Assembly (NCBI GenBank): GCA_964402035.1
Contig: CAYOAM010000002.1
Coordinates: 178,964 to 242,963 of the forward strand
Length of the DNA: 64,000 nucleotides
Source of the DNA: an uncultured Candidatus Saccharibacteria bacterium
GTDB taxonomy: Bacteria > Patescibacteriota > Minisyncoccia > Phycocordibacterales > UBA918
Direction: 5' to 3'
The notes under the pieces are model-generated. The model worked only from the letters and a program-made list of their open reading frames with translations. It did not search any database and was not told the DNA's origin. Of the stretch, positions 1 through 64,000 are shown in pieces (the first letter of the stretch is position 1; each line of letters opens with the position of its first letter). Position numbers and translations under genes: made by a program.

Positions 1-364
1 TAAACAAGGCTGCTGGAACGCCGACAGCGTGCGCCATCATTGCCCAGATCCCATCAAAATGATACCTACGATGTAACTGTACCGCATACAGGAATGCCAG
101 AACTTGATAGAGTGCCTTATTGAGATGCAACGGAAATCGTCCAAGATCTCCCATATTGGGTTGCGCTGTAGTAAACCCGATCCGATGCACTATAACGTTG
201 CCAATCCTTTCAGTCTTCGGTAATCGAGCGTCGTAACGATTGGTAATCATATGAAACTCATATCTCTGCGGATCGATGCGATCGGTAATTTCTTTGATAG
301 CAATTTCGGCTCCCCCAATGTGACGCGGAAAATATGCTAGAGAAAAAATAAGTATTCGTTTCAT
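1..364 (-). CDS. Glycosyltransferase family 4 (N-terminal Glyco_trans_4-like domain); 5'-partial, runs off the window start
   Basis: Reverse translation from ATG at 364-362 gives MKRILIFSLAYFPRHIGGAEIAIKEITDRIDPQRYEFHMITN..., typical of the GT4 N-terminal domain. No stop before position 1. Confidence 0.55.
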   Translation of the reverse strand, partial: MKRILIFSLAYFPRHIGGAEIAIKEITDRIDPQRYEFHMITNRYDARLPKTERIGNVIVHRIGFTTAQPNMGDLGRFPLHLNKALYQVLAFLYAVQLHRRYHFDGIWAMMAHAVGVPAALF

Positions 365-726
365 GGAAGTATACTAGTCACCATAGCGTGTTTTATCCTT
401 AGTTACAACCATTTTTACATAAAAAAGTCGCCTAGCACCAATCTCATAAGTTGAGTCTGATATTAGGCGACAAAGTGGTCTTTATCGACTGACAACGAGC
501 CACAAAATTGACTGCTTCGGACCCTTCGTCTTTCGGTAAACCACTTTACGAGTAGGTACGCGAATTAGGGGTACGACCGTCGCAGCGGTTGTAGGCTCAC
601 GGAGCGAGGTAAAATAGTGCTTCCGAATTGTTCGCGATGTAACCGGACCTTTTTCCAATACCACCTCCCCAAAAAAGAGCGCTGCAATCTAAAACATTGA
701 AATGAATATATTGGTTACAAAGAGCA

Positions 727-2640
727 TTACTCCCGTACCGGAGGTCGTTCATTTTTTGAAACAGCAAGTATTTTTTGAAGCTCCGCTAGCGTCATTTCTG
801 GCTGCTCTTTTTCTGTCAATCGAGACTCTTGCGGAGTGGTATTTTCAATCTTTTGCGGATTGGCATGCTGTTTTGATGGAGCGACGCGAACAGCTTCTGT
901 ACGTATAGATGACTGCTTAACACCCTCATCAAGTACTGAGCGCAGCGCACTCTTTAAATCGCGTGGTGTCGTAGTCGTTGACGTTGGTGTATTGGAAACC
1001 GCTTTATTTTGCGGTGCTACTTTTTGCTTTTCCTGTTTTGAGATTCGTTCCAAAATAGAGCGCAAATCATCCACATTCTTTGCATGCACTTCACGTGATG
1101 GAGACATCTTCTGACTCATAAGTTCTTTAAACGGTGGCCGCTTACTCTCTTGAGGACGCACGACCTGTTTTGGTCGCACCTCAACAGCTGCGGTAACGTT
1201 TTCTTTTGTATCTTCACGCTGCACCGGTTTCTGTACAACTGTTTGTACGGCAGTAGGAGCAACAACAACCTCAGCTTTAACTTCCTTTTTCGAGGCAGCG
1301 GGACGATCTTTTGATGTTGGTGCTGGTATTACTCGAGCCGGTTTTTTGATCGGTTCATGCCAGATACGTATCAATTCTTCAACTTCAGCACGAGGGCGCG
1401 AATACTTTGCCCGACTAGCCGCAATGACCTGATCCACGTGCGACATCTCTGCTTTTGGTATCGGTGGCAACGTGACCGCGGAAAAAGGCTTCGATCCAAT
1501 ACCATCAATCATGAGTGTGAGATAAATCTGTGCAAAACCTAAATTCACCAAATCGGTAGCGGTAAACTGTGGCGCAAACACAACCTCGAGTGTTTCAGCG
1601 TCAAAAGGACCCACACGAAAACTGATAGTTGTACCGACGTTACCAAAGACCGCATTACGCACCTCTTCTTCCATTTGTTCAACGTACTGATGTGCAATCG
1701 TCAGATTTAGTTTATATTTTCTTGCCTCAGAAAGAATATTTGCAAATGTCTCATTGGCAAATGATTGAAACTCATCTACATAGAGGTAAAAATTGGGCGC
1801 TTTTGCCATTGCTGCTGGCGGCATATCGGCGCGGGACATAGCCGCAAGATAGATGCGCGTAATAAACATCGAACCCAAGAGATTGGCATTGGTTTCCCCC
1901 ACCAAACCTTTTGAAAGATTGATGATAAGAATTTTTCGATCCTCCATCATCTGCCGTATATCAAAACTCGACTTCTCTTGACCAACAATGTTTCGTATCA
2001 GTGGATTTGCAGTAAACTGACCAACTTTGTTTTTGATCGCGTCGCCCGCCTCCTGCATATAACGCTCATTGTATTTTGCAAATTCGTCCACCCAAAAAGA
2101 TCGAACCGAAGGATCTTTCACATTTGCAACTACCTCTTTTCGATAATCAGGGTCAGAGAGCATGCGATTGACCCCGAGCAAGGTCGCTCCCGGATATTCA
2201 AGGAGTGCAAGCATCGTATTTGAGAGGATATACTCCATGCGTGCAGACCATGCGTCGACCCAAATCTTTTTGAACGTCGACATGAGTCCCGAGACCACTA
2301 AGTGGCGCTTGTCATAGCCCACATCCTCCATCACATTGAATGACATCGGATACCCCATATCGAATGGCGCAAAATACAATACATCTTTCATCCGAGACTC
2401 AGGAATGTATTCCAATATCTTTTCGGCCGTTGCGCCGTGTGGGTCCATAAAAGCCATCCCCTCTCCGTGTTTAATATCCTGTACCGCCATATTCTCGAGC
2501 ATGGTTGATTTGCCCATACCGGTCTTGCCAATAACATACATATGCTTGGTACGGTCTTTTGCCTTAATACCAAAAGCGACCTCACGCCCACGAGCATCAG
2601 TACGCGCAAAAAAAGTAATACGTTCTGGATCAAATTGCAT
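727..2640 (-). CDS. P-loop ATPase of the TraD/VirD4/TraG-like type IV coupling protein family (DUF87-like). It has no N-terminal TM segment and a long K/P/V/T-rich low-complexity C-terminal tail.
   Basis: 637-aa ORF. Walker A is VIGKTGMGKST. The TIAHQYVEQM segment and overall layout resemble the T4SS DNA-transfer ATPases commonly annotated in CPR genomes. The tail (roughly 727-1330) is compositionally biased. Confidence 0.5.
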   Translation of the reverse strand: MQFDPERITFFARTDARGREVAFGIKAKDRTKHMYVIGKTGMGKSTMLENMAVQDIKHGEGMAFMDPHGATAEKILEYIPESRMKDVLYFAPFDMGYPMSFNVMEDVGYDKRHLVVSGLMSTFKKIWVDAWSARMEYILSNTMLALLEYPGATLLGVNRMLSDPDYRKEVVANVKDPSVRSFWVDEFAKYNERYMQEAGDAIKNKVGQFTANPLIRNIVGQEKSSFDIRQMMEDRKILIINLSKGLVGETNANLLGSMFITRIYLAAMSRADMPPAAMAKAPNFYLYVDEFQSFANETFANILSEARKYKLNLTIAHQYVEQMEEEVRNAVFGNVGTTISFRVGPFDAETLEVVFAPQFTATDLVNLGFAQIYLTLMIDGIGSKPFSAVTLPPIPKAEMSHVDQVIAASRAKYSRPRAEVEELIRIWHEPIKKPARVIPAPTSKDRPAASKKEVKAEVVVAPTAVQTVVQKPVQREDTKENVTAAVEVRPKQVVRPQESKRPPFKELMSQKMSPSREVHAKNVDDLRSILERISKQEKQKVAPQNKAVSNTPTSTTTTPRDLKSALRSVLDEGVKQSSIRTEAVRVAPSKQHANPQKIENTTPQESRLTEKEQPEMTLAELQKILAVSKNERPPVRE

Positions 2641-2702
2641 AGCAGTTCAAGTATAACAAAAAACTCACAGCAAGGGGTTACCCCCATAGTGTAGAGCATG
2701 CT

Positions 2703-3614
2703 ATGATTCCCGGTACTATGTCACAAGGACAACAGGAAAAAACCCGTGCTGTAGAAAACTGGTGGAACACCAACCCATTTACCTACAACGGCTCGATAGG
2801 AGTTGGCAAAACGGTCGCCGTAGAAGACATGGATGTTAGTTTTTTTGATACCGCCGAAGCCCGCTACAAAAAGCACTCCGGCGGATCAACCGAAGACTCT
2901 GGAAAAGAGGTCTTTTCTAAGTTTATTGACTACCCTTCACTCAACGGGAAAAAAGTGCTTGATATAGCAACGGGCACAGGATTTTCAACGGTAACGTTTG
3001 CGCGTCACGGAGCTATCGTTACCGGTATTGATCTTACTGAGTACGCAACACGAGCAACACAACGAAATTTGGCGCTAAGAAATTTGCCAGGAACCGTTTT
3101 GCAGATGGATGCACAAAAACTTAATTTTCCTGACAATACGTTTGATTTTGTCTGTGCACATGGATGCCTCATGCATATGCCGAGCACCGCGAGTGCGGTA
3201 GCCGAAATCTATCGGGTACTAAAACCAGGTGGCACGATGTACGCATGGATGTATCACAAGGGTTGGTACTATTGGTTTAATATTCTTTTTGTACGCGGCA
3301 TACTCTGCGGAAAATTGTTTACCAACGGTTTTAGTACGCTCAAACTCACGAGTATGTATACCGATGGTGCATTTATGGGAGGCAACCCCCACACACGTCT
3401 CTATTCACGATCTGAGTTTAGAAACCTCTTTATGAAAGGCGGACTCACCAATGTCACTGTACATATCAATCACAATACGGCTGAGTGGGTATCGTGGCCG
3501 ATGGGAAAAATAGGATTTGGACATCGACTCATACCAAAAAGACTTCAGTATTTCTTGAGCGAACGTTGTGGGTTTGGTCTCGGTGCTTCTATTACTGCAA
3601 AAAAACCAGTGTGA
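2703..3614 (+). CDS. Class I SAM-dependent methyltransferase (Methyltransf_11-like)
   Basis: VLDIATGTGFSTVTFARHGAIVTGIDLTEYA is a glycine-rich SAM-binding motif I. Post I/II acidic residues are present. Confidence 0.7.
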   Translation: MIPGTMSQGQQEKTRAVENWWNTNPFTYNGSIGVGKTVAVEDMDVSFFDTAEARYKKHSGGSTEDSGKEVFSKFIDYPSLNGKKVLDIATGTGFSTVTFARHGAIVTGIDLTEYATRATQRNLALRNLPGTVLQMDAQKLNFPDNTFDFVCAHGCLMHMPSTASAVAEIYRVLKPGGTMYAWMYHKGWYYWFNILFVRGILCGKLFTNGFSTLKLTSMYTDGAFMGGNPHTRLYSRSEFRNLFMKGGLTNVTVHINHNTAEWVSWPMGKIGFGHRLIPKRLQYFLSERCGFGLGASITAKKPV

Positions 3615-3628
3615 ACTATGTAGTATCG

Positions 3629-4993
3629 CTACCAATCAATAGCGATTCGATCACCAAGTGACGGCGCTTCGGCCAGTGCATCAAGATAATCTCGTAATCG
3701 TTGCACCAAAAAGAGTGAAGCTTTTTCTTCTCCCATAGTAACGAATACTTTCTTTAATGATTTTGCTGTTCCTGCAACAAAATCAACAAGTGCTTCACGG
3801 TCGGCGTGACCTGAGTACCCTTGGATAGTTTCGATCTTTGCTCGTACCGCGACGACATGCCCATCAATAGTAACTTTTCGTGCACCATCCTGCAAAAGAC
3901 GTCCTATACTCCCCACTGTTTGGTACCCGACCAAAAGCACAGTGTTCTTTGGATCATCGAGATACATTTCTTCATGCTTTCGAATACGTCCCCCATGTGA
4001 CATCCCTGATCCTGCAATGATAATCTTTGGCCCTGGAACAGACTCAATTGCTTCAGATTCTTTCACCGATTCGGTAAAAGATAGCTTGGGAAAATCAAAA
4101 ATATCATCACCATTACTAATCTGTGTTTGTATCTCACGCTTAAGATACGTACTATGCTTGCGGTACAATTCCGTAACCTCGATAGCAAGCGGTGAATCAA
4201 GAAATGTAGGGACAGGCGCAATTTTTTTCGACTCCACAAAGTTATTAATTTCAAACAGCATGGCTTGTGTGCGCTCGAGAGAAAAAGCAGGAATAATCAG
4301 CGTGCCCTTTTTTCGTATCGTATCTTGGATGTATTGGAGCAATAGCGAGGATCGTTCTGCTACATCTTCATGCAGTCGATCACCATAGACACTCTCCATC
4401 ACCATAAACGTAGCATCGGTAGGATACTCTGGCTCATCAAGCAATGGCTGCGGCACATTGCCAATATCCCCCGAGAAAAAGAGCTTCTTGCCATCACGTA
4501 TAAACGTCACAAATGCAGAACCCAAGATATGTCCTGCATTAGAAAAGGAGACCGACATATCATCTTTAATCGCCATCGTCTCTCCGTATGTCATTACTTT
4601 CCATAGACGTAGTGCCGCATCAATATGCGCAGGCTCATAGAGTACCGGCGTCCCATACGTCCGTGCTTCGTATGACATGACATTGTATGCATCTCGCAGC
4701 ATCACTTCTGCGAGATCACGTGTTGGTGGTGTACTATAGATCACCCCTCCAAAACCATCCTTCACCAGTTTCGGTATGCGGCCAATATGGTCTGCATGTG
4801 CGTGTGTTATAAATAATATATTAACGTCCTTAGGATCATAGAGAAAATCAGCACTATTTTCATTTTGTGCAAAATGTGAACCCTGGACGAGTCCACAATC
4901 TACCAATACTTTTTGTGTTTCGGTTTCCAATAAAAAGTTGGCTCCAGTAACACTTCCTGTACCTCCATAAAAACCTAGATGTGCTGTCCGCAT
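3629..4993 (-). CDS. MBL-fold metallo-hydrolase of the beta-CASP RNA-metabolising family (RNase J/CPSF-like)
   Basis: HAHADHIG metallo-beta-lactamase motif. The 454-aa length and beta-CASP-like C-terminal half fit the family. Confidence 0.7.
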   Translation of the reverse strand: MRTAHLGFYGGTGSVTGANFLLETETQKVLVDCGLVQGSHFAQNENSADFLYDPKDVNILFITHAHADHIGRIPKLVKDGFGGVIYSTPPTRDLAEVMLRDAYNVMSYEARTYGTPVLYEPAHIDAALRLWKVMTYGETMAIKDDMSVSFSNAGHILGSAFVTFIRDGKKLFFSGDIGNVPQPLLDEPEYPTDATFMVMESVYGDRLHEDVAERSSLLLQYIQDTIRKKGTLIIPAFSLERTQAMLFEINNFVESKKIAPVPTFLDSPLAIEVTELYRKHSTYLKREIQTQISNGDDIFDFPKLSFTESVKESEAIESVPGPKIIIAGSGMSHGGRIRKHEEMYLDDPKNTVLLVGYQTVGSIGRLLQDGARKVTIDGHVVAVRAKIETIQGYSGHADREALVDFVAGTAKSLKKVFVTMGEEKASLFLVQRLRDYLDALAEAPSLGDRIAIDW

Positions 4994-4995
4994 AA

Positions 4996-5448
4996 TTAAT
5001 ATTGTTTCTTATAGAGCGTTGCGATCATGTAGCCGACCGTTCCCCCCATCAAATCAAAGACAAGATCAGAAAGTGTATCGAGTTTATAATTGACCGCATC
5101 GGCAAGTACGAACCACCATTCAAAAATCTCCCAAGCAATCCCAACAGCAAACACTACCACGAGACACATCCATATCGTTTCTACCCGAATAGGCATCACG
5201 CGCCGAAAGAGAGCAGTCTGTGTACCGAGACCGATAATAACTCCACCCAAAAAATGCATCGGTACATCAAACCACGCATAGACCCAATAGAGAGAATACA
5301 TGAGCGCAAGTTGATGCAAGAGCGCAAGTGTCGTGAGTGCTATAAAAAAAAGAATGAGTGGACTATCAAATCGCATCAGACTAGTATAGCAAAAGATACA
5401 AAAAATCCGGCCTACGCCGGATACTTTGTACGGGTCACATAGAAGCAT
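4996..5448 (-). CDS. Small polytopic membrane protein, possibly VanZ-like
   Basis: 150 aa with 4 predicted hydrophobic helices. The FDVPMHFLGG segment resembles the VanZ D-x3-H-F motif, but the family assignment is weak. Confidence 0.4.
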   Translation of the reverse strand: MLLCDPYKVSGVGRIFCIFCYTSLMRFDSPLILFFIALTTLALLHQLALMYSLYWVYAWFDVPMHFLGGVIIGLGTQTALFRRVMPIRVETIWMCLVVVFAVGIAWEIFEWWFVLADAVNYKLDTLSDLVFDLMGGTVGYMIATLYKKQY

Positions 5449-5774
5449 GTCGCCCTGAAAGTTTCAGGTGGGTGCCCTATCCAATCTGCGGCTGAAATCT
5501 CTTGCGAGTCCTCATTGGCGATTGCGAGATTAGGCTCCCTAACATTACTGTTAAGAGAAACATGCTATAAATGCAACCCTACCGATGATTATAGCAGTTT
5601 TTTCTTTCATGCAAAGTCATTCACAGCCACAGCAGAAAACAAGCACGCAACAAAACGCATTAGATGCTAGGAGATACGAGGCGCGGACGAGGAACGACGC
5701 GAGCCGTATTCAAAATACGGTGAGCTAGTCCCGGAGTCCGCAACAAAGTAGCTTCTGCAGATAATGCGTTTTGT

Positions 5775-6401
5775 CTATTCGAGGATGCCGTTCAGATCGA
5801 CATCGTATAGTATCCGTTCCTGTGCCGTCTTATAGTTAATCAATTCCTTAGCATCAAACCATACAGCGATCTCACGCTCTGCTTCGTCAGGTGACTCTGA
5901 CTGATGAACGAGATTGCGCACTGCGCGATTCTGAAATGTAGAGTGTCCATAGGAATCAACGGTGAGATCTCCACGAATCGTACCAACATCGGACGTCGCA
6001 GGCTCAGTTGAACCAACAATCTTTGATACAATCGCCACAGCTTGATTGCCTTCAACCACCATAGCAAGCACAGGGCCAGCGGTCATAAACGCAACGATAG
6101 TGTCTATAATTCCTCGGCCATATGCCATAGCATCTTTCTTTATAGGGAGACCTTGCGCCGTCAAATCTTCGATAATACGATTGCCTTTCTTAAGAAACCA
6201 CGCATCGTCTTTGTTGTAGTGTACAAGACATTGCTCGCGATTGGGTACCAAAAACTTAAAACCGACAAATTTGAGACCGGTTCGCTCAAAACGGGCAATA
6301 ATCTCGCCAATTAGCCCACGCTGTACGCCGTCAGGTTTGATGATGACCAAAGTGCGCTCTTGGTGCATACCGGGCTTTCGCATTGAAATTTCATTACTCA
6401 T
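5775..6401 (-). CDS. ndk: Nucleoside diphosphate kinase
   Basis: RTLVIIKPDGVQRGLIGEIIARFERTGLKFVGFKF is the canonical NDK N-terminal region. The active-site His region is present. Confidence 0.85.
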   Translation of the reverse strand: MSNEISMRKPGMHQERTLVIIKPDGVQRGLIGEIIARFERTGLKFVGFKFLVPNREQCLVHYNKDDAWFLKKGNRIIEDLTAQGLPIKKDAMAYGRGIIDTIVAFMTAGPVLAMVVEGNQAVAIVSKIVGSTEPATSDVGTIRGDLTVDSYGHSTFQNRAVRNLVHQSESPDEAEREIAVWFDAKELINYKTAQERILYDVDLNGILE

Positions 6402-6467
6402 ACCTATATTATAGCATATTTAAGGCTTTATTCAAGCCATCTTTGTTCACTATTGATATTGCAATAC

Positions 6468-6543
6468 AAAAACAGCACCCTGCACATTTTTAAACCCAGA
6501 CCTACCCCCGACCTTTTTAAAAATGTGCAGGGTGCTGTTTTTG
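6468..6543. terminator. Long perfect hairpin (about 24-bp stem) with A/T runs on both sides; bidirectional terminator-like element downstream of map
   Basis: aaaaacagcaccctgcacattttta ... taaaaatgtgcagggtgctgttttt, with a 24-nt loop aacccagacctacccccgaccttt. Confidence 0.6.
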
Positions 6544-6548
6544 GTCAC

Positions 6549-7325
6549 CTAAGCCTGCTCGGTCACAATCTCGGGGCCTGCTTCGGTGATCAGCACAGTG
6601 TGTTCAAAATGAGCACTACGAGAACCATCCTTGGTACGCACGGTATAACCATCCTCTTCATCAAACACCACCTGCTTTTTGCCCGCATTGAGCATCGGCT
6701 CAATTGCAAATGCCATCCCCACTTCAATTTTTTCCCCTGTCCCAGGGCGTCCAAAATTGGGTACAAATGGCGCTTCATGGACTGCGTAGCCCACGCCGTG
6801 CCCGCAGAGCTCCTCCACAATACCAAAACCAAATGGCTTTACGTAGGATTCGATCGCATGACCAATATCGCCCACCGTATTACCTGCACGCGCCGCAGCA
6901 ATGCCACGCGCGCGCGCTTCTTTTGTAACGTCAATAAGTTTTTGTGAAAGTGCATCAATCTTCCCTACCGCTACGGTCCGAGCTGAATCAACGATCATAT
7001 CGTCAACAGCGATCGAGACATCAATACCGATGATGTCTCCTTCTTTGAGGATGATTGGGCTTTCGTTTGGTATGCCATGCACTATGACGTCGTTGACCGA
7101 TGTGCAGATCGCTGCAGGATAGGGGCGTTCGGCAAACTCCGGATGATACCCAAGAAGAATCGGCTCTGCGCCATACTGTTCGATCAGGCGCATCGCTTCA
7201 TCATCAAGATCTTGGGTCGAAACGCCGGGTGCCACCATACGTTCGAGATCAGTAAGGACGCGCGCAAGAACCTTCCCCGCTTTGCGCATTTTTTCAAAAT
7301 CATCTTTCGTTTTTTTCTGAATCAT
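6549..7325 (-). CDS. map: Methionine aminopeptidase type I
   Basis: 258 aa. The metal-binding D/D/H/E/E pattern is present (e.g. GHGVGYAVHEAP). Position after adk matches the conserved secY-adk-map order. Confidence 0.85.
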   Translation of the reverse strand: MIQKKTKDDFEKMRKAGKVLARVLTDLERMVAPGVSTQDLDDEAMRLIEQYGAEPILLGYHPEFAERPYPAAICTSVNDVIVHGIPNESPIILKEGDIIGIDVSIAVDDMIVDSARTVAVGKIDALSQKLIDVTKEARARGIAAARAGNTVGDIGHAIESYVKPFGFGIVEELCGHGVGYAVHEAPFVPNFGRPGTGEKIEVGMAFAIEPMLNAGKKQVVFDEEDGYTVRTKDGSRSAHFEHTVLITEAGPEIVTEQA

Positions 7326-7347
7326 TTTAAATTTTCCCTTCGATGTC

Positions 7348-7421
7348 GACGACGGGCACGGATGTGTTTTTAAAAAGGTCGGGGGTAGGGCTGGGTTTTA
7401 AAAACACATCCGTGCCCGTCG
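7348..7421. terminator. Second long hairpin, between adk and map. Its loop is the reverse complement of the loop at 6492-6516.
   Basis: cgacgggcacggatgtgttttt...aaaaacacatccgtgcccgtcg. Loop aggtcgggggtagggctggg matches the other loop in inverse orientation with 1 mismatch. Confidence 0.55.
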
Positions 7422-7457
7422 TTTGGTGATGTACTTTCGTGCGCAAAGTGCGCAGTT

Positions 7458-8057
7458 TCAATCTCCAAGCTCCAACCCCTCAATGATCGCATCTGTCACT
7501 GCATCAATAGACAACGTACCATCGATCGTAAGCAACGTCGTTTCCGTTTGCTTCTTATAATACTCAACCACCGGCAAGGTCTTTTCGTAATACCAAGAAA
7601 GTCGAGCCTCGATCGAAGCTGGCGTATCGTCACTGCGCGCACGTGTCCGCATGCGGTCGCGCACAACTTCTTCGGGTGTATCAAGAAAGACGATTGTCCG
7701 TTTTGTACGACCATAGAAACTAAGTGCTGTTTCAAGCACAATCGCCTCTTCAACGGTACGTGGAAAACCATCAATTAAGAGGTGGCACTCTGTATCGAGC
7801 TGCTGCACCATATCGTAGCCCCATAGTGCGACGGAAAGAAACAATGGCTGCAATTCACCAGTGTCCAAGGTCGCACCAATGTGCTCGGCGGTAAAGCCCG
7901 TTTCAATCTGAGCAAAAGAACGAAAACGTCGACCACTTTGGATATCAACGACCCGGCCTGCAGGGTCAAGCTTCCGCAGATACGCGTCGATACGCGCAAT
8001 CTGCGTCCCCTTACCACTCCCCTGTGGTCCGATAAAGATAATCGTCTGTGGCTCCAT
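7458..8057 (-). CDS. adk: Adenylate kinase
   Basis: IIFIGPQGSGKGTQ P-loop and an LID region are present. It follows secY. Confidence 0.85.
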   Translation of the reverse strand: MEPQTIIFIGPQGSGKGTQIARIDAYLRKLDPAGRVVDIQSGRRFRSFAQIETGFTAEHIGATLDTGELQPLFLSVALWGYDMVQQLDTECHLLIDGFPRTVEEAIVLETALSFYGRTKRTIVFLDTPEEVVRDRMRTRARSDDTPASIEARLSWYYEKTLPVVEYYKKQTETTLLTIDGTLSIDAVTDAIIEGLELGD

Positions 8058-8163
8058 GCAATCTACAGAGTACTAGAGCCACCCTTAAAAGACAAGAAAT
8101 TAGTGGTATGCTATGCGGAGCAGTGGCCGACTATCACACCCTCAAAGTATAAACGAAACAAGC

Positions 8164-8730
8164 ATGAAAAAAGAAATAATCACCATCGCAGGAAAGCCAG
8201 GCAGTGGTAAATCAACCACAGCTAATATTTTAGCTCAGCTCCTTGGATACGAACGATACTCAGCAGGAAGTTTTTTGCGAACCATTGCAGAAGACCGTGG
8301 AATCAGCATTGAAGAAGCGAGTCGACTTGCACTTGAGGATGCATCGATCGACAAAGACATGGATGCTCGAGTTACATCGATTGGAACCACACAATCAAAA
8401 ATGGTTATAGACGGGCGGCTTGCATTCCACTTTATACCCCAGTCATTTAAAGTGTACCTCGAGCTCGATTTAAAAGTCGCAGCAGAAAGAATCTTTAGAG
8501 AAGACGAAATGGCGAGAATTGCTCGTGGCGAGATGGCAAAGACCGAGACTGCGCTCTATGAAGACATCAGCGCCCGCTTCCAAAGCGAACAGCTGCGGTA
8601 CCAAGGCCTGTATCACATAAACCCCCACCAACACTCATATTTTGATCTTGTGCTCGATACTACCGATCAATCCCCCGATGATGTTGCGCAACAGATTGTA
8701 AACGCGTACCAAAAATGGCTTGAAGCCTAA
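8164..8730 (+). CDS. cmk: Cytidylate (CMP) kinase, archaeal-type short form
   Basis: MKKEIITIAGKPGSGKSTTANILAQLLGYERYSAGSFLRTIAEDRGISIEE closely follows the archaeal CMK pattern (ITISGPPGSGKTT...G...SAG..FR..A...G.S.EE). The ORF-track start at 8113 is probably upstream of the true ATG at 8164. Confidence 0.6.
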   Translation: MKKEIITIAGKPGSGKSTTANILAQLLGYERYSAGSFLRTIAEDRGISIEEASRLALEDASIDKDMDARVTSIGTTQSKMVIDGRLAFHFIPQSFKVYLELDLKVAAERIFREDEMARIARGEMAKTETALYEDISARFQSEQLRYQGLYHINPHQHSYFDLVLDTTDQSPDDVAQQIVNAYQKWLEA

Positions 8731-8740
8731 TCTTTAAAAA

Positions 8741-8776
8741 GAAAAGCCCGCACCTAGGGTGCGGGCTTTTCTTTTT
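8741..8776. terminator. Bidirectional rho-independent terminator shared by cmk (+) and secY (-)
   Basis: aaaagcccgcacctagggtgcgggcttttcttttt. Confidence 0.75.
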
Positions 8777-10046
8777 AATACTCGCGGAGAGAGATTTGCG
8801 AGTCGATTCTACGAATGAGATCAAGGACTACCGAGACAACAATCAATAGTGCGGTGCCTCCAATCGCCAGTGTGGTAAAGCCCGTAAGGTTCTGCATAAT
8901 GAGTGGCAATACGGCTATAGTTCCTAAGAAGAATGCTCCCACAAACGTGATCCGAGTAATCACCTTTCCTAGATACTCTGAGGTATGTGCGCCTGGTCGT
9001 ACGCCAGGAACAAAGGCTCCATTGCGCTGTAGGTTTTTAGAAATCGAATCTGGATCAAACGTAACGGCAGTGTAGAAATACGTAAAAAGAAATACGAGCA
9101 CAAAATACGCGCCAGCATACAGCCACGGGCTCTGAAAAAATGAGAGAACCACTTCTGAAGCCTTCGCTATCCATGCGCTGTTAAAGCGAGAAAGCATGTT
9201 GAGAATCATCTGAGGAAACAGCAAAATTGAGAGTGCAAAAATGATTGGAATCACGCCAGCTTGATTGAGGCGTAGTGGAAGATAGGTAGACACCCCACCA
9301 TATACTTTGTTGCCACGCACACGCTTTGCGTAGGTCACCGGCACAGGACGCTCTGCTTCTGTTACGACAACCACCCCGTAAATAATGACGACGGCGACAG
9401 CGAGAAACGCCAAGTAGAGCGGAATCTGTGACTGATCAAATGTAAAGAACGCCTGGCTAACTGCGGCAGGCATACTCGCTACAATACCTCCGAAAATGAT
9501 GAGTGAGGTCCCGTTGCCTATACCAAACTCAGTCACCAGTTCTCCAATCCACATAAGCAGCATTGATCCGGCAACCACGACGACCAAGTTTGCAACGAAG
9601 TCTTGTACTGAAAGTACTCCCAACACACCTTGATTCTGAAGGAGCATCAAAAAACTAAAACCTTGGAGGATAGCAAGTGGTAGTGTCAAAAGACGACTGA
9701 TCTGCGTAAATTTCTGGCGGCCTGTCTCACCCTCTTCGGTATAGAGTGCTTTGAGTCGTGGCGACATCACGGTCAAAAGCTGCATGATGATCGATGCTGT
9801 AATATAGGGACCAACGCCAAGCATCACGAGCGAGAGATTTGAAAGCCCACCACCCGAGAAAATATTCAAAAGTCCAAAAAACTGATTATTCGAAAAAAAC
9901 TCTGCAAGTCGCAAGGGATCAACTCCCGGTGTCGGAATTGCAGCAAGCGCACGAAAAAGTACTAATGCCCCACAGACAAACAGTATTCGATTGCGCAATG
10001 TTGCGTCTCCGAAGATCAGCTTAACTTTTTGTATGAATGCATCCAT
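8775..10046 (-). CDS. secY: Preprotein translocase subunit SecY
   Basis: 423 aa with 10 TM helices. The conserved N-terminal region is LRNRILFVCGALVLFRALAAIPTPGV. Confidence 0.9.
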   Translation of the reverse strand: MDAFIQKVKLIFGDATLRNRILFVCGALVLFRALAAIPTPGVDPLRLAEFFSNNQFFGLLNIFSGGGLSNLSLVMLGVGPYITASIIMQLLTVMSPRLKALYTEEGETGRQKFTQISRLLTLPLAILQGFSFLMLLQNQGVLGVLSVQDFVANLVVVVAGSMLLMWIGELVTEFGIGNGTSLIIFGGIVASMPAAVSQAFFTFDQSQIPLYLAFLAVAVVIIYGVVVVTEAERPVPVTYAKRVRGNKVYGGVSTYLPLRLNQAGVIPIIFALSILLFPQMILNMLSRFNSAWIAKASEVVLSFFQSPWLYAGAYFVLVFLFTYFYTAVTFDPDSISKNLQRNGAFVPGVRPGAHTSEYLGKVITRITFVGAFFLGTIAVLPLIMQNLTGFTTLAIGGTALLIVVSVVLDLIRRIDSQISLREY

Positions 10047-10050
10047 TTTT

Positions 10051-10500
10051 CTACTCTATGGTACCACCAACAGCAACAATCTTTTCTCGTGCCGACGCTG
10101 AGACAACGCAACCAGAAATTGTCAATTTTTTGGTAAGCGCACCTTCTCCCAAGATCTTTACGAGCGGGTTCGTGTTACCACGAAGACGAATGAGTCCCTT
10201 ATCTGCAAGCGCCTGTGGCGTCACTTTGGCGCTTGCGCCAAATGTACTTTCAAGTGCAGCGACATTCACTACTGACGCGCGAACACGTTCATTGTTCACC
10301 GTACGCGCACGATTCTTTCCATGACCACGTAGCTTTGGAAGTTTCTTGATCATGTCGCGAATCTCCGGACGCATGCTGTTTCCGGTACGTGACTTTTGAC
10401 CCTTCATACCTTTTCCTGACGTCTTTCCACGCTTTCCACCACGTCCGACACGTGCCGTTACCTTGCGAGCAGTCTTTGCTTGTATATTGTGTAGTTGCAT
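10051..10500 (-). CDS. rplO: 50S ribosomal protein L15
   Basis: MQLHNIQAKTARKVTARVGRGGKRGKTSGKGMKGQKSR. Position immediately upstream of secY. Confidence 0.9.
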   Translation of the reverse strand: MQLHNIQAKTARKVTARVGRGGKRGKTSGKGMKGQKSRTGNSMRPEIRDMIKKLPKLRGHGKNRARTVNNERVRASVVNVAALESTFGASAKVTPQALADKGLIRLRGNTNPLVKILGEGALTKKLTISGCVVSASAREKIVAVGGTIE

Positions 10501-10507
10501 ATAAAAT

Positions 10508-11113
10508 TTATGAACGCTTTGCGCGAAGTGTTTTCAGAGCCTCAATCGCTGCACGAGCATTGTTGAGTTTATTCTTGCTGCGTGAGAATACTTTTGCTGT
10601 CACATCCTTCACGCCCGCAAGCTCGAGTACGGTACGAACAGAACTACCCGCTACAAGTCCCCTGCCTGGAGATGGCATGATCATGATCTGACTTGCTGCA
10701 TATTTTGTAGAAACATCGTGCGGAATACGGCTGTGGGCATCCATCACTACCTGGATCATATTCTTTTTTGCGGCACGAAACGCTTTTTCAATAGCGAGCT
10801 GTGTATCCCCTGCCTTCCCAATACCCACACCTACCTTCCCTGCCTTATTACCAGCAACCATCGCAACACTAAAATTGAAACGACGACCTCCCGCCATCAC
10901 ACGCGTCACGCGACGGATACTGATGATTTTTTGTGCAAACTCAGGACGCGCACGCTCTTCTCTGCGACCGCCTGTGCGGCGCTGCGGACGGCGCTGCGTA
11001 TTTTTTCGATCCGTATGACGTACCGACGCAGAGCGTTCAGCCGCAGGTGTAGCCGCCTCGCCCGTAGCGGGAGTCGTTGCAACATCATTTTCTGTTTGTA
11101 TATCTTCAACCAT
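10508..11113 (-). CDS. rpsE: 30S ribosomal protein S5 with an N-terminal basic extension
   Basis: RVTRVMAGGRRFNFSVAMVAGNKAGKVGVGIGKAGD is the S5 core. No L30 gene lies between S5 and L15. Confidence 0.9.
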   Translation of the reverse strand: MVEDIQTENDVATTPATGEAATPAAERSASVRHTDRKNTQRRPQRRTGGRREERARPEFAQKIISIRRVTRVMAGGRRFNFSVAMVAGNKAGKVGVGIGKAGDTQLAIEKAFRAAKKNMIQVVMDAHSRIPHDVSTKYAASQIMIMPSPGRGLVAGSSVRTVLELAGVKDVTAKVFSRSKNKLNNARAAIEALKTLRAKRS

Positions 11114-11136
11114 AGTATTCTATATATGAAAATTCA

Positions 11137-11487
11137 TTAAAATTGCAAACCTTCCGCGCGTGCGCCATCTGCAAGCGCCGCTATGATGCCTTGATACGGA
11201 AAACCTCCACGATCAAACACAATATGTGTGAGGCCAAGCTTCTTTGCGTCTTGTGCTACTTTACGCCCTACTTCGGTTGCGCGTAGTGTGGTTGTTTTTC
11301 CGGTCACTTTTCGTGAATCCGAGGCTGCAATAGTCACACCTGACTCATCATTGATGAGCTGCGCATATACATAGCGATTTGAACGAAATACTGCAAGACG
11401 AGGTCGTACTGCGGTACCGGTAACACGCGCACGCACACGGGCATGACGACGTACTCGAGAAGCTGTTTTTTTAGCTGATTTATTCAT
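11137..11487 (-). CDS. rplR: 50S ribosomal protein L18
   Basis: 116 aa, basic N-terminus. Position between L6 and S5. Confidence 0.85.
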   Translation of the reverse strand: MNKSAKKTASRVRRHARVRARVTGTAVRPRLAVFRSNRYVYAQLINDESGVTIAASDSRKVTGKTTTLRATEVGRKVAQDAKKLGLTHIVFDRGGFPYQGIIAALADGARAEGLQF

Positions 11488-11500
11488 ATCCTATATATCG

Positions 11501-12034
11501 CTATACGGCCTTCTTACCTTGCTTGCGGAGAATATATTCCCCTGCATAGCGGACTCCCTTCCCTTTGTATGGCTCAGGTTTCTTTGCCGCTCGTACATTT
11601 GCGGCAAATTGTCCCACAACCTCCTTATCAATACCTGAGATCGTAAACGTACCTTTTTCTACAAGGACCGTCACTCCTGCAGGTATCGGAAATACAACCG
11701 GATGCGAAAAACCAAGCTGCATGACAAGGTTCGAACCTTTCACTTCGCCGCGATAGCCAACACCTTCTACTTGCAATATTTTTACAAAACCATCGGTTAC
11801 ACCTACGAGCATATTTTTAATATGCGATACATAGGTACCCCAGAGAGCGCCTGCTAGCTTTGTAGTGTTTTTTGGTGCAAGTATTACTCCTTCGGGTGAC
11901 ATGGTAAATGAAAGGAGCGGCGGAAAAGGTCGCGAGAGCGTACCTTTTGGCCCTTTCACCATCAAGACATTGTCTACACAAGAGACTTCTGTCTTTGCCA
12001 CTAGTACTATTGGTTGTTTTCCGAGTCTGCTCAT
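11501..12034 (-). CDS. rplF: 50S ribosomal protein L6
   Basis: MSRLGKQPIVL is a canonical L6 start at an internal Met of the 11501-12073 ORF. That start leaves a 10-bp gap to rpsH instead of an overlap. Confidence 0.85.
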   Translation of the reverse strand: MSRLGKQPIVLVAKTEVSCVDNVLMVKGPKGTLSRPFPPLLSFTMSPEGVILAPKNTTKLAGALWGTYVSHIKNMLVGVTDGFVKILQVEGVGYRGEVKGSNLVMQLGFSHPVVFPIPAGVTVLVEKGTFTISGIDKEVVGQFAANVRAAKKPEPYKGKGVRYAGEYILRKQGKKAV

Positions 12035-12044
12035 ACGTATATTG

Positions 12045-12440
12045 TTACCAGATGATGAACAACTGTTCTCCACCTACTTTTTCCTTGCGTGCTTCGCTAC
12101 CTGAAAGTACCCCCTTCGGTGTTGAAACCACCAACGTACCTGTACCGAATTTCACCTTGTGCATTTCGGTGCTCTTGATATACATGCGACGACCCGGTTT
12201 TGAAATACGCTGGACACCGCGAATATGGGCAACACCATCGGCACCATACTTGAGGGTTACCTCAAGCGTCTTCTTTACCTTCTTGCCTTGCTTTTCTGCA
12301 GCAATAACATAACCCTCTTTCACCAATACATCAGCAACGGCGTGCTTCAATTTTGAATACGGAACAGAAATCGTTGCTTTGCGCACCGCTCCCGCGTTTA
12401 CCAAACGCACAATAAAGTCTCCTATTGGGTCTCCTACCAT
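12045..12440 (-). CDS. rpsH: 30S ribosomal protein S8
   Basis: MVGDPIGDFIVRLVNAGAV... typical S8. Confidence 0.9.
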   Translation of the reverse strand: MVGDPIGDFIVRLVNAGAVRKATISVPYSKLKHAVADVLVKEGYVIAAEKQGKKVKKTLEVTLKYGADGVAHIRGVQRISKPGRRMYIKSTEMHKVKFGTGTLVVSTPKGVLSGSEARKEKVGGEQLFIIW

Positions 12441-12619
12441 GATGATTTTTTAATACCTGGAATATGTCCTTCGTGTGCCATCTCCCTAAAACAAATACGG
12501 CAGACATCAAAATCTCGCATATACGCTCGCTTGCGTCCACATTTGAAACAACGGCGAACAACCCTACTTTTGAATTTCGGGGTCTTCTTTGATCGTGCAA
12601 TTACTGATGTTTTAGCCAT
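12434..12619 (-). CDS. rpsN: 30S ribosomal protein S14, type Z (zinc-binding)
   Basis: 61 aa with CFKCGRK...CRICFRE, a C4 zinc motif. Confidence 0.9.
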   Translation of the reverse strand: MAKTSVIARSKKTPKFKSRVVRRCFKCGRKRAYMRDFDVCRICFREMAHEGHIPGIKKSSW

Positions 12620-12661
12620 ATGTGTGCGAAAATAAAAAGCCTCGAGAGGCCAAGTTGAAGC

Positions 12662-12690
12662 ATACTAGCAACTACGCATTCCGATGTCAA
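12662..12690 (-). promoter_or_regulatory. Sigma70-like promoter (TTGACA-N17-TAGTAT) inside the ribosomal cluster, upstream of rpsN
   Basis: Minus strand reads tttgacatcggaatgcgtagttgctagtatgct. It is followed by a 5'-UTR hairpin gcctctcgaggc plus a U-run before the rpsN ATG. Confidence 0.5.
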
Positions 12691-12735
12691 ACATACGGCG
12701 CGTCATGTACCTATATAGCCTCCCCCTACCTCCCA

Positions 12736-13278
12736 CTATGCCACCGCCTCCTTCAGCGGTAGCCCGATATAACGGAAAAACGCTTCCGCCTCCTTTTTGG
12801 ACTTTGCTGAGGTCACGATCGTGACCGCAAACCCAAAAACGTTTTTGAGTTCTTCGTCTGCAACCTCGGGGAAAATAGTATGCTCTTTAATACCAATTGA
12901 AATATTTCCCATTTCATCAATCGCTGAGGCAACAAGACCACGAAAGTCACGCGTACGTGGCAACACAATATGTATGAGCTTATCTACAAAATCATACATA
13001 CGTGCTCCATGGAGTGTCACCTGATACCCCACAATGTCGCCCTCGCGCACTTTAAAGGTCGCAATCGACTTCTTTGCTCCGCGAGGCGCGGGCTTTTGAC
13101 CCGTGATACGGGCCAGGCGCTCCTGAATAAGAGCTCGCTGTTGCTTGTCGTGCACCTTTCCAGTACCAATCGAAATGACTACTTTTTCAATTTTTGGTGC
13201 CTGCATTACATTGGTATACCCAAAAGTATCCTTGAGGGCTTTGTACGATGCAATGGTTTTTTCTTTTGTAATACTCAT
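12736..13278 (-). CDS. rplE: 50S ribosomal protein L5
   Basis: 180 aa. Conserved L5 core and position between L24 and S14. Confidence 0.9.
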   Translation of the reverse strand: MSITKEKTIASYKALKDTFGYTNVMQAPKIEKVVISIGTGKVHDKQQRALIQERLARITGQKPAPRGAKKSIATFKVREGDIVGYQVTLHGARMYDFVDKLIHIVLPRTRDFRGLVASAIDEMGNISIGIKEHTIFPEVADEELKNVFGFAVTIVTSAKSKKEAEAFFRYIGLPLKEAVA

Positions 13279-13288
13279 ATACTAATCC

Positions 13289-13597
13289 TTAGGAAACTTT
13301 GGTGCCACTCTTTCGGGTAATGCGAACCTTCTTGTCTCCATCAATACTATACCCAACTCGGGATGCCTTCCCTGTCTTTGCGTCCTTGATCGCAATATTT
13401 GAAATATGAATCGGCAATGTTTTGTCAATAATCTGACCTTGTTGACCCTGTCTGCGTGCTCGCTGGTGCTTCTTAACTACGTTAACACCCTCCACAACCG
13501 CTCGATTCTTTTTTGGAAGCATGGCAAGAACCGTACCGCTTTTTCCGCGATCCTTTCCTGCAATAACGACGACACTGTCTCCTTTTCGTATTTTCAT
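13289..13597 (-). CDS. rplX: 50S ribosomal protein L24
   Basis: MKIRKGDSVVVIAGKDRGKSGTV (KOW motif). Confidence 0.9.
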   Translation of the reverse strand: MKIRKGDSVVVIAGKDRGKSGTVLAMLPKKNRAVVEGVNVVKKHQRARRQGQQGQIIDKTLPIHISNIAIKDAKTGKASRVGYSIDGDKKVRITRKSGTKVS

Positions 13598-13606
13598 AAA
13601 AAGTCG

Positions 13607-13978
13607 TTATACAACCTCAGGTGCCAATGACACAATTTTCTGATATCCCACATCTGCGATCTCTCGTGGAATAGGGCCAAACACACGGTTTGCACGAGGC
13701 TCTTTTTTTGCCTCCTCAACAATCACGACGGCGTTATCATCAAAACGAATGTACGAGCCGTCCTTGCGACGAAAGGCCTGGCGCTGACGCACTACAATAG
13801 CGTGCACCACATCTTTCTTTTTGGTGGCTTTGCGTGGATCGGCAGTCTGCACCGAAAGTACCAAAATGTCACCGATACGCGCATAGCGACGCTTTGAACC
13901 ACCGAGTATTTTGAAAACGCGTCCGATGCGTCCGCCGGAGTTGTCGGTAATAGTTACTAATGTTTGAGGTTGAATCAT
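13607..13978 (-). CDS. rplN: 50S ribosomal protein L14
   Basis: MIQPQTLVTITDNSGGR... canonical L14. Confidence 0.9.
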   Translation of the reverse strand: MIQPQTLVTITDNSGGRIGRVFKILGGSKRRYARIGDILVLSVQTADPRKATKKKDVVHAIVVRQRQAFRRKDGSYIRFDDNAVVIVEEAKKEPRANRVFGPIPREIADVGYQKIVSLAPEVV

Positions 13979-14006
13979 AGAGAATATTTATATGAACGAG
14001 GACTGC

Positions 14007-14267
14007 CTAGTTTACGACCTCAAAATGCTTTCGTTTTGAAAGTGGGCGCGTCTCACGAATCGTCACTACCTCTCCTTCCTTGCGAAGATTCCCAGCATCG
14101 TGTGCTAGATACTTCTTGGTACGCATCTGATACTTTTTGTACTTCGGGTGCTTTACATAACGAACGACGGCAACCGATACGGTGTCTTTCATCTTGGTCG
14201 ACATAACCGTCCCACGGAACGATCGTCCGCCCTTTTTTACCTGTGCTGTTGTATCTGTTGCAGTCAT
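14007..14267 (-). CDS. rpsQ: 30S ribosomal protein S17
   Basis: 86 aa, OB-fold S17 pattern (RGTVMSTKMKDTVSVAV). Confidence 0.85.
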   Translation of the reverse strand: MTATDTTAQVKKGGRSFRGTVMSTKMKDTVSVAVVRYVKHPKYKKYQMRTKKYLAHDAGNLRKEGEVVTIRETRPLSKRKHFEVVN

Positions 14268-14269
14268 AA

Positions 14270-14461
14270 TTATATTGTTTTTGTTCGAATACGTGCCTCA
14301 GTCAAGATACGAGCAACCGTCTTGCGCACTTTGCGCATAGAGTGAGTATCACGCACCGAGCTACCGGCCGTACCAAAGCGAAGTACACGAAGTTCCTCTC
14401 GTTTCTCCAGAAGAAACGTCGTGAGATCAGCATCATTTTTTTCCTTAATTTCTTTCATCAT
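14270..14461 (-). CDS. rpmC: 50S ribosomal protein L29
   Basis: 63 aa helical protein between L16 and S17. Confidence 0.8.
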   Translation of the reverse strand: MMKEIKEKNDADLTTFLLEKREELRVLRFGTAGSSVRDTHSMRKVRKTVARILTEARIRTKTI

Positions 14462-14513
14462 ACGCGGATCTGAAGTACTATCTTATACACTAAAAAATGA
14501 ACACTGTCGAGGA

Positions 14514-14939
14514 TTAGGCTGGCTCACGGCTTACAAACTTTGTCTTTACTGGAAGCTTCTTTCCTGCTTTGAGTAAAGCCTGCTCCGCAACCACACGTGT
14601 GACTCCATCAACCTCAAAGAGTACACGTCCTGGTAATACTTCAAACACAAAGTACTGCGGATCGCCCTTCCCTTTTCCCATCGGCACTTCGGCCGCTTTT
14701 TGGGTATATGGTCGGTCAGGGAAAATACGGATCCACACGCGTCCAGTCTTTCCAAGTAGACGAGAAATAACTCGACGAGCTGATTCAATCTGATTTGATT
14801 TTACGCGCTCTTCGGTCATGGACTTGAGTCCATATGACCCAAAAGCCAACGTGGTACCGCGCGTATCAATACGAACCTTCTTCGGATTCCTTCGTCCGGT
14901 CTGCCACTTTCGGTGTTTTACTTTTTTAGGAAATAACAT
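14514..14939 (-). CDS. rplP: 50S ribosomal protein L16
   Basis: MLFPKKVKHRKWQTGRR... canonical L16 start. Confidence 0.9.
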   Translation of the reverse strand: MLFPKKVKHRKWQTGRRNPKKVRIDTRGTTLAFGSYGLKSMTEERVKSNQIESARRVISRLLGKTGRVWIRIFPDRPYTQKAAEVPMGKGKGDPQYFVFEVLPGRVLFEVDGVTRVVAEQALLKAGKKLPVKTKFVSREPA

Positions 14940-14944
14940 ACCTT

Positions 14945-15670
14945 TTATTTACGCTCAGTGCGACGCTCACCGCGCTCTTTCGCACGCTCTTCTTTTTCTC
15001 CATGTGCTCGGCGGTCAGCAAAAATCTGCCCGCGATATATCCATACTTTCACACCCAAGATCCCGTACGGGAGCAGTGCTCGCTCACGAGCAAAATCGAT
15101 GTCGGCGCGCAACGTTTGGAGTGGAATACGTCCACGCTTCATCTCTTCGGTGCGGCCCATGTCTGCTCCACCAAGACGGCCCGAGAGGATCACACGTACT
15201 CCCTCGACGTCACGATTCGCCATAACTTTTTCAATCGTCTGCTTCATCACACGGCGAAATGTCATGCGCTTTTCCAAGCCCTCAGTGATCATCTGTGCAA
15301 CAATCGCTGCACTTGATTCTGGTGAACGAACCTCCTCGATGTCAATCTTCACATCAGGCATTTCGGTAAGTTTGAGTGTGCGGAGGAGTTGTACAACTTC
15401 CTTGCGAAGCTTTTGAGCACCCTCCCCACTGCGTCCGATAATGAGACCTGGGCGTGATGTGCGCACGATAATACGCATCACTTTGTTTCCCATCTCAACC
15501 TCGGTAGATGCGATATACATGCCACGCAATCGTTTATCAAGAAACTTTCGTACGGTGGTGTCTGCACGCAAATTATCTCGAAATCCTTTTGGTTGCGCAG
15601 AAAACCAACGACTTCGCCAGTCGCGTACGATACCAATGCGTTGAATATATGGGTGTGCAATGTGTGTCAT
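14945..15670 (-). CDS. rpsC: 30S ribosomal protein S3
   Basis: HPYIQRIGIVRDWRSRWF is the N-terminal KH region. The C-terminal part is basic and acidic. Confidence 0.9.
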   Translation of the reverse strand: MTHIAHPYIQRIGIVRDWRSRWFSAQPKGFRDNLRADTTVRKFLDKRLRGMYIASTEVEMGNKVMRIIVRTSRPGLIIGRSGEGAQKLRKEVVQLLRTLKLTEMPDVKIDIEEVRSPESSAAIVAQMITEGLEKRMTFRRVMKQTIEKVMANRDVEGVRVILSGRLGGADMGRTEEMKRGRIPLQTLRADIDFARERALLPYGILGVKVWIYRGQIFADRRAHGEKEERAKERGERRTERK

Positions 15671-15681
15671 GGATAAAGCAA

Positions 15682-16005
15682 TTATTTGACTCCGAGTTCG
15701 ATTGCGATGTGGCTTGAGTGACGCTTGATTGGGGACGCTGATCCACGGGCGCGTGGCATAGAACGCTTCAGTGTCTCACCTTTATCAACGGTCACTTTCT
15801 TAATAAAAAGTGTCGCTTCGTCCTTTCCTTGCGCTCGAGCATTCCCAACAGCTGAACGAAGTATCTTCATAAACGCCGTCGACGCGCGCTTGTCAGCAAA
15901 TTGCAAAAGTGCCATAGCTTTGGTTGCCTGTTTTCCACGCACCAAATCCGCAAGTAGACGTACTTTACGAGGCGATTGACGATAGTTTTTTACAAATGCT
16001 TTCAT
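15682..16005 (-). CDS. rplV: 50S ribosomal protein L22
   Basis: MKAFVKNYRQSPRKVRLLADLVRGK... Confidence 0.9.
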   Translation of the reverse strand: MKAFVKNYRQSPRKVRLLADLVRGKQATKAMALLQFADKRASTAFMKILRSAVGNARAQGKDEATLFIKKVTVDKGETLKRSMPRARGSASPIKRHSSHIAIELGVK

Positions 16006-16016
16006 GAAAAAGAGAA

Positions 16017-16355
16017 CTATTTCTTGGTCTCAACCACTTTAGATGCCTTTGCTGCGGCAATTTCTGACTCTTTCTTTTTTATTTCAAGATCCTTCTGCAT
16101 CTTACCTCCGTGACGAACGAATTTCTTGCTTGGAGAAAATTCACCAAGACGATGACCCACCATTTCCTCAGCAACCAAAACTTCAATGAAGTCGCGGCCA
16201 TTGTGGACACCAAACTTGAAACCTACCATCTCGGGAGAAATCTGGCTGCGGCGTGACCACGTCTTAATAACCACATTATCCTGTGCTTTTTTCCCCACAA
16301 GTTTCTTGAGGAGTTTCTCGTCAACGTAAGGTCCTTTATAGAGTGACCGAGCCAT
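16017..16355 (-). CDS. rpsS: 30S ribosomal protein S19 with a C-terminal K/E-rich extension
   Basis: [18 protein letters not shown]...[22 protein letters not shown]. Confidence 0.9.
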
Positions 16356-16401
16356 AATTTATGAGTGCAAATAAAAAAGCCCACAGCGAGCTTCGCGAAG
16401 C

Positions 16402-16430
16402 ATAGTACTCGAATTGAGTGTGACTGTCAA
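16402..16430 (-). promoter_or_regulatory. Sigma70-like promoter (TTGACA-N17-TACTAT) upstream of rpsS, inside the 190-bp rplB-rpsS gap
   Basis: Minus strand reads ttgacagtcacactcaattcgagtactatgc. Confidence 0.5.
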
Positions 16431-16506
16431 CTAAAAGTTGCGATCGCAACCGTATACCTCACAATGACGCTGCGCTTGGTAAAAATGTTCAGGATTTCGA
16501 GGGTCA

Positions 16507-16543
16507 AATCGACAAAAAAACTACCCGATATCGGGTAGTTTTT
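16507..16543. terminator. Perfect palindromic hairpin with A/T runs on both sides, immediately downstream of rplB (intra-operon terminator/attenuator)
   Basis: aaaaaaactacccgatatcgggtagttttttt. Confidence 0.6.
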
Positions 16544-16547
16544 TTGT

Positions 16548-17411
16548 TTAGACAACCTGGTTTTGCATGCGCTTGCCGGGTTTTCGTCTCGTGACGATAA
16601 ACACATTTGAGTATTTCTTTGGCTTGCGTGACTTCTGACCCTTTCCGACTGGGCGACCATGCATCGTACGTGCGCGACGGTGTCCACGACCTCCACGACC
16701 CTCTCCTCCTCCATGTGGGTGGTCTACGGCATTTCGAGCAGAACCGCGGTTCTTTGGACGGCGTCCAAGCCATCGTGAGCGACCAGCCTTTCCAAGATTC
16801 ACTAAATGATGTTCTTCGTTAGAAACCTCTCCTACCGTTGCCCAACTGGTGCTCAAAACCTTGCGAACCTCACTTGAAGGTAGTTTTACCTGTGTGTAGC
16901 CGCCATCATGAGCAACAACTTCAGCATAACTTCCTGCTGAACGAGCCATACGTGCACCAGCGCCAGGTTTGAGTTCAATATTAAATACAAATGTACCGAC
17001 GGGGATTTTCGCGAGTGGAAGTCGATTCCCCACTTCTGCGCGAGCACTTTCGGATACGATAAACGTACTTCCTGCCTTGAGTGACTTTGGTGACAATACA
17101 TACCGACGTTCGCCATCAGCGTAACAGACGAGCGCAATAAATCCGGTGCGGAATGGATCATATTCAACTGACTCCACACGCGCAATAACGTCTTTCTTGT
17201 TGTAGGTAAAATCGATATCGCGGAATGTCTGCTTGTGACCACCTCCACGATAGAGATTGGTTGCGCGTCCATGACCGTTCCTACCTCCCGTACTGCGGCG
17301 ACCCTTGGTCAGCGGCTTATGTGGTGTGCTGGTCGAGGTCGAAAGGAAATTGCGATATGACACAACGGTCATTCCACGACGGCCTGCTGATGTTGGTTTA
17401 TATGATTTCAT
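16548..17411 (-). CDS. rplB: 50S ribosomal protein L2
   Basis: 287 aa. MKSYKPTSAGRRGMTVVSYR and a C-terminal GGGEGR region. Confidence 0.9.
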   Translation of the reverse strand: MKSYKPTSAGRRGMTVVSYRNFLSTSTSTPHKPLTKGRRSTGGRNGHGRATNLYRGGGHKQTFRDIDFTYNKKDVIARVESVEYDPFRTGFIALVCYADGERRYVLSPKSLKAGSTFIVSESARAEVGNRLPLAKIPVGTFVFNIELKPGAGARMARSAGSYAEVVAHDGGYTQVKLPSSEVRKVLSTSWATVGEVSNEEHHLVNLGKAGRSRWLGRRPKNRGSARNAVDHPHGGGEGRGGRGHRRARTMHGRPVGKGQKSRKPKKYSNVFIVTRRKPGKRMQNQVV

Positions 17412-17415
17412 ACGC

Positions 17416-17772
17416 TTATACTAAATCGATGCGATCGTCTTTTTTGAGATAGACATACGCCTTCTTCATACCAGAAAGTGTACTTACACGATTGCGCGCC
17501 TTGCGGAAAAACTGACGTGGTGCACGATTCACAATTCGAATCTGACGAGGAGTAACTCCCCACAATTTCTGTACCGCATCGCGTACATCTCGCTTGGTTG
17601 CATCAGCAACTACCTCAAAGGTATAAATATTCTTTTCACCCATAACAGCAGCTTTTTCAGTCACCACCGGTCGCACAATAACTGATGTTTTTATCACTCC
17701 ACGACGAACAGGTGCTGCGGTGGTCTCGCTTTTTTTTACGACTGCTGTTTTTTTCTTTCCAAAGAGAGCCAT
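17416..17772 (-). CDS. rplW: 50S ribosomal protein L23
   Basis: 118 aa. Position between L4 and L2. Confidence 0.85.
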   Translation of the reverse strand: MALFGKKKTAVVKKSETTAAPVRRGVIKTSVIVRPVVTEKAAVMGEKNIYTFEVVADATKRDVRDAVQKLWGVTPRQIRIVNRAPRQFFRKARNRVSTLSGMKKAYVYLKKDDRIDLV

Positions 17773-17782
17773 ATAAAATGTA

Positions 17783-18481
17783 TTATTGTTTTGCTGCTGT
17801 TACCGCCTTCTTGCCCTGCACACGGGTGAGCAATGTCTCAATCGAAGTCCCTGGCTCTACAATAAGCACATACTTATTGGTGAGAATCTCAACCGGATTG
17901 ATGTCCTTTGCTTGCGCCACAACCACGTTACCGAAGTTCTGGAAACTCTTCTCAATTGCTGCACTTCGCGTAGGAATAACAATGAGTGCTGCGTTTTTAC
18001 GCTTACTCTTCAGGGTCGCTGCATTTGGAATAGCAGAAAGTGACACCAACGCAGCACGTGCATCTTTTGCCTTTGGAGCAGTAAAATTAAACGTATCAAC
18101 AAGAACAATTTCTCCATCAGCAAATTTCTTTGAGAGTGCAATACCAAGCGCCTTTGCGCGAGCGCTGCGGTTGATCTTTTTTACATAGCTGCGTGCAGCA
18201 AGTGGTCCATGTGTCACACCTCCACCGCGCCAGATTGGTGAACGACTTGATCCGTGACGAGCGCGACCAGTTCCTTTCTGGCGCCATGGCTTCTTTCCAC
18301 CTCCACGCACCGCACCGCGACCCTTAGTACTTGCAATACTTGCGCGTGCATTACTCATCATCGACACCACAACCTCATGCATCAAATCAGCATTCCACTT
18401 TTGATTAAAGACACTCTCCGGCATTTCAAATGCAGTAGTCTCTTTTCCTTGTGTATTGTAAACAGTAGCTTTCATATTCAT
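17783..18481 (-). CDS. rplD: 50S ribosomal protein L4
   Basis: 232 aa. Glycine-rich RGGG...[12 protein letters not shown] motif. Confidence 0.9.
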
Positions 18482-18483
18482 GT

Positions 18484-19110
18484 TTATAGGCCACGCACTT
18501 CAACTAACGTCCCCTTTCGACCAGGAATTGCTCCCGAAACTACTAGTACGTTTTCACTGGCATTCACCTGCAGGACTTTGAGGTTCTTCACCGTCACACG
18601 ATCGCCTCCCATGCGACCCGCCATGCGCATACCCTTGATAACGCGACCTCCAGCGCGACCACCGCCTCCAATAGAACCTGGTTCACGGAGTGAGTGCTTT
18701 TGACCATGACTTGCGCGACCACCACCAAAGCCATATCGCTTCACGACACCTTGAAAACCTTTTCCTTTTGAAATAGCAGATACAACAACCGTATCTCCTG
18801 GTGCAAAGACAGAAACATCAATCATGCCTCCGACCAAGGCTCCTTCGATATGCTCCTTGAGTTCAGCTTTTGGACGAAATTCACGTACAAATTTGTATGC
18901 ACCCTTGAGGTGACCGCGCATCGGCTTATTGACACGCTGCTCCTTCTGAGCGCCAGTTGCAACCTGTGCTGCAACATATCCATCCTTATCTGCGTTTTTT
19001 ACTTGTGTCACTTTCATCGGCTCCACTATCAAAATAGTGCCCGCTTGAACACGGCCAGAGGCGTCAAAAATCTGTGTCATCTGCAATTTTGTTCCGAGTA
19101 GGAATTTCAT
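18484..19110 (-). CDS. rplC: 50S ribosomal protein L3, first gene of the cluster (no rpsJ upstream)
   Basis: MKFLLGTKLQMTQIFDASGRVQAGTILIVEP. Confidence 0.9.
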   Translation of the reverse strand: MKFLLGTKLQMTQIFDASGRVQAGTILIVEPMKVTQVKNADKDGYVAAQVATGAQKEQRVNKPMRGHLKGAYKFVREFRPKAELKEHIEGALVGGMIDVSVFAPGDTVVVSAISKGKGFQGVVKRYGFGGGRASHGQKHSLREPGSIGGGGRAGGRVIKGMRMAGRMGGDRVTVKNLKVLQVNASENVLVVSGAIPGRKGTLVEVRGL

Positions 19111-19150
19111 GAAAATACTGAAATATCGTTATTTTAAGCCTTAAAATTGC

Positions 19151-19188
19151 AAAACCGCGAATGGCGCACGCGCCGCATTCGCGGTTTT
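19151..19188 (-). terminator. Rho-independent terminator (minus strand), about 310 nt downstream of the glycoside-hydrolase-like gene
   Basis: aaaaccgcgaatggcgcacgcgccgcattcgcggtttt. It is followed by a U-run on the minus strand. Confidence 0.65.
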
Positions 19189-19498
19189 GTGCCCATTGGT
19201 TCATGCCCGAATGAACGAAGTTCGTTGTAGGGTCGGAACCCTAAAACACTTCGTGTTCGGACAAGGACATAGGTCTTCTCTTAAAAGCTAGGGGTAGTAT
19301 ACAGATGATTTATAAAAACGCAACCTTAAGCAGAAAGCGTCGGGAACCCATTTGGTTCCCGACGCTTGATAGTGCCAAGTGACGCAACACTATGTCACTT
19401 GGAAAGGGCCTGGATCACCTCCCTCCCACCGAGTATGAGTTCGGGCTTCATCCGGCACCCCCTTTCTGTTGCAACCTCCGGCAGTATATCCTCAAAAC

Positions 19499-20794
19499 CT
19501 ATTCTTTTTCAAGTGCCCCTTCGGTATAAAGATTTGTGGGTGCCCAAAGCATAAAACTCGTGAGGCCAGTGTCATACGTTGCTTGAATCTGTGCACGCAC
19601 TTCGACAGGCCCGTAGTCTCCTCCATAATCAAAATCCTGTAACCATGGACGAAGCTTTTGAATATCGTATGCAGGTTTTGCATACAGTGCAGGAGTTGAT
19701 GTGCCAATGCGTTCATGCGTGAGAGCGACGACAGAGGTCGTGGTAGCGCTCGCGCGCCGTACCGCTGACGCCATTGCATAGTTCACAACCTTGTAGGGAT
19801 TACTGTTTGGATTACCGAGTCCCAAAAACGTTTTTGGATAATGCGATGGATAGACCATCGGTGCGACAAAATCAAAATATGGCAAAGCACGCTCCAAAAC
19901 CTGCCCAATCGAGAGGTCGTCAACGTTTGTTGCTGTCATGCCAAACAGGTCCGCGGATAGATAAGGTGTCGTGGTAGCACGACCCGTTCCTTCGTGTTTA
20001 ACGGACGCATAGCGTTCGGGGTCGCTCAATGCCGAATGCAAGTACATAAAAAATCGCTCTAGCGCCTCAGGCTTTGACGTCGTACCGGTAAATGGAAATG
20101 CAATGTCTTGCATATTGCCATCTGAAGGAAAACGCACATAATCAAAATTTAGTTCATCAAAACCAATGTTGTATGACTCAGCCCCCAGTGAAATAATATA
20201 GTCCCAGTGCGGCTTTGCCGATACCTCAATAAACGAGAGCCCTTTGTGATCACGCCACACCGTACCGTCACTCGCTTTCTTTACCGCAAGCTCGGGGTGA
20301 GACTTGGTGCGTAAGGGATCCTGAAATACTGAAATACGACCCATCACATAAATTCCTTTTTTATGTAACGATGCAATAAACTCCTGCATATCTCGCGCGC
20401 CACACTGCGCCTGCTGCCAAGCAGGCAACAGTTCAGGATCCTTTGGCAAAAATGAAATGGTACCCGAGTAGTCTTTAATATCGATAATCACGGCATTGAT
20501 TTCAGTTCGCTCAATCAGTGCCACAAGCTTATCGCGAAATGTTGGGGTCCCGGCAACGCAAGCGGTCATATAAATTGACTTTACCGCATTTGGCAACGGC
20601 ACATGCAGAACGACTGGCCGCGTGTCAGGAATGACTTTAGGGACTTCAGCAGGTTTTGTGGTCGTTGCCGTTTTGGGCAGCACCGCAACCGCACTATCGT
20701 ATGTAGTCGGCAACAAAGAAGGAAGTGCTGACGCAGATGCAGCAATCGCTCCAAGGAGCACGACCCCCATAATTGCTATGCTACGAAATGTCAT
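19499..20794 (-). CDS. Secreted TIM-barrel glycoside-hydrolase-like protein (DUF4015/GHL10-like)
   Basis: N-terminal signal peptide (MTFRSIAIMGVVLLGAIAASASA) plus a Thr/Pro linker. The body resembles putative glycosyl hydrolase-like domains. The family call is tentative. Confidence 0.4.
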   Translation of the reverse strand: MTFRSIAIMGVVLLGAIAASASALPSLLPTTYDSAVAVLPKTATTTKPAEVPKVIPDTRPVVLHVPLPNAVKSIYMTACVAGTPTFRDKLVALIERTEINAVIIDIKDYSGTISFLPKDPELLPAWQQAQCGARDMQEFIASLHKKGIYVMGRISVFQDPLRTKSHPELAVKKASDGTVWRDHKGLSFIEVSAKPHWDYIISLGAESYNIGFDELNFDYVRFPSDGNMQDIAFPFTGTTSKPEALERFFMYLHSALSDPERYASVKHEGTGRATTTPYLSADLFGMTATNVDDLSIGQVLERALPYFDFVAPMVYPSHYPKTFLGLGNPNSNPYKVVNYAMASAVRRASATTTSVVALTHERIGTSTPALYAKPAYDIQKLRPWLQDFDYGGDYGPVEVRAQIQATYDTGLTSFMLWAPTNLYTEGALEKE

Positions 20795-21258
20795 ATGAAT
20801 TATAGAAGATGTTTAAAAACTACAGATACGAGGCGTCAAGGAACGAAAACCCGAGGCAGCAGAATATGCTGGGAGCATATTCTGCAATCTTCTCGATGAG
20901 CGGTTTGAGCGACGCAGACAACGAAGTAGATGCGGGTTTTAAACATGTTCTAGGAACGTTTAGGATCGAGTGTACGAGCTTGGTTCTCAACAAATGCTTC
21001 GGCACGACGCTCTCCTCCCAAGGTTTCAAGTGAGCGCAGATACGCAGCCCGACGAAGGCGATACCCAATAATGGCAATCAATATTCCAAAAGAAAGAAAA
21101 ATCCATTTTTTTATATCGTTGGGAACTCCGAGAAATGGCAACACCAGTACCCCAATACCCATAAAAAAGACGAAAGATTCCTGTGACATCACGAAAAGTA
21201 TACCGTACTTAAAGGACAAGCAGAAATCCACAGGATAGAAACCTGAGAATTCACTGTA

Positions 21259-21945
21259 TTAGACAGCTTCGATAATGACGACACATTCACCACGAATTTC
21301 GTCTGCGTGCCCCGCATAGTACGCGAGCACCTCCGATGCAGTACCTCGCACCACGCTCTCATAGATCTTGGTAAGCTCACGGGCAACCGCGATACGTCTT
21401 TCTGGAGCCAACACAACACTCAGAGACTCCAACGTCTTCATGAGGCGGTGTGGTGATTCATACAAAACGACAGCTCGCTCTGTCTCAGCAATCTCCTTAA
21501 ACAGAGTTTGGCGTCCCTTCTTGTGCGGCAAAAAACCTAAGAAAACAAATTCTGACGAAGCAATACCCGCAATCGACAACGCCGCAGTGAGCGCAGACGC
21601 GCCAGGGATTGTCTCAATACGCACAGTGGGTAGAGCCTCACGAATCTGATTGATGATCCTATAACCTGGATCTGATATGCACGGAGTACCTGCATCGGTC
21701 ACCAAAGCAATCTTCTGTCCTTTTTCCAACCGCTCGAGAATTTCTTCGTGTCGCGCCACCGAGGCATGTGCGTCATACCGCTTCATCGAAGTTTTGATCT
21801 CATAGTGTGAAAGCAGTTTTCCTGTCACGCGCGTATCCTCACAAAAAATAACATCAACTTCTTTCAAAATACGAAGTGCCCGAAGAGTAATATCTTCAAG
21901 GTTCCCAATCGGGGTCGCGACAATATAGAGCGTGCCCATAATCAT
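21259..21945 (-). CDS. rsmI: 16S rRNA (cytidine1402-2'-O)-methyltransferase RsmI
   Basis: MGTLYIVATPIGNLEDITLRALRILKEVDVIFCEDTR is the tetrapyrrole-methylase fold. Confidence 0.85.
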   Translation of the reverse strand: MIMGTLYIVATPIGNLEDITLRALRILKEVDVIFCEDTRVTGKLLSHYEIKTSMKRYDAHASVARHEEILERLEKGQKIALVTDAGTPCISDPGYRIINQIREALPTVRIETIPGASALTAALSIAGIASSEFVFLGFLPHKKGRQTLFKEIAETERAVVLYESPHRLMKTLESLSVVLAPERRIAVARELTKIYESVVRGTASEVLAYYAGHADEIRGECVVIIEAV

Positions 21946-21972
21946 GCTACGGTACCACCTATCAAAGAAAAA

Positions 21973-23271
21973 TCAACGTAGTAGACCCTCTGCAACTTGA
22001 TAGATATCTCCTGCGCCCATCACGATAATACAATCCTTATCTGTTGCAAGTTTTTTGAGCTCACTAACAGCAGCTTCAAAACTGTCGACAGCACATACAT
22101 TTTTATTTTTCTCTCTTATAGCATCAGCGAGCTTGGTGTGGGTGACTCCGGAGACATTTTCTTCTCGCGCAGCATAAATCGGCAACAGCATGGTGTAGTC
22201 AGCGCCAGAAAGTGCATTCACAAAATCGTTAAACAAGGCATGCGTCCGTGAATACATATGTGCCTGAAAAACAAGAGCAATCGTGCGATCAGGATAGAGC
22301 TCACGAGCACCTAAGATAGTGGCTCGTATTTCAGTAGGGTGATGTCCATAATCGTCATAGACAAGAGCGCCGGTGATTGTTTTCCCTTTATATTCAAAAC
22401 GGCGCCACGTGCCGGCAAAAGTCGCAAGTGTTTCTTTTGCACGAGCGATAGGGATCGTGGTTTGTGCGGCGGCGGCCATGGCCGCCGCCGCATTCATCCG
22501 ATTGTGCAGCCCCGGCAACTTCATCGGCATCACAAGATCCATAGATCCTGTGTAATCAACCACCTGCGCAACGACACCATCAACGACACGTTTTATAACG
22601 GCATCTTTTGCATTACAGACGATAAAGCCATCTTCTGGTACTTTCATTGCAAGCGTATGAAATGCATCTACCACGTCATCGAGATCTTTGTAATAGTCGA
22701 GGTGTTCTGCCTCCACATTCGTGATGACCAAAATATCTGGCTCAAGATATAAAAAGTCGCGCTTGTATTCACATGCCTCAGCAATAAAATACTGACTCTT
22801 CCCTGCACGATAGTTGCTCCCCGTTCGCGCCCGCAGTGAACCGACGACCGCCGAAGGGTCGAGTCCCGCATCCTCAAAAATATCAATAAGCATTGCGGTG
22901 GTGGTTGTTTTTCCATGCGCCCCCGCAACAGCGATTAGAAAGTACTGATTCGCCACAAGTCCCAGCGTCTCAAAGTAATTTATTGTAGGGATATTTTTCT
23001 CTCGCGCCGCAACAAGCTCTTCGTGATCTCTACTCATCGCTTCTGTGTAGACCACAAGATCGATACCATCGATAATATTCTCTTTCACCTGCGCGCCACA
23101 AAACAGTACTCCCTCGCTCACGAGAGCGTCCGTAATAGGAGATGCGGAACGATCAGAACCACTGACGATTTTTTTTTCCGCAAGAAAATGCCGTGCAAGC
23201 GCTGACATCCCAATGCCACCGATACCAATAAAGTGTATGTGTTTTAGATTACTGAGTTTCATACGCATCAT
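21973..23271 (-). CDS. murC: UDP-N-acetylmuramate--L-alanine ligase
   Basis: HIHFIGIGGIGMSALARHF is the Mur ligase N-terminal motif. GKTTT and the C-terminal domain are present. The probable start is the internal ATG at 23271, directly after the upstream gene's stop. Confidence 0.85.
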   Translation of the reverse strand: MMRMKLSNLKHIHFIGIGGIGMSALARHFLAEKKIVSGSDRSASPITDALVSEGVLFCGAQVKENIIDGIDLVVYTEAMSRDHEELVAAREKNIPTINYFETLGLVANQYFLIAVAGAHGKTTTTAMLIDIFEDAGLDPSAVVGSLRARTGSNYRAGKSQYFIAEACEYKRDFLYLEPDILVITNVEAEHLDYYKDLDDVVDAFHTLAMKVPEDGFIVCNAKDAVIKRVVDGVVAQVVDYTGSMDLVMPMKLPGLHNRMNAAAAMAAAAQTTIPIARAKETLATFAGTWRRFEYKGKTITGALVYDDYGHHPTEIRATILGARELYPDRTIALVFQAHMYSRTHALFNDFVNALSGADYTMLLPIYAAREENVSGVTHTKLADAIREKNKNVCAVDSFEAAVSELKKLATDKDCIIVMGAGDIYQVAEGLLR

Positions 23272-23275
23272 AATA

Positions 23276-23926
23276 CTATTGTAACAATCGCTTGGTATAG
23301 CCAAACGCAACAAGTTTTAGAAATGCTTCCCACACATTATCCGGGATTTCTTGAAGTATTTGGAAACCTCTAGCAGGATATTTTTTTATTCTCTCTAGAT
23401 CACCTACCATACCACCAATAAAATCAATGCCTTCCTCTTCTTGTCTTTTCTTGTACTCTTCGTACGATATTTGTGGTGATGTCACGATACACTCCGCTTC
23501 AGGCCAGAAGTTACGAAATGTGGCATAAGTACGTCTCTCCATGTATGGTTTCTGCACCAAGAGAAACGAATTGAGATTGAGTCGTCTTTCTTTGAGGAGG
23601 GTTCGGGTAAATTCGACGTTCTGCTGTGTGTTTGTGGATTTATTTTCGATAATAATCTTTTCTTCCGGTACCCCTCTTTGGCGAGCAATATCTGCAAACA
23701 CTTCCGCCTCTGGACTCTCATGAAATGCTCGAGATCCATGAATGACGCCACTATCGCCGGAAAATATAAGATATTTTCCATACCCTTGAAGATAGAGGTC
23801 AGTCGCTCGCTCTGCTATATCTGTGCCATATGAACCCAAACCAAACACCGCGTCCATAGGACGAAGTTCGTGATGCATATGCATATAATCCCAAATAATT
23901 TTGGCGTAGTGATCTACCTGATTCAT
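23276..23926 (-). CDS. YdcF/DUF218 family protein (SanA/ElyC-like envelope biogenesis protein)
   Basis: 216 aa. LIFSGDSGV...HG pattern is typical of DUF218. It lies between murD and murC. Confidence 0.55.
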   Translation of the reverse strand: MNQVDHYAKIIWDYMHMHHELRPMDAVFGLGSYGTDIAERATDLYLQGYGKYLIFSGDSGVIHGSRAFHESPEAEVFADIARQRGVPEEKIIIENKSTNTQQNVEFTRTLLKERRLNLNSFLLVQKPYMERRTYATFRNFWPEAECIVTSPQISYEEYKKRQEEEGIDFIGGMVGDLERIKKYPARGFQILQEIPDNVWEAFLKLVAFGYTKRLLQ

Positions 23927-25275
23927 TGTGCAATCCTTTCTTTAACCAGATTCACAAATTGATCGTTGCGATCATACTCATTTTTAAATCCGCCGGGTGG
24001 CGGACCAAACGACGCGAAGGCGGGACTGAAGAGTATGATGTCCCCCGCTTCAGCTGTATCAAACGCGATAGCAACGGCGTCTTGAAGCGACGCGGCAGGA
24101 ATTGCCGCAGGCAATTCCTGCCGGATAGTATCCGTTCCTGATCCCGGAAGCAAAATAACTTCTTTTGCGTACTGCGGCAACGCATGAAGGAGAGGGCTCA
24201 TATCAAGTTTCTTGTCAGAGCCACCCATAATCAGAACCACATTCTTTTCCTGCGCAACCGCTTCTAATCCTGCCAAGGTCGCCATAGGTGACGTTGCATT
24301 GTTATCGTTATAAATCGCTACGCCATGCACATCGCCCACATGTTCTAACCTACCTGAAAGCGCCTCGAAACTCTCGACGCCGTCCTTGATTAAGTCGTCC
24401 GGCAAACTCGTCGCTCGAAGCGCTTCTATCGCTAGAGCTATATTTGCCCGATTGTGCGCTCCAGGGATCGGAAGCAACCAATCATCCGGTACATCACTAG
24501 CATCGGTCAATACTACCTCTTGCACAAGCGTGTATCCCTTTCGCTTTGCATACGCTTCAACGTGCACAAATACTGAAGGTGTGGTAATCAGCACATCGCC
24601 CGGTTCTTGATGCGCAAAAATGTGCGCCTTATCATCGAAATAGTGATCCATACTATTTCGATAGTAGTCCATGTGATCAGGAAGAAAACTGGTGAAAACC
24701 GCAATATGGGGACTCATACCCATCTCACCGAATCCTTGGAGTTGCCAGCTATCAAGTTCCAATACTGCAATATCACCTTCTTCTACTTTTTTTAGTAGCT
24801 GCAAATTTGAAACACCGCGCACATTACCCCCGAGATGCACGGTACCACCATCCGTACCACGTATGAGCGTGTGGTGAATGAGAGCCGTCACCGTCGACTT
24901 ACCCCGCGATCCCGTCACCGCCACAATCGGCACTCCTGAAAGCTCAGCAAACAATGCCGCACTCATACGTACTGGAATATTATTTTTTCGTGCCTCAGCA
25001 ATATAGGGAGAATCAAATGGCACGCCAGCAGCCATGAGCACCATGTCGCACGTCTGAAAATCCTCGAGCCGATGCTCACCTAGTACATACGTAATGTCTC
25101 CAAACAAAGAAAGACGATCCAACGATTCTTTGAGCTGCTCATGTGTTTTTAAATCAGTAATAGTGAGCTGTGCCCCACATTCCACCAAATATTCGGCATC
25201 CCCAATTCCTCGACCCAAAAGCCCGAGTCCCATCACGGTAATCTTCTTCCCCTTAAAATAGTCTTGTACGTCCAT
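23923..25275 (-). CDS. murD: UDP-N-acetylmuramoyl-L-alanine--D-glutamate ligase
   Basis: KKITVMGLGLLGRGIGDAEYLVECGAQLTITD is the MurD N-terminal Rossmann region. GSRGKSTV is the P-loop. Confidence 0.85.
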   Translation of the reverse strand: MDVQDYFKGKKITVMGLGLLGRGIGDAEYLVECGAQLTITDLKTHEQLKESLDRLSLFGDITYVLGEHRLEDFQTCDMVLMAAGVPFDSPYIAEARKNNIPVRMSAALFAELSGVPIVAVTGSRGKSTVTALIHHTLIRGTDGGTVHLGGNVRGVSNLQLLKKVEEGDIAVLELDSWQLQGFGEMGMSPHIAVFTSFLPDHMDYYRNSMDHYFDDKAHIFAHQEPGDVLITTPSVFVHVEAYAKRKGYTLVQEVVLTDASDVPDDWLLPIPGAHNRANIALAIEALRATSLPDDLIKDGVESFEALSGRLEHVGDVHGVAIYNDNNATSPMATLAGLEAVAQEKNVVLIMGGSDKKLDMSPLLHALPQYAKEVILLPGSGTDTIRQELPAAIPAASLQDAVAIAFDTAEAGDIILFSPAFASFGPPPGGFKNEYDRNDQFVNLVKERIAQ

Positions 25276-25277
25276 CC

Positions 25278-25772
25278 CTATACGCTAACTGTTTTCTGTT
25301 GCTTCTGCAAATTTTTCTCCATAGCCAGTACACGTACCACACTTGGCGCGATAGGCCCTGGAAGTTTGTCTTTAGGAAACCAACCGTATTCAGCAATTTC
25401 TATTGGATCTATGGTGATCTTTTGAGATCGAGTCAAACCAGCATACACCTCAACTGCCACCTGCTTATATTCAAATGTACTTTCATAAGTACCAATACGT
25501 TCCAAAATGACCTCAGTAATATCAGTCTCCTCTTTAAGCTCACGATATGCAGCGTCTACATACCGCTCCTCTCGATAAACTCCTCCGCCTGGCAATACCC
25601 AGTGACGATGTGAGTAATTGAGACGCAGAAGTAAGATTTTTCCATCTCCACCCTCAATGAGACACTTTACACCCCGCACATGTGGACGAAATACAAACCA
25701 ATACATAACCTGCATTGGGTGTACAAAAAACCAGAATAATTTAATAGCGTAATATTGTATCTTAGTCATCAT
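25278..25772 (-). CDS. NUDIX hydrolase
   Basis: Nudix box GGGVYREERYVDAAYRELKEETDI. Start chosen at the internal Met to avoid the 29-nt overlap with the upstream gene. Confidence 0.75.
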   Translation of the reverse strand: MMTKIQYYAIKLFWFFVHPMQVMYWFVFRPHVRGVKCLIEGGDGKILLLRLNYSHRHWVLPGGGVYREERYVDAAYRELKEETDITEVILERIGTYESTFEYKQVAVEVYAGLTRSQKITIDPIEIAEYGWFPKDKLPGPIAPSVVRVLAMEKNLQKQQKTVSV

Positions 25773-25773
25773 A

Positions 25774-26229
25774 CTACTCTCCCATCTTAAGAATCTTCTC
25801 AAAATGTTTTTTTGATATTGGAAAGAGCGAAAGACGATTTCCCGTTGCTAAGAGGCGCATATCTTTGAGCGCACTCTCGAGGCGCATGTGGGCAAGCGGC
25901 ACGACATTTTTAAACTTCTTTTTAAACTGAACATCGACCACAAACCACCGTGGCGCATCTTTTTTTGCTGTTGCATCAAAATAGTGCGACGTTGGATCAA
26001 ATTGTGTGGGATCCGGGTACCCTTCCCTTACAACCACAGCAACACCGGCAGCCGCAGGTACGGCACACGACGAATGATAGAAAACTACGACATCACCTTT
26101 CTTCACATCGTCCCGCAACATATTGCGCGCCTGGTAGTTGCGCACACCACTCCACATCGTCTTTTTGTCACGCCGAAGGTGGTCGATGCCATAGCTCTCC
26201 GGTTCCGTTTTAAATAGCCAATAATTCAT
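25774..26229 (-). CDS. EVE (PUA-like) domain protein
   Basis: MNYWLFKTEPESYGIDHLRRDKKTMWSGVRNYQARNMLRDDVKKGDVVVFYHS matches EVE domain hallmarks. Confidence 0.75.
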   Translation of the reverse strand: MNYWLFKTEPESYGIDHLRRDKKTMWSGVRNYQARNMLRDDVKKGDVVVFYHSSCAVPAAAGVAVVVREGYPDPTQFDPTSHYFDATAKKDAPRWFVVDVQFKKKFKNVVPLAHMRLESALKDMRLLATGNRLSLFPISKKHFEKILKMGE

Positions 26230-26274
26230 AAAGCGATCGCGGTCAAATGCTATACTGTTCCAATATTTTTCTAT

Positions 26275-27054
26275 ATGGATACTACGATATCACAAGCTCT
26301 CAAAGAAGCGTACCGCGTACTCGCACCATTCTCAGCTCAGTACCGGGTGGATTTTGATCGCTACGCGATTACTATCGGCATGCTCATGGATATTGAGAAT
26401 ATCAAGGAAAAGCGTGTGTTAGATATTGGCACCGGCATTGGCATTCTCCCGGTCGCTCTCCGCATACTAGGGGTCCATGCCAACGGTATGGAATATTTCG
26501 TTTTCCCGGAATCAGGTAACGACATGTTTGGAAGAAAAGAAATCGATACGCTGAAAACTGTATGGGCACAACATAAGGTAGAGGTCATCTGTCACGACGC
26601 AACCGGCACCACCACGCCTCCACCCAGTTCGCAGGCAGACATAGTAGTAAGCGAAGCAGCGATCGAACATCTCAAGGGACCTCGTCGATTTTTAGAGCAA
26701 TGTAATGAACTGTTGACTCCTGGCGGCCACCTCCTCATCTCAACGCCCAACAGCGCGACCCTGCTCCAGCGCCTACGCTTTCTTGCTGGTCGCAGTCCCA
26801 ACTGGCCTATCGCTGAATTTTTTGACGCTGGCGAATCATTTACCGGCCACTGGCGTGAATACACACTCGATGAACTTACCTATATGATTCGTGCGAGCAA
26901 CTTCACGATACTTAAAGCAGCATCTATAAATGCACTTGCAAAGTTTAAACGACTACCCAATCTTTCAAAAAATTTCCGTGCACTTGTTGCAACGATTGCA
27001 TGGCTCATACCACACGGACGCGAGATGAACTACGTGCTTGCGCAGAAAAAATAG
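26275..27054 (+). CDS. Class I SAM-dependent methyltransferase
   Basis: VLDIGTGIGILPVALRILG motif I. HLLISTPN post-motif. Confidence 0.65.
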   Translation: MDTTISQALKEAYRVLAPFSAQYRVDFDRYAITIGMLMDIENIKEKRVLDIGTGIGILPVALRILGVHANGMEYFVFPESGNDMFGRKEIDTLKTVWAQHKVEVICHDATGTTTPPPSSQADIVVSEAAIEHLKGPRRFLEQCNELLTPGGHLLISTPNSATLLQRLRFLAGRSPNWPIAEFFDAGESFTGHWREYTLDELTYMIRASNFTILKAASINALAKFKRLPNLSKNFRALVATIAWLIPHGREMNYVLAQKK

Positions 27055-27373
27055 TACTTTCGAAATAGTTAGAGATGAAAAAACCGACTTGCGCGCACAA
27101 GCCGGCTTCACTACAAGAATGAGGCGACACGTTCCATGACCTGCTTTCCAAAAATGATCAAGCAAGCGACGCAGATCCACCCGATTACCGCTGCTGCCCC
27201 GCAGACTAACAAAGCCCCACGAGGCGAAAGAATTTGATCTCCCAATCTATTTGGATAGGGAAACGTATGTACTTCATCCATGTCGGTTCCTCCCACAGAT
27301 AAGGCTATCAAGTCCACAGAAAAGAGCAACAAAAACAAAGGTACAACAGAATCTGCATGAAGAGTCAATGAAA

Positions 27374-28099
27374 TCAGTTTACAAAATGCATTGTCGGATG
27401 CCCGAGCACGACTGCAATTATGTAGACGATAGGAAGAAGGAGCGGCACTGCGGTAAAGAATACTACGGGTATTGCCAACACATGATGCAATACGCCCACC
27501 GGCCTTGCTCCCCGATGTTCTGGTATCGAGTACGCAGGTAGATAGATCATAAGTCCATAGACTAATATCCATTGCCCGCCTCCCAAAACCTGCCCAACGC
27601 CACCAAATGATATCTCTGCCAGAATACCCATAAAACCAAAAAGTATAAACACAGAGAATGGTTTGAAATCATATTTAGAAAGTATCAGTGCCCACGCAAT
27701 AAAGAGCGGGATGAAAACGATGACGCTGTGAAAAAATACCACATCAACATAGTTCGCAGACGCCGTGATAAACGCAGAACCGATCGGTACTCCGAAAAGT
27801 GGCGCGAGGTTAGTCATCGAGACAGTCACCGCCTCCTCAAGTAACGCAAGGAGTGATGCAAAAAGCACAAACGTGACACGCCAATCAAGCGGTATCCGTC
27901 GCACACGATCACGAATAGCGTCTCGGTATCGGTACATAAGCCCACCCGCAATAAACACCCACAGTATCGCAAGGCCCCACGCCATCTTTACCAATGCCGC
28001 ACCTTTTACATCATCGAGCGTTGCGAGAGTCAGTAATGTGTTTAATCCAAAAAGCCAGAGTAGCAGTCCGCCGACGATGTATTTCTTAGTTCGACTCAT
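27374..28099 (-). CDS. Polytopic integral membrane protein, function unknown
   Basis: 241 aa with about 7 hydrophobic helices. No recognizable motif. Confidence 0.5.
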   Translation of the reverse strand: MSRTKKYIVGGLLLWLFGLNTLLTLATLDDVKGAALVKMAWGLAILWVFIAGGLMYRYRDAIRDRVRRIPLDWRVTFVLFASLLALLEEAVTVSMTNLAPLFGVPIGSAFITASANYVDVVFFHSVIVFIPLFIAWALILSKYDFKPFSVFILFGFMGILAEISFGGVGQVLGGGQWILVYGLMIYLPAYSIPEHRGARPVGVLHHVLAIPVVFFTAVPLLLPIVYIIAVVLGHPTMHFVN

Positions 28100-28108
28100 A
28101 GAACAATG

Positions 28109-37682: not shown

Positions 37683-39092
37683 CTAGAATCTTATACCCGA
37701 ACGAAGTAAGAATTTTCCAAGCGGTTTCTCGGCACTTACCGGAATGGCCATGAGTAGTGTGCGTGAAATCGTAATTGCTGAAAACATTGAGACAATAACG
37801 CCAAGCGCGAACACCAGTGCAAATCCCTTGATGAGTGCGGTACCAAACCAAAAGAGAATGGCGCTCGCAATAATGTGTGCAATATTTGAATCGCGAATAG
37901 CTAGCCATGCGCGAGTGAAGCCTTCACTGATCGCTTCCTGCGTCTTTTTCCCCGCTGCCAATTCTTCCTTGACTCGCTCTGCAATGAGGATATTGGCATC
38001 AACAGCGAGTCCAACGGAGAGAATAAATCCTGCAAGTCCTGCTGCAGTGAGCACTACCGGCACCAACTTAAAGAGCGCCAACATCACCACAACATAGAGC
38101 GCAAGCGCAACCACCGACACCAGACCCGGCAATCGATACCAGACAATCATAAATATGCACAAAATCAAAAAACCATACACACCTGCCTTGATACCCGCAC
38201 GCAACGCCTCCTCACCGAGCGATGCTCCGATCGTTTGCGTATTTGCAAGCTCGATTGGGATAGGCAATGCACCAAAATTGAGATTTCGCACGAGCACCTT
38301 TGCTTCTTCAGGAGTGAAATTTCCACTAATGACGGCCTTTCCTCCCGTAATTGATTCATTAATGTTTGGAGCAGACATAAGTGCTCCATCAAGGAAAATG
38401 GCGAGTGGATGTCCCACGTTGTCTTTCGTAATTTTTGCAAAAAGTGCCGCACCCTCATCATTAAACTCAATCTGCACAATCGGCTCATTTGATAACTGCC
38501 CTTGGTTTCCTGAGCCAAAGACTAGACTTGCACGCTTGAGGTACCGTCCAGTAAGTCCGGTCGGGATGTATGGATCTGCAACTTCTTCCCCATTCACCCG
38601 CACATTACTGATCTTGGCATCAGAACTTGAAGCGTTCATCTGATCAACGGCATCCTGGGCAGCTTTTGCTTTTTCATTTACCAATTTAAATTCAAGCGTT
38701 GGTGTTTCACCGATCTGACGAATCGCATCTTTAATATCCGTCACACCAGGAAGTTCCACAATGAGGCGCTGCTCTTGTTTACCCGCAACCATACTCGATT
38801 GCTCCACCTGAATGATCGGTTCGGATACACCGAATACATTCACTCGTCGTTCAATCACTTCACGCAGTGATGCCATAGCACTTTCCACCTCTGTTTCAGC
38901 GACTGCCGACACATCAGCCACATACACCAACTGGCTACCTCCAGCGAGATCAAGGCCAAACTTAAAAGGAAAACGAGACCCCTCGTGCACCGTTGATGTA
39001 TAGACAAAATATCCAACGACCGCAGCACATGCAATAACCGCGCATGCGCGGAATACTCGTATCGCCAAAATCGGCATTTCAGAATCCTTCAT
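37683..39092 (-). CDS. secD: Protein-export membrane protein SecD
   Basis: 469 aa with a large periplasmic domain between TM1 and TM2. Conserved C-terminal TM bundle. Confidence 0.85.
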   Translation of the reverse strand: MKDSEMPILAIRVFRACAVIACAAVVGYFVYTSTVHEGSRFPFKFGLDLAGGSQLVYVADVSAVAETEVESAMASLREVIERRVNVFGVSEPIIQVEQSSMVAGKQEQRLIVELPGVTDIKDAIRQIGETPTLEFKLVNEKAKAAQDAVDQMNASSSDAKISNVRVNGEEVADPYIPTGLTGRYLKRASLVFGSGNQGQLSNEPIVQIEFNDEGAALFAKITKDNVGHPLAIFLDGALMSAPNINESITGGKAVISGNFTPEEAKVLVRNLNFGALPIPIELANTQTIGASLGEEALRAGIKAGVYGFLILCIFMIVWYRLPGLVSVVALALYVVVMLALFKLVPVVLTAAGLAGFILSVGLAVDANILIAERVKEELAAGKKTQEAISEGFTRAWLAIRDSNIAHIIASAILFWFGTALIKGFALVFALGVIVSMFSAITISRTLLMAIPVSAEKPLGKFLLRSGIRF

Positions 39093-39190
39093 ACCCCACA
39101 GTTATACCAGGTTCATATCTAGGCGTCTATTGTAACAACAGAGCACCATAGAGTGCGCTAACCGTAAAGTACCTTTTCCTCATCTAAAGC

Positions 39191-40018
39191 CTATCCCTTA
39201 AAATCGTGTTGTAACCGGAGCATATTTGCGAACAGCTCCGCAACAGCGATAGGTCCGATACCCCCAGGGACCGGCGTAAAAATGGAAGCTTTTTCACTGC
39301 AGGCAGGATTTGCATCACCCACAACACGTCCGCCCTCCTCCGACGTACCCGCGTCAAAAATAACCACACCATCCTTAATCATAGTTGGTGTCACCAACCC
39401 TGGAACGCCAGCTCCTAGCACAAGTACATCAGCGGTACCAACCGCTTCGAGTAGGTTTCCATCATGTTTTGTGAGCCGTACAACATGCGCACCTTCATGT
39501 TCGAGCCATCTTGCTGCAGGCGCCCCCACAAGACGTCCCTGACCGACAACGACGACCGCACGTCCAGTGAGTGGTATCGCAAATTCTTCGCTCATCGTAC
39601 GAATCACAGAAACTACCGGGGGGAGCACTGAAAAATCTCCCTGCTCGATAGCGTCTCTTGCTGCCATACCGATGCAGTCGGGATCCAGTACTCGTGGAAT
39701 CAGCGCAAGAAGTTGTTCAAGATTGATGTGCGGCGGTAATGGTAATTGCAATACAATACTTTCGTTCGCTGCAACAGCACTTGCAACCACGTCACGTATC
39801 TGCGCTTCAACGACCACACCATCAAAGATGATTGTTCGCATAACAATACCGGCCCGTGACGCTACTTTCTCTTTTATACGTAAAAATTGTTTTGTCGGCG
39901 CATCAGGATCAGCGGTAATGGCCACCATGCGTGGTGCTTGGGGCAACGTACGCACAAAATCATGCATGAGCACCACAAGCTCATCTGCCCTTTGTTTTCC
40001 AAAAAGTACTAATCCCAT
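39191..40018 (-). CDS. folD: Bifunctional methylenetetrahydrofolate dehydrogenase/cyclohydrolase
   Basis: VVVGQGRLVGAPAARWLEHEGAHV is the NAD(P)-binding GxGxxG region. PGGIGPIAVAELF near the C-terminus. Confidence 0.85.
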   Translation of the reverse strand: MGLVLFGKQRADELVVLMHDFVRTLPQAPRMVAITADPDAPTKQFLRIKEKVASRAGIVMRTIIFDGVVVEAQIRDVVASAVAANESIVLQLPLPPHINLEQLLALIPRVLDPDCIGMAARDAIEQGDFSVLPPVVSVIRTMSEEFAIPLTGRAVVVVGQGRLVGAPAARWLEHEGAHVVRLTKHDGNLLEAVGTADVLVLGAGVPGLVTPTMIKDGVVIFDAGTSEEGGRVVGDANPACSEKASIFTPVPGGIGPIAVAELFANMLRLQHDFKG

Positions 40019-40040
40019 ATAGTGTCAAAGATAAAATAGA

Positions 40041-41114
40041 CTACGTTTTTGAGCGTCGAACTGCCTCAGGCACGTATCGTTCATATCTCCCGTTGGTATA
40101 TCGAAACGCATCACCCGATTTGTATGCATACGTGTATCCACACTGCGCGGTTATTTTTGTCCCTTCCATCACAATCGGGTATGAATAAAATCGCCAACCT
40201 CCCTTTGAGGTCGGTATTTTTCCACGCGTTACGTGCCAAAAGAAAAAGAAAGCCAGACGTACAATCATCGGATGTACGGGTAGTATTTTTTTTCCAACGG
40301 CCGCTGCCATTTCGGGCGCCAAGACAGGCTCTCCCGGCGGTGTGATATTAAAAATCTCGTAGCTCCCTTTGATACGTGCAAAGACAAACATCCGCACAAT
40401 ATCAACAACATCATCTTCGTGAATAAATTGTCGACACCATAGCGGGGTTGCGGGTACCCAAGACACCATTAAAGAGACAAATCGATGTATAAACGATTCC
40501 TTAAGTTGTCCCGAGAGTGCTGATTGTAGTCCAAAACGCACCCGCATAAACCGACCACGTGGACCCGTGATAGCGGCTGGTCGCACAATAAAGACCTGCG
40601 GAATTGCCCCTTTCACCCGTGCTTCTCCCCACATTTTACGCAACCGTTCTTCTACCTCTTTCTTTTCGATAGCATAGAGATACTCTTCATCTCTAAAGCC
40701 TTCATCTTCGGTAAAGCGATGCTCCAGAGTATTGGTGGTATACGCACCGTACGACGATGCAGTAGAAAAATGTATCAGCTTTTTTACCGATGGTTCAGAA
40801 AATGCAAATGCAAACACCGCTTCAGAACCGCTAATATTCCACTTCCATTGTATATCCTTCTGTCCGTACATTTCGCGTATCTGCCACGCTGTGTGAACAA
40901 TAGTATCAGGTGCATATTGCCGGACCATTTCTTGCCATGTCTGATCGGCTAGATTTGCAGTAATCCATATGATGTTTGGTATCGATGTGAGCAAATCGGG
41001 CATTGGCTCCTTATCAATAGCAATAATACGGGAAACGTCAGGGAGCGCAGCAAACTGCTCACACAGCATTGCGCCCACATATCCTGCCCCACCGGTAATA
41101 AGTATCGTTTGCAT
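40041..41114 (-). CDS. NAD-dependent epimerase/dehydratase family protein
   Basis: MQTILITGGAGYVGAMLCEQF Rossmann motif. Extended C-terminal region. Confidence 0.75.
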   Translation of the reverse strand: MQTILITGGAGYVGAMLCEQFAALPDVSRIIAIDKEPMPDLLTSIPNIIWITANLADQTWQEMVRQYAPDTIVHTAWQIREMYGQKDIQWKWNISGSEAVFAFAFSEPSVKKLIHFSTASSYGAYTTNTLEHRFTEDEGFRDEEYLYAIEKKEVEERLRKMWGEARVKGAIPQVFIVRPAAITGPRGRFMRVRFGLQSALSGQLKESFIHRFVSLMVSWVPATPLWCRQFIHEDDVVDIVRMFVFARIKGSYEIFNITPPGEPVLAPEMAAAVGKKILPVHPMIVRLAFFFFWHVTRGKIPTSKGGWRFYSYPIVMEGTKITAQCGYTYAYKSGDAFRYTNGRYERYVPEAVRRSKT

Positions 41115-41131
41115 GTGATCTCTATTCTAAC

Positions 41132-42511
41132 TTATCGTAAGCGAATTTCGATACCAAACCTACCAAGTAACGTTTTGATGGTGCGGAGCGCAATGTTGAT
41201 ATCGAGTAGCAGCGATCGATGTTTGATGTAAAAAAGATCATACGCAAGACGCATACGTGTCTCGAGCACCGACTGCGGACTGATATGGCCCGGTGTGTAC
41301 TGCTGATGTGTTTGTGCCCATCCTGTAATTCCCGGCTTGATCAGGGTACGAATCGTATAAAACGGAATTTCTTCAGCAAGGCGAGATGACAAACCATCAA
41401 TGTCATTTCTCGGACCGATAAGCGACATTTCACCGCACAAAATATTCCATACCTGTGGGAGTTCATCAATACTCGTCTTGCGCAAAAAAGCACCCACACG
41501 AGTGATTTTATTTTTACTTTCCCCTAGCCACACCCCATGCTCATTGGTACTCATTGTACGAAATTTATAAACGAGCATCGTCGCATTGAATATGCCCATG
41601 CGTCTTTGTGTGATAAACAGTGGGCCGCCATCTTCAAACTTGATCGCGAGCCACACAAATGGCAATAGTACCAAAAGTCCAACACCGCAGATGACGGCTC
41701 CAACTATATCAAAAACGCGTTTGGAAATATCATAGAGCGGATGTGCACTTCGTGATGCGTATGCCAAAAACCAATCATACTGCAGTAACGACACCGGCAC
41801 ACGATCAAAAATGCTTTCATACATAGTCTGAAGATCTATAAAACGCATCCCTTGATTTGAAAACGTAAGCGTGAAAAAAAGAGGTACGAGAGCTGCAACG
41901 CGTACATTGTGCACATCTGCAACAATAACCGAGATATCCTCTTCGACAATTGTTTCCCGGAAATGCTGCTCAATGTCTTTGGTATCTGCAAGTACACCAA
42001 TATCTACGCTCCGCACAAACTCAAACCCATACCGTCTATTTTTGTTAACTTCATGAACTAATTCGTCAATCTCCTGTCCTTCACCAACAAGGAGTGCCTT
42101 ATGTCTACGTTGTGGTGTTATGTACTCAACAAGATATAATCGCCACAAGAGCAGCAGAGCCGAAGAGACCACAAGATAGATGAGTAAATTCGTTTTTGGG
42201 GTAATCCCAAAATATGGAATAAAAAAGAAAAATACGGCAGCTATCGCACTATTAGCTATCTGCGCATTGAGAATCATCCCCGGCAAGCGCCGCTTCAAAA
42301 AATCAGTATGCTGATCATAGAGTCCTGCGATAAAAAATACGACGACCCACACACCCGTAAGTAGTGTAAAAGGTACAAAATGGCTATAAAAAAGATCATG
42401 GTCAGGGAACGAGAGATAGCGCACCAAGAGCGTGATCCAGAGCGCGAGGAAAAAGACGAAGATATCGCCTAGAAAGAGTAAGCCCGGCTCACTTCGCCCG
42501 TGGTAGTGCAT
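41132..42511 (-). CDS. Polyprenyl-phosphate glycosyl-1-phosphate transferase (bacterial sugar transferase, WbaP/EpsB-like)
   Basis: N-terminal TM helices. The C-terminal domain VFDIVGAVICGVGLLVLLPFVWLAIKFEDGGPLFITQRRMG...LPQVWNILCGEMSLIGPR is the PF02397 signature. Confidence 0.85.
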   Translation of the reverse strand: MHYHGRSEPGLLFLGDIFVFFLALWITLLVRYLSFPDHDLFYSHFVPFTLLTGVWVVVFFIAGLYDQHTDFLKRRLPGMILNAQIANSAIAAVFFFFIPYFGITPKTNLLIYLVVSSALLLLWRLYLVEYITPQRRHKALLVGEGQEIDELVHEVNKNRRYGFEFVRSVDIGVLADTKDIEQHFRETIVEEDISVIVADVHNVRVAALVPLFFTLTFSNQGMRFIDLQTMYESIFDRVPVSLLQYDWFLAYASRSAHPLYDISKRVFDIVGAVICGVGLLVLLPFVWLAIKFEDGGPLFITQRRMGIFNATMLVYKFRTMSTNEHGVWLGESKNKITRVGAFLRKTSIDELPQVWNILCGEMSLIGPRNDIDGLSSRLAEEIPFYTIRTLIKPGITGWAQTHQQYTPGHISPQSVLETRMRLAYDLFYIKHRSLLLDINIALRTIKTLLGRFGIEIRLR

Positions 42512-42622
42512 AGTATTGCGCCCATACTACAACAAATAGACCAAGAAACAAGTCACGTAAATCAAGTGTCGTCAAATATCTTACACTGTATTTCACGGGT
42601 TATACTGATAGTAAACACCTCT

Positions 42623-42670
42623 ATGAGAAAGAAAATACTATTCGTCATAACAAAGTCGAACTGTCGGGGT
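42623..42670 (+). pseudogene. Duplicated fragment of the 5' end of the downstream GT4 gene
   Basis: atgagaaagaaaatactattcgtcataacaaagtcgaactgtcgggg versus atgaaaaagaaaatactatttgtaattacaaagagcaactggggcgg at 42829. Translations are MRKKILFVITKSNCRG versus MKKKILFVITKSNWGG. Confidence 0.5.
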
Positions 42671-42828
42671 AAAGAAGTGACGGGCTGGACATGCTGGGAG
42701 CATGTCCAGGACCTGGCGAGATTTTTGAATAAAAATCCGCGAGGTATACTGCCTCTGTAAGAGGCACTTCTTTACAAAACAGCGCCCCAGTACCTCCAAC
42801 AACAAACCATGGCTATACAAGCGATCAA

Positions 42829-43971
42829 ATGAAAAAGAAAATACTATTTGTAATTACAAAGAGCAACTGGGGCGGCGCCCAGCGCTATGTATTTGATATG
42901 GCAACTGGCCTCGCTCAAAACTATGACGTTTCTGTTGCACTTGGTGGCGAAGGACGACTGGCAGACATGTTGCGCGGTCAAAATATCTCGGTGATACAAA
43001 TCCCCCACTTACAGCGCGATATTAGTATCAAAGAAGAGTGGCGAGCGGCACGCGAATTATTTAAGATATTCCGCAGTGTACGCCCCGATATCGTCCACCT
43101 CAACAGTTCAAAAGCAGCTGGCATCGGGACACTTGTTGCGCGAATCGCACGCGTCCCCCACATCGTCTTTACAGCCCATGCATGGGCGTGGAATGAAGAC
43201 CGACCACTCCACGCACGCATAGCGATTGGACTCTTGCATTGGCTCACCGTACGCTTTGCACACCGAACGATCACAGTTTCACATGCGGTCTACGATCAGA
43301 TGGCTCGCCTACCATTTACCAAACGACGTATGCGCGTGGTGCATCTAGGCATTGCCCCACTTCCACGCATTTCACGCGCCGAAGCACGCGCACGTATGCT
43401 TGAGATATTACCGACCTTAAAAGCAAAAAAGGACGCGGTTTGGATCACCTCAATTGGTGAACTGCATCCCATTAAAGGTTTTAGGTACGCCATCGATGCC
43501 GTGAGTACACACATGCGCGCGCGCCCCGCTGACACGTGCGCGTACATTATTATCGGTGAAGGTGAAGAGCGGTTGCATCTTGAAAAGCGCATACAGGAGC
43601 AGAAACTTTCCGATAGTGTCTTTTTGGCAGGACAGGTGAGTGACGCTGCAGTACTGCTCGCTGCATTCGATATCATGCTCACTCCCTCGCTCTCCGAAGC
43701 GTTTGGTTATGTGGTTCTCGAGGCAGGTGCTGCAAACATACCCATTATTGCAAGCAACGTAGGTGGCATTCCTGAAATTATAGGCAGCGATGGTGGCATG
43801 CTCGTGCCGCCAAGAGATTCTGCTGCCATTGCTGAAGGACTCAACGAACTCATTACTAAACCTTCGCACGGCAGTTCACTCACGCTTTCACTCCATGAAA
43901 AAGTAATGGCCTATTTTACCAGGTCTCGCATGATTGATGAGACAAAGGAGATCTATGACTCATTCGATTAA
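42829..43971 (+). CDS. Glycosyltransferase family 4
   Basis: EAFGYVVLEAGAANIPIIASNVGGIPEII is the GT4 C-terminal motif (E-x7-E). Confidence 0.85.
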   Translation: MKKKILFVITKSNWGGAQRYVFDMATGLAQNYDVSVALGGEGRLADMLRGQNISVIQIPHLQRDISIKEEWRAARELFKIFRSVRPDIVHLNSSKAAGIGTLVARIARVPHIVFTAHAWAWNEDRPLHARIAIGLLHWLTVRFAHRTITVSHAVYDQMARLPFTKRRMRVVHLGIAPLPRISRAEARARMLEILPTLKAKKDAVWITSIGELHPIKGFRYAIDAVSTHMRARPADTCAYIIIGEGEERLHLEKRIQEQKLSDSVFLAGQVSDAAVLLAAFDIMLTPSLSEAFGYVVLEAGAANIPIIASNVGGIPEIIGSDGGMLVPPRDSAAIAEGLNELITKPSHGSSLTLSLHEKVMAYFTRSRMIDETKEIYDSFD

Positions 43972-45075
43972 TGACCCCTCTTTGGCCACACGCACTTTTC
44001 GCTTAAGCATACCTATACACATTCCGATACCAATGCATTCCGTGAGCAAATGTGACCCACCGTAGCTCAAAAATGGCACGGTGGTGCCGGTAACCGGCAG
44101 AAGACCGATGTTCATCCCGATGTGCACTGAAAAGTGACTGATAACTAAAATAGCAAAGCCCGCGCAAAAGAGGCGTTCGAAATTGGTCTCCCCTTCCATT
44201 GCGCGTAGCAGTAAACGCCAAATAAATATCCCGAATAAAAGAAACACGAAACTCACACCCACAAACCCCCATTCTTCAGCGAAAGCGGCAAAAATAAAAT
44301 CGGTTTCATATTCGGGCAAAAACTGTAGTTTTGATTGTGTGCCATATCCAATACCCTTGCCCCAGACCTCTCCAGACCCAACAGCAATCGTCGATTGATA
44401 GGCGTTGTAGCCTGTTCCTTGTATATCCGCCAACGGATGCATAAACGTGCGTATACGATCTTTTTGATACTCTGCAAAACCAAAAAACCACAACCCACTA
44501 AACGCGACTGCGCCTAATAGAAATACCAACAATACATGTCGTACTGATATACCTGCAACCAGCACCATACCAAACCAAATAAAGAAAAGAATGATCGCTG
44601 AGCCAAAGTCCGGTTGGATGAATACTAAACCGAAGATAATAAATGCATAGAGCCCCGAAACGAGAATATGCCGAATATCAGCGATTTCGACATGTCGCTT
44701 AGAAAAATATTTAGCTGATACCATTATGAGAATCAACTTTACGGGATCAGCAGGCTGCAACGAAAAAAAACCGAGATCAAAACGACTTTGCGCACCCTTC
44801 ACGATACTTCCAAAAAAAAGAACCAGCACGAGTGAGAGGATGCTCACAACATACAAATAAAAGACAGCATTACCGGTACGCAAGAAACGATAGTCCGGAA
44901 TCGACATCACCACAACAGCGGCATATGAAATAACTATCCAAATAATCTGTTTTATAAAATAGTCATTGTCCCCCACGTACGAATACATGGTCACCAAGCC
45001 CAAGAGTGACAATAGCAGTGGAATACCAAAAAGCCAAAAATCAAAACCCGAGAGCAAAAGCCTGAATGCGCGCAT
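43960..45075 (-). CDS. ftsW: FtsW/RodA/SpoVE-family (SEDS) peptidoglycan glycosyltransferase
   Basis: 371 aa with 10 TM helices. Conserved SEDS segments (GSGEVWGKGIGYGTQSKLQFLPEYETDFIFAAFAEEWGFVG). Confidence 0.85.
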   Translation of the reverse strand: MRAFRLLLSGFDFWLFGIPLLLSLLGLVTMYSYVGDNDYFIKQIIWIVISYAAVVVMSIPDYRFLRTGNAVFYLYVVSILSLVLVLFFGSIVKGAQSRFDLGFFSLQPADPVKLILIMVSAKYFSKRHVEIADIRHILVSGLYAFIIFGLVFIQPDFGSAIILFFIWFGMVLVAGISVRHVLLVFLLGAVAFSGLWFFGFAEYQKDRIRTFMHPLADIQGTGYNAYQSTIAVGSGEVWGKGIGYGTQSKLQFLPEYETDFIFAAFAEEWGFVGVSFVFLLFGIFIWRLLLRAMEGETNFERLFCAGFAILVISHFSVHIGMNIGLLPVTGTTVPFLSYGGSHLLTECIGIGMCIGMLKRKVRVAKEGSLIE

Positions 45076-45080
45076 AGTGC

Positions 45081-46511
45081 TTATCTGCCATCGTTGAGAT
45101 CCCCAATAACTTTAGGGACAATGTCAATAACAGCGGGACCATCTTCACAAATCGCGGTACTGATTGATCGATAGATAGCGTCAAGAGACTTCGTATCTGA
45201 TGCAAGATAGCGCAAAGCAGGATCTGTGGCGAGTTCCGTCAAGAACTCCTTGTTAAGGTTGCTGCCAAGCCCGATCGTGAAGACCGTAATACCTGATCGC
45301 TTTGCCGCATCAGCAGCCGTGCGAGCGTACGCTTCACCATCTTCCCCTGGCTCATTTGCTTTTCCATCAGTAAAAAGTACCAGTACCTTCCTGCCGTCTG
45401 CATTGTGTCGGATGGTAGAAAATTCGGTTGTAGCTTGTATGATCGCATCGCCAATATTGGTGCCTCCCCGTTCATCTTTTGGATTGATGCGTAAATTGGT
45501 GATAGCGATACCCATCGCTGTTATATCTTTTGAGAGCGGACGCGCGAGCGCAGCGTTGGTAGCAAACGTGACAACGCCAAGCTGATCACCACTTCGCAAT
45601 CGACCACCAAACGCCGACGCGGCCGTCAAAACTGACGTCACCGGTTGTGGTGGCGTGCCTCCATCATCATTCATGCTTCCTGAGAGATCAATTGCGAGAA
45701 TCACATCTGACGGCACCTCACAACTACGCAATGTTTTCGCAATCGGTTCTGGCCACGAAAACGTCACTTTCTTTTCGACACGCGCTTGGAAAAGCGGTAC
45801 TACCGTGCGCGACGCGGTGAGCGCTGTCCCCTTCGCGTCAAAAATTGTTGCGACAACTTCAACATCTCGCGCGTCTTCAATAGTAGTGTTTTGAATCATT
45901 GCATCCAAGCGTGGCTTACTATCCACGCCTGACAACGCACGATTGGTAATCGTAAACTGATCACGCGCATTTGCAAACGCCTCCCACGCTGGATTTGGCG
46001 TTAGCGTAATAAATGTTTTTATTGGTATTCGATCCCCCGTCTCAATACGCCCTTCGAAAATAGGGTACACACTATCGGGTGGCAAAAAAGTAATACCCCT
46101 TTTTTCAGTGATCACATCCCCTTCCTCGTCGAGGAGCGTAAACGTATACTGCAACGATTTTGTGCCCACAACCTTATTTTGATTTTCAACATACGCTACG
46201 GCATTATAGATTCCTTTTGAAATTTCAAATGATCGACTCCAACGCACCGTTGGTTCAAGTACATCAAAGGGACAAATGAGCACACAGGCACCACCACAAT
46301 CGACGCCACGTTCATCACCGTTGTGTCGTCCATCAAAGCACGTAGGCGATTGATAGAAGAGCATGAAATACAGACCCGTGAGACATACAGCTCCAAACAC
46401 CGATACACCGGTTGCATACTGCACACGTCTCCAAAAAGCCCACGGTCGAAACATATAGAGACATTGTAGCAAAGAAAAAGCCCGTAGGGGGAACCTACAG
46501 GCAAATAACAA
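45081..46511 (-). CDS. Membrane-anchored von Willebrand factor type A domain protein
   Basis: N-terminal TM helix. The VWA MIDAS motif is DLSGSMNDDGG ... VLVLFTDGKANEP. Confidence 0.75.
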   Translation of the reverse strand: MLFACRFPLRAFSLLQCLYMFRPWAFWRRVQYATGVSVFGAVCLTGLYFMLFYQSPTCFDGRHNGDERGVDCGGACVLICPFDVLEPTVRWSRSFEISKGIYNAVAYVENQNKVVGTKSLQYTFTLLDEEGDVITEKRGITFLPPDSVYPIFEGRIETGDRIPIKTFITLTPNPAWEAFANARDQFTITNRALSGVDSKPRLDAMIQNTTIEDARDVEVVATIFDAKGTALTASRTVVPLFQARVEKKVTFSWPEPIAKTLRSCEVPSDVILAIDLSGSMNDDGGTPPQPVTSVLTAASAFGGRLRSGDQLGVVTFATNAALARPLSKDITAMGIAITNLRINPKDERGGTNIGDAIIQATTEFSTIRHNADGRKVLVLFTDGKANEPGEDGEAYARTAADAAKRSGITVFTIGLGSNLNKEFLTELATDPALRYLASDTKSLDAIYRSISTAICEDGPAVIDIVPKVIGDLNDGR

Positions 46512-46802
46512 AAACAGAGAGCGCTGTCGAGAGAACAGCGACAGCCTTGGAAAGACCTAAGAGGTACTTTCCGTCACCGCCAAACAGGAAATCTGCCAGT
46601 AGTTTGCGCATGGAAACCTCACACAACCTTTGAAAACTGTTTTATTTTAGCACCTATGAACGACTCCGTCATCAGCAAATTTTATGGCTCAAAGTATGGT
46701 TAAAATATTGTTGCTCTTCACCAATACAAAAAAGCGGTCCTTAGACCACTTTCTCGATACCATAGCTTTTTTTAAAATGTACCGGAGAAAATTGAATGCT
46801 CT

Positions 46803-47050
46803 AACCTGGCGACTACCTACTCCTCTTACAGAGGCTGTACGCCTTGTCGACATTTTATTTCGGCGTAGCCTCATAAATTGTCTGGCAAGGCCTTGCGAAA
46901 GCACCCCATGCTTTCTCTCCCCTTGCGGAGTACCATCGGCTCAAGTGGGCTGAAGGCGAGCTTGCGCAGCCTTCAGGGCCGGAGTCTTTTTTAGACGAGG
47001 CGGGGTCGCGCACATGTGCCTGTGGCCATGATGCGTGACTAACTTCCGCA
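46803..47050 (-). pseudogene. 5S rRNA-derived partial copy. It lacks the first ~45 nt and is interrupted by two insertions of about 90 bp each.
   Basis: Minus strand: GCGGAAGTT-[ins]-AGCCCACTTGAGCCGATGGTACTCCGCAAGGGGAGAGA-[ins]-GAGGAGTAGGTAGTCGCCAGG. It matches the intact 5S at 47071-47177. Confidence 0.6.
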
Positions 47051-47070
47051 ACAAAAATAAAATCCTGTAA

Positions 47071-47177
47071 TCTGGCGACTACCTACTCTCCCCCTTGCGG
47101 AGTACCATCGGCTCAAGTGGGCTTAACTTCCGTGTTCGGAATGAGAACGGGTGTGACCCCACCGACAAATCACCAGA
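47071..47177 (-). rRNA. rrf: 5S rRNA, intact copy (about 107 nt)
   Basis: TCTGGTGATTTGTCGGTGGGGTCACACCCGTTCTCATTCCGAACACGGAAGTTAAGCCCACTTGAGCCGATGGTACTCCGCAAGGGGGAGAGTAGGTAGTCGCCAGA aligns with bacterial 5S. It is flanked by an 18-bp inverted repeat, ttacaRgattttattttt. Confidence 0.85.
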
Positions 47178-47663
47178 TTACAAGATTTTATTTTTGATGA
47201 TCATCTAATGATCGGCTGAGAACGTGGTACGGTAGCTCCCCGCGCTACCGTACCCCCTCCGACAAATCACCAGATGAGAACATTCAATTTTTGGTACGCT
47301 ACGTGGTTAAAAACCGCTCGCATACAAATTCATATCATATAAGCTTCTACTCCGCAAAACATTTTCAAAAACTAACGCAATGTTCGCATTCCGCGCCACA
47401 TAACAGTCTCTGTTATACAACTCAAAATACTGCGATGTGCAATATTCCTTGCCTTTCAAAGTTTTTCTTTGAAAGCCTTGGCAGTTTAGCATGACACTAA
47501 ACATCACTTATGTAACGCACACAAGCGTACTGCGATGTGCAATATTCCTTACAGGAACACATTCTATTAGTACACCTCGGCTCCACGCATTTCGGCGCTT
47601 CCACCTGGTGCCTATCAACCTGATAATCTCTCAGGGAATTTAATGATTCTTAATCTTAGAGCT

Positions 47664-47696
<33 letters not shown>

Positions 47697-47840
47697 ATTC
47701 CGAACATAGCTACAGGGCGGTGCCGTTGGCACGACAGCCCTCAGACCAGAGGTTCGTTCATTCCGGTCCTCTCGTACTAGGAACAAATCTCCTCAAGAAT
47801 CGACGCCTGCAGTAGATAGGAGACCAACCTGTCTCACGCA

Positions 47841-48105
47841 TCTTGGCTCTCACATTACTGTGAGGATTGGACTATATCTTCTTCCAAACAATTTGGAAGG
47901 TTGACGTTTAGTCTCTACGGGTGCTTATGGGCTTCCCTCGGTATTACCCTTTAACCAAAAAATAAATGGCTAAATTGGGTTCTTCCGATATAGTCAACTT
48001 TACTACAGAACATTGCTGTTCTGTGCCGCCGTACTGATGTCTTTTCGAATATAAGTGGTCACATATATTCTCCCCGGGTTTAGATTGGTTCAGGCAACGA
48101 ATTAC
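47841..48105 (-). mobile_element. 23S intron at the GAACG|GTGAGACAG junction (about 265 bp, no ORF)
   Basis: Exons are colinear with E. coli 23S near 2590-2600. The intron ends in G. Its 3' domain is homologous to the 16S introns. Confidence 0.65.
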
Positions 48106-48779
48106 TTCGCAACCTGAACGGTCTAAACCCAGCTCACGTAACTTTTTAATTGGCGAACAGCCAAACCCTTGGAAGCTGCTCCACCTCCAGGATAAGTTGA
48201 GCCGACATCGAGGTGCCGAACCGTGCCGTCGCTATGGACGCTTGGGCACGACTAGCCTGTTATCCCCAGGGTAACTTTTATCGGGTAATCTCCGGCCGCA
48301 TCTAACGCGTACCATCGGTTCACTATGCTCCGCTTTCGCGTCTGTTCGGCATCCACGCCTCACAGTCAAGCTGGCTTGTGCCATTACACTATCGACACGG
48401 TTTCCATTCGCGTCTAGCCAACCTTGAGACCCCTCCGTTACTTTTTAGGAGGGTAGCGCCCCACTAAAACTGCCTATCACGCACTGTCTCAGTGTAATTT
48501 TTTTACACTGGTTAGAAACTGCCCCAATAAAGAGTGGTATTTCACTGACGAGTCCACATCTCCCAAAAGAAATGCTTCAACCTCTCCCACCTATTCTACG
48601 CATCACAAGAACAGCCTCAATACGAAATTACAGTAAAGCTCCTGGGGTCTTTTCGTCTAACTGCAGGTACCCGGCATCTTCACCGGGATTGTATTTTCAC
48701 CGAGCAAGCCCTTGAGACAGTTCCCCAGTCATTACGCCATTCGTGCACGTCGGAACTTACCCGACAAGGAATTGCGCTC

Positions 48780-49000
48780 TTCTATTCCTCAAGAAGGACT
48801 CTGTCTTCATCTCAGAAACATTCTGAGCGCGTGACATATGGTCTCTTGTTGGTCACGTATTGACTAAGCGTACATTACTGTACGCAAGGTAGCTTTTTGA
48901 ATGGTCACCATGCGTATCTCGCACATGGGACACTGCGTCCATTTACCAATCCATAATCGTTCCAGTCATTTGATGCACTTCATTTCTGAAACGCACCAAA
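48780..49000 (-). mobile_element. 23S insertion/intron at the AGCGCAATTCCTTGTCGGG region (E. coli ~1920-1935), about 220 bp, no ORF
   Basis: The exon sequence caaggaattgcgct is followed by the insertion, then accttagaacgattatagttatcgc. Confidence 0.55.
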
Positions 49001-49751
49001 CCTTAGAACGATTATAGTTATCGCTGACATTGACCGGGGCTTACATAGCCCAGCAATACAGATTGCTCCATATCACCTTCCATGTTTGACCTTCCGGCAT
49101 TGGTCAGGCGTCACCCCCTATACATCCTCTTGCGAGTTCGCAGGGAGCTGTGTTTTTGGTAAACAGTTGCCAGGGAATCTTTCACTGCGGCCTCTCACCT
49201 TGCGGTGAGGAGGCAGGCCTTATCCCGAAGTTACGGCCGCTTTTTTGCCGAGTTCCTTAAGGGCCTCTCACTCGTTCGCCTTGGTCTACTCGACCTGATC
49301 ACCTGTGTCGGTTTGCGGTACGGAACCGTTGTGTATAACGTAGAAGATTTTCTAGGAAGCGCGCTCACTACTTTGACGTACCCGAAAGCACATCTACAGG
49401 CGACGCTCGGATCCGACATTAAAGTCAGAAGTGCGGATTTACCTACACCTCACCCTCACGCTACCAGCGACAATCCAATAAGTCGCAGTAACTACAGCAC
49501 TCCGTCTCTCCATAGAAACACAACCGTGTCATGGAATATTAACCATGTGTCCATCGCCTCCCCCATTCGGGATCGGCTTAGGCCCGACTAACCCTTGGCT
49601 GATCACCATCGCCAAGGAAACCTTGATCTTTCGGCGGGAGGGGCTCTCACCCTCCTTGCGGTTACTTGTGCCGGCATTCTCACTTCTGTACGCTCCACCG
49701 CGGCTCCCGCCTTGGCTTCATCGCAGAACAGAACGCTCTCCTACCACTCGT

Positions 49752-50130
49752 GGACTTCGTTGAAGATCGGATCAATGATCTCTACTGATCCGAAAAAATA
49801 TTTTGTGCTGTACCCCTGACAGGCATCGAACCTGCATCGTGCTTCTTATCTGGGTGTCTAATCCAGATGCACGGTTTTTCAAATTAAACTACAGGGGACT
49901 CACACATTAAAGAACAAGTCGGCGGACGATGTGTCGCGAACCGCTCGGTTGGAAGTTGGATTGCTCCGCAGTCCACCCGAAATGGGACACACCGTCCGCC
50001 AGGAGACGAGAAACGTTATTCAGGGGATTACCGCGGCTGCTGATACCCTGAACGTCTTCTCGCTCCTACAGAGGTTCTTCGCTGGCGTACAGCCAAACTT
50101 TGACGAACCTCTGTTTCAATATTTTTGTAC
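49752..50130 (-). mobile_element. 23S insertion (about 380 bp) replacing the helix-45-equivalent hairpin. It is bounded by a 12-bp inverted repeat, cgaagtccacga/tcgtggacttcg.
   Basis: It contains CAGCAGCCGCGGTAAT (16S 530-loop identity) at 50027-50042. GGATTAGACACCCAGATA (16S 790-loop-like) lies at 49858-49874, next to a tRNA-like T-arm GCAGGTTCGATGCCTGT. Confidence 0.6.
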
Positions 50131-51821
50131 AATCCTCAACGAAGTCCACGAATCCGCAGTTTCGGTACTATGCTTGAGCCCCGATCATCTTCGGCGCAGA
50201 AACTCTCGACGAGTGAGCTGTTACGCTATCTTTAAAGGATGGCTGCTTCTAAGCCAACCTCCTCGCTGTCAATGAATTTCCACTTCCTCAAGACGCACTG
50301 AGCATAGATTTAGGGACCTTAACTGGCGATCTGGGCTGTTCCCCTTTTGACTGATGGAGCTTATCCCCCATAGTCTAACTGCCGCGCTATAACTCTCGGT
50401 ATTCGGAGTTTGATAGGTCCCACGAGATTTCTCCCTGTTGAGACCTTCCAGTGCTCTACCCCCAAGAGGACCACGCGACGCCAACCCAAAAGCTGTTTCG
50501 GAGAGAACCAGCTATTACGGAATTCGATTAGCTTTTCACTCCATACCACAAATCATCCGATGGTTTTGCACGGCCAACCGGTTCGGGCCTCCCCACATCT
50601 TTCGATGTGGTTCACCCTGTTCATGGCAAGCTCATCCCGCTTCGGGTCGTACTCTATCCCTATATTCGCGCTATTCACACTCGCTTTCGCTCTGCCTCCG
50701 GGGGTTCACCCCTTAGACGAAGGAATACAGTACACTCGCCGGCTCATTCTTCAATAGGCACGCGGTCACCAGGCTTGCGCCCAGCTCCCACTCTTTGTAA
50801 GCATACGGTTTCAGATCTATTTCACTGTCCTCACCGGACTGTTTTTCACCTTTCCCTCACGGTACTCGTTCACTATCGGTCTCTTGGAATATTTAGCCTT
50901 AGGAGTTAGTGCTCCCAGATTCATTCGAGCTATTCATGTCTCGAACTACTCAGGAACGGCAACAAGAAAGTGGTAGATAATTTCGCATACGGGACTATTA
51001 CCCACTGGGGTCACTCTTTCCAGAGTGTTCCGCTATCATCACCATTTATTTCTTTCCTCAACTAAATGACGTCGCCGCCCTACAACCCCGACCATGTAAA
51101 CACGATCGGTTTGGGCTTCTCCCGTTTCGCTCGCCGCTACTAAGGGAATTGCAAGTGTCTTCTTCCTGACCATAATGGCGTCGCGGTATTGCTACCGCGA
51201 CATTCGATCAGAAAGAAAACACCCTTTATTGCTTTCTTTTCCTCCGGGTACTGAGATGTTTCACTTCCCCGGGTACGCGACCAACAACAAGTGTTGGACC
51301 TCTATCGTAGATAGAGAGGTTTCCCCATTCGGACATTCTCGGGTCGCAGATTGCTTGGCATCTAACCGAGACTTATCGCAGCCATGCTACGTCCTTCATC
51401 GCTTCACAAGAGCCTAGGCATCCACCGTACGCTCTTCATTCCTGTAAGGAAGACCACACACCGTGTTGCAACATAGAATTTGTGACAATATGAAATTTGT
51501 TTTTCAAAATTTTGTTTCCTCAATGTTCACTCGTTCGGAAAAGAAAATGCAAGCACTTTCTTTTCCTCACTCGCTCCATTGAAAAGGAATACTACACATC
51601 TCCTGTCTTACAGATGGTTTTTCTTCCATTACCTAAATGCTAAACACCGCTGTTTAGTTTTCAATTATGTTGTTTCTCGCATGCAGCACATAGTTTTGGG
51701 AAAAGACCCGCAAAAACAAACATGCATTACATGCGATCCGTATGTGCAACAAACACACATACGATTTGCTCGTATACACCTACATGATATGAAATTGTCA
51801 ACGAACGGGTGTTTCCCTGAG

Positions 51822-51846
51822 GACCAAAAAAGCCGCTTGAAGCGGC
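51822..51846 (-). terminator. Rho-independent terminator downstream of the hypothetical operon and upstream of the 23S
   Basis: Minus strand gccgcttcaagcggcttttttgg. Confidence 0.6.
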
Positions 51847-52069
51847 ACAGAAATCCCAAACGAGATTCTATTCCGCTTAGGTCTTTAATTTGATACTCAT
51901 AAACACGTAGCCGCCAGTATATATGAGGGTGTGCAAACCGTCAACTATTTCTGCCCTCGTACCGCTTGATGATTTCTATAGGGCAAAAACTGACCTAAAT
52001 ACGAAAGGAAATGGCTGCTCTCCCAAGCGGGAGAGCAGCCATTTCAAAGCCTAAAAACATCCTTTTGCA

Positions 52070-52708
52070 CTAAAACACCGCCGTCTGAGCTCGCAAGCTG
52101 TCCTTCACCCCGATACGATCAATCAAGATCTGGTGTGGGTAGTCAAAGACATCGCGCGTCAGCTTGTCATACATACCGAGTCGATAGCGAAAATCATCGG
52201 TCGTAAATGTGGCAAAACGAATACCAATACCAAGCTCTGCTTCAAGCGTACGCACTGCCGATTCTATCTTTCCTTGCTGGAGTTTGCTCGAAGCAATAAT
52301 GAGATCCAAGCGTCCATCAAAGGAACGGGTAAATATCCCCGACGTGACCAGAAGATCAATCTTCCCCCCCTTACGCATGTGGTGCAGCACCGTCTTGCTA
52401 TCAAGTGGAGCTGTTTCAAACAAGAAGGTCTGGAGTGGAATCAATTTTTCAAATTTAAGATTCAGTGCGTATCCCTGCACTCGGCGACGATTACCACTGT
52501 CAGTCGTAATCACCGTTTGCTTTTTTCGAATAATTTCAGCACGCTCAAGTATCGAAAGTTCGGTACGTGCCGTATGCCGCACCAGTCGCGCTCGATGCAA
52601 AATATCGTCCATACCAAAGACCATGGAGGGGTTAAAGAGAAAAAGTCGGAGCAATTTTATCGTCGCTGCATTCCCAAAAAGGATTGAGAGCCAGTCAGTA
52701 TTTTTCAT
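52070..52708 (-). CDS. Hypothetical protein, last gene of a three-gene operon of unknown function
   Basis: 212 aa. Helix-rich N-terminus, possibly wHTH-like. The GKIDLLV segment is only superficially NTase-like (single Asp). Confidence 0.5.
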   Translation of the reverse strand: MKNTDWLSILFGNAATIKLLRLFLFNPSMVFGMDDILHRARLVRHTARTELSILERAEIIRKKQTVITTDSGNRRRVQGYALNLKFEKLIPLQTFLFETAPLDSKTVLHHMRKGGKIDLLVTSGIFTRSFDGRLDLIIASSKLQQGKIESAVRTLEAELGIGIRFATFTTDDFRYRLGMYDKLTRDVFDYPHQILIDRIGVKDSLRAQTAVF

Positions 52709-52810
52709 AACGCCAAGGGATTATAGCATAGGGGGTTTTAGATGGGCAGAGAGGGGGAAATAGAGCTTCAGACACAAACCATTTTCAAAGTATTAGAAAA
52801 TGTTCAATTC

Positions 52811-53599
52811 TTATTTCCGATGGTACGCATCCAAAGATCTCCTATACCCAGCAATTTGATGAGAGCGCTTTTCACATACTGGCGCCATTTTTTGCAACAC
52901 ACCCACTACGCTGCTGACTTGTGGCAGTGATTTGAGTTGATTATATGCAGGTAAAAGACTTTTCCCTACAGCATCTACCTGCACCCGAAGACGAGCTACG
53001 CTGTCAGTATCTTCCTTCAAGCTTCGTCCCGTACGCACGGGTGGAGCCTCTAAGATGCGCACAAATGTTTCCAGCGCTCGTGTCGCAGTTTGCGCATCGT
53101 TTCGCCCCCAAGCTTCATTGAGAATTCGAGAGATGCTCAGTAATTGAGTGAATGCATCTTCAGAAAAAATCGATGGCAATCTCCTGTCTTCTCGATCTTT
53201 TATAACAGAGGCGAGCCGTGAAATATGGAAAGCTATATCATCTATGTATCGACTCGATTCTTTAAAGATATCTCTCATTTCTAGAGATTGCGGCTGCGAC
53301 GCAGTCTCCATTTTGCTGCCCACCGTGGAAGGATTTGAAATACGCTTTTTCGCACGCAATTCTTCAATTTTTTCCCTAAGGCCAAATTGCTCGGTGTATT
53401 CAAGATCTATAACTCCCTTTCGCACCTGAGAAATTATCTCTACAAGATCATCAGCAGAATAGACCTTGCCATCAATTTTCACTCGCGCAATGGAGTCTAT
53501 AACTTCAATTAACTCATTGAAATTTTGCGTAGCAGCCACCGCCTCCTTAAGAGCTTCAGCGCTTTCAATACGTTTAGAATCCTGTTCTTTTTCAAACAT
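52811..53599 (-). CDS. Hypothetical acidic helical protein, paralog of the upstream gene in its N-terminal ~60 aa
   Basis: NFNELIEVIDSIARVKIDGKVYSADDLVEIISQVRKGVIDLEYTEQFGLREKI aligns with NFEDLYRVLERVCPIRGTQAMYFAEQLINIIDRVRRGELTIDYVTRTHGLREKV of 53603-54784. Confidence 0.55.
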   Translation of the reverse strand: MFEKEQDSKRIESAEALKEAVAATQNFNELIEVIDSIARVKIDGKVYSADDLVEIISQVRKGVIDLEYTEQFGLREKIEELRAKKRISNPSTVGSKMETASQPQSLEMRDIFKESSRYIDDIAFHISRLASVIKDREDRRLPSIFSEDAFTQLLSISRILNEAWGRNDAQTATRALETFVRILEAPPVRTGRSLKEDTDSVARLRVQVDAVGKSLLPAYNQLKSLPQVSSVVGVLQKMAPVCEKRSHQIAGYRRSLDAYHRK

Positions 53600-53602
53600 A
53601 TA

Positions 53603-54784
53603 TTAATTTTTTGGAATCTTTCTTTGAAGATGGCGCACGTGCTGTACTGACCCTCTATGTATTATAGTAGCATTTTCTGCAAACGTTTTACCATTCTCCA
53701 TCACTACTTTTTCAGTGGAAATAGTCTTAAAATTGTTTTGATTCTGAAAGACAAGCATGTGCTCATCACCCCAGACAAGTCTCCCTTCCACAATTACATC
53801 AGCACCATCTTCTCGCACAGTAACATTTTCAGATCCAATGTTTGGGTAACCAACCCACACTCTGTTACCGAGGAAATTTTTATCCTGGGGAAACAATTGC
53901 ATGAAACATCTCCATTCAAAGTCTTTTATTTCTATATTTTCCTCCTTTTGCAAGCGTCCTTCGATCTCTTTCGCAACTAATTTTATAATTCCATGATGGA
54001 GCATTTCTGGCAACTGGGACAGCTCAGCGTTACCATTTCGAAACTGCTCAATTTGGTATATTAACTCTTTTCCAGATATAGTCTCTCCTGAGTTTTCAAA
54101 AGAGAAAGTCCGTAACAGATTGTAGAGTGACTCAAATGAACTCGCATTTTCAATATCTTTAATTTGTTGAACTTTGATATCTATCTCTTGGAATCTACGC
54201 AGTACTTCTGGGTCAGCGATGTTTAGATATAGATGCGGGACAGATTGCAGATTAAGTCTATATTCAGTGGTAAATCTCTGATCATATTCTGATTTTGCTC
54301 GCGCGTAGAATGCCTCCTCCTCATCGGTGAGAGGAGATAAGGGTATATTTTGTTGTTCTACCACTTCACTTTCAAATAACCCCTTCTTTATTTCCAAAGT
54401 GACGGAAGCTGAGTCAGACTCTGGATCTGGTGGTTGCACTGAATCTACATCGACAGCAACTGCACTCTCTTCATTACCATTTTTTGGAATTTCTAAAGCG
54501 ACCATAGCTTCTCGTGGCGGTGGAGGTTCAGGAGTTACTTTGTGTAATAAACTTGCCACTTTCTCACGCAGACCATGTGTTCGTGTTACATAATCTATGG
54601 TTAACTCCCCTCTTCTTACTCGGTCAATAATATTAATTAATTGCTCCGCAAAGTACATTGCTTGGGTGCCTCGAATAGGACAGACTCTTTCAAGTACTCT
54701 ATACAAATCCTCAAAATTACCCGACCTTTCAATTAGTTTTTCAGGTGACTCAGCCACTTCGTTCTTGCTGTGTTCAAAGTTCAT
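53603..54784 (-). CDS. Hypothetical acidic protein, first gene of the operon. It shares an N-terminal domain with 52811-53599.
   Basis: 393 aa, no TM. The shared ~60-aa N-terminal module ends in GLREK[VI]. Confidence 0.55.
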   Translation of the reverse strand: MNFEHSKNEVAESPEKLIERSGNFEDLYRVLERVCPIRGTQAMYFAEQLINIIDRVRRGELTIDYVTRTHGLREKVASLLHKVTPEPPPPREAMVALEIPKNGNEESAVAVDVDSVQPPDPESDSASVTLEIKKGLFESEVVEQQNIPLSPLTDEEEAFYARAKSEYDQRFTTEYRLNLQSVPHLYLNIADPEVLRRFQEIDIKVQQIKDIENASSFESLYNLLRTFSFENSGETISGKELIYQIEQFRNGNAELSQLPEMLHHGIIKLVAKEIEGRLQKEENIEIKDFEWRCFMQLFPQDKNFLGNRVWVGYPNIGSENVTVREDGADVIVEGRLVWGDEHMLVFQNQNNFKTISTEKVVMENGKTFAENATIIHRGSVQHVRHLQRKIPKN

Positions 54785-54924
54785 TCTCTAATTATACATC
54801 ACACAGATTTATAAAGTCACCTTCGCTTCCCCCCGTAAAATTGTTTCCCAAACAATTTTACCTAAGCATAATTCTTGTTACACAGAATTCTGCTGAGTGC
54901 TGTCGGGCCGGTCTCAACACGTCA

Positions 54925-54958
54925 TAAGAAAAACAGTCCCCCGGACTGTTTTTCTTTG
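54925..54958. terminator. Palindromic terminator downstream of rplL
   Basis: gaaaaacagtcccccggactgtttttc. Confidence 0.65.
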
Positions 54959-55015
54959 CGTGTTTCCGACTCAGAAGCTTTGAAGGCAACGAGTGACGGA
55001 ACTACTCTGCGAGAT

Positions 55016-55381
55016 TTACTTGAGCGTTACCTTGGCACCAGCTTCTTCAAGTTTCGCCTTCAACGCTTCTGCATCCTCCTTCTTCATACCTTCTTTCACC
55101 ACTGCTGGTGCGGCGTCCACCATGTCCTTTGCTTCTTTAAGTCCAAGACCGAGTACCTCCTTCACTACCTTGATAACAGCAATCTTTGTTGCGCCACCTT
55201 CAGTGAGCTCAACAGTAAAGGTGCTCTGTCCTCCTTCGTCGCCTCCACCCGCTGCTGCTGGAGCTGCTGCTGCAACAGCTGCTGCTGAAACTCCCCACTT
55301 CTCTTCAATCGCTTTAACGAGTGTATTAAGTTCAAGTACGGTCATCTTCTCTACTGCTTCAATAATTTGTTCTTGTGTCAT
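55016..55381 (-). CDS. rplL: 50S ribosomal protein L7/L12
   Basis: [46 protein letters not shown]...EAGAKVTLK. Confidence 0.9.
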
Positions 55382-55462
55382 ACGAATAAGTTATATTTAA
55401 TTTTATTAGTCAATCTGAGTGCCCGTTCAAAAATCGCTATGTGGGTTTTTGAACCGAAAAAG

Positions 55463-55954
55463 CTATTTTGCTTTTTCTTCTGAAACCTTACTCAACACCA
55501 CTGCAAAACGCTGACGTGGTGAATTGATAAGCTGTGCGAACATGCCGCGGAGAACTGGTAATGCTGGGATCGATGCGATCTCAGTCATCTCTGCCTTGTT
55601 GCGGTACACTCCTGCGAACACGCCTCCAAGAATAGACACTGCATCCTTAAACTTCTTTTCAAATTCACGCACTTTTTGTGCAGGTGCAATCTGATCAGCG
55701 CTATAGGCAAGTGCTACTTCTCCCGGAAGTTCTGGCATCGTGCCTGTGTACCCTCCTTCGTCCAACGCGCGTCCGATTAAAGTCTTTTTTGCGACCAAGT
55801 ATCCGACACCATTTTCCCGAAACACTTTACGCATTTCAGTCGTCTCCTTTCCCTTAAGTCCGGTAAATTTTACGAAGACTAGTGTCTCTGCACTCTTGCG
55901 CGCAGCGACAAGTTTTCCTAAAATCTCCTGCTTTTTTGCTTTCGTAATAGCCAT
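55463..55954 (-). CDS. rplJ: 50S ribosomal protein L10
   Basis: MAITKAKKQEILGKLV... from an internal Met. It sits upstream of rplL. Confidence 0.8.
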   Translation of the reverse strand: MAITKAKKQEILGKLVAARKSAETLVFVKFTGLKGKETTEMRKVFRENGVGYLVAKKTLIGRALDEGGYTGTMPELPGEVALAYSADQIAPAQKVREFEKKFKDAVSILGGVFAGVYRNKAEMTEIASIPALPVLRGMFAQLINSPRQRFAVVLSKVSEEKAK

Positions 55955-56162
55955 AGGTGTAGTTTGTAATAATAAAACAGATAGACTATTCGACCGTCCC
56001 GATACCATTAAAAGTAGTGGGATCTCGGCAGGGTACGCAACGCGTGTTTATTGGGTGAACCTTTCGACTCACACCGCCCTACTGTCTTTGATCTGTCGAG
56101 AGGTACTATATCAGAAAGATACAAAAAGAAAAGAGCGGCTCGCTTTAAACGAAACCGCCCAT

Positions 56163-56777
56163 CTACCACCCTCTACGAACCTTTCTAAATAAGAAGAGGT
56201 ACTGACCCGCTGAAACGATTGAAGCTACAAATGCTGCCACGAAGAGTATTTTTCCCACGTGTGTAATGGCCGCAAAATATTCATGGGCACCAAGGATCAG
56301 AAAACCGAGACTCACAAACAAGAGTCCTGTTTTCCATTGTGCCAAAAGAAGTACCGGGATCTTCTTTGCAAGATCTCGATACCACTCACGCAGAAACGAG
56401 ATCAGCATCTCCCGGCCAATAAGTCCGACAGAAATCCAAAACTCCCATCCACGTGGAGAGAGGTGAAAAGTCTCAACAATAAAGAGCAGTGCCAGAATTC
56501 CCAACACAAACCCTTTGTCGGTGAGTTCATCGAGCCTCTTTCCATTTGGAGAGAAGTCCTGCCGATGACGAGCAAGCCTTCCATCAATCCAGTCAGTAAT
56601 GGCAGCCAAGGCGAACAGCACGGACGCAAGGATCGGACTTACAAACATGTATGCCGCATAAATGATCGGCACCGACCATGCACGCGCCCACGACAAGCGA
56701 TCAGGAGTAATCCATCGAGGTGTCCCGTCAAGCATCTGTGCGTGTAATGCCTGCAATCGATCCTTAAGCGAGCTCAT
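56163..56777 (-). CDS. CDP-alcohol phosphatidyltransferase (PgsA-like)
   Basis: DWIDGRLARHRQDFSPNGKRLDELTDK matches D-x2-DG-x2-AR...G-x3-D-x3-D. Multiple TM helices. Confidence 0.75.
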   Translation of the reverse strand: MSSLKDRLQALHAQMLDGTPRWITPDRLSWARAWSVPIIYAAYMFVSPILASVLFALAAITDWIDGRLARHRQDFSPNGKRLDELTDKGFVLGILALLFIVETFHLSPRGWEFWISVGLIGREMLISFLREWYRDLAKKIPVLLLAQWKTGLLFVSLGFLILGAHEYFAAITHVGKILFVAAFVASIVSAGQYLFLFRKVRRGW

Positions 56778-56868
56778 GTAACCCCCTCATATGAAAACGC
56801 CACTCTGTTGTGACGTAGTGAACATTCTAAAGAAGAGACTACGTGGAAATAGAAGCTCTGTCAAAAAA

Positions 56869-57348
56869 TTATCCCTCCACTTCTTTTTTCATTTGTTCTG
56901 CTTTCCAGCCGATCATGTTGGCAAGGAGTTGGAGTATACTGCCCAGTCCCGCAACTGCAAGAAAGAGAATCGGAAAGTACGCATATGAGGTGAGGTAGTA
57001 AAAGAAAACAACGGTTGCACCCGCCCACATCCCGATGCACCACGGGCAGGACAGCAGATCCGCCAGAGTGCGGCGTGGTCCAGACTCTGGTTTTTCGAGT
57101 GTACGTTTTCCTCGAGCACTTTCCACCACATCATAAAACTGTTCACGGAAAAACGCGGTAATCTTGTCGTAGACAAAAAGTCGCGTGAGTCGCAGCGTCG
57201 CAAGCGAGAGTATGAGAAATTCCATGAGCGTAATCCCCCCCATCGGTCGTGATGCTTCGGATGAAAGTATGATCATCCCTGAAACGACAAACGACACAAA
57301 CAACAGCGAGAAGAGGACATTCCACACATATTGATCTGAAATGCGCAT
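56869..57348 (-). CDS. DUF1360 family membrane protein
   Basis: LRLTRLFVYDKITAFFRE ... CPWCIGMW hallmark. Confidence 0.65.
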   Translation of the reverse strand: MRISDQYVWNVLFSLLFVSFVVSGMIILSSEASRPMGGITLMEFLILSLATLRLTRLFVYDKITAFFREQFYDVVESARGKRTLEKPESGPRRTLADLLSCPWCIGMWAGATVVFFYYLTSYAYFPILFLAVAGLGSILQLLANMIGWKAEQMKKEVEG

Positions 57349-57540
57349 ACGAATACTTTATCTTATTCTGTACCAACAATAAACACAATGAACAGTGTGA
57401 CGGTGAGAACAGTGAGGAAACCAAAAAAGAACTTATAAAAAGTCTTGTTGAACAAATTCATAGGTATAGTATACAAGCACCCGTAGATTAATAGAAATTA
57501 TTAGAGCAAAAAATCTGGAGCTGAGATACGATTCAAAATA

Positions 57541-57882
57541 TTATTCTGCAATCAAAAGACCTGCTTTTTTGAGTGTTTCTAAAACTGTCACGCGATTTGC
57601 TCTTTGTATCAGACGCACATCGCGCACGCTCCAATCAAGAGAACGCAATTGATCCGCCAGTATGGCCCCCTGTATGTTTTTCTCCGCAACAAGCACTTCA
57701 AATGGGTACCCTTTTACTTTTGAAGTAATAGGACACATGAGCGCAAGGTGTGTTTTCTTGTTATACGATTTTGGAGATAGTACAAGCGCCGGACGAGTTT
57801 TTGATTGTTCATGACCACGTGTTGGGTTTAGATCCACCCACACTACATCTCCCCTATCGGGTATATACATTTTTTTTACCAT
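57541..57882 (-). CDS. mazF: Type II toxin, PemK/MazF family endoribonuclease
   Basis: YIPDRGDVVWVDLNPTRGHEQSKTRPALVLSPKSYNKKTHLALMCPITS. Confidence 0.8.
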   Translation of the reverse strand: MVKKMYIPDRGDVVWVDLNPTRGHEQSKTRPALVLSPKSYNKKTHLALMCPITSKVKGYPFEVLVAEKNIQGAILADQLRSLDWSVRDVRLIQRANRVTVLETLKKAGLLIAE

Positions 57883-58121
57883 ACTTCATTTCCTTGTGGA
57901 GAGCCCCACTCAATCTCCGCGTGCAGATTTGAAGGTGAGATGCCCTTTAGAATATCCGCCAGACGAAAAGATCGATCGGGTGAAACAGCTGCAATATGAA
58001 TACCCGTTGCCGACGCGACCACTACGACACGACTCCCCTCCTTCAGGGATTTTTGTTCTACCACACTTTTTGGTAGACGAACCCCGAGGCTATTACCCCA
58101 TTTTTGGATGTTAGTTTCCAT
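57876..58121 (-). CDS. mazE: Antitoxin, MazE/PemI (AbrB/SpoVT fold)
   Basis: METNIQKWGNSLGVRLPKSVVEQ. It overlaps mazF by 7 nt. Confidence 0.75.
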   Translation of the reverse strand: METNIQKWGNSLGVRLPKSVVEQKSLKEGSRVVVVASATGIHIAAVSPDRSFRLADILKGISPSNLHAEIEWGSPQGNEVW

Positions 58122-58171
58122 AGCGTAAGTATATACAATGTATATCATCTGTCAAGCAATATTAGAAACGC

Positions 58172-58197
58172 AAAAAGCCCCCTTTCGGGGGCTTTTT
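58172..58197. terminator. Bidirectional rho-independent terminator
   Basis: aaaaagccccctttcgggggcttttt. Confidence 0.75.
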
Positions 58198-58247
58198 GCT
58201 CTCAAGCAAGAATATTACTTCATGCCGCGCTCACGTCTCTAGTTAGA

Positions 58248-60173
58248 CTAGATAGTGAGTGAGGTAGTGTCGTAGTCTTCTGCAGGAGTTGCAAGCTGCT
58301 GAGTATCAGCATCTGCGTTTGAGTTGTTCCAGTTTACGCTGTACAACTGTACCTTGAATGAACCAGTTGAGACCGGGTCAAATTCAACCGTGAGTGTGAA
58401 TGTTTCTGTTTCACCCTCAGCAATCTTGAAGCGACCACTTTCGATCTCAGCTGATGAGTCAAGTGTGCCTACTCGTACTCCAGTGTCAATGGTTGAACCA
58501 CCTTCTGTGATGATGTAGTTCACACCTGTGTTTGATTCAGTAGTACCAGAAGCAGTGTTGTCGTCGATAAAGATATCTGTCTCAAATGCAGTCACATCAA
58601 ACTCGATGACGAAGACTCCTTCATCGTCGGTAGTAGTCTCTGCATTCTCCTTAAGGTCAACGCTCTCCTCAGTAAATTCGAGGACAGCACCTTCTGAGCG
58701 GACAGTATGAGTATCGCCAGTAGCGGTACCTTCTCCAGTGATATCATCTACACCCTCAAAGTCGCCTGTTGCGCCTGAAGTGGTTGCATAGATGTCATCA
58801 CCTTCGTCAAAGTTACCCGTAAGTGCCTTGAACTCAACCTGTACTTCTACTGTCACTCGTTCACCGGCTTCGATCACAAGATCTCCGTCAATGTCGAATG
58901 TTGCTGTACCAGTTGCAGTGCCGTCAAGGTTCCATGTCACATCATCGTAGGTTTCCCCATCGATAACGAGCTGGATGTCAGACACCATCTGATTCACAAT
59001 ATCGTGATCAGTCACAACGCCTACAACAAGCTCATTGACTTCAACATCGTTTACGCTGTCGTCAGTGTCAAGGTCGTATGCGAAGATTGTGTACCAGTCA
59101 GATTTCTCATCCGTATCTACTGCAAGAGTAGTTGCGTCTGGGTCCTCTGAAGAAGTCTTTACAATAACTTCATCGTCGTTTCCTTCAGCATTGATGTCAA
59201 AGGAAACGCCGTTGTCGCCAAGATCGCCAGTAGTTGTTTCAGTTGTTGAAACTTCATCGGCATCCAAGAAGCGAACAGCATCTGCGTCTACACGCCATGC
59301 CTCTCCGTCATCTGCGCCATCTACTGAACTTTGTACAGTAACGGCAACAACAACAGTAACTTCCTCATCTTCCATAGCTACAATGTCGAGACCAGAGAAT
59401 CGTAGAGAACCATCGTCCTCATCGAGATACTCATCTTCGTCATTTGCATCCATGCGAGCAACCTCATCTCCATCTACCCAGAGAGATACCTCTTCAAAGG
59501 TGTCCCAAGGATCCTGTTCATCACCTGATCCTACGAGGGCAAAGTCAAGACGAGTGATTTGTGCATCACCATCTGCAAAGCTGTACTCAAACTCAGCAAC
59601 TGGAGCATCTTCCTGTCCTTCTTCAAGGTCAGTATCATCTCCATCATTCTTGTTTACATCATCGAGTGATGCTTCACCAGAAAGGTCTGAACTTGAGTCA
59701 TCGTTTGAATCGTCATTTGAGTCATCGTTTGAATCGTCATTCGAGTCATCCTGTGCTACACACATAGCATTTACTGCAGCACGAGTAACCGGGCCAAAGT
59801 ATCCTACTGCTGGGCTAATAGCCTTTGCAGACTGGAACGCTGAGAGAGCTGATTTTGTCTGGCCACCAAAGTAACCAGTTGCACCTGCTGCAATTGCGTA
59901 TCCATGATTGATAAGGAAGTTTTGGAGTCCTGTCACATCAGCACCACTTGCGCCGAGCGTAAGGTCCATGGTAAACGCTGCGCAGGTGTTCGTAGAAGGC
60001 GCATTGCCTGCTTGAAGAGCCGCAATCTGCGCAGTGAGCGTAGCGATCATTGCTTCCATCTCAGCAGCTGTCATTGTTGCCGCCTTTGCAGGAGCAAATG
60101 AGAGTGTGAAGAGCATAGAAGCCGCAACAAAGCCCACAACGAGCTTTGAAGCAACATTTTGAGTAATAGTCAT
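58248..60173 (-). CDS. Secreted or cell-surface protein. N-terminal signal/TM, a peptidoglycan-binding (PG_binding_1-like) domain, (DDSND)n repeats and a long acidic D/E/T/V-rich C-terminal region.
   Basis: GASGADVTGLQNFLINHGYAIAAGATGYFGGQTKSALSAFQ is the PG-binding motif. DDSNDDSNDDSNDDSND tandem. The C-terminal two-thirds are about 30% D/E/T. Confidence 0.6.
   Translation of the reverse strand: MTITQNVASKLVVGFVAASMLFTLSFAPAKAATMTAAEMEAMIATLTAQIAALQAGNAPSTNTCAAFTMDLTLGASGADVTGLQNFLINHGYAIAAGATGYFGGQTKSALSAFQSAKAISPAVGYFGPVTRAAVNAMCVAQDDSNDDSNDDSNDDSNDDSSSDLSGEASLDDVNKNDGDDTDLEEGQEDAPVAEFEYSFADGDAQITRLDFALVGSGDEQDPWDTFEEVSLWVDGDEVARMDANDEDEYLDEDDGSLRFSGLDIVAMEDEEVTVVVAVTVQSSVDGADDGEAWRVDADAVRFLDADEVSTTETTTGDLGDNGVSFDINAEGNDDEVIVKTSSEDPDATTLAVDTDEKSDWYTIFAYDLDTDDSVNDVEVNELVVGVVTDHDIVNQMVSDIQLVIDGETYDDVTWNLDGTATGTATFDIDGDLVIEAGERVTVEVQVEFKALTGNFDEGDDIYATTSGATGDFEGVDDITGEGTATGDTHTVRSEGAVLEFTEESVDLKENAETTTDDEGVFVIEFDVTAFETDIFIDDNTASGTTESNTGVNYIITEGGSTIDTGVRVGTLDSSAEIESGRFKIAEGETETFTLTVEFDPVSTGSFKVQLYSVNWNNSNADADTQQLATPAEDYDTTSLTI
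59686..59757 (-). repeat. 15-bp tandem coding repeat (x4-5) encoding DDSND
   Basis: gtcatcgtttgaatcgtcatttgagtcatcgtttgaatcgtcattcgagtcatc. Confidence 0.7.
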
Positions 60174-60946
60174 AGCTATAAACTACTTATAAACTTTAAT
60201 CTAATAATACGAATTAATTCATATTTGCGACCAATGCTCCTTTCAGTGGCACGTTTACACGATACCCCTTCTAGAGAAAGAAACACCAGTCACCACCCAC
60301 TAGTCTATATGCCTGAGATCGACACCGGCATATAAATTAGCTGCATAGAGAAACATTCTGTATATCTGTCATGTCTGCGAGCTGCGGGAGAAAGTCATGC
60401 GGGAAATTCATACATCACACATACCATATATATGTATATGATATATGTATATGTGCGCGTGTTCAGTATATGTAGTTGTCAAAGAACAATGTTTCGAACC
60501 AATTTTATGGAGCACACCCTATTTAGTAAAAAATACAAAACAAGCTAGCTCTACGAAAAAAGGTGCTCGAAAGCACTTCTTTAGTATAGCGTATCAACAA
60601 GTGATCGTCGCGGTACCAAAGAAACCATCCTGTGGATAGGGCTTCTTTATTCGTACTATTAGTAGTACTTCAACAGAAACCGCAGCCGAGGATATGGGTA
60701 GCAGGATACGAGTTTTACCCCCTAAAGTCAATAAAATTGATGCTACACCTCTGTAGTATATAGACGATACTGCTCCATACTTTCTTACGCATATGCGGCT
60801 TAATTACAACACGTAATTTGTATATCTCCTGTACACCCACCGACAATATACGTCCCATTATGACACCTGTAACATTGTCCTATTTAATGTCTTTTTAAAT
60901 CTAGCTGCTTTTACGTGACATTATTGGACACATATCAAAATCATCA

Positions 60947-61660
60947 CTAAACTAAACGATATCTGCTCCAGCGACGCTCTCCTTCACGGACAATAATATT
61001 GTCTGCTATCATGTCCAATAGTTCACGCTGTATAGTCTTTTCACTACAGTCCGTAATAGCGTCTGATATGTCCTTAATACTAACGACCTTACGAACACGT
61101 ATGATAGACAAAATCGACTCACGTCTGCCACCCGAAGTAGCCTGCGACGAAACTAGGCTTACACTACCCACACTCCGTTCTAATATTCTCGACGGTTTCT
61201 TGACCTTCTGATGTTCAAGATACTGCGGCTGATACTCCGTTGATGCTGCGAGCGCTTGACCTCGATATTTTTGCTCGAGTTCATAGATATTTTGGATCAC
61301 TAAGTCAATCTCTCGTACGAGCACGTCCATAAGATCATTCTTCACTACATGTGCTGCTACCAAGAGATGTAACATACTGCGCAATCTGACAAGCATACGA
61401 ACAGCATGCTTGATTTCCATATAAGCCTTCTCAACCGGCGAAGATACCCCGTCTATGACCGATAGTAGCGCATCCTTTGCAGCGCGTCGCGTGTCCGATA
61501 CGATATCAAAAGCTCCTTCAATGTCCTTTTTATTATCGGTAATTAAAAAGACAGCGCATGCTATCTTTTCTGTCTTTTTATAAATGCCAATATAATAATC
61601 GTTATTATATATTGGAACACTGTCACTCACATTGTCCGTAAGAATGTCCTTAATATTCAT
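60947..61660 (-). CDS. Putative transcriptional regulator with a C-terminal winged-helix domain
   Basis: The C-terminus ILSIIRVRKVVSIKDISDAITDCSEKTIQRELLDMIADNIIVREGERRWSRYRL has the pattern of a DeoR/HTH_11-like wHTH. The N-terminal domain is unknown. Confidence 0.45.
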   Translation of the reverse strand: MNIKDILTDNVSDSVPIYNNDYYIGIYKKTEKIACAVFLITDNKKDIEGAFDIVSDTRRAAKDALLSVIDGVSSPVEKAYMEIKHAVRMLVRLRSMLHLLVAAHVVKNDLMDVLVREIDLVIQNIYELEQKYRGQALAASTEYQPQYLEHQKVKKPSRILERSVGSVSLVSSQATSGGRRESILSIIRVRKVVSIKDISDAITDCSEKTIQRELLDMIADNIIVREGERRWSRYRLV

Positions 61661-61839
61661 ATATGTCCTTAAAAGACTTTAGCGACCTTTATCTAATTCT
61701 TTGTACTATACACAAAAAGGACACTGTCCCATACTGTACAACCGTCGATGCGTATGTTTTATATCTAATCGTACTGTGGAGACATGAAAAACGTTGATTT
61801 TGAGGCTCATGCTATGATATCCCTATATAAAACGCACAT

Positions 61840-64000
61840 ATGGCAGTAAAAAAGAAGAAGGAGAAACAACCACTTTTTGATGATCTCGCGCCGCATACCA
61901 AGCAGGCGGTTGCTGCTATTTTTTTTGGCGTCTTGGGGATTTTCTTTGTGCTCTCATCACTGCAAATCGCAGGGGCTGCAGGCAACTTTATGCACACCGC
62001 ACTTTCCTATCTATTTGGGATCGGCTTTATATTGGCCCCCCTCGCATGCCTCCTCTATGTCATGGCACTTCTCCGACCCCGAGAGAGCGGCTTCGTGAGC
62101 ATCTCAAAAATGCTTGGCATCACAGTACTCCTCCTTTCACTCCTCGGGCTTATAGCGCTCTATGACGAAGCACAAGGTGGCATGGTGGGATTTCTCGTTA
62201 TGAAACCACTCGGCTACCTCTTTGGCGCTATAGGCGCTGGTGTTGTGCTCTCTGCACTCGGACTGATCAGCCTGCTACTTATATTGAATGCTGGGCTTCG
62301 GCTACCGCAGTTTCTACGAAAGAAAGAGCCGCCTGTGGCTGACGCAATACCGACGATCGAACCTTTGACTGCAGTGATTGAGCGTGGGGAACTACCCGAG
62401 GAAAAGGAGGAAGCGACGCCAGAAGCTGACGAGCCCAAAAAAAAGACGCTGCGAGAACGAGTTCTGGGCACACAAGATTTTGTGGTGGAGAGCTTCCGTG
62501 GACCCTATGCTCCCCCACCACTGTCGCTCGTCGAAAAGGATCGCGGAAAATCAAAGGGCGGTGATATAAAAGCGCAGTCAAATATTATTCGACGCACCCT
62601 ACAAAACTTTGGCATCATCGTTGAGATGGATGAGATTTCTGTAGGACCTGCCGTCACACGCTTCACCCTCAAACCTGCCGAAGGAGTACGTATTGCAAAA
62701 ATTGTGAGTCTCCAGAGTGACATTGAGCTTGCACTTGCCGCCGGTACCATTCGTATCGAAGCACCAATACCCGGGAAATCACTGGTGGGTATTGAAGTAC
62801 CCAACACACAAAAGACACTCGTGGGTATGGGCTCTCTCCTCTCCTCCCCTGAGTTTATGGATTCACCTAAACCACTCCTTGTAGCACTCGGCAAAGATAT
62901 TTCAGGTCAATCGATCTTTGCCAACGTCGCAAAGATGCCCCACCTCCTCATCGCAGGCACCACAGGCTCAGGAAAATCGGTCACGATTCATGCACTCATC
63001 ACCTCACTCTTGTTCCGCAACTCACCCGAACAACTCCGCTTTATCCTCATAGACCCGAAGCGTGTTGAGCTCACGCTCTACAACAACATCCCCCACCTCC
63101 TAACACCCGTTATTACCGATGCAAAAAAGGCTATCCTATCACTCAAGTGGGCGGCAAATGAAATGGAACGTCGATATGAAATTCTTCAGCACGAGAAGGT
63201 GCGCGATATTAGCTCATATCATGACACTATCTATAAGCCAGCCCTCAAAAAATTTGAAGCCCGTGCAGCAAAAGCTGATAGGGATGACTCTGAAGAGGAG
63301 ACCGAAAAACTTCCTGAACCACTTCCATATATTGTCATCATTATTGACGAGCTTGCAGACATCATGCAGGCTTACCCTCGCGAACTTGAAGCCTCGATTG
63401 TGCGCTTGGCTCAAAAAAGCCGTGCCGTCGGTATTCACCTCCTCCTCGCAACTCAGCGACCAGAAGTAAAGGTTATCACTGGTCTCATCAAGGCAAACAT
63501 GCCGGGACGTATTGCGCTGCGGGTAAACTCTCAGATTGATTCACGGGTGATCATCGATGGTCCGGGGGCAGAAAAACTGCTCGGTTACGGTGATATGCTC
63601 TATATATCGAGTGAAGTTTCAAAACCTCTCCGTGTACAATCAGCCATGATCTCTGAAGCGGAAGTAAAAAATATCGTCTCCTATCTCAAAAACCAAGACT
63701 CTGCTGCAACCCTCGACTCTATTGATCTTGATCTTGGCAACAAAGAGCATGGGGATGCGATGTTTGAATCCTTGACTGAAGATGAGGACGACGATGAACT
63801 CTATGAAGATGTCAAAGCGGTGATACTAAAGGACAAGAAAGCGTCTACATCCTATATCCAACGTCGCTTTCGGATCGGCTACTCGCGCGCAGCACGTTTA
63901 ATCGACATGCTCGAAGAGCGCGGTGTCATTGGAAAACAAGACGGCTCCAGACCGCGAGAAATACTTGCTGCAAGCGAAGAACATGAGGCTGCTGGTGGAA
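61840..64000 (+). CDS. ftsK: DNA translocase FtsK/SpoIIIE, 3'-partial (runs off the window end)
   Basis: Manual translation from ATG 61840 gives N-terminal TM helices, then IAGTTGSGKSVTIHALITSLL (Walker A), IVIIIDELADIM (Walker B) and a gamma-domain-like C-terminus (KASTSYIQRRFRIGYSRAARLIDMLEERGVI). No stop before 64000, so it is absent from the ORF track. Confidence 0.85.
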   Translation, partial: MAVKKKKEKQPLFDDLAPHTKQAVAAIFFGVLGIFFVLSSLQIAGAAGNFMHTALSYLFGIGFILAPLACLLYVMALLRPRESGFVSISKMLGITVLLLSLLGLIALYDEAQGGMVGFLVMKPLGYLFGAIGAGVVLSALGLISLLLILNAGLRLPQFLRKKEPPVADAIPTIEPLTAVIERGELPEEKEEATPEADEPKKKTLRERVLGTQDFVVESFRGPYAPPPLSLVEKDRGKSKGGDIKAQSNIIRRTLQNFGIIVEMDEISVGPAVTRFTLKPAEGVRIAKIVSLQSDIELALAAGTIRIEAPIPGKSLVGIEVPNTQKTLVGMGSLLSSPEFMDSPKPLLVALGKDISGQSIFANVAKMPHLLIAGTTGSGKSVTIHALITSLLFRNSPEQLRFILIDPKRVELTLYNNIPHLLTPVITDAKKAILSLKWAANEMERRYEILQHEKVRDISSYHDTIYKPALKKFEARAAKADRDDSEEETEKLPEPLPYIVIIIDELADIMQAYPRELEASIVRLAQKSRAVGIHLLLATQRPEVKVITGLIKANMPGRIALRVNSQIDSRVIIDGPGAEKLLGYGDMLYISSEVSKPLRVQSAMISEAEVKNIVSYLKNQDSAATLDSIDLDLGNKEHGDAMFESLTEDEDDDELYEDVKAVILKDKKASTSYIQRRFRIGYSRAARLIDMLEERGVIGKQDGSRPREILAASEEHEAAGG

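Follow-up and report, generated by a model that had tools for sequence, protein, structure and literature searches.

Effector-Associated Domains and Death-like domains have reportedly been described by Kaur, Burroughs, Iyer and Aravind in 2020 as shared adaptors that link adjacent genes of conflict systems. In DnaJ, PP2C and pSer/pThr-lyase proteins, target choice usually lies with the non-catalytic part. HopA1-like proteins and the N-terminal domains of class III LanKC proteins are pSer/pThr lyases (PMC9486802, PMC10604976). Among candidate defence systems, PDC-M05 combines a nucleotidyltransferase, described as its M05A component, with HEPN (PMC12988326). Here, we compare with these systems an interval of three genes, A, B and C, in a 64,000-nucleotide stretch of contig CAYOAM010000002.1 from an uncultured Candidatus Saccharibacteria bacterium (the window), which an initial annotation made from the sequence had proposed to be a three-gene operon and an undescribed effector, immunity or defence-associated system. 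We consider it reasonably likely that the interval instead holds two separate things, a conserved gene C and an accessory, strain-specific A-B pair, and that the module shared by A and B is most likely a docking domain.

The three genes lie on the minus strand between the strong rplL terminator and the terminator that precedes the 23S rRNA gene, with rplJ and rplL (both confirmed by Pfam) upstream of A and the 23S and 5S rRNA genes downstream of C. Both terminators were found, and the coordinates initially assigned to the genes proved exact. The features of the interval are as follows.

54926 to 54956, minus strand: intrinsic terminator of rplL, a perfect hairpin of 14 bp, preceded by an A-run and followed by a U-run
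54835 to 54861, minus strand: second perfect hairpin, 12-bp arms and GGG loop
54791 to 54820, minus strand: promoter-like GTGACT-18-TATAAT before A, 10 of 12 consensus matches
53603 to 54784, minus strand: gene A (393 aa), of the "A-like" family
52811 to 53599, minus strand: gene B (262 aa)
52720 to 52730, minus strand: extended -10 promoter of C itself, TATGCTATAAT, 11 nt before the ATG of C
52070 to 52708, minus strand: gene C (212 aa), conserved winged helix-turn-helix and nucleotidyltransferase-like protein, homologue of PDC-M05A
52008 to 52045, minus strand: terminator after C, 17-bp stem
51916 to 51944, minus strand: promoter-like TTGACG-17-TATACT preceding the 23S rRNA gene
51448 to 47546: 23S rRNA gene, downstream of C

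The rplL terminator, which bounds the slot between rplL and C on its upstream side, has a folding energy of -27.1 kcal/mol (z -7.3) and is also kept in loci L010 and L023. A noncoding stretch of about 120 nt (54862-54978) is kept 3' of rplL in relatives without A and B; we count within it the second hairpin, which shows compensatory changes in L023. On the rRNA side, the region 51624-51926 is kept in L002, L010 and L023. The promoter-like site before A is a consensus match only, and the count of such sites in the region does not exceed the shuffle expectation; because it stops 6 nt 5' of the ATG, the mRNA of A may be leaderless. The ATG of B lies 3 nt past the stop codon of A (TAA-TAT-ATG), so the two genes are probably translationally coupled. 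No terminator was found between B and C, so that transcription may run on from A-B into C. The TATGCTATAAT motif is found 11-24 nt 5' of the ATG of C in the loci of eight other genomes, and a TATAGT variant of this promoter is present in L007 and L009. A search for direct or inverted repeats as insertion scars around A-B returned none that was convincing, and the Rfam matches obtained in the interval and in the "empty" L023 slot all stayed below threshold and were driven by hairpins.

The initial annotation had found no recognizable domains in the three proteins. This holds for the module shared by A and B and does not hold for C, which is matched by two PADLOC models for PDC-M05A (PDLC04368, E 4.7e-9; PDLC04369, E 0.0025) and consists of two domains.

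52463 to 52708, minus strand: winged-helix domain of C (aa 1-82)
52139 to 52444, minus strand: alpha/beta domain of C (aa 89-190), nucleotidyltransferase-like

The suggested wHTH-like N-terminus of the 212-aa protein was borne out, in that this domain has the winged helix-turn-helix fold of MarR/ArsR-type proteins. Compared with MarR, ArsR and SarZ regulators, however, C has the alpha/beta domain in place of the MarR dimerisation helices, and sequence identity is only 8-16%. The likeness to PDC-M05A is closer, with both the wHTH and the C-terminal domain matched and a similar length (~201-212 aa), and the PDC-M05A HMMs match 40 of the 40 C homologues tested (best E 1.6e-13). The invariant residues of the alpha/beta domain include G124, R133, D135, E156, E158 and R164 and are followed by a conserved YRxGMYDKLxRDVFDYPH tail; in the motif alignment, R133-L-D135 is invariant, and E162-I-R164 and D131 are invariant or nearly so. 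The catalytic signature of minimal nucleotidyltransferases (MNTs) is hG[GS]...D-x-[DE] with a third acidic residue. By our reading of the motif register, C would carry an invariant Arg where MNTs carry the first Asp of DxD. No nucleotidyltransferase was among the listed fold matches for C in either structure search, since wHTH matches dominated both lists, and a PDB sequence search with the C profile gave no significant match. The assignment of C as a putative nucleotidyltransferase draws on the HMM matches to a candidate family and on the motif reading. C is most likely a DNA-binding regulator, in which the nucleotidyltransferase-like domain, fused to a MarR/ArsR-type winged helix, would bind or transfer a nucleotide; the gene is served by its own promoter and terminator.

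Homologues of C form a highly conserved Patescibacteria family of at least 1700 clusters; within the best 120 of these, identity to C ranges from 58 to 99%, and the few with names come from Patescibacteria or Kaiserbacteria. In its lineage, a Kaiserbacteria-like one within the Patescibacteria, C is conserved as a single copy. In eight other genomes, it follows rplJ-rplL without A or B, mostly just before the 23S rRNA gene. The order rplJ-rplL-C, with the slot either empty or occupied by one unrelated gene, was found in L002, L003, L005, L006, L007 to L009, L010 and L023, and the 23S rRNA gene comes after C in L002, L003, L005, L007, L009 and L010. The slot genes found elsewhere (224, 183, 370 and 120 aa) proved unrelated to A and B on comparison, and the neighbours of C in the eight other genomes are rplL, such unrelated slot genes, the 23S rRNA gene or an MS-channel gene. 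The closest relatives by C identity (80% and 76%) also lack A and B.

These observations bear directly on the proposal of a single system, in which C would be the antitoxin or regulator of a PDC-M05-type pair within a defence or toxin-antitoxin-like system and A and B would be effector and immunity paralogs. Consistent with such a system are the match of C to PDC-M05A, the tandem paralogy of A and B with their divergent tails, the lack of a terminator between B and C, and the presence in L014 of an 879-aa module-bearing gene between the C homologue and the 23S rRNA gene. Two of about 14 module loci lie near C, which is more than chance for a single-copy gene, and a functional link between A/B and C therefore keeps some standing; a shared, rRNA-adjacent insertion hot spot explains the L014 gene equally well. 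However, A and B are absent beside C in related genomes, so the three-gene system fails as a reading; C also has its own conserved promoter, and neither B nor C accompanies the A-like genes found elsewhere. In contrast to the patchy, defence-island occurrence of PDC-M05, C, at 58-80% identity across at least 120 clusters, is conserved like a core gene in a fixed, syntenic, single-copy position between rplL and the 23S rRNA gene, and no HEPN partner lies beside it in nine genomes. Nor did A or B match any HEPN, PDC-M05B, toxin or immunity model in PADLOC or Pfam, even at E <= 1, or any toxin, secretion-associated domain or immunity family in Pfam, NCBIfam, PADLOC and PHROG, so that no partner supporting an effector, immunity or defence module was detected. 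The only Rx5H string in B (residues 253-259) lies just 3 residues short of the C-terminus, a position too far along the chain for a HEPN helix, and has no supporting HMM, and we therefore rejected a HEPN reading of the B tail. The initial annotation had held that absence of co-occurrence in related genomes would count against its proposal; co-occurrence was looked for there and is absent, and the single-system reading is thereby largely refuted and, in our judgement, very unlikely.

A and B do share an alignable module, as had been noted (BLASTP E = 2e-9, 32% identity over 74 aa). Scored against an independent HMM of 211 copies, from which A, B and all A-like proteins were left out, the two proteins reach 91 and 66.5 bits, indicating a similarity far beyond chance. 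The estimate of about 60 aa and the restriction to the N-terminus required correction, as the module is ~70-75 aa long and A contains a second copy at aa ~206-276. The parts of A and B are as follows.

54536 to 54751, minus strand: module copy 1 of A (aa 12-83), 91 bits against the independent HMM
54350 to 54535, minus strand: linker of A (aa 84-145), a Pro-rich motif and then an acidic, predicted disordered segment (pLDDT <50)
53957 to 54169, minus strand: module copy 2 of A (aa 206-276), degenerate, 33.9 bits against the independent HMM
53669 to 53944, minus strand: C-terminal domain of A (aa 281-372), a HEW..F..DYLG..YP.IG motif region and then a five-strand beta domain
53333 to 53554, minus strand: module of B (aa 16-89), 66.5 bits against the independent HMM
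52814 to 53329, minus strand: orphan tail of B (aa 91-262)

The module consists of a helix, a beta-hairpin, a second helix and a TRTxGLRxKV loop-helix, with an acidic consensus (net about -7); the loop preceding the last helix contains an invariant R58 together with T52 and G56, each conserved to at least 90%. Its claimed novelty was upheld, in that scans of 147 module proteins, the consensus, A and B revealed no common family for the module in Pfam, NCBIfam, PHROG or PADLOC, and the consensus had no significant PDB match. The module profile gave marginal PDB matches, to a GH20 beta-N-acetylhexosaminidase at a per-domain E of 0.049 and to engineered OspA repeats, which inspection revealed as short motif coincidences and which we dismissed. 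An exhaustive HMM profile search recovered 797 representative proteins at a cut-off of E <= 1e-3, of which 212 passed E <= 1e-10, the ~800 representatives being counted at 50% clustering. The family is widespread in bacteria of the candidate phyla radiation (CPR) and comes mostly from Patescibacteria, with matches in genomes of Saccharibacteria, Vogelbacteria, Peribacteria and Patescibacteria, a range that is a lower bound, with 8 loci derived from a contig profile search with a narrow alignment.

Module proteins are stand-alone, tandem (2-5 copies) or fused to other domains, and reach 2142 aa, with very diverse tails. About 12 of the 147 scanned have any recognisable partner domain, the Pfam partners being RamC_N (4), DnaJ (3), HopA1 (2), PP2C (1) and transglutaminase (1); an additional PP2C fusion is found in L018, and P0137 combines five modules with a J domain. 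A hydrophobic segment is present in 6 of 150 module proteins, in none of them N-terminal, and module proteins showed neither signal peptides nor any other export signal that could be recognised. Given the fusions to enzymes and chaperones acting on proteins and the near absence of signal peptides and membrane segments, the module is most likely a cytoplasmic protein-protein docking (adaptor) domain that would bring its fusion partner to a common target. By architecture alone, it may be likened to the Effector-Associated and Death-like domains, which are also small (~70 residues), common to neighbouring genes and fused at either terminus to many effector-like enzymes. Unlike them, the module occurs in tandem arrays and stand-alone proteins and contains a beta-hairpin rather than being all-helical. 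No STAND/NTPase partner was found in the interval or beside the module genes examined. A further likeness is to the targeting domains of J-proteins, which select clients, and the docking domains of PP2C and lyases (OspF/SpvC/HopA1/LanKC class), given the fusions to DnaJ, PP2C and RamC_N/HopA1; A and B differ from such proteins in having no catalytic or J domain.

The tails of A and B diverge, as the initial annotation stated, although its description of them as acidic fits A (net charge -19) and not B (net +2). Nor is the A tail simply helical. Module copy 1 (pLDDT 80-90 in an AF2 model) is followed by the Pro-rich EAAVALE(L/I)P motif, kept as EAAVALELP throughout the A-like family, the acidic disordered linker, a helical region, the degenerate module copy 2, the beta domain and a basic tail. 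The internal copy matches the N-terminal copy by BLASTP (E = 0.003) and has the same helix-hairpin-helix-helix topology in the AF2 model, but lacks the TRT..GLR motif. The modelled beta domain appears weakly Sm/Hfq-like, with scores that are marginal and a model from a 3-sequence alignment, and differs from Sm/Hfq in having no N-terminal Sm helix and no Sm1/Sm2 motif match. Scans of A against Pfam, NCBIfam, PHROGs and PADLOC gave nothing significant, and PDB sequence searches with profiles of A and of its C-terminal domain gave no significant match; weak matches to CdiI_N, DHquinase_I and Hfq_rel in the scans of A and B were all below cut-offs. In keeping with an accessory status of A and B, a search of 5.8 billion sequences returned A itself and one other match, and A has the lowest GC (0.395) and GC3 (0.326) among the 39 long ORFs of the window. 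At least five other, unrelated settings contain A-like genes, among them L026, beside a T4SS-pilin/tRNA cluster (L001), beside an NYN gene (L011) and in a prophage-like region with an integrase and KilA-N (L027), and none of the neighbours of these genes is B-like.

B is even more restricted, its sole match among the 5.8 billion sequences being itself; its only homologues are an identical sequence and one from a strain variant at 99% identity, and it has no homologue outside the source strain. Scans of B against Pfam, NCBIfam, PHROGs and PADLOC and a PDB sequence search found nothing significant, and its tail has no similarity to any of 150 module-family proteins, Pfam, PADLOC or PDB. A tail without homologues, the sole other copy of which comes from a 99% identical strain, would be expected if B, or its 172-aa tail, were non-functional, a decaying duplicate of the A N-terminus fused to noncoding sequence. 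We regard this as extremely unlikely, as the module is well preserved (66.5 bits), the reading frame runs uninterrupted through 262 codons where GC is ~44%, the start of B is tightly coupled to the stop of A, and the two strain versions differ at only 2 residues, both in the module region, with no frameshift in either. The favoured reading of A-B is that of a strain-specific, coupled bicistron inserted between the rplL terminator and the C promoter, in which A, with two modules and a Sm-like beta domain, and B, with one module and an orphan tail, would act without an enzyme domain as scaffolds or as competitors for docking sites.

The strain-specific occurrence of the pair, the low GC of A and the prophage-like setting of one relative could also mean that an episymbiotic CPR bacterium directs A and B at its host as effectors, with the module as a secretion, translocation or host-target docking domain. 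Fusions to the effector-type HopA1 family, PP2C and transglutaminase, the great length and diverse tails of module proteins, and the position of the A homologue P0122 beside six T4SS-pilin genes fit this reading. It nevertheless seems unlikely, as module proteins lack recognisable export signals, no conserved secretion-system linkage was found in the other module loci inspected, many bare module arrays and DnaJ fusions fit an intracellular role, and HopA1-like proteins are also lyases in bacterial peptide (RiPP) biosynthesis. Polymorphic toxin and effector-immunity cassettes have a shared N-terminal domain, as A and B do, with a variable C-terminal toxin and a following immunity gene; neither of the latter was detected with A and B, and no conserved downstream partner of module genes was found in the other loci examined.

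Alternatively, the module could be a phospho-acceptor or phosphate-binding switch acting at the T and R of TRTxGLR, with the fused PP2C and lyases working in cis or trans and A and B as substrates or decoys in a Ser/Thr phospho-relay. Seven of roughly 12 partners remove pSer/pThr phosphate (RamC_N, HopA1 and PP2C), as does the PP2C of L018, and the highly conserved R58, T52 and G56 fall in the corresponding loop. However, with a recognisable partner in so few proteins, the association with phospho-Ser/Thr draws on a small number of cases; a kinase domain was not detected in fusion with or adjoining the module, fusions to DnaJ and transglutaminase are at odds with this reading, and copy 2 of A lacks the motif concerned. 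Purely inferential as it is, we find this reading doubtful. What the analysis shows is gene structure, homology, domain architectures, synteny and the lack of co-occurrence; the adaptor function of the module and any link to phospho-signalling are our inference. A bolder reading, in which the module is a docking or switch domain specific to CPR/Patescibacteria that organises a network of Ser/Thr-phosphate removal and chaperones by recruiting pSer/pThr lyases, PP2C and J-domains to one target, or else the marker of a diversifying effector repertoire used against the bacterial host, with A and B as enzyme-less regulators or decoys and the slot as a preferred landing site, is speculative, and we hold it to be possible but on the unlikely side.

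Not being one system, the three-gene locus has no importance as a system. Its value lies in an uncatalogued domain family that now has a consensus, boundaries and a list of architectures, providing an entry point to part of the "dark" CPR proteome, with fusions that point to protein-directed enzymes. In addition, the gene that matches a PADLOC "defence candidate" HMM here is syntenic and core-like, which calls for caution in censuses of defence systems in CPR genomes. To our knowledge, almost nothing is known about transcriptional control in CPR organisms, and C, with its fixed place between rplJL and the 23S rRNA gene, is a reasonable candidate for a regulator.

The initial annotation described three minus-strand genes, here called A, B and C, between the rplL terminator and the 23S rRNA gene, and all three open reading frames lie exactly where first noted:

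53603-54784, minus strand: gene A, 393 aa
52811-53599, minus strand: gene B, 262 aa
52070-52708, minus strand: gene C, 212 aa
52720-52730, minus strand: extended -10 element TATGCTATAAT of gene C, conserved at the corresponding position in loci of eight further genomes
54835-54861, minus strand: perfect 12-bp hairpin with a GGG loop, 3' of a conserved noncoding stretch, with compensatory changes in genome locus L023

On the same strand upstream of A, Pfam identified DUF1360, CDP-alcohol phosphatidyltransferase, rplJ and rplL genes; a perfect 14-bp hairpin (dG -27.1 kcal/mol, z -7.3) forms the rplL terminator, and a 17-bp terminator is located 3' of C, downstream of which are a 23S rRNA gene with a group I intron and then the 5S rRNA gene. 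No significant match to A, B or C was found in Pfam or NCBIfam. The N-terminal module described as common to A and B was also upheld (alignment E = 2e-9, 32% identity over 74 aa). The locus observation itself is confirmed, with corrections. The proposal of a three-gene operon forming an undescribed system was rejected because A and B do not co-occur with C in related genomes, the test set beforehand for refuting it. Rather, A and B both belong to a real CPR domain family that is uncatalogued, and both are specific to the strain.

The 16S rRNA gene, for which the archaeal SSU model scores best, is interrupted by a group I intron as well as by the ORF of a LAGLIDADG_2 homing endonuclease (Pfam E 6.8e-29), and is unlinked from the 23S gene, with about 13 kb between them (rRNA and intron features at 31846-34526, 32465-33085, 33768-34048 and 47848-48091, all minus strand). 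Introns and unlinked 16S and 23S genes of this kind are typical of CPR genomes.

At least 1700 clusters in a 5.8-billion-sequence database are homologous to gene C, and the best 120 of them are 58-99% identical to it and of equal length; the few named homologues are from Patescibacteria or Kaiserbacteria. A homologue was found in eight other genomes (L002, L003, L005, L006, L007-9, L010, L014 and L023), downstream of rplJ-rplL in all but L014, and 23S-5S rRNA genes come after it in L002, L003, L005, L007, L009 and L010. The slot between rplL and C is empty in L007-9, L010 and L023 (about 320-640 nt of noncoding DNA), and in the remaining genomes holds a single gene, which encodes a membrane protein of 224 aa, a Big_5 protein of 370 aa or a protein of 183 or 120 aa and has no resemblance to A or B. 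A and B are absent from the genomes with the closest C (80% and 76% identity) and are shared only with one 99% identical strain (L022). In its distribution, C is syntenic and core-like. We also observed that a noncoding stretch of about 120 nt following the rplL terminator (54862-54978, minus strand) is 77% conserved in L010 and L023, both without A and B; neither this stretch nor the hairpin at 54835-54861 had an Rfam match. The "empty" slot of these two genomes (L023 150-770; L010 6360-7000), of roughly 600 nt, carries a promoter-like TGCTATCAT together with a terminator and several GC-rich hairpins, and could be a small RNA; its Rfam matches were sub-threshold only.

A near-identical extended -10 element was present 5' of C in every genome compared (as a TATAGT variant in L007/L009), 11-24 nt ahead of the ATG, with no obvious -35 box and no Shine-Dalgarno sequence in the intervening 11-24 nt. 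The conservation of this element, often with a preceding terminator, indicates at the sequence level that C is a transcription unit of its own. Since there is no terminator between B and C in the window, read-through from B to C is possible. A promoter-like GTGACT-18-TATAAT ends 6 nt ahead of the ATG of A, and the short -10-to-ATG spacings of C and A suggest leaderless or near-leaderless mRNAs. A sub-threshold CssrB Rfam match (36.7 bits against a gathering score of 76; 51919-52040, plus strand) overlaps the long hairpin of the terminator 3' of C, which is probably what drives it.

Only 3 nt separate the stop codon of A from the ATG of B. A word-indexed search returned a single other homologue for A (P0122, 34% identity) and none for B, and both GC content (0.395, against a mean of 0.469 with sd 0.029) and GC3 of A are the lowest among the 39 long ORFs of the window. 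A and B are accessory genes.

To define the module, an exhaustive HMMER search was run with a profile of A, P0122 and the B N-terminus against representatives at 50% clustering, yielding 797 proteins at E <= 1e-3, of which 212 reached E <= 1e-10. About a dozen of the 797 are full-length A-like proteins, while the others have in common only the module of ~70-75 aa (consensus ELISEAKSFEELYEVLDKIGGIQGSQEVYSAEELIDIIERVRKGELDINYITRTYGLRDKVEELLAK). An independent HMM, built with A, B and every A-like protein left out, recovered the first copy in A (91 bits), its internal copy (33.9 bits) and the copy in B (66.5 bits). Family members range from stand-alone proteins of 81-111 aa through tandem arrays of 2-5 copies to proteins of up to 2142 aa with at least one copy at any position. 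The module is acidic (consensus net charge about -7), and a hydrophobic segment occurs in only 6 of 150 family proteins, N-terminally in none. Named genomes bearing it are Saccharibacteria, Vogelbacteria, Peribacteria, "Patescibacteria group" and one bin labelled Gammaproteobacteria. The shared module is thus a widespread, uncatalogued domain.

The A-like proteins have a conserved order of parts: module 1, the PPxEAAVALELP motif and a disordered, acidic linker come first, then a PIxPLTxEE motif with a helical region, followed by a degenerate module 2, an HEW..F..DYLGxR..YPxIG region, a beta domain and a basic tail. The short linear motif PPxEAAVALE(L/I)P, conserved directly after module 1 in A (residues ~88-100, window ~54485-54523) and in P0124-P0134, is doubled in P0124 and may be a peptide ligand or processing site. 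One A-like protein, P0133 (L027 7001-8575), has two modules and the A-type C-terminal domain; its surroundings are prophage-like or integrative, with Phage_integrase, KilA-N, a PG_binding_1 protein and numerous small ORFs that lack annotation.

Pfam-recognisable partner domains were found in only about 12 of 147 module proteins: RamC_N (4), DnaJ (3), HopA1 (2), transglutaminase (1) and PP2C (1), a pSer/pThr phosphatase, with one further PP2C fusion in L018. All of these act on other proteins or peptides, and the fusions suggest a protein-targeting role. HopA1-like proteins and the class III lanthipeptide synthetase N-terminal domain are phospho-Ser/Thr lyases (PMC9486802, PMC10604976). Given a repeated, acidic, non-catalytic module on protein-directed partners, the module is most simply read as a docking or adaptor domain. 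Its gene neighbourhoods are mixed, among them a T4SS-pilin/tRNA cluster, an NYN gene and a prophage-like region containing integrase and KilA-N; no recurring partner gene was seen across those examined, with the exception of L014. There (2031-6558, MAG ELA559), the genes directly 5' of the 23S rRNA gene code for a C homologue, an MS-channel-like protein, a module protein of 879 aa and a DUF5663-like protein of 102 aa, with the module protein lying between the C homologue and the rRNA. Module loci near the single-copy C, 2 of about 14, are above chance, which fits either a variable hot spot for insertions next to the rRNA genes, already documented by the variable rplL-C slot, or a weak functional link.

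PADLOC PDC-M05A models match C (E 4.7e-9) and 40 of 40 of its homologues (best E 1.6e-13), which places C, by sequence, among nucleotidyltransferase-like proteins of the wHTH-nucleotidyltransferase kind. An AF2 model from 40 homologues (pLDDT 75.6) has two parts, among them an alpha/beta domain at residues 89-187; the tail YRxGMYDKLxRDVFDYPH is very conserved in the alignment and of low confidence in the model. Set against what we take to be the minimal nucleotidyltransferase signature, the segment SG-IFxR-xFDx-RLD-hhh still has the Gly as well as the second Asp (D135), with an invariant Arg (R133) presumably at the first-Asp position and R164 at what we assume is the usual position of the third acidic residue, E162 adjoining. 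PDC-M05 is a toxin-antitoxin-like candidate defence system of a nucleotidyltransferase (M05A) and a HEPN protein (PMC12988326). While C shares the M05A-type protein, the HEPN partner is absent in every genome examined for C, and C is syntenic and core-like, so assignment to PDC-M05 was rejected. C is most likely an ordinary conserved wHTH-nucleotidyltransferase-like putative regulator.

Nothing at the A-B-C locus points toward a new kind of mechanism. Because the PDC-M05A HMMs hit this syntenic, conserved CPR gene although it has no HEPN partner, automated counts of defence systems could label the C family wrongly. The module family, for its part, offers a modestly interesting handle on CPR dark matter.
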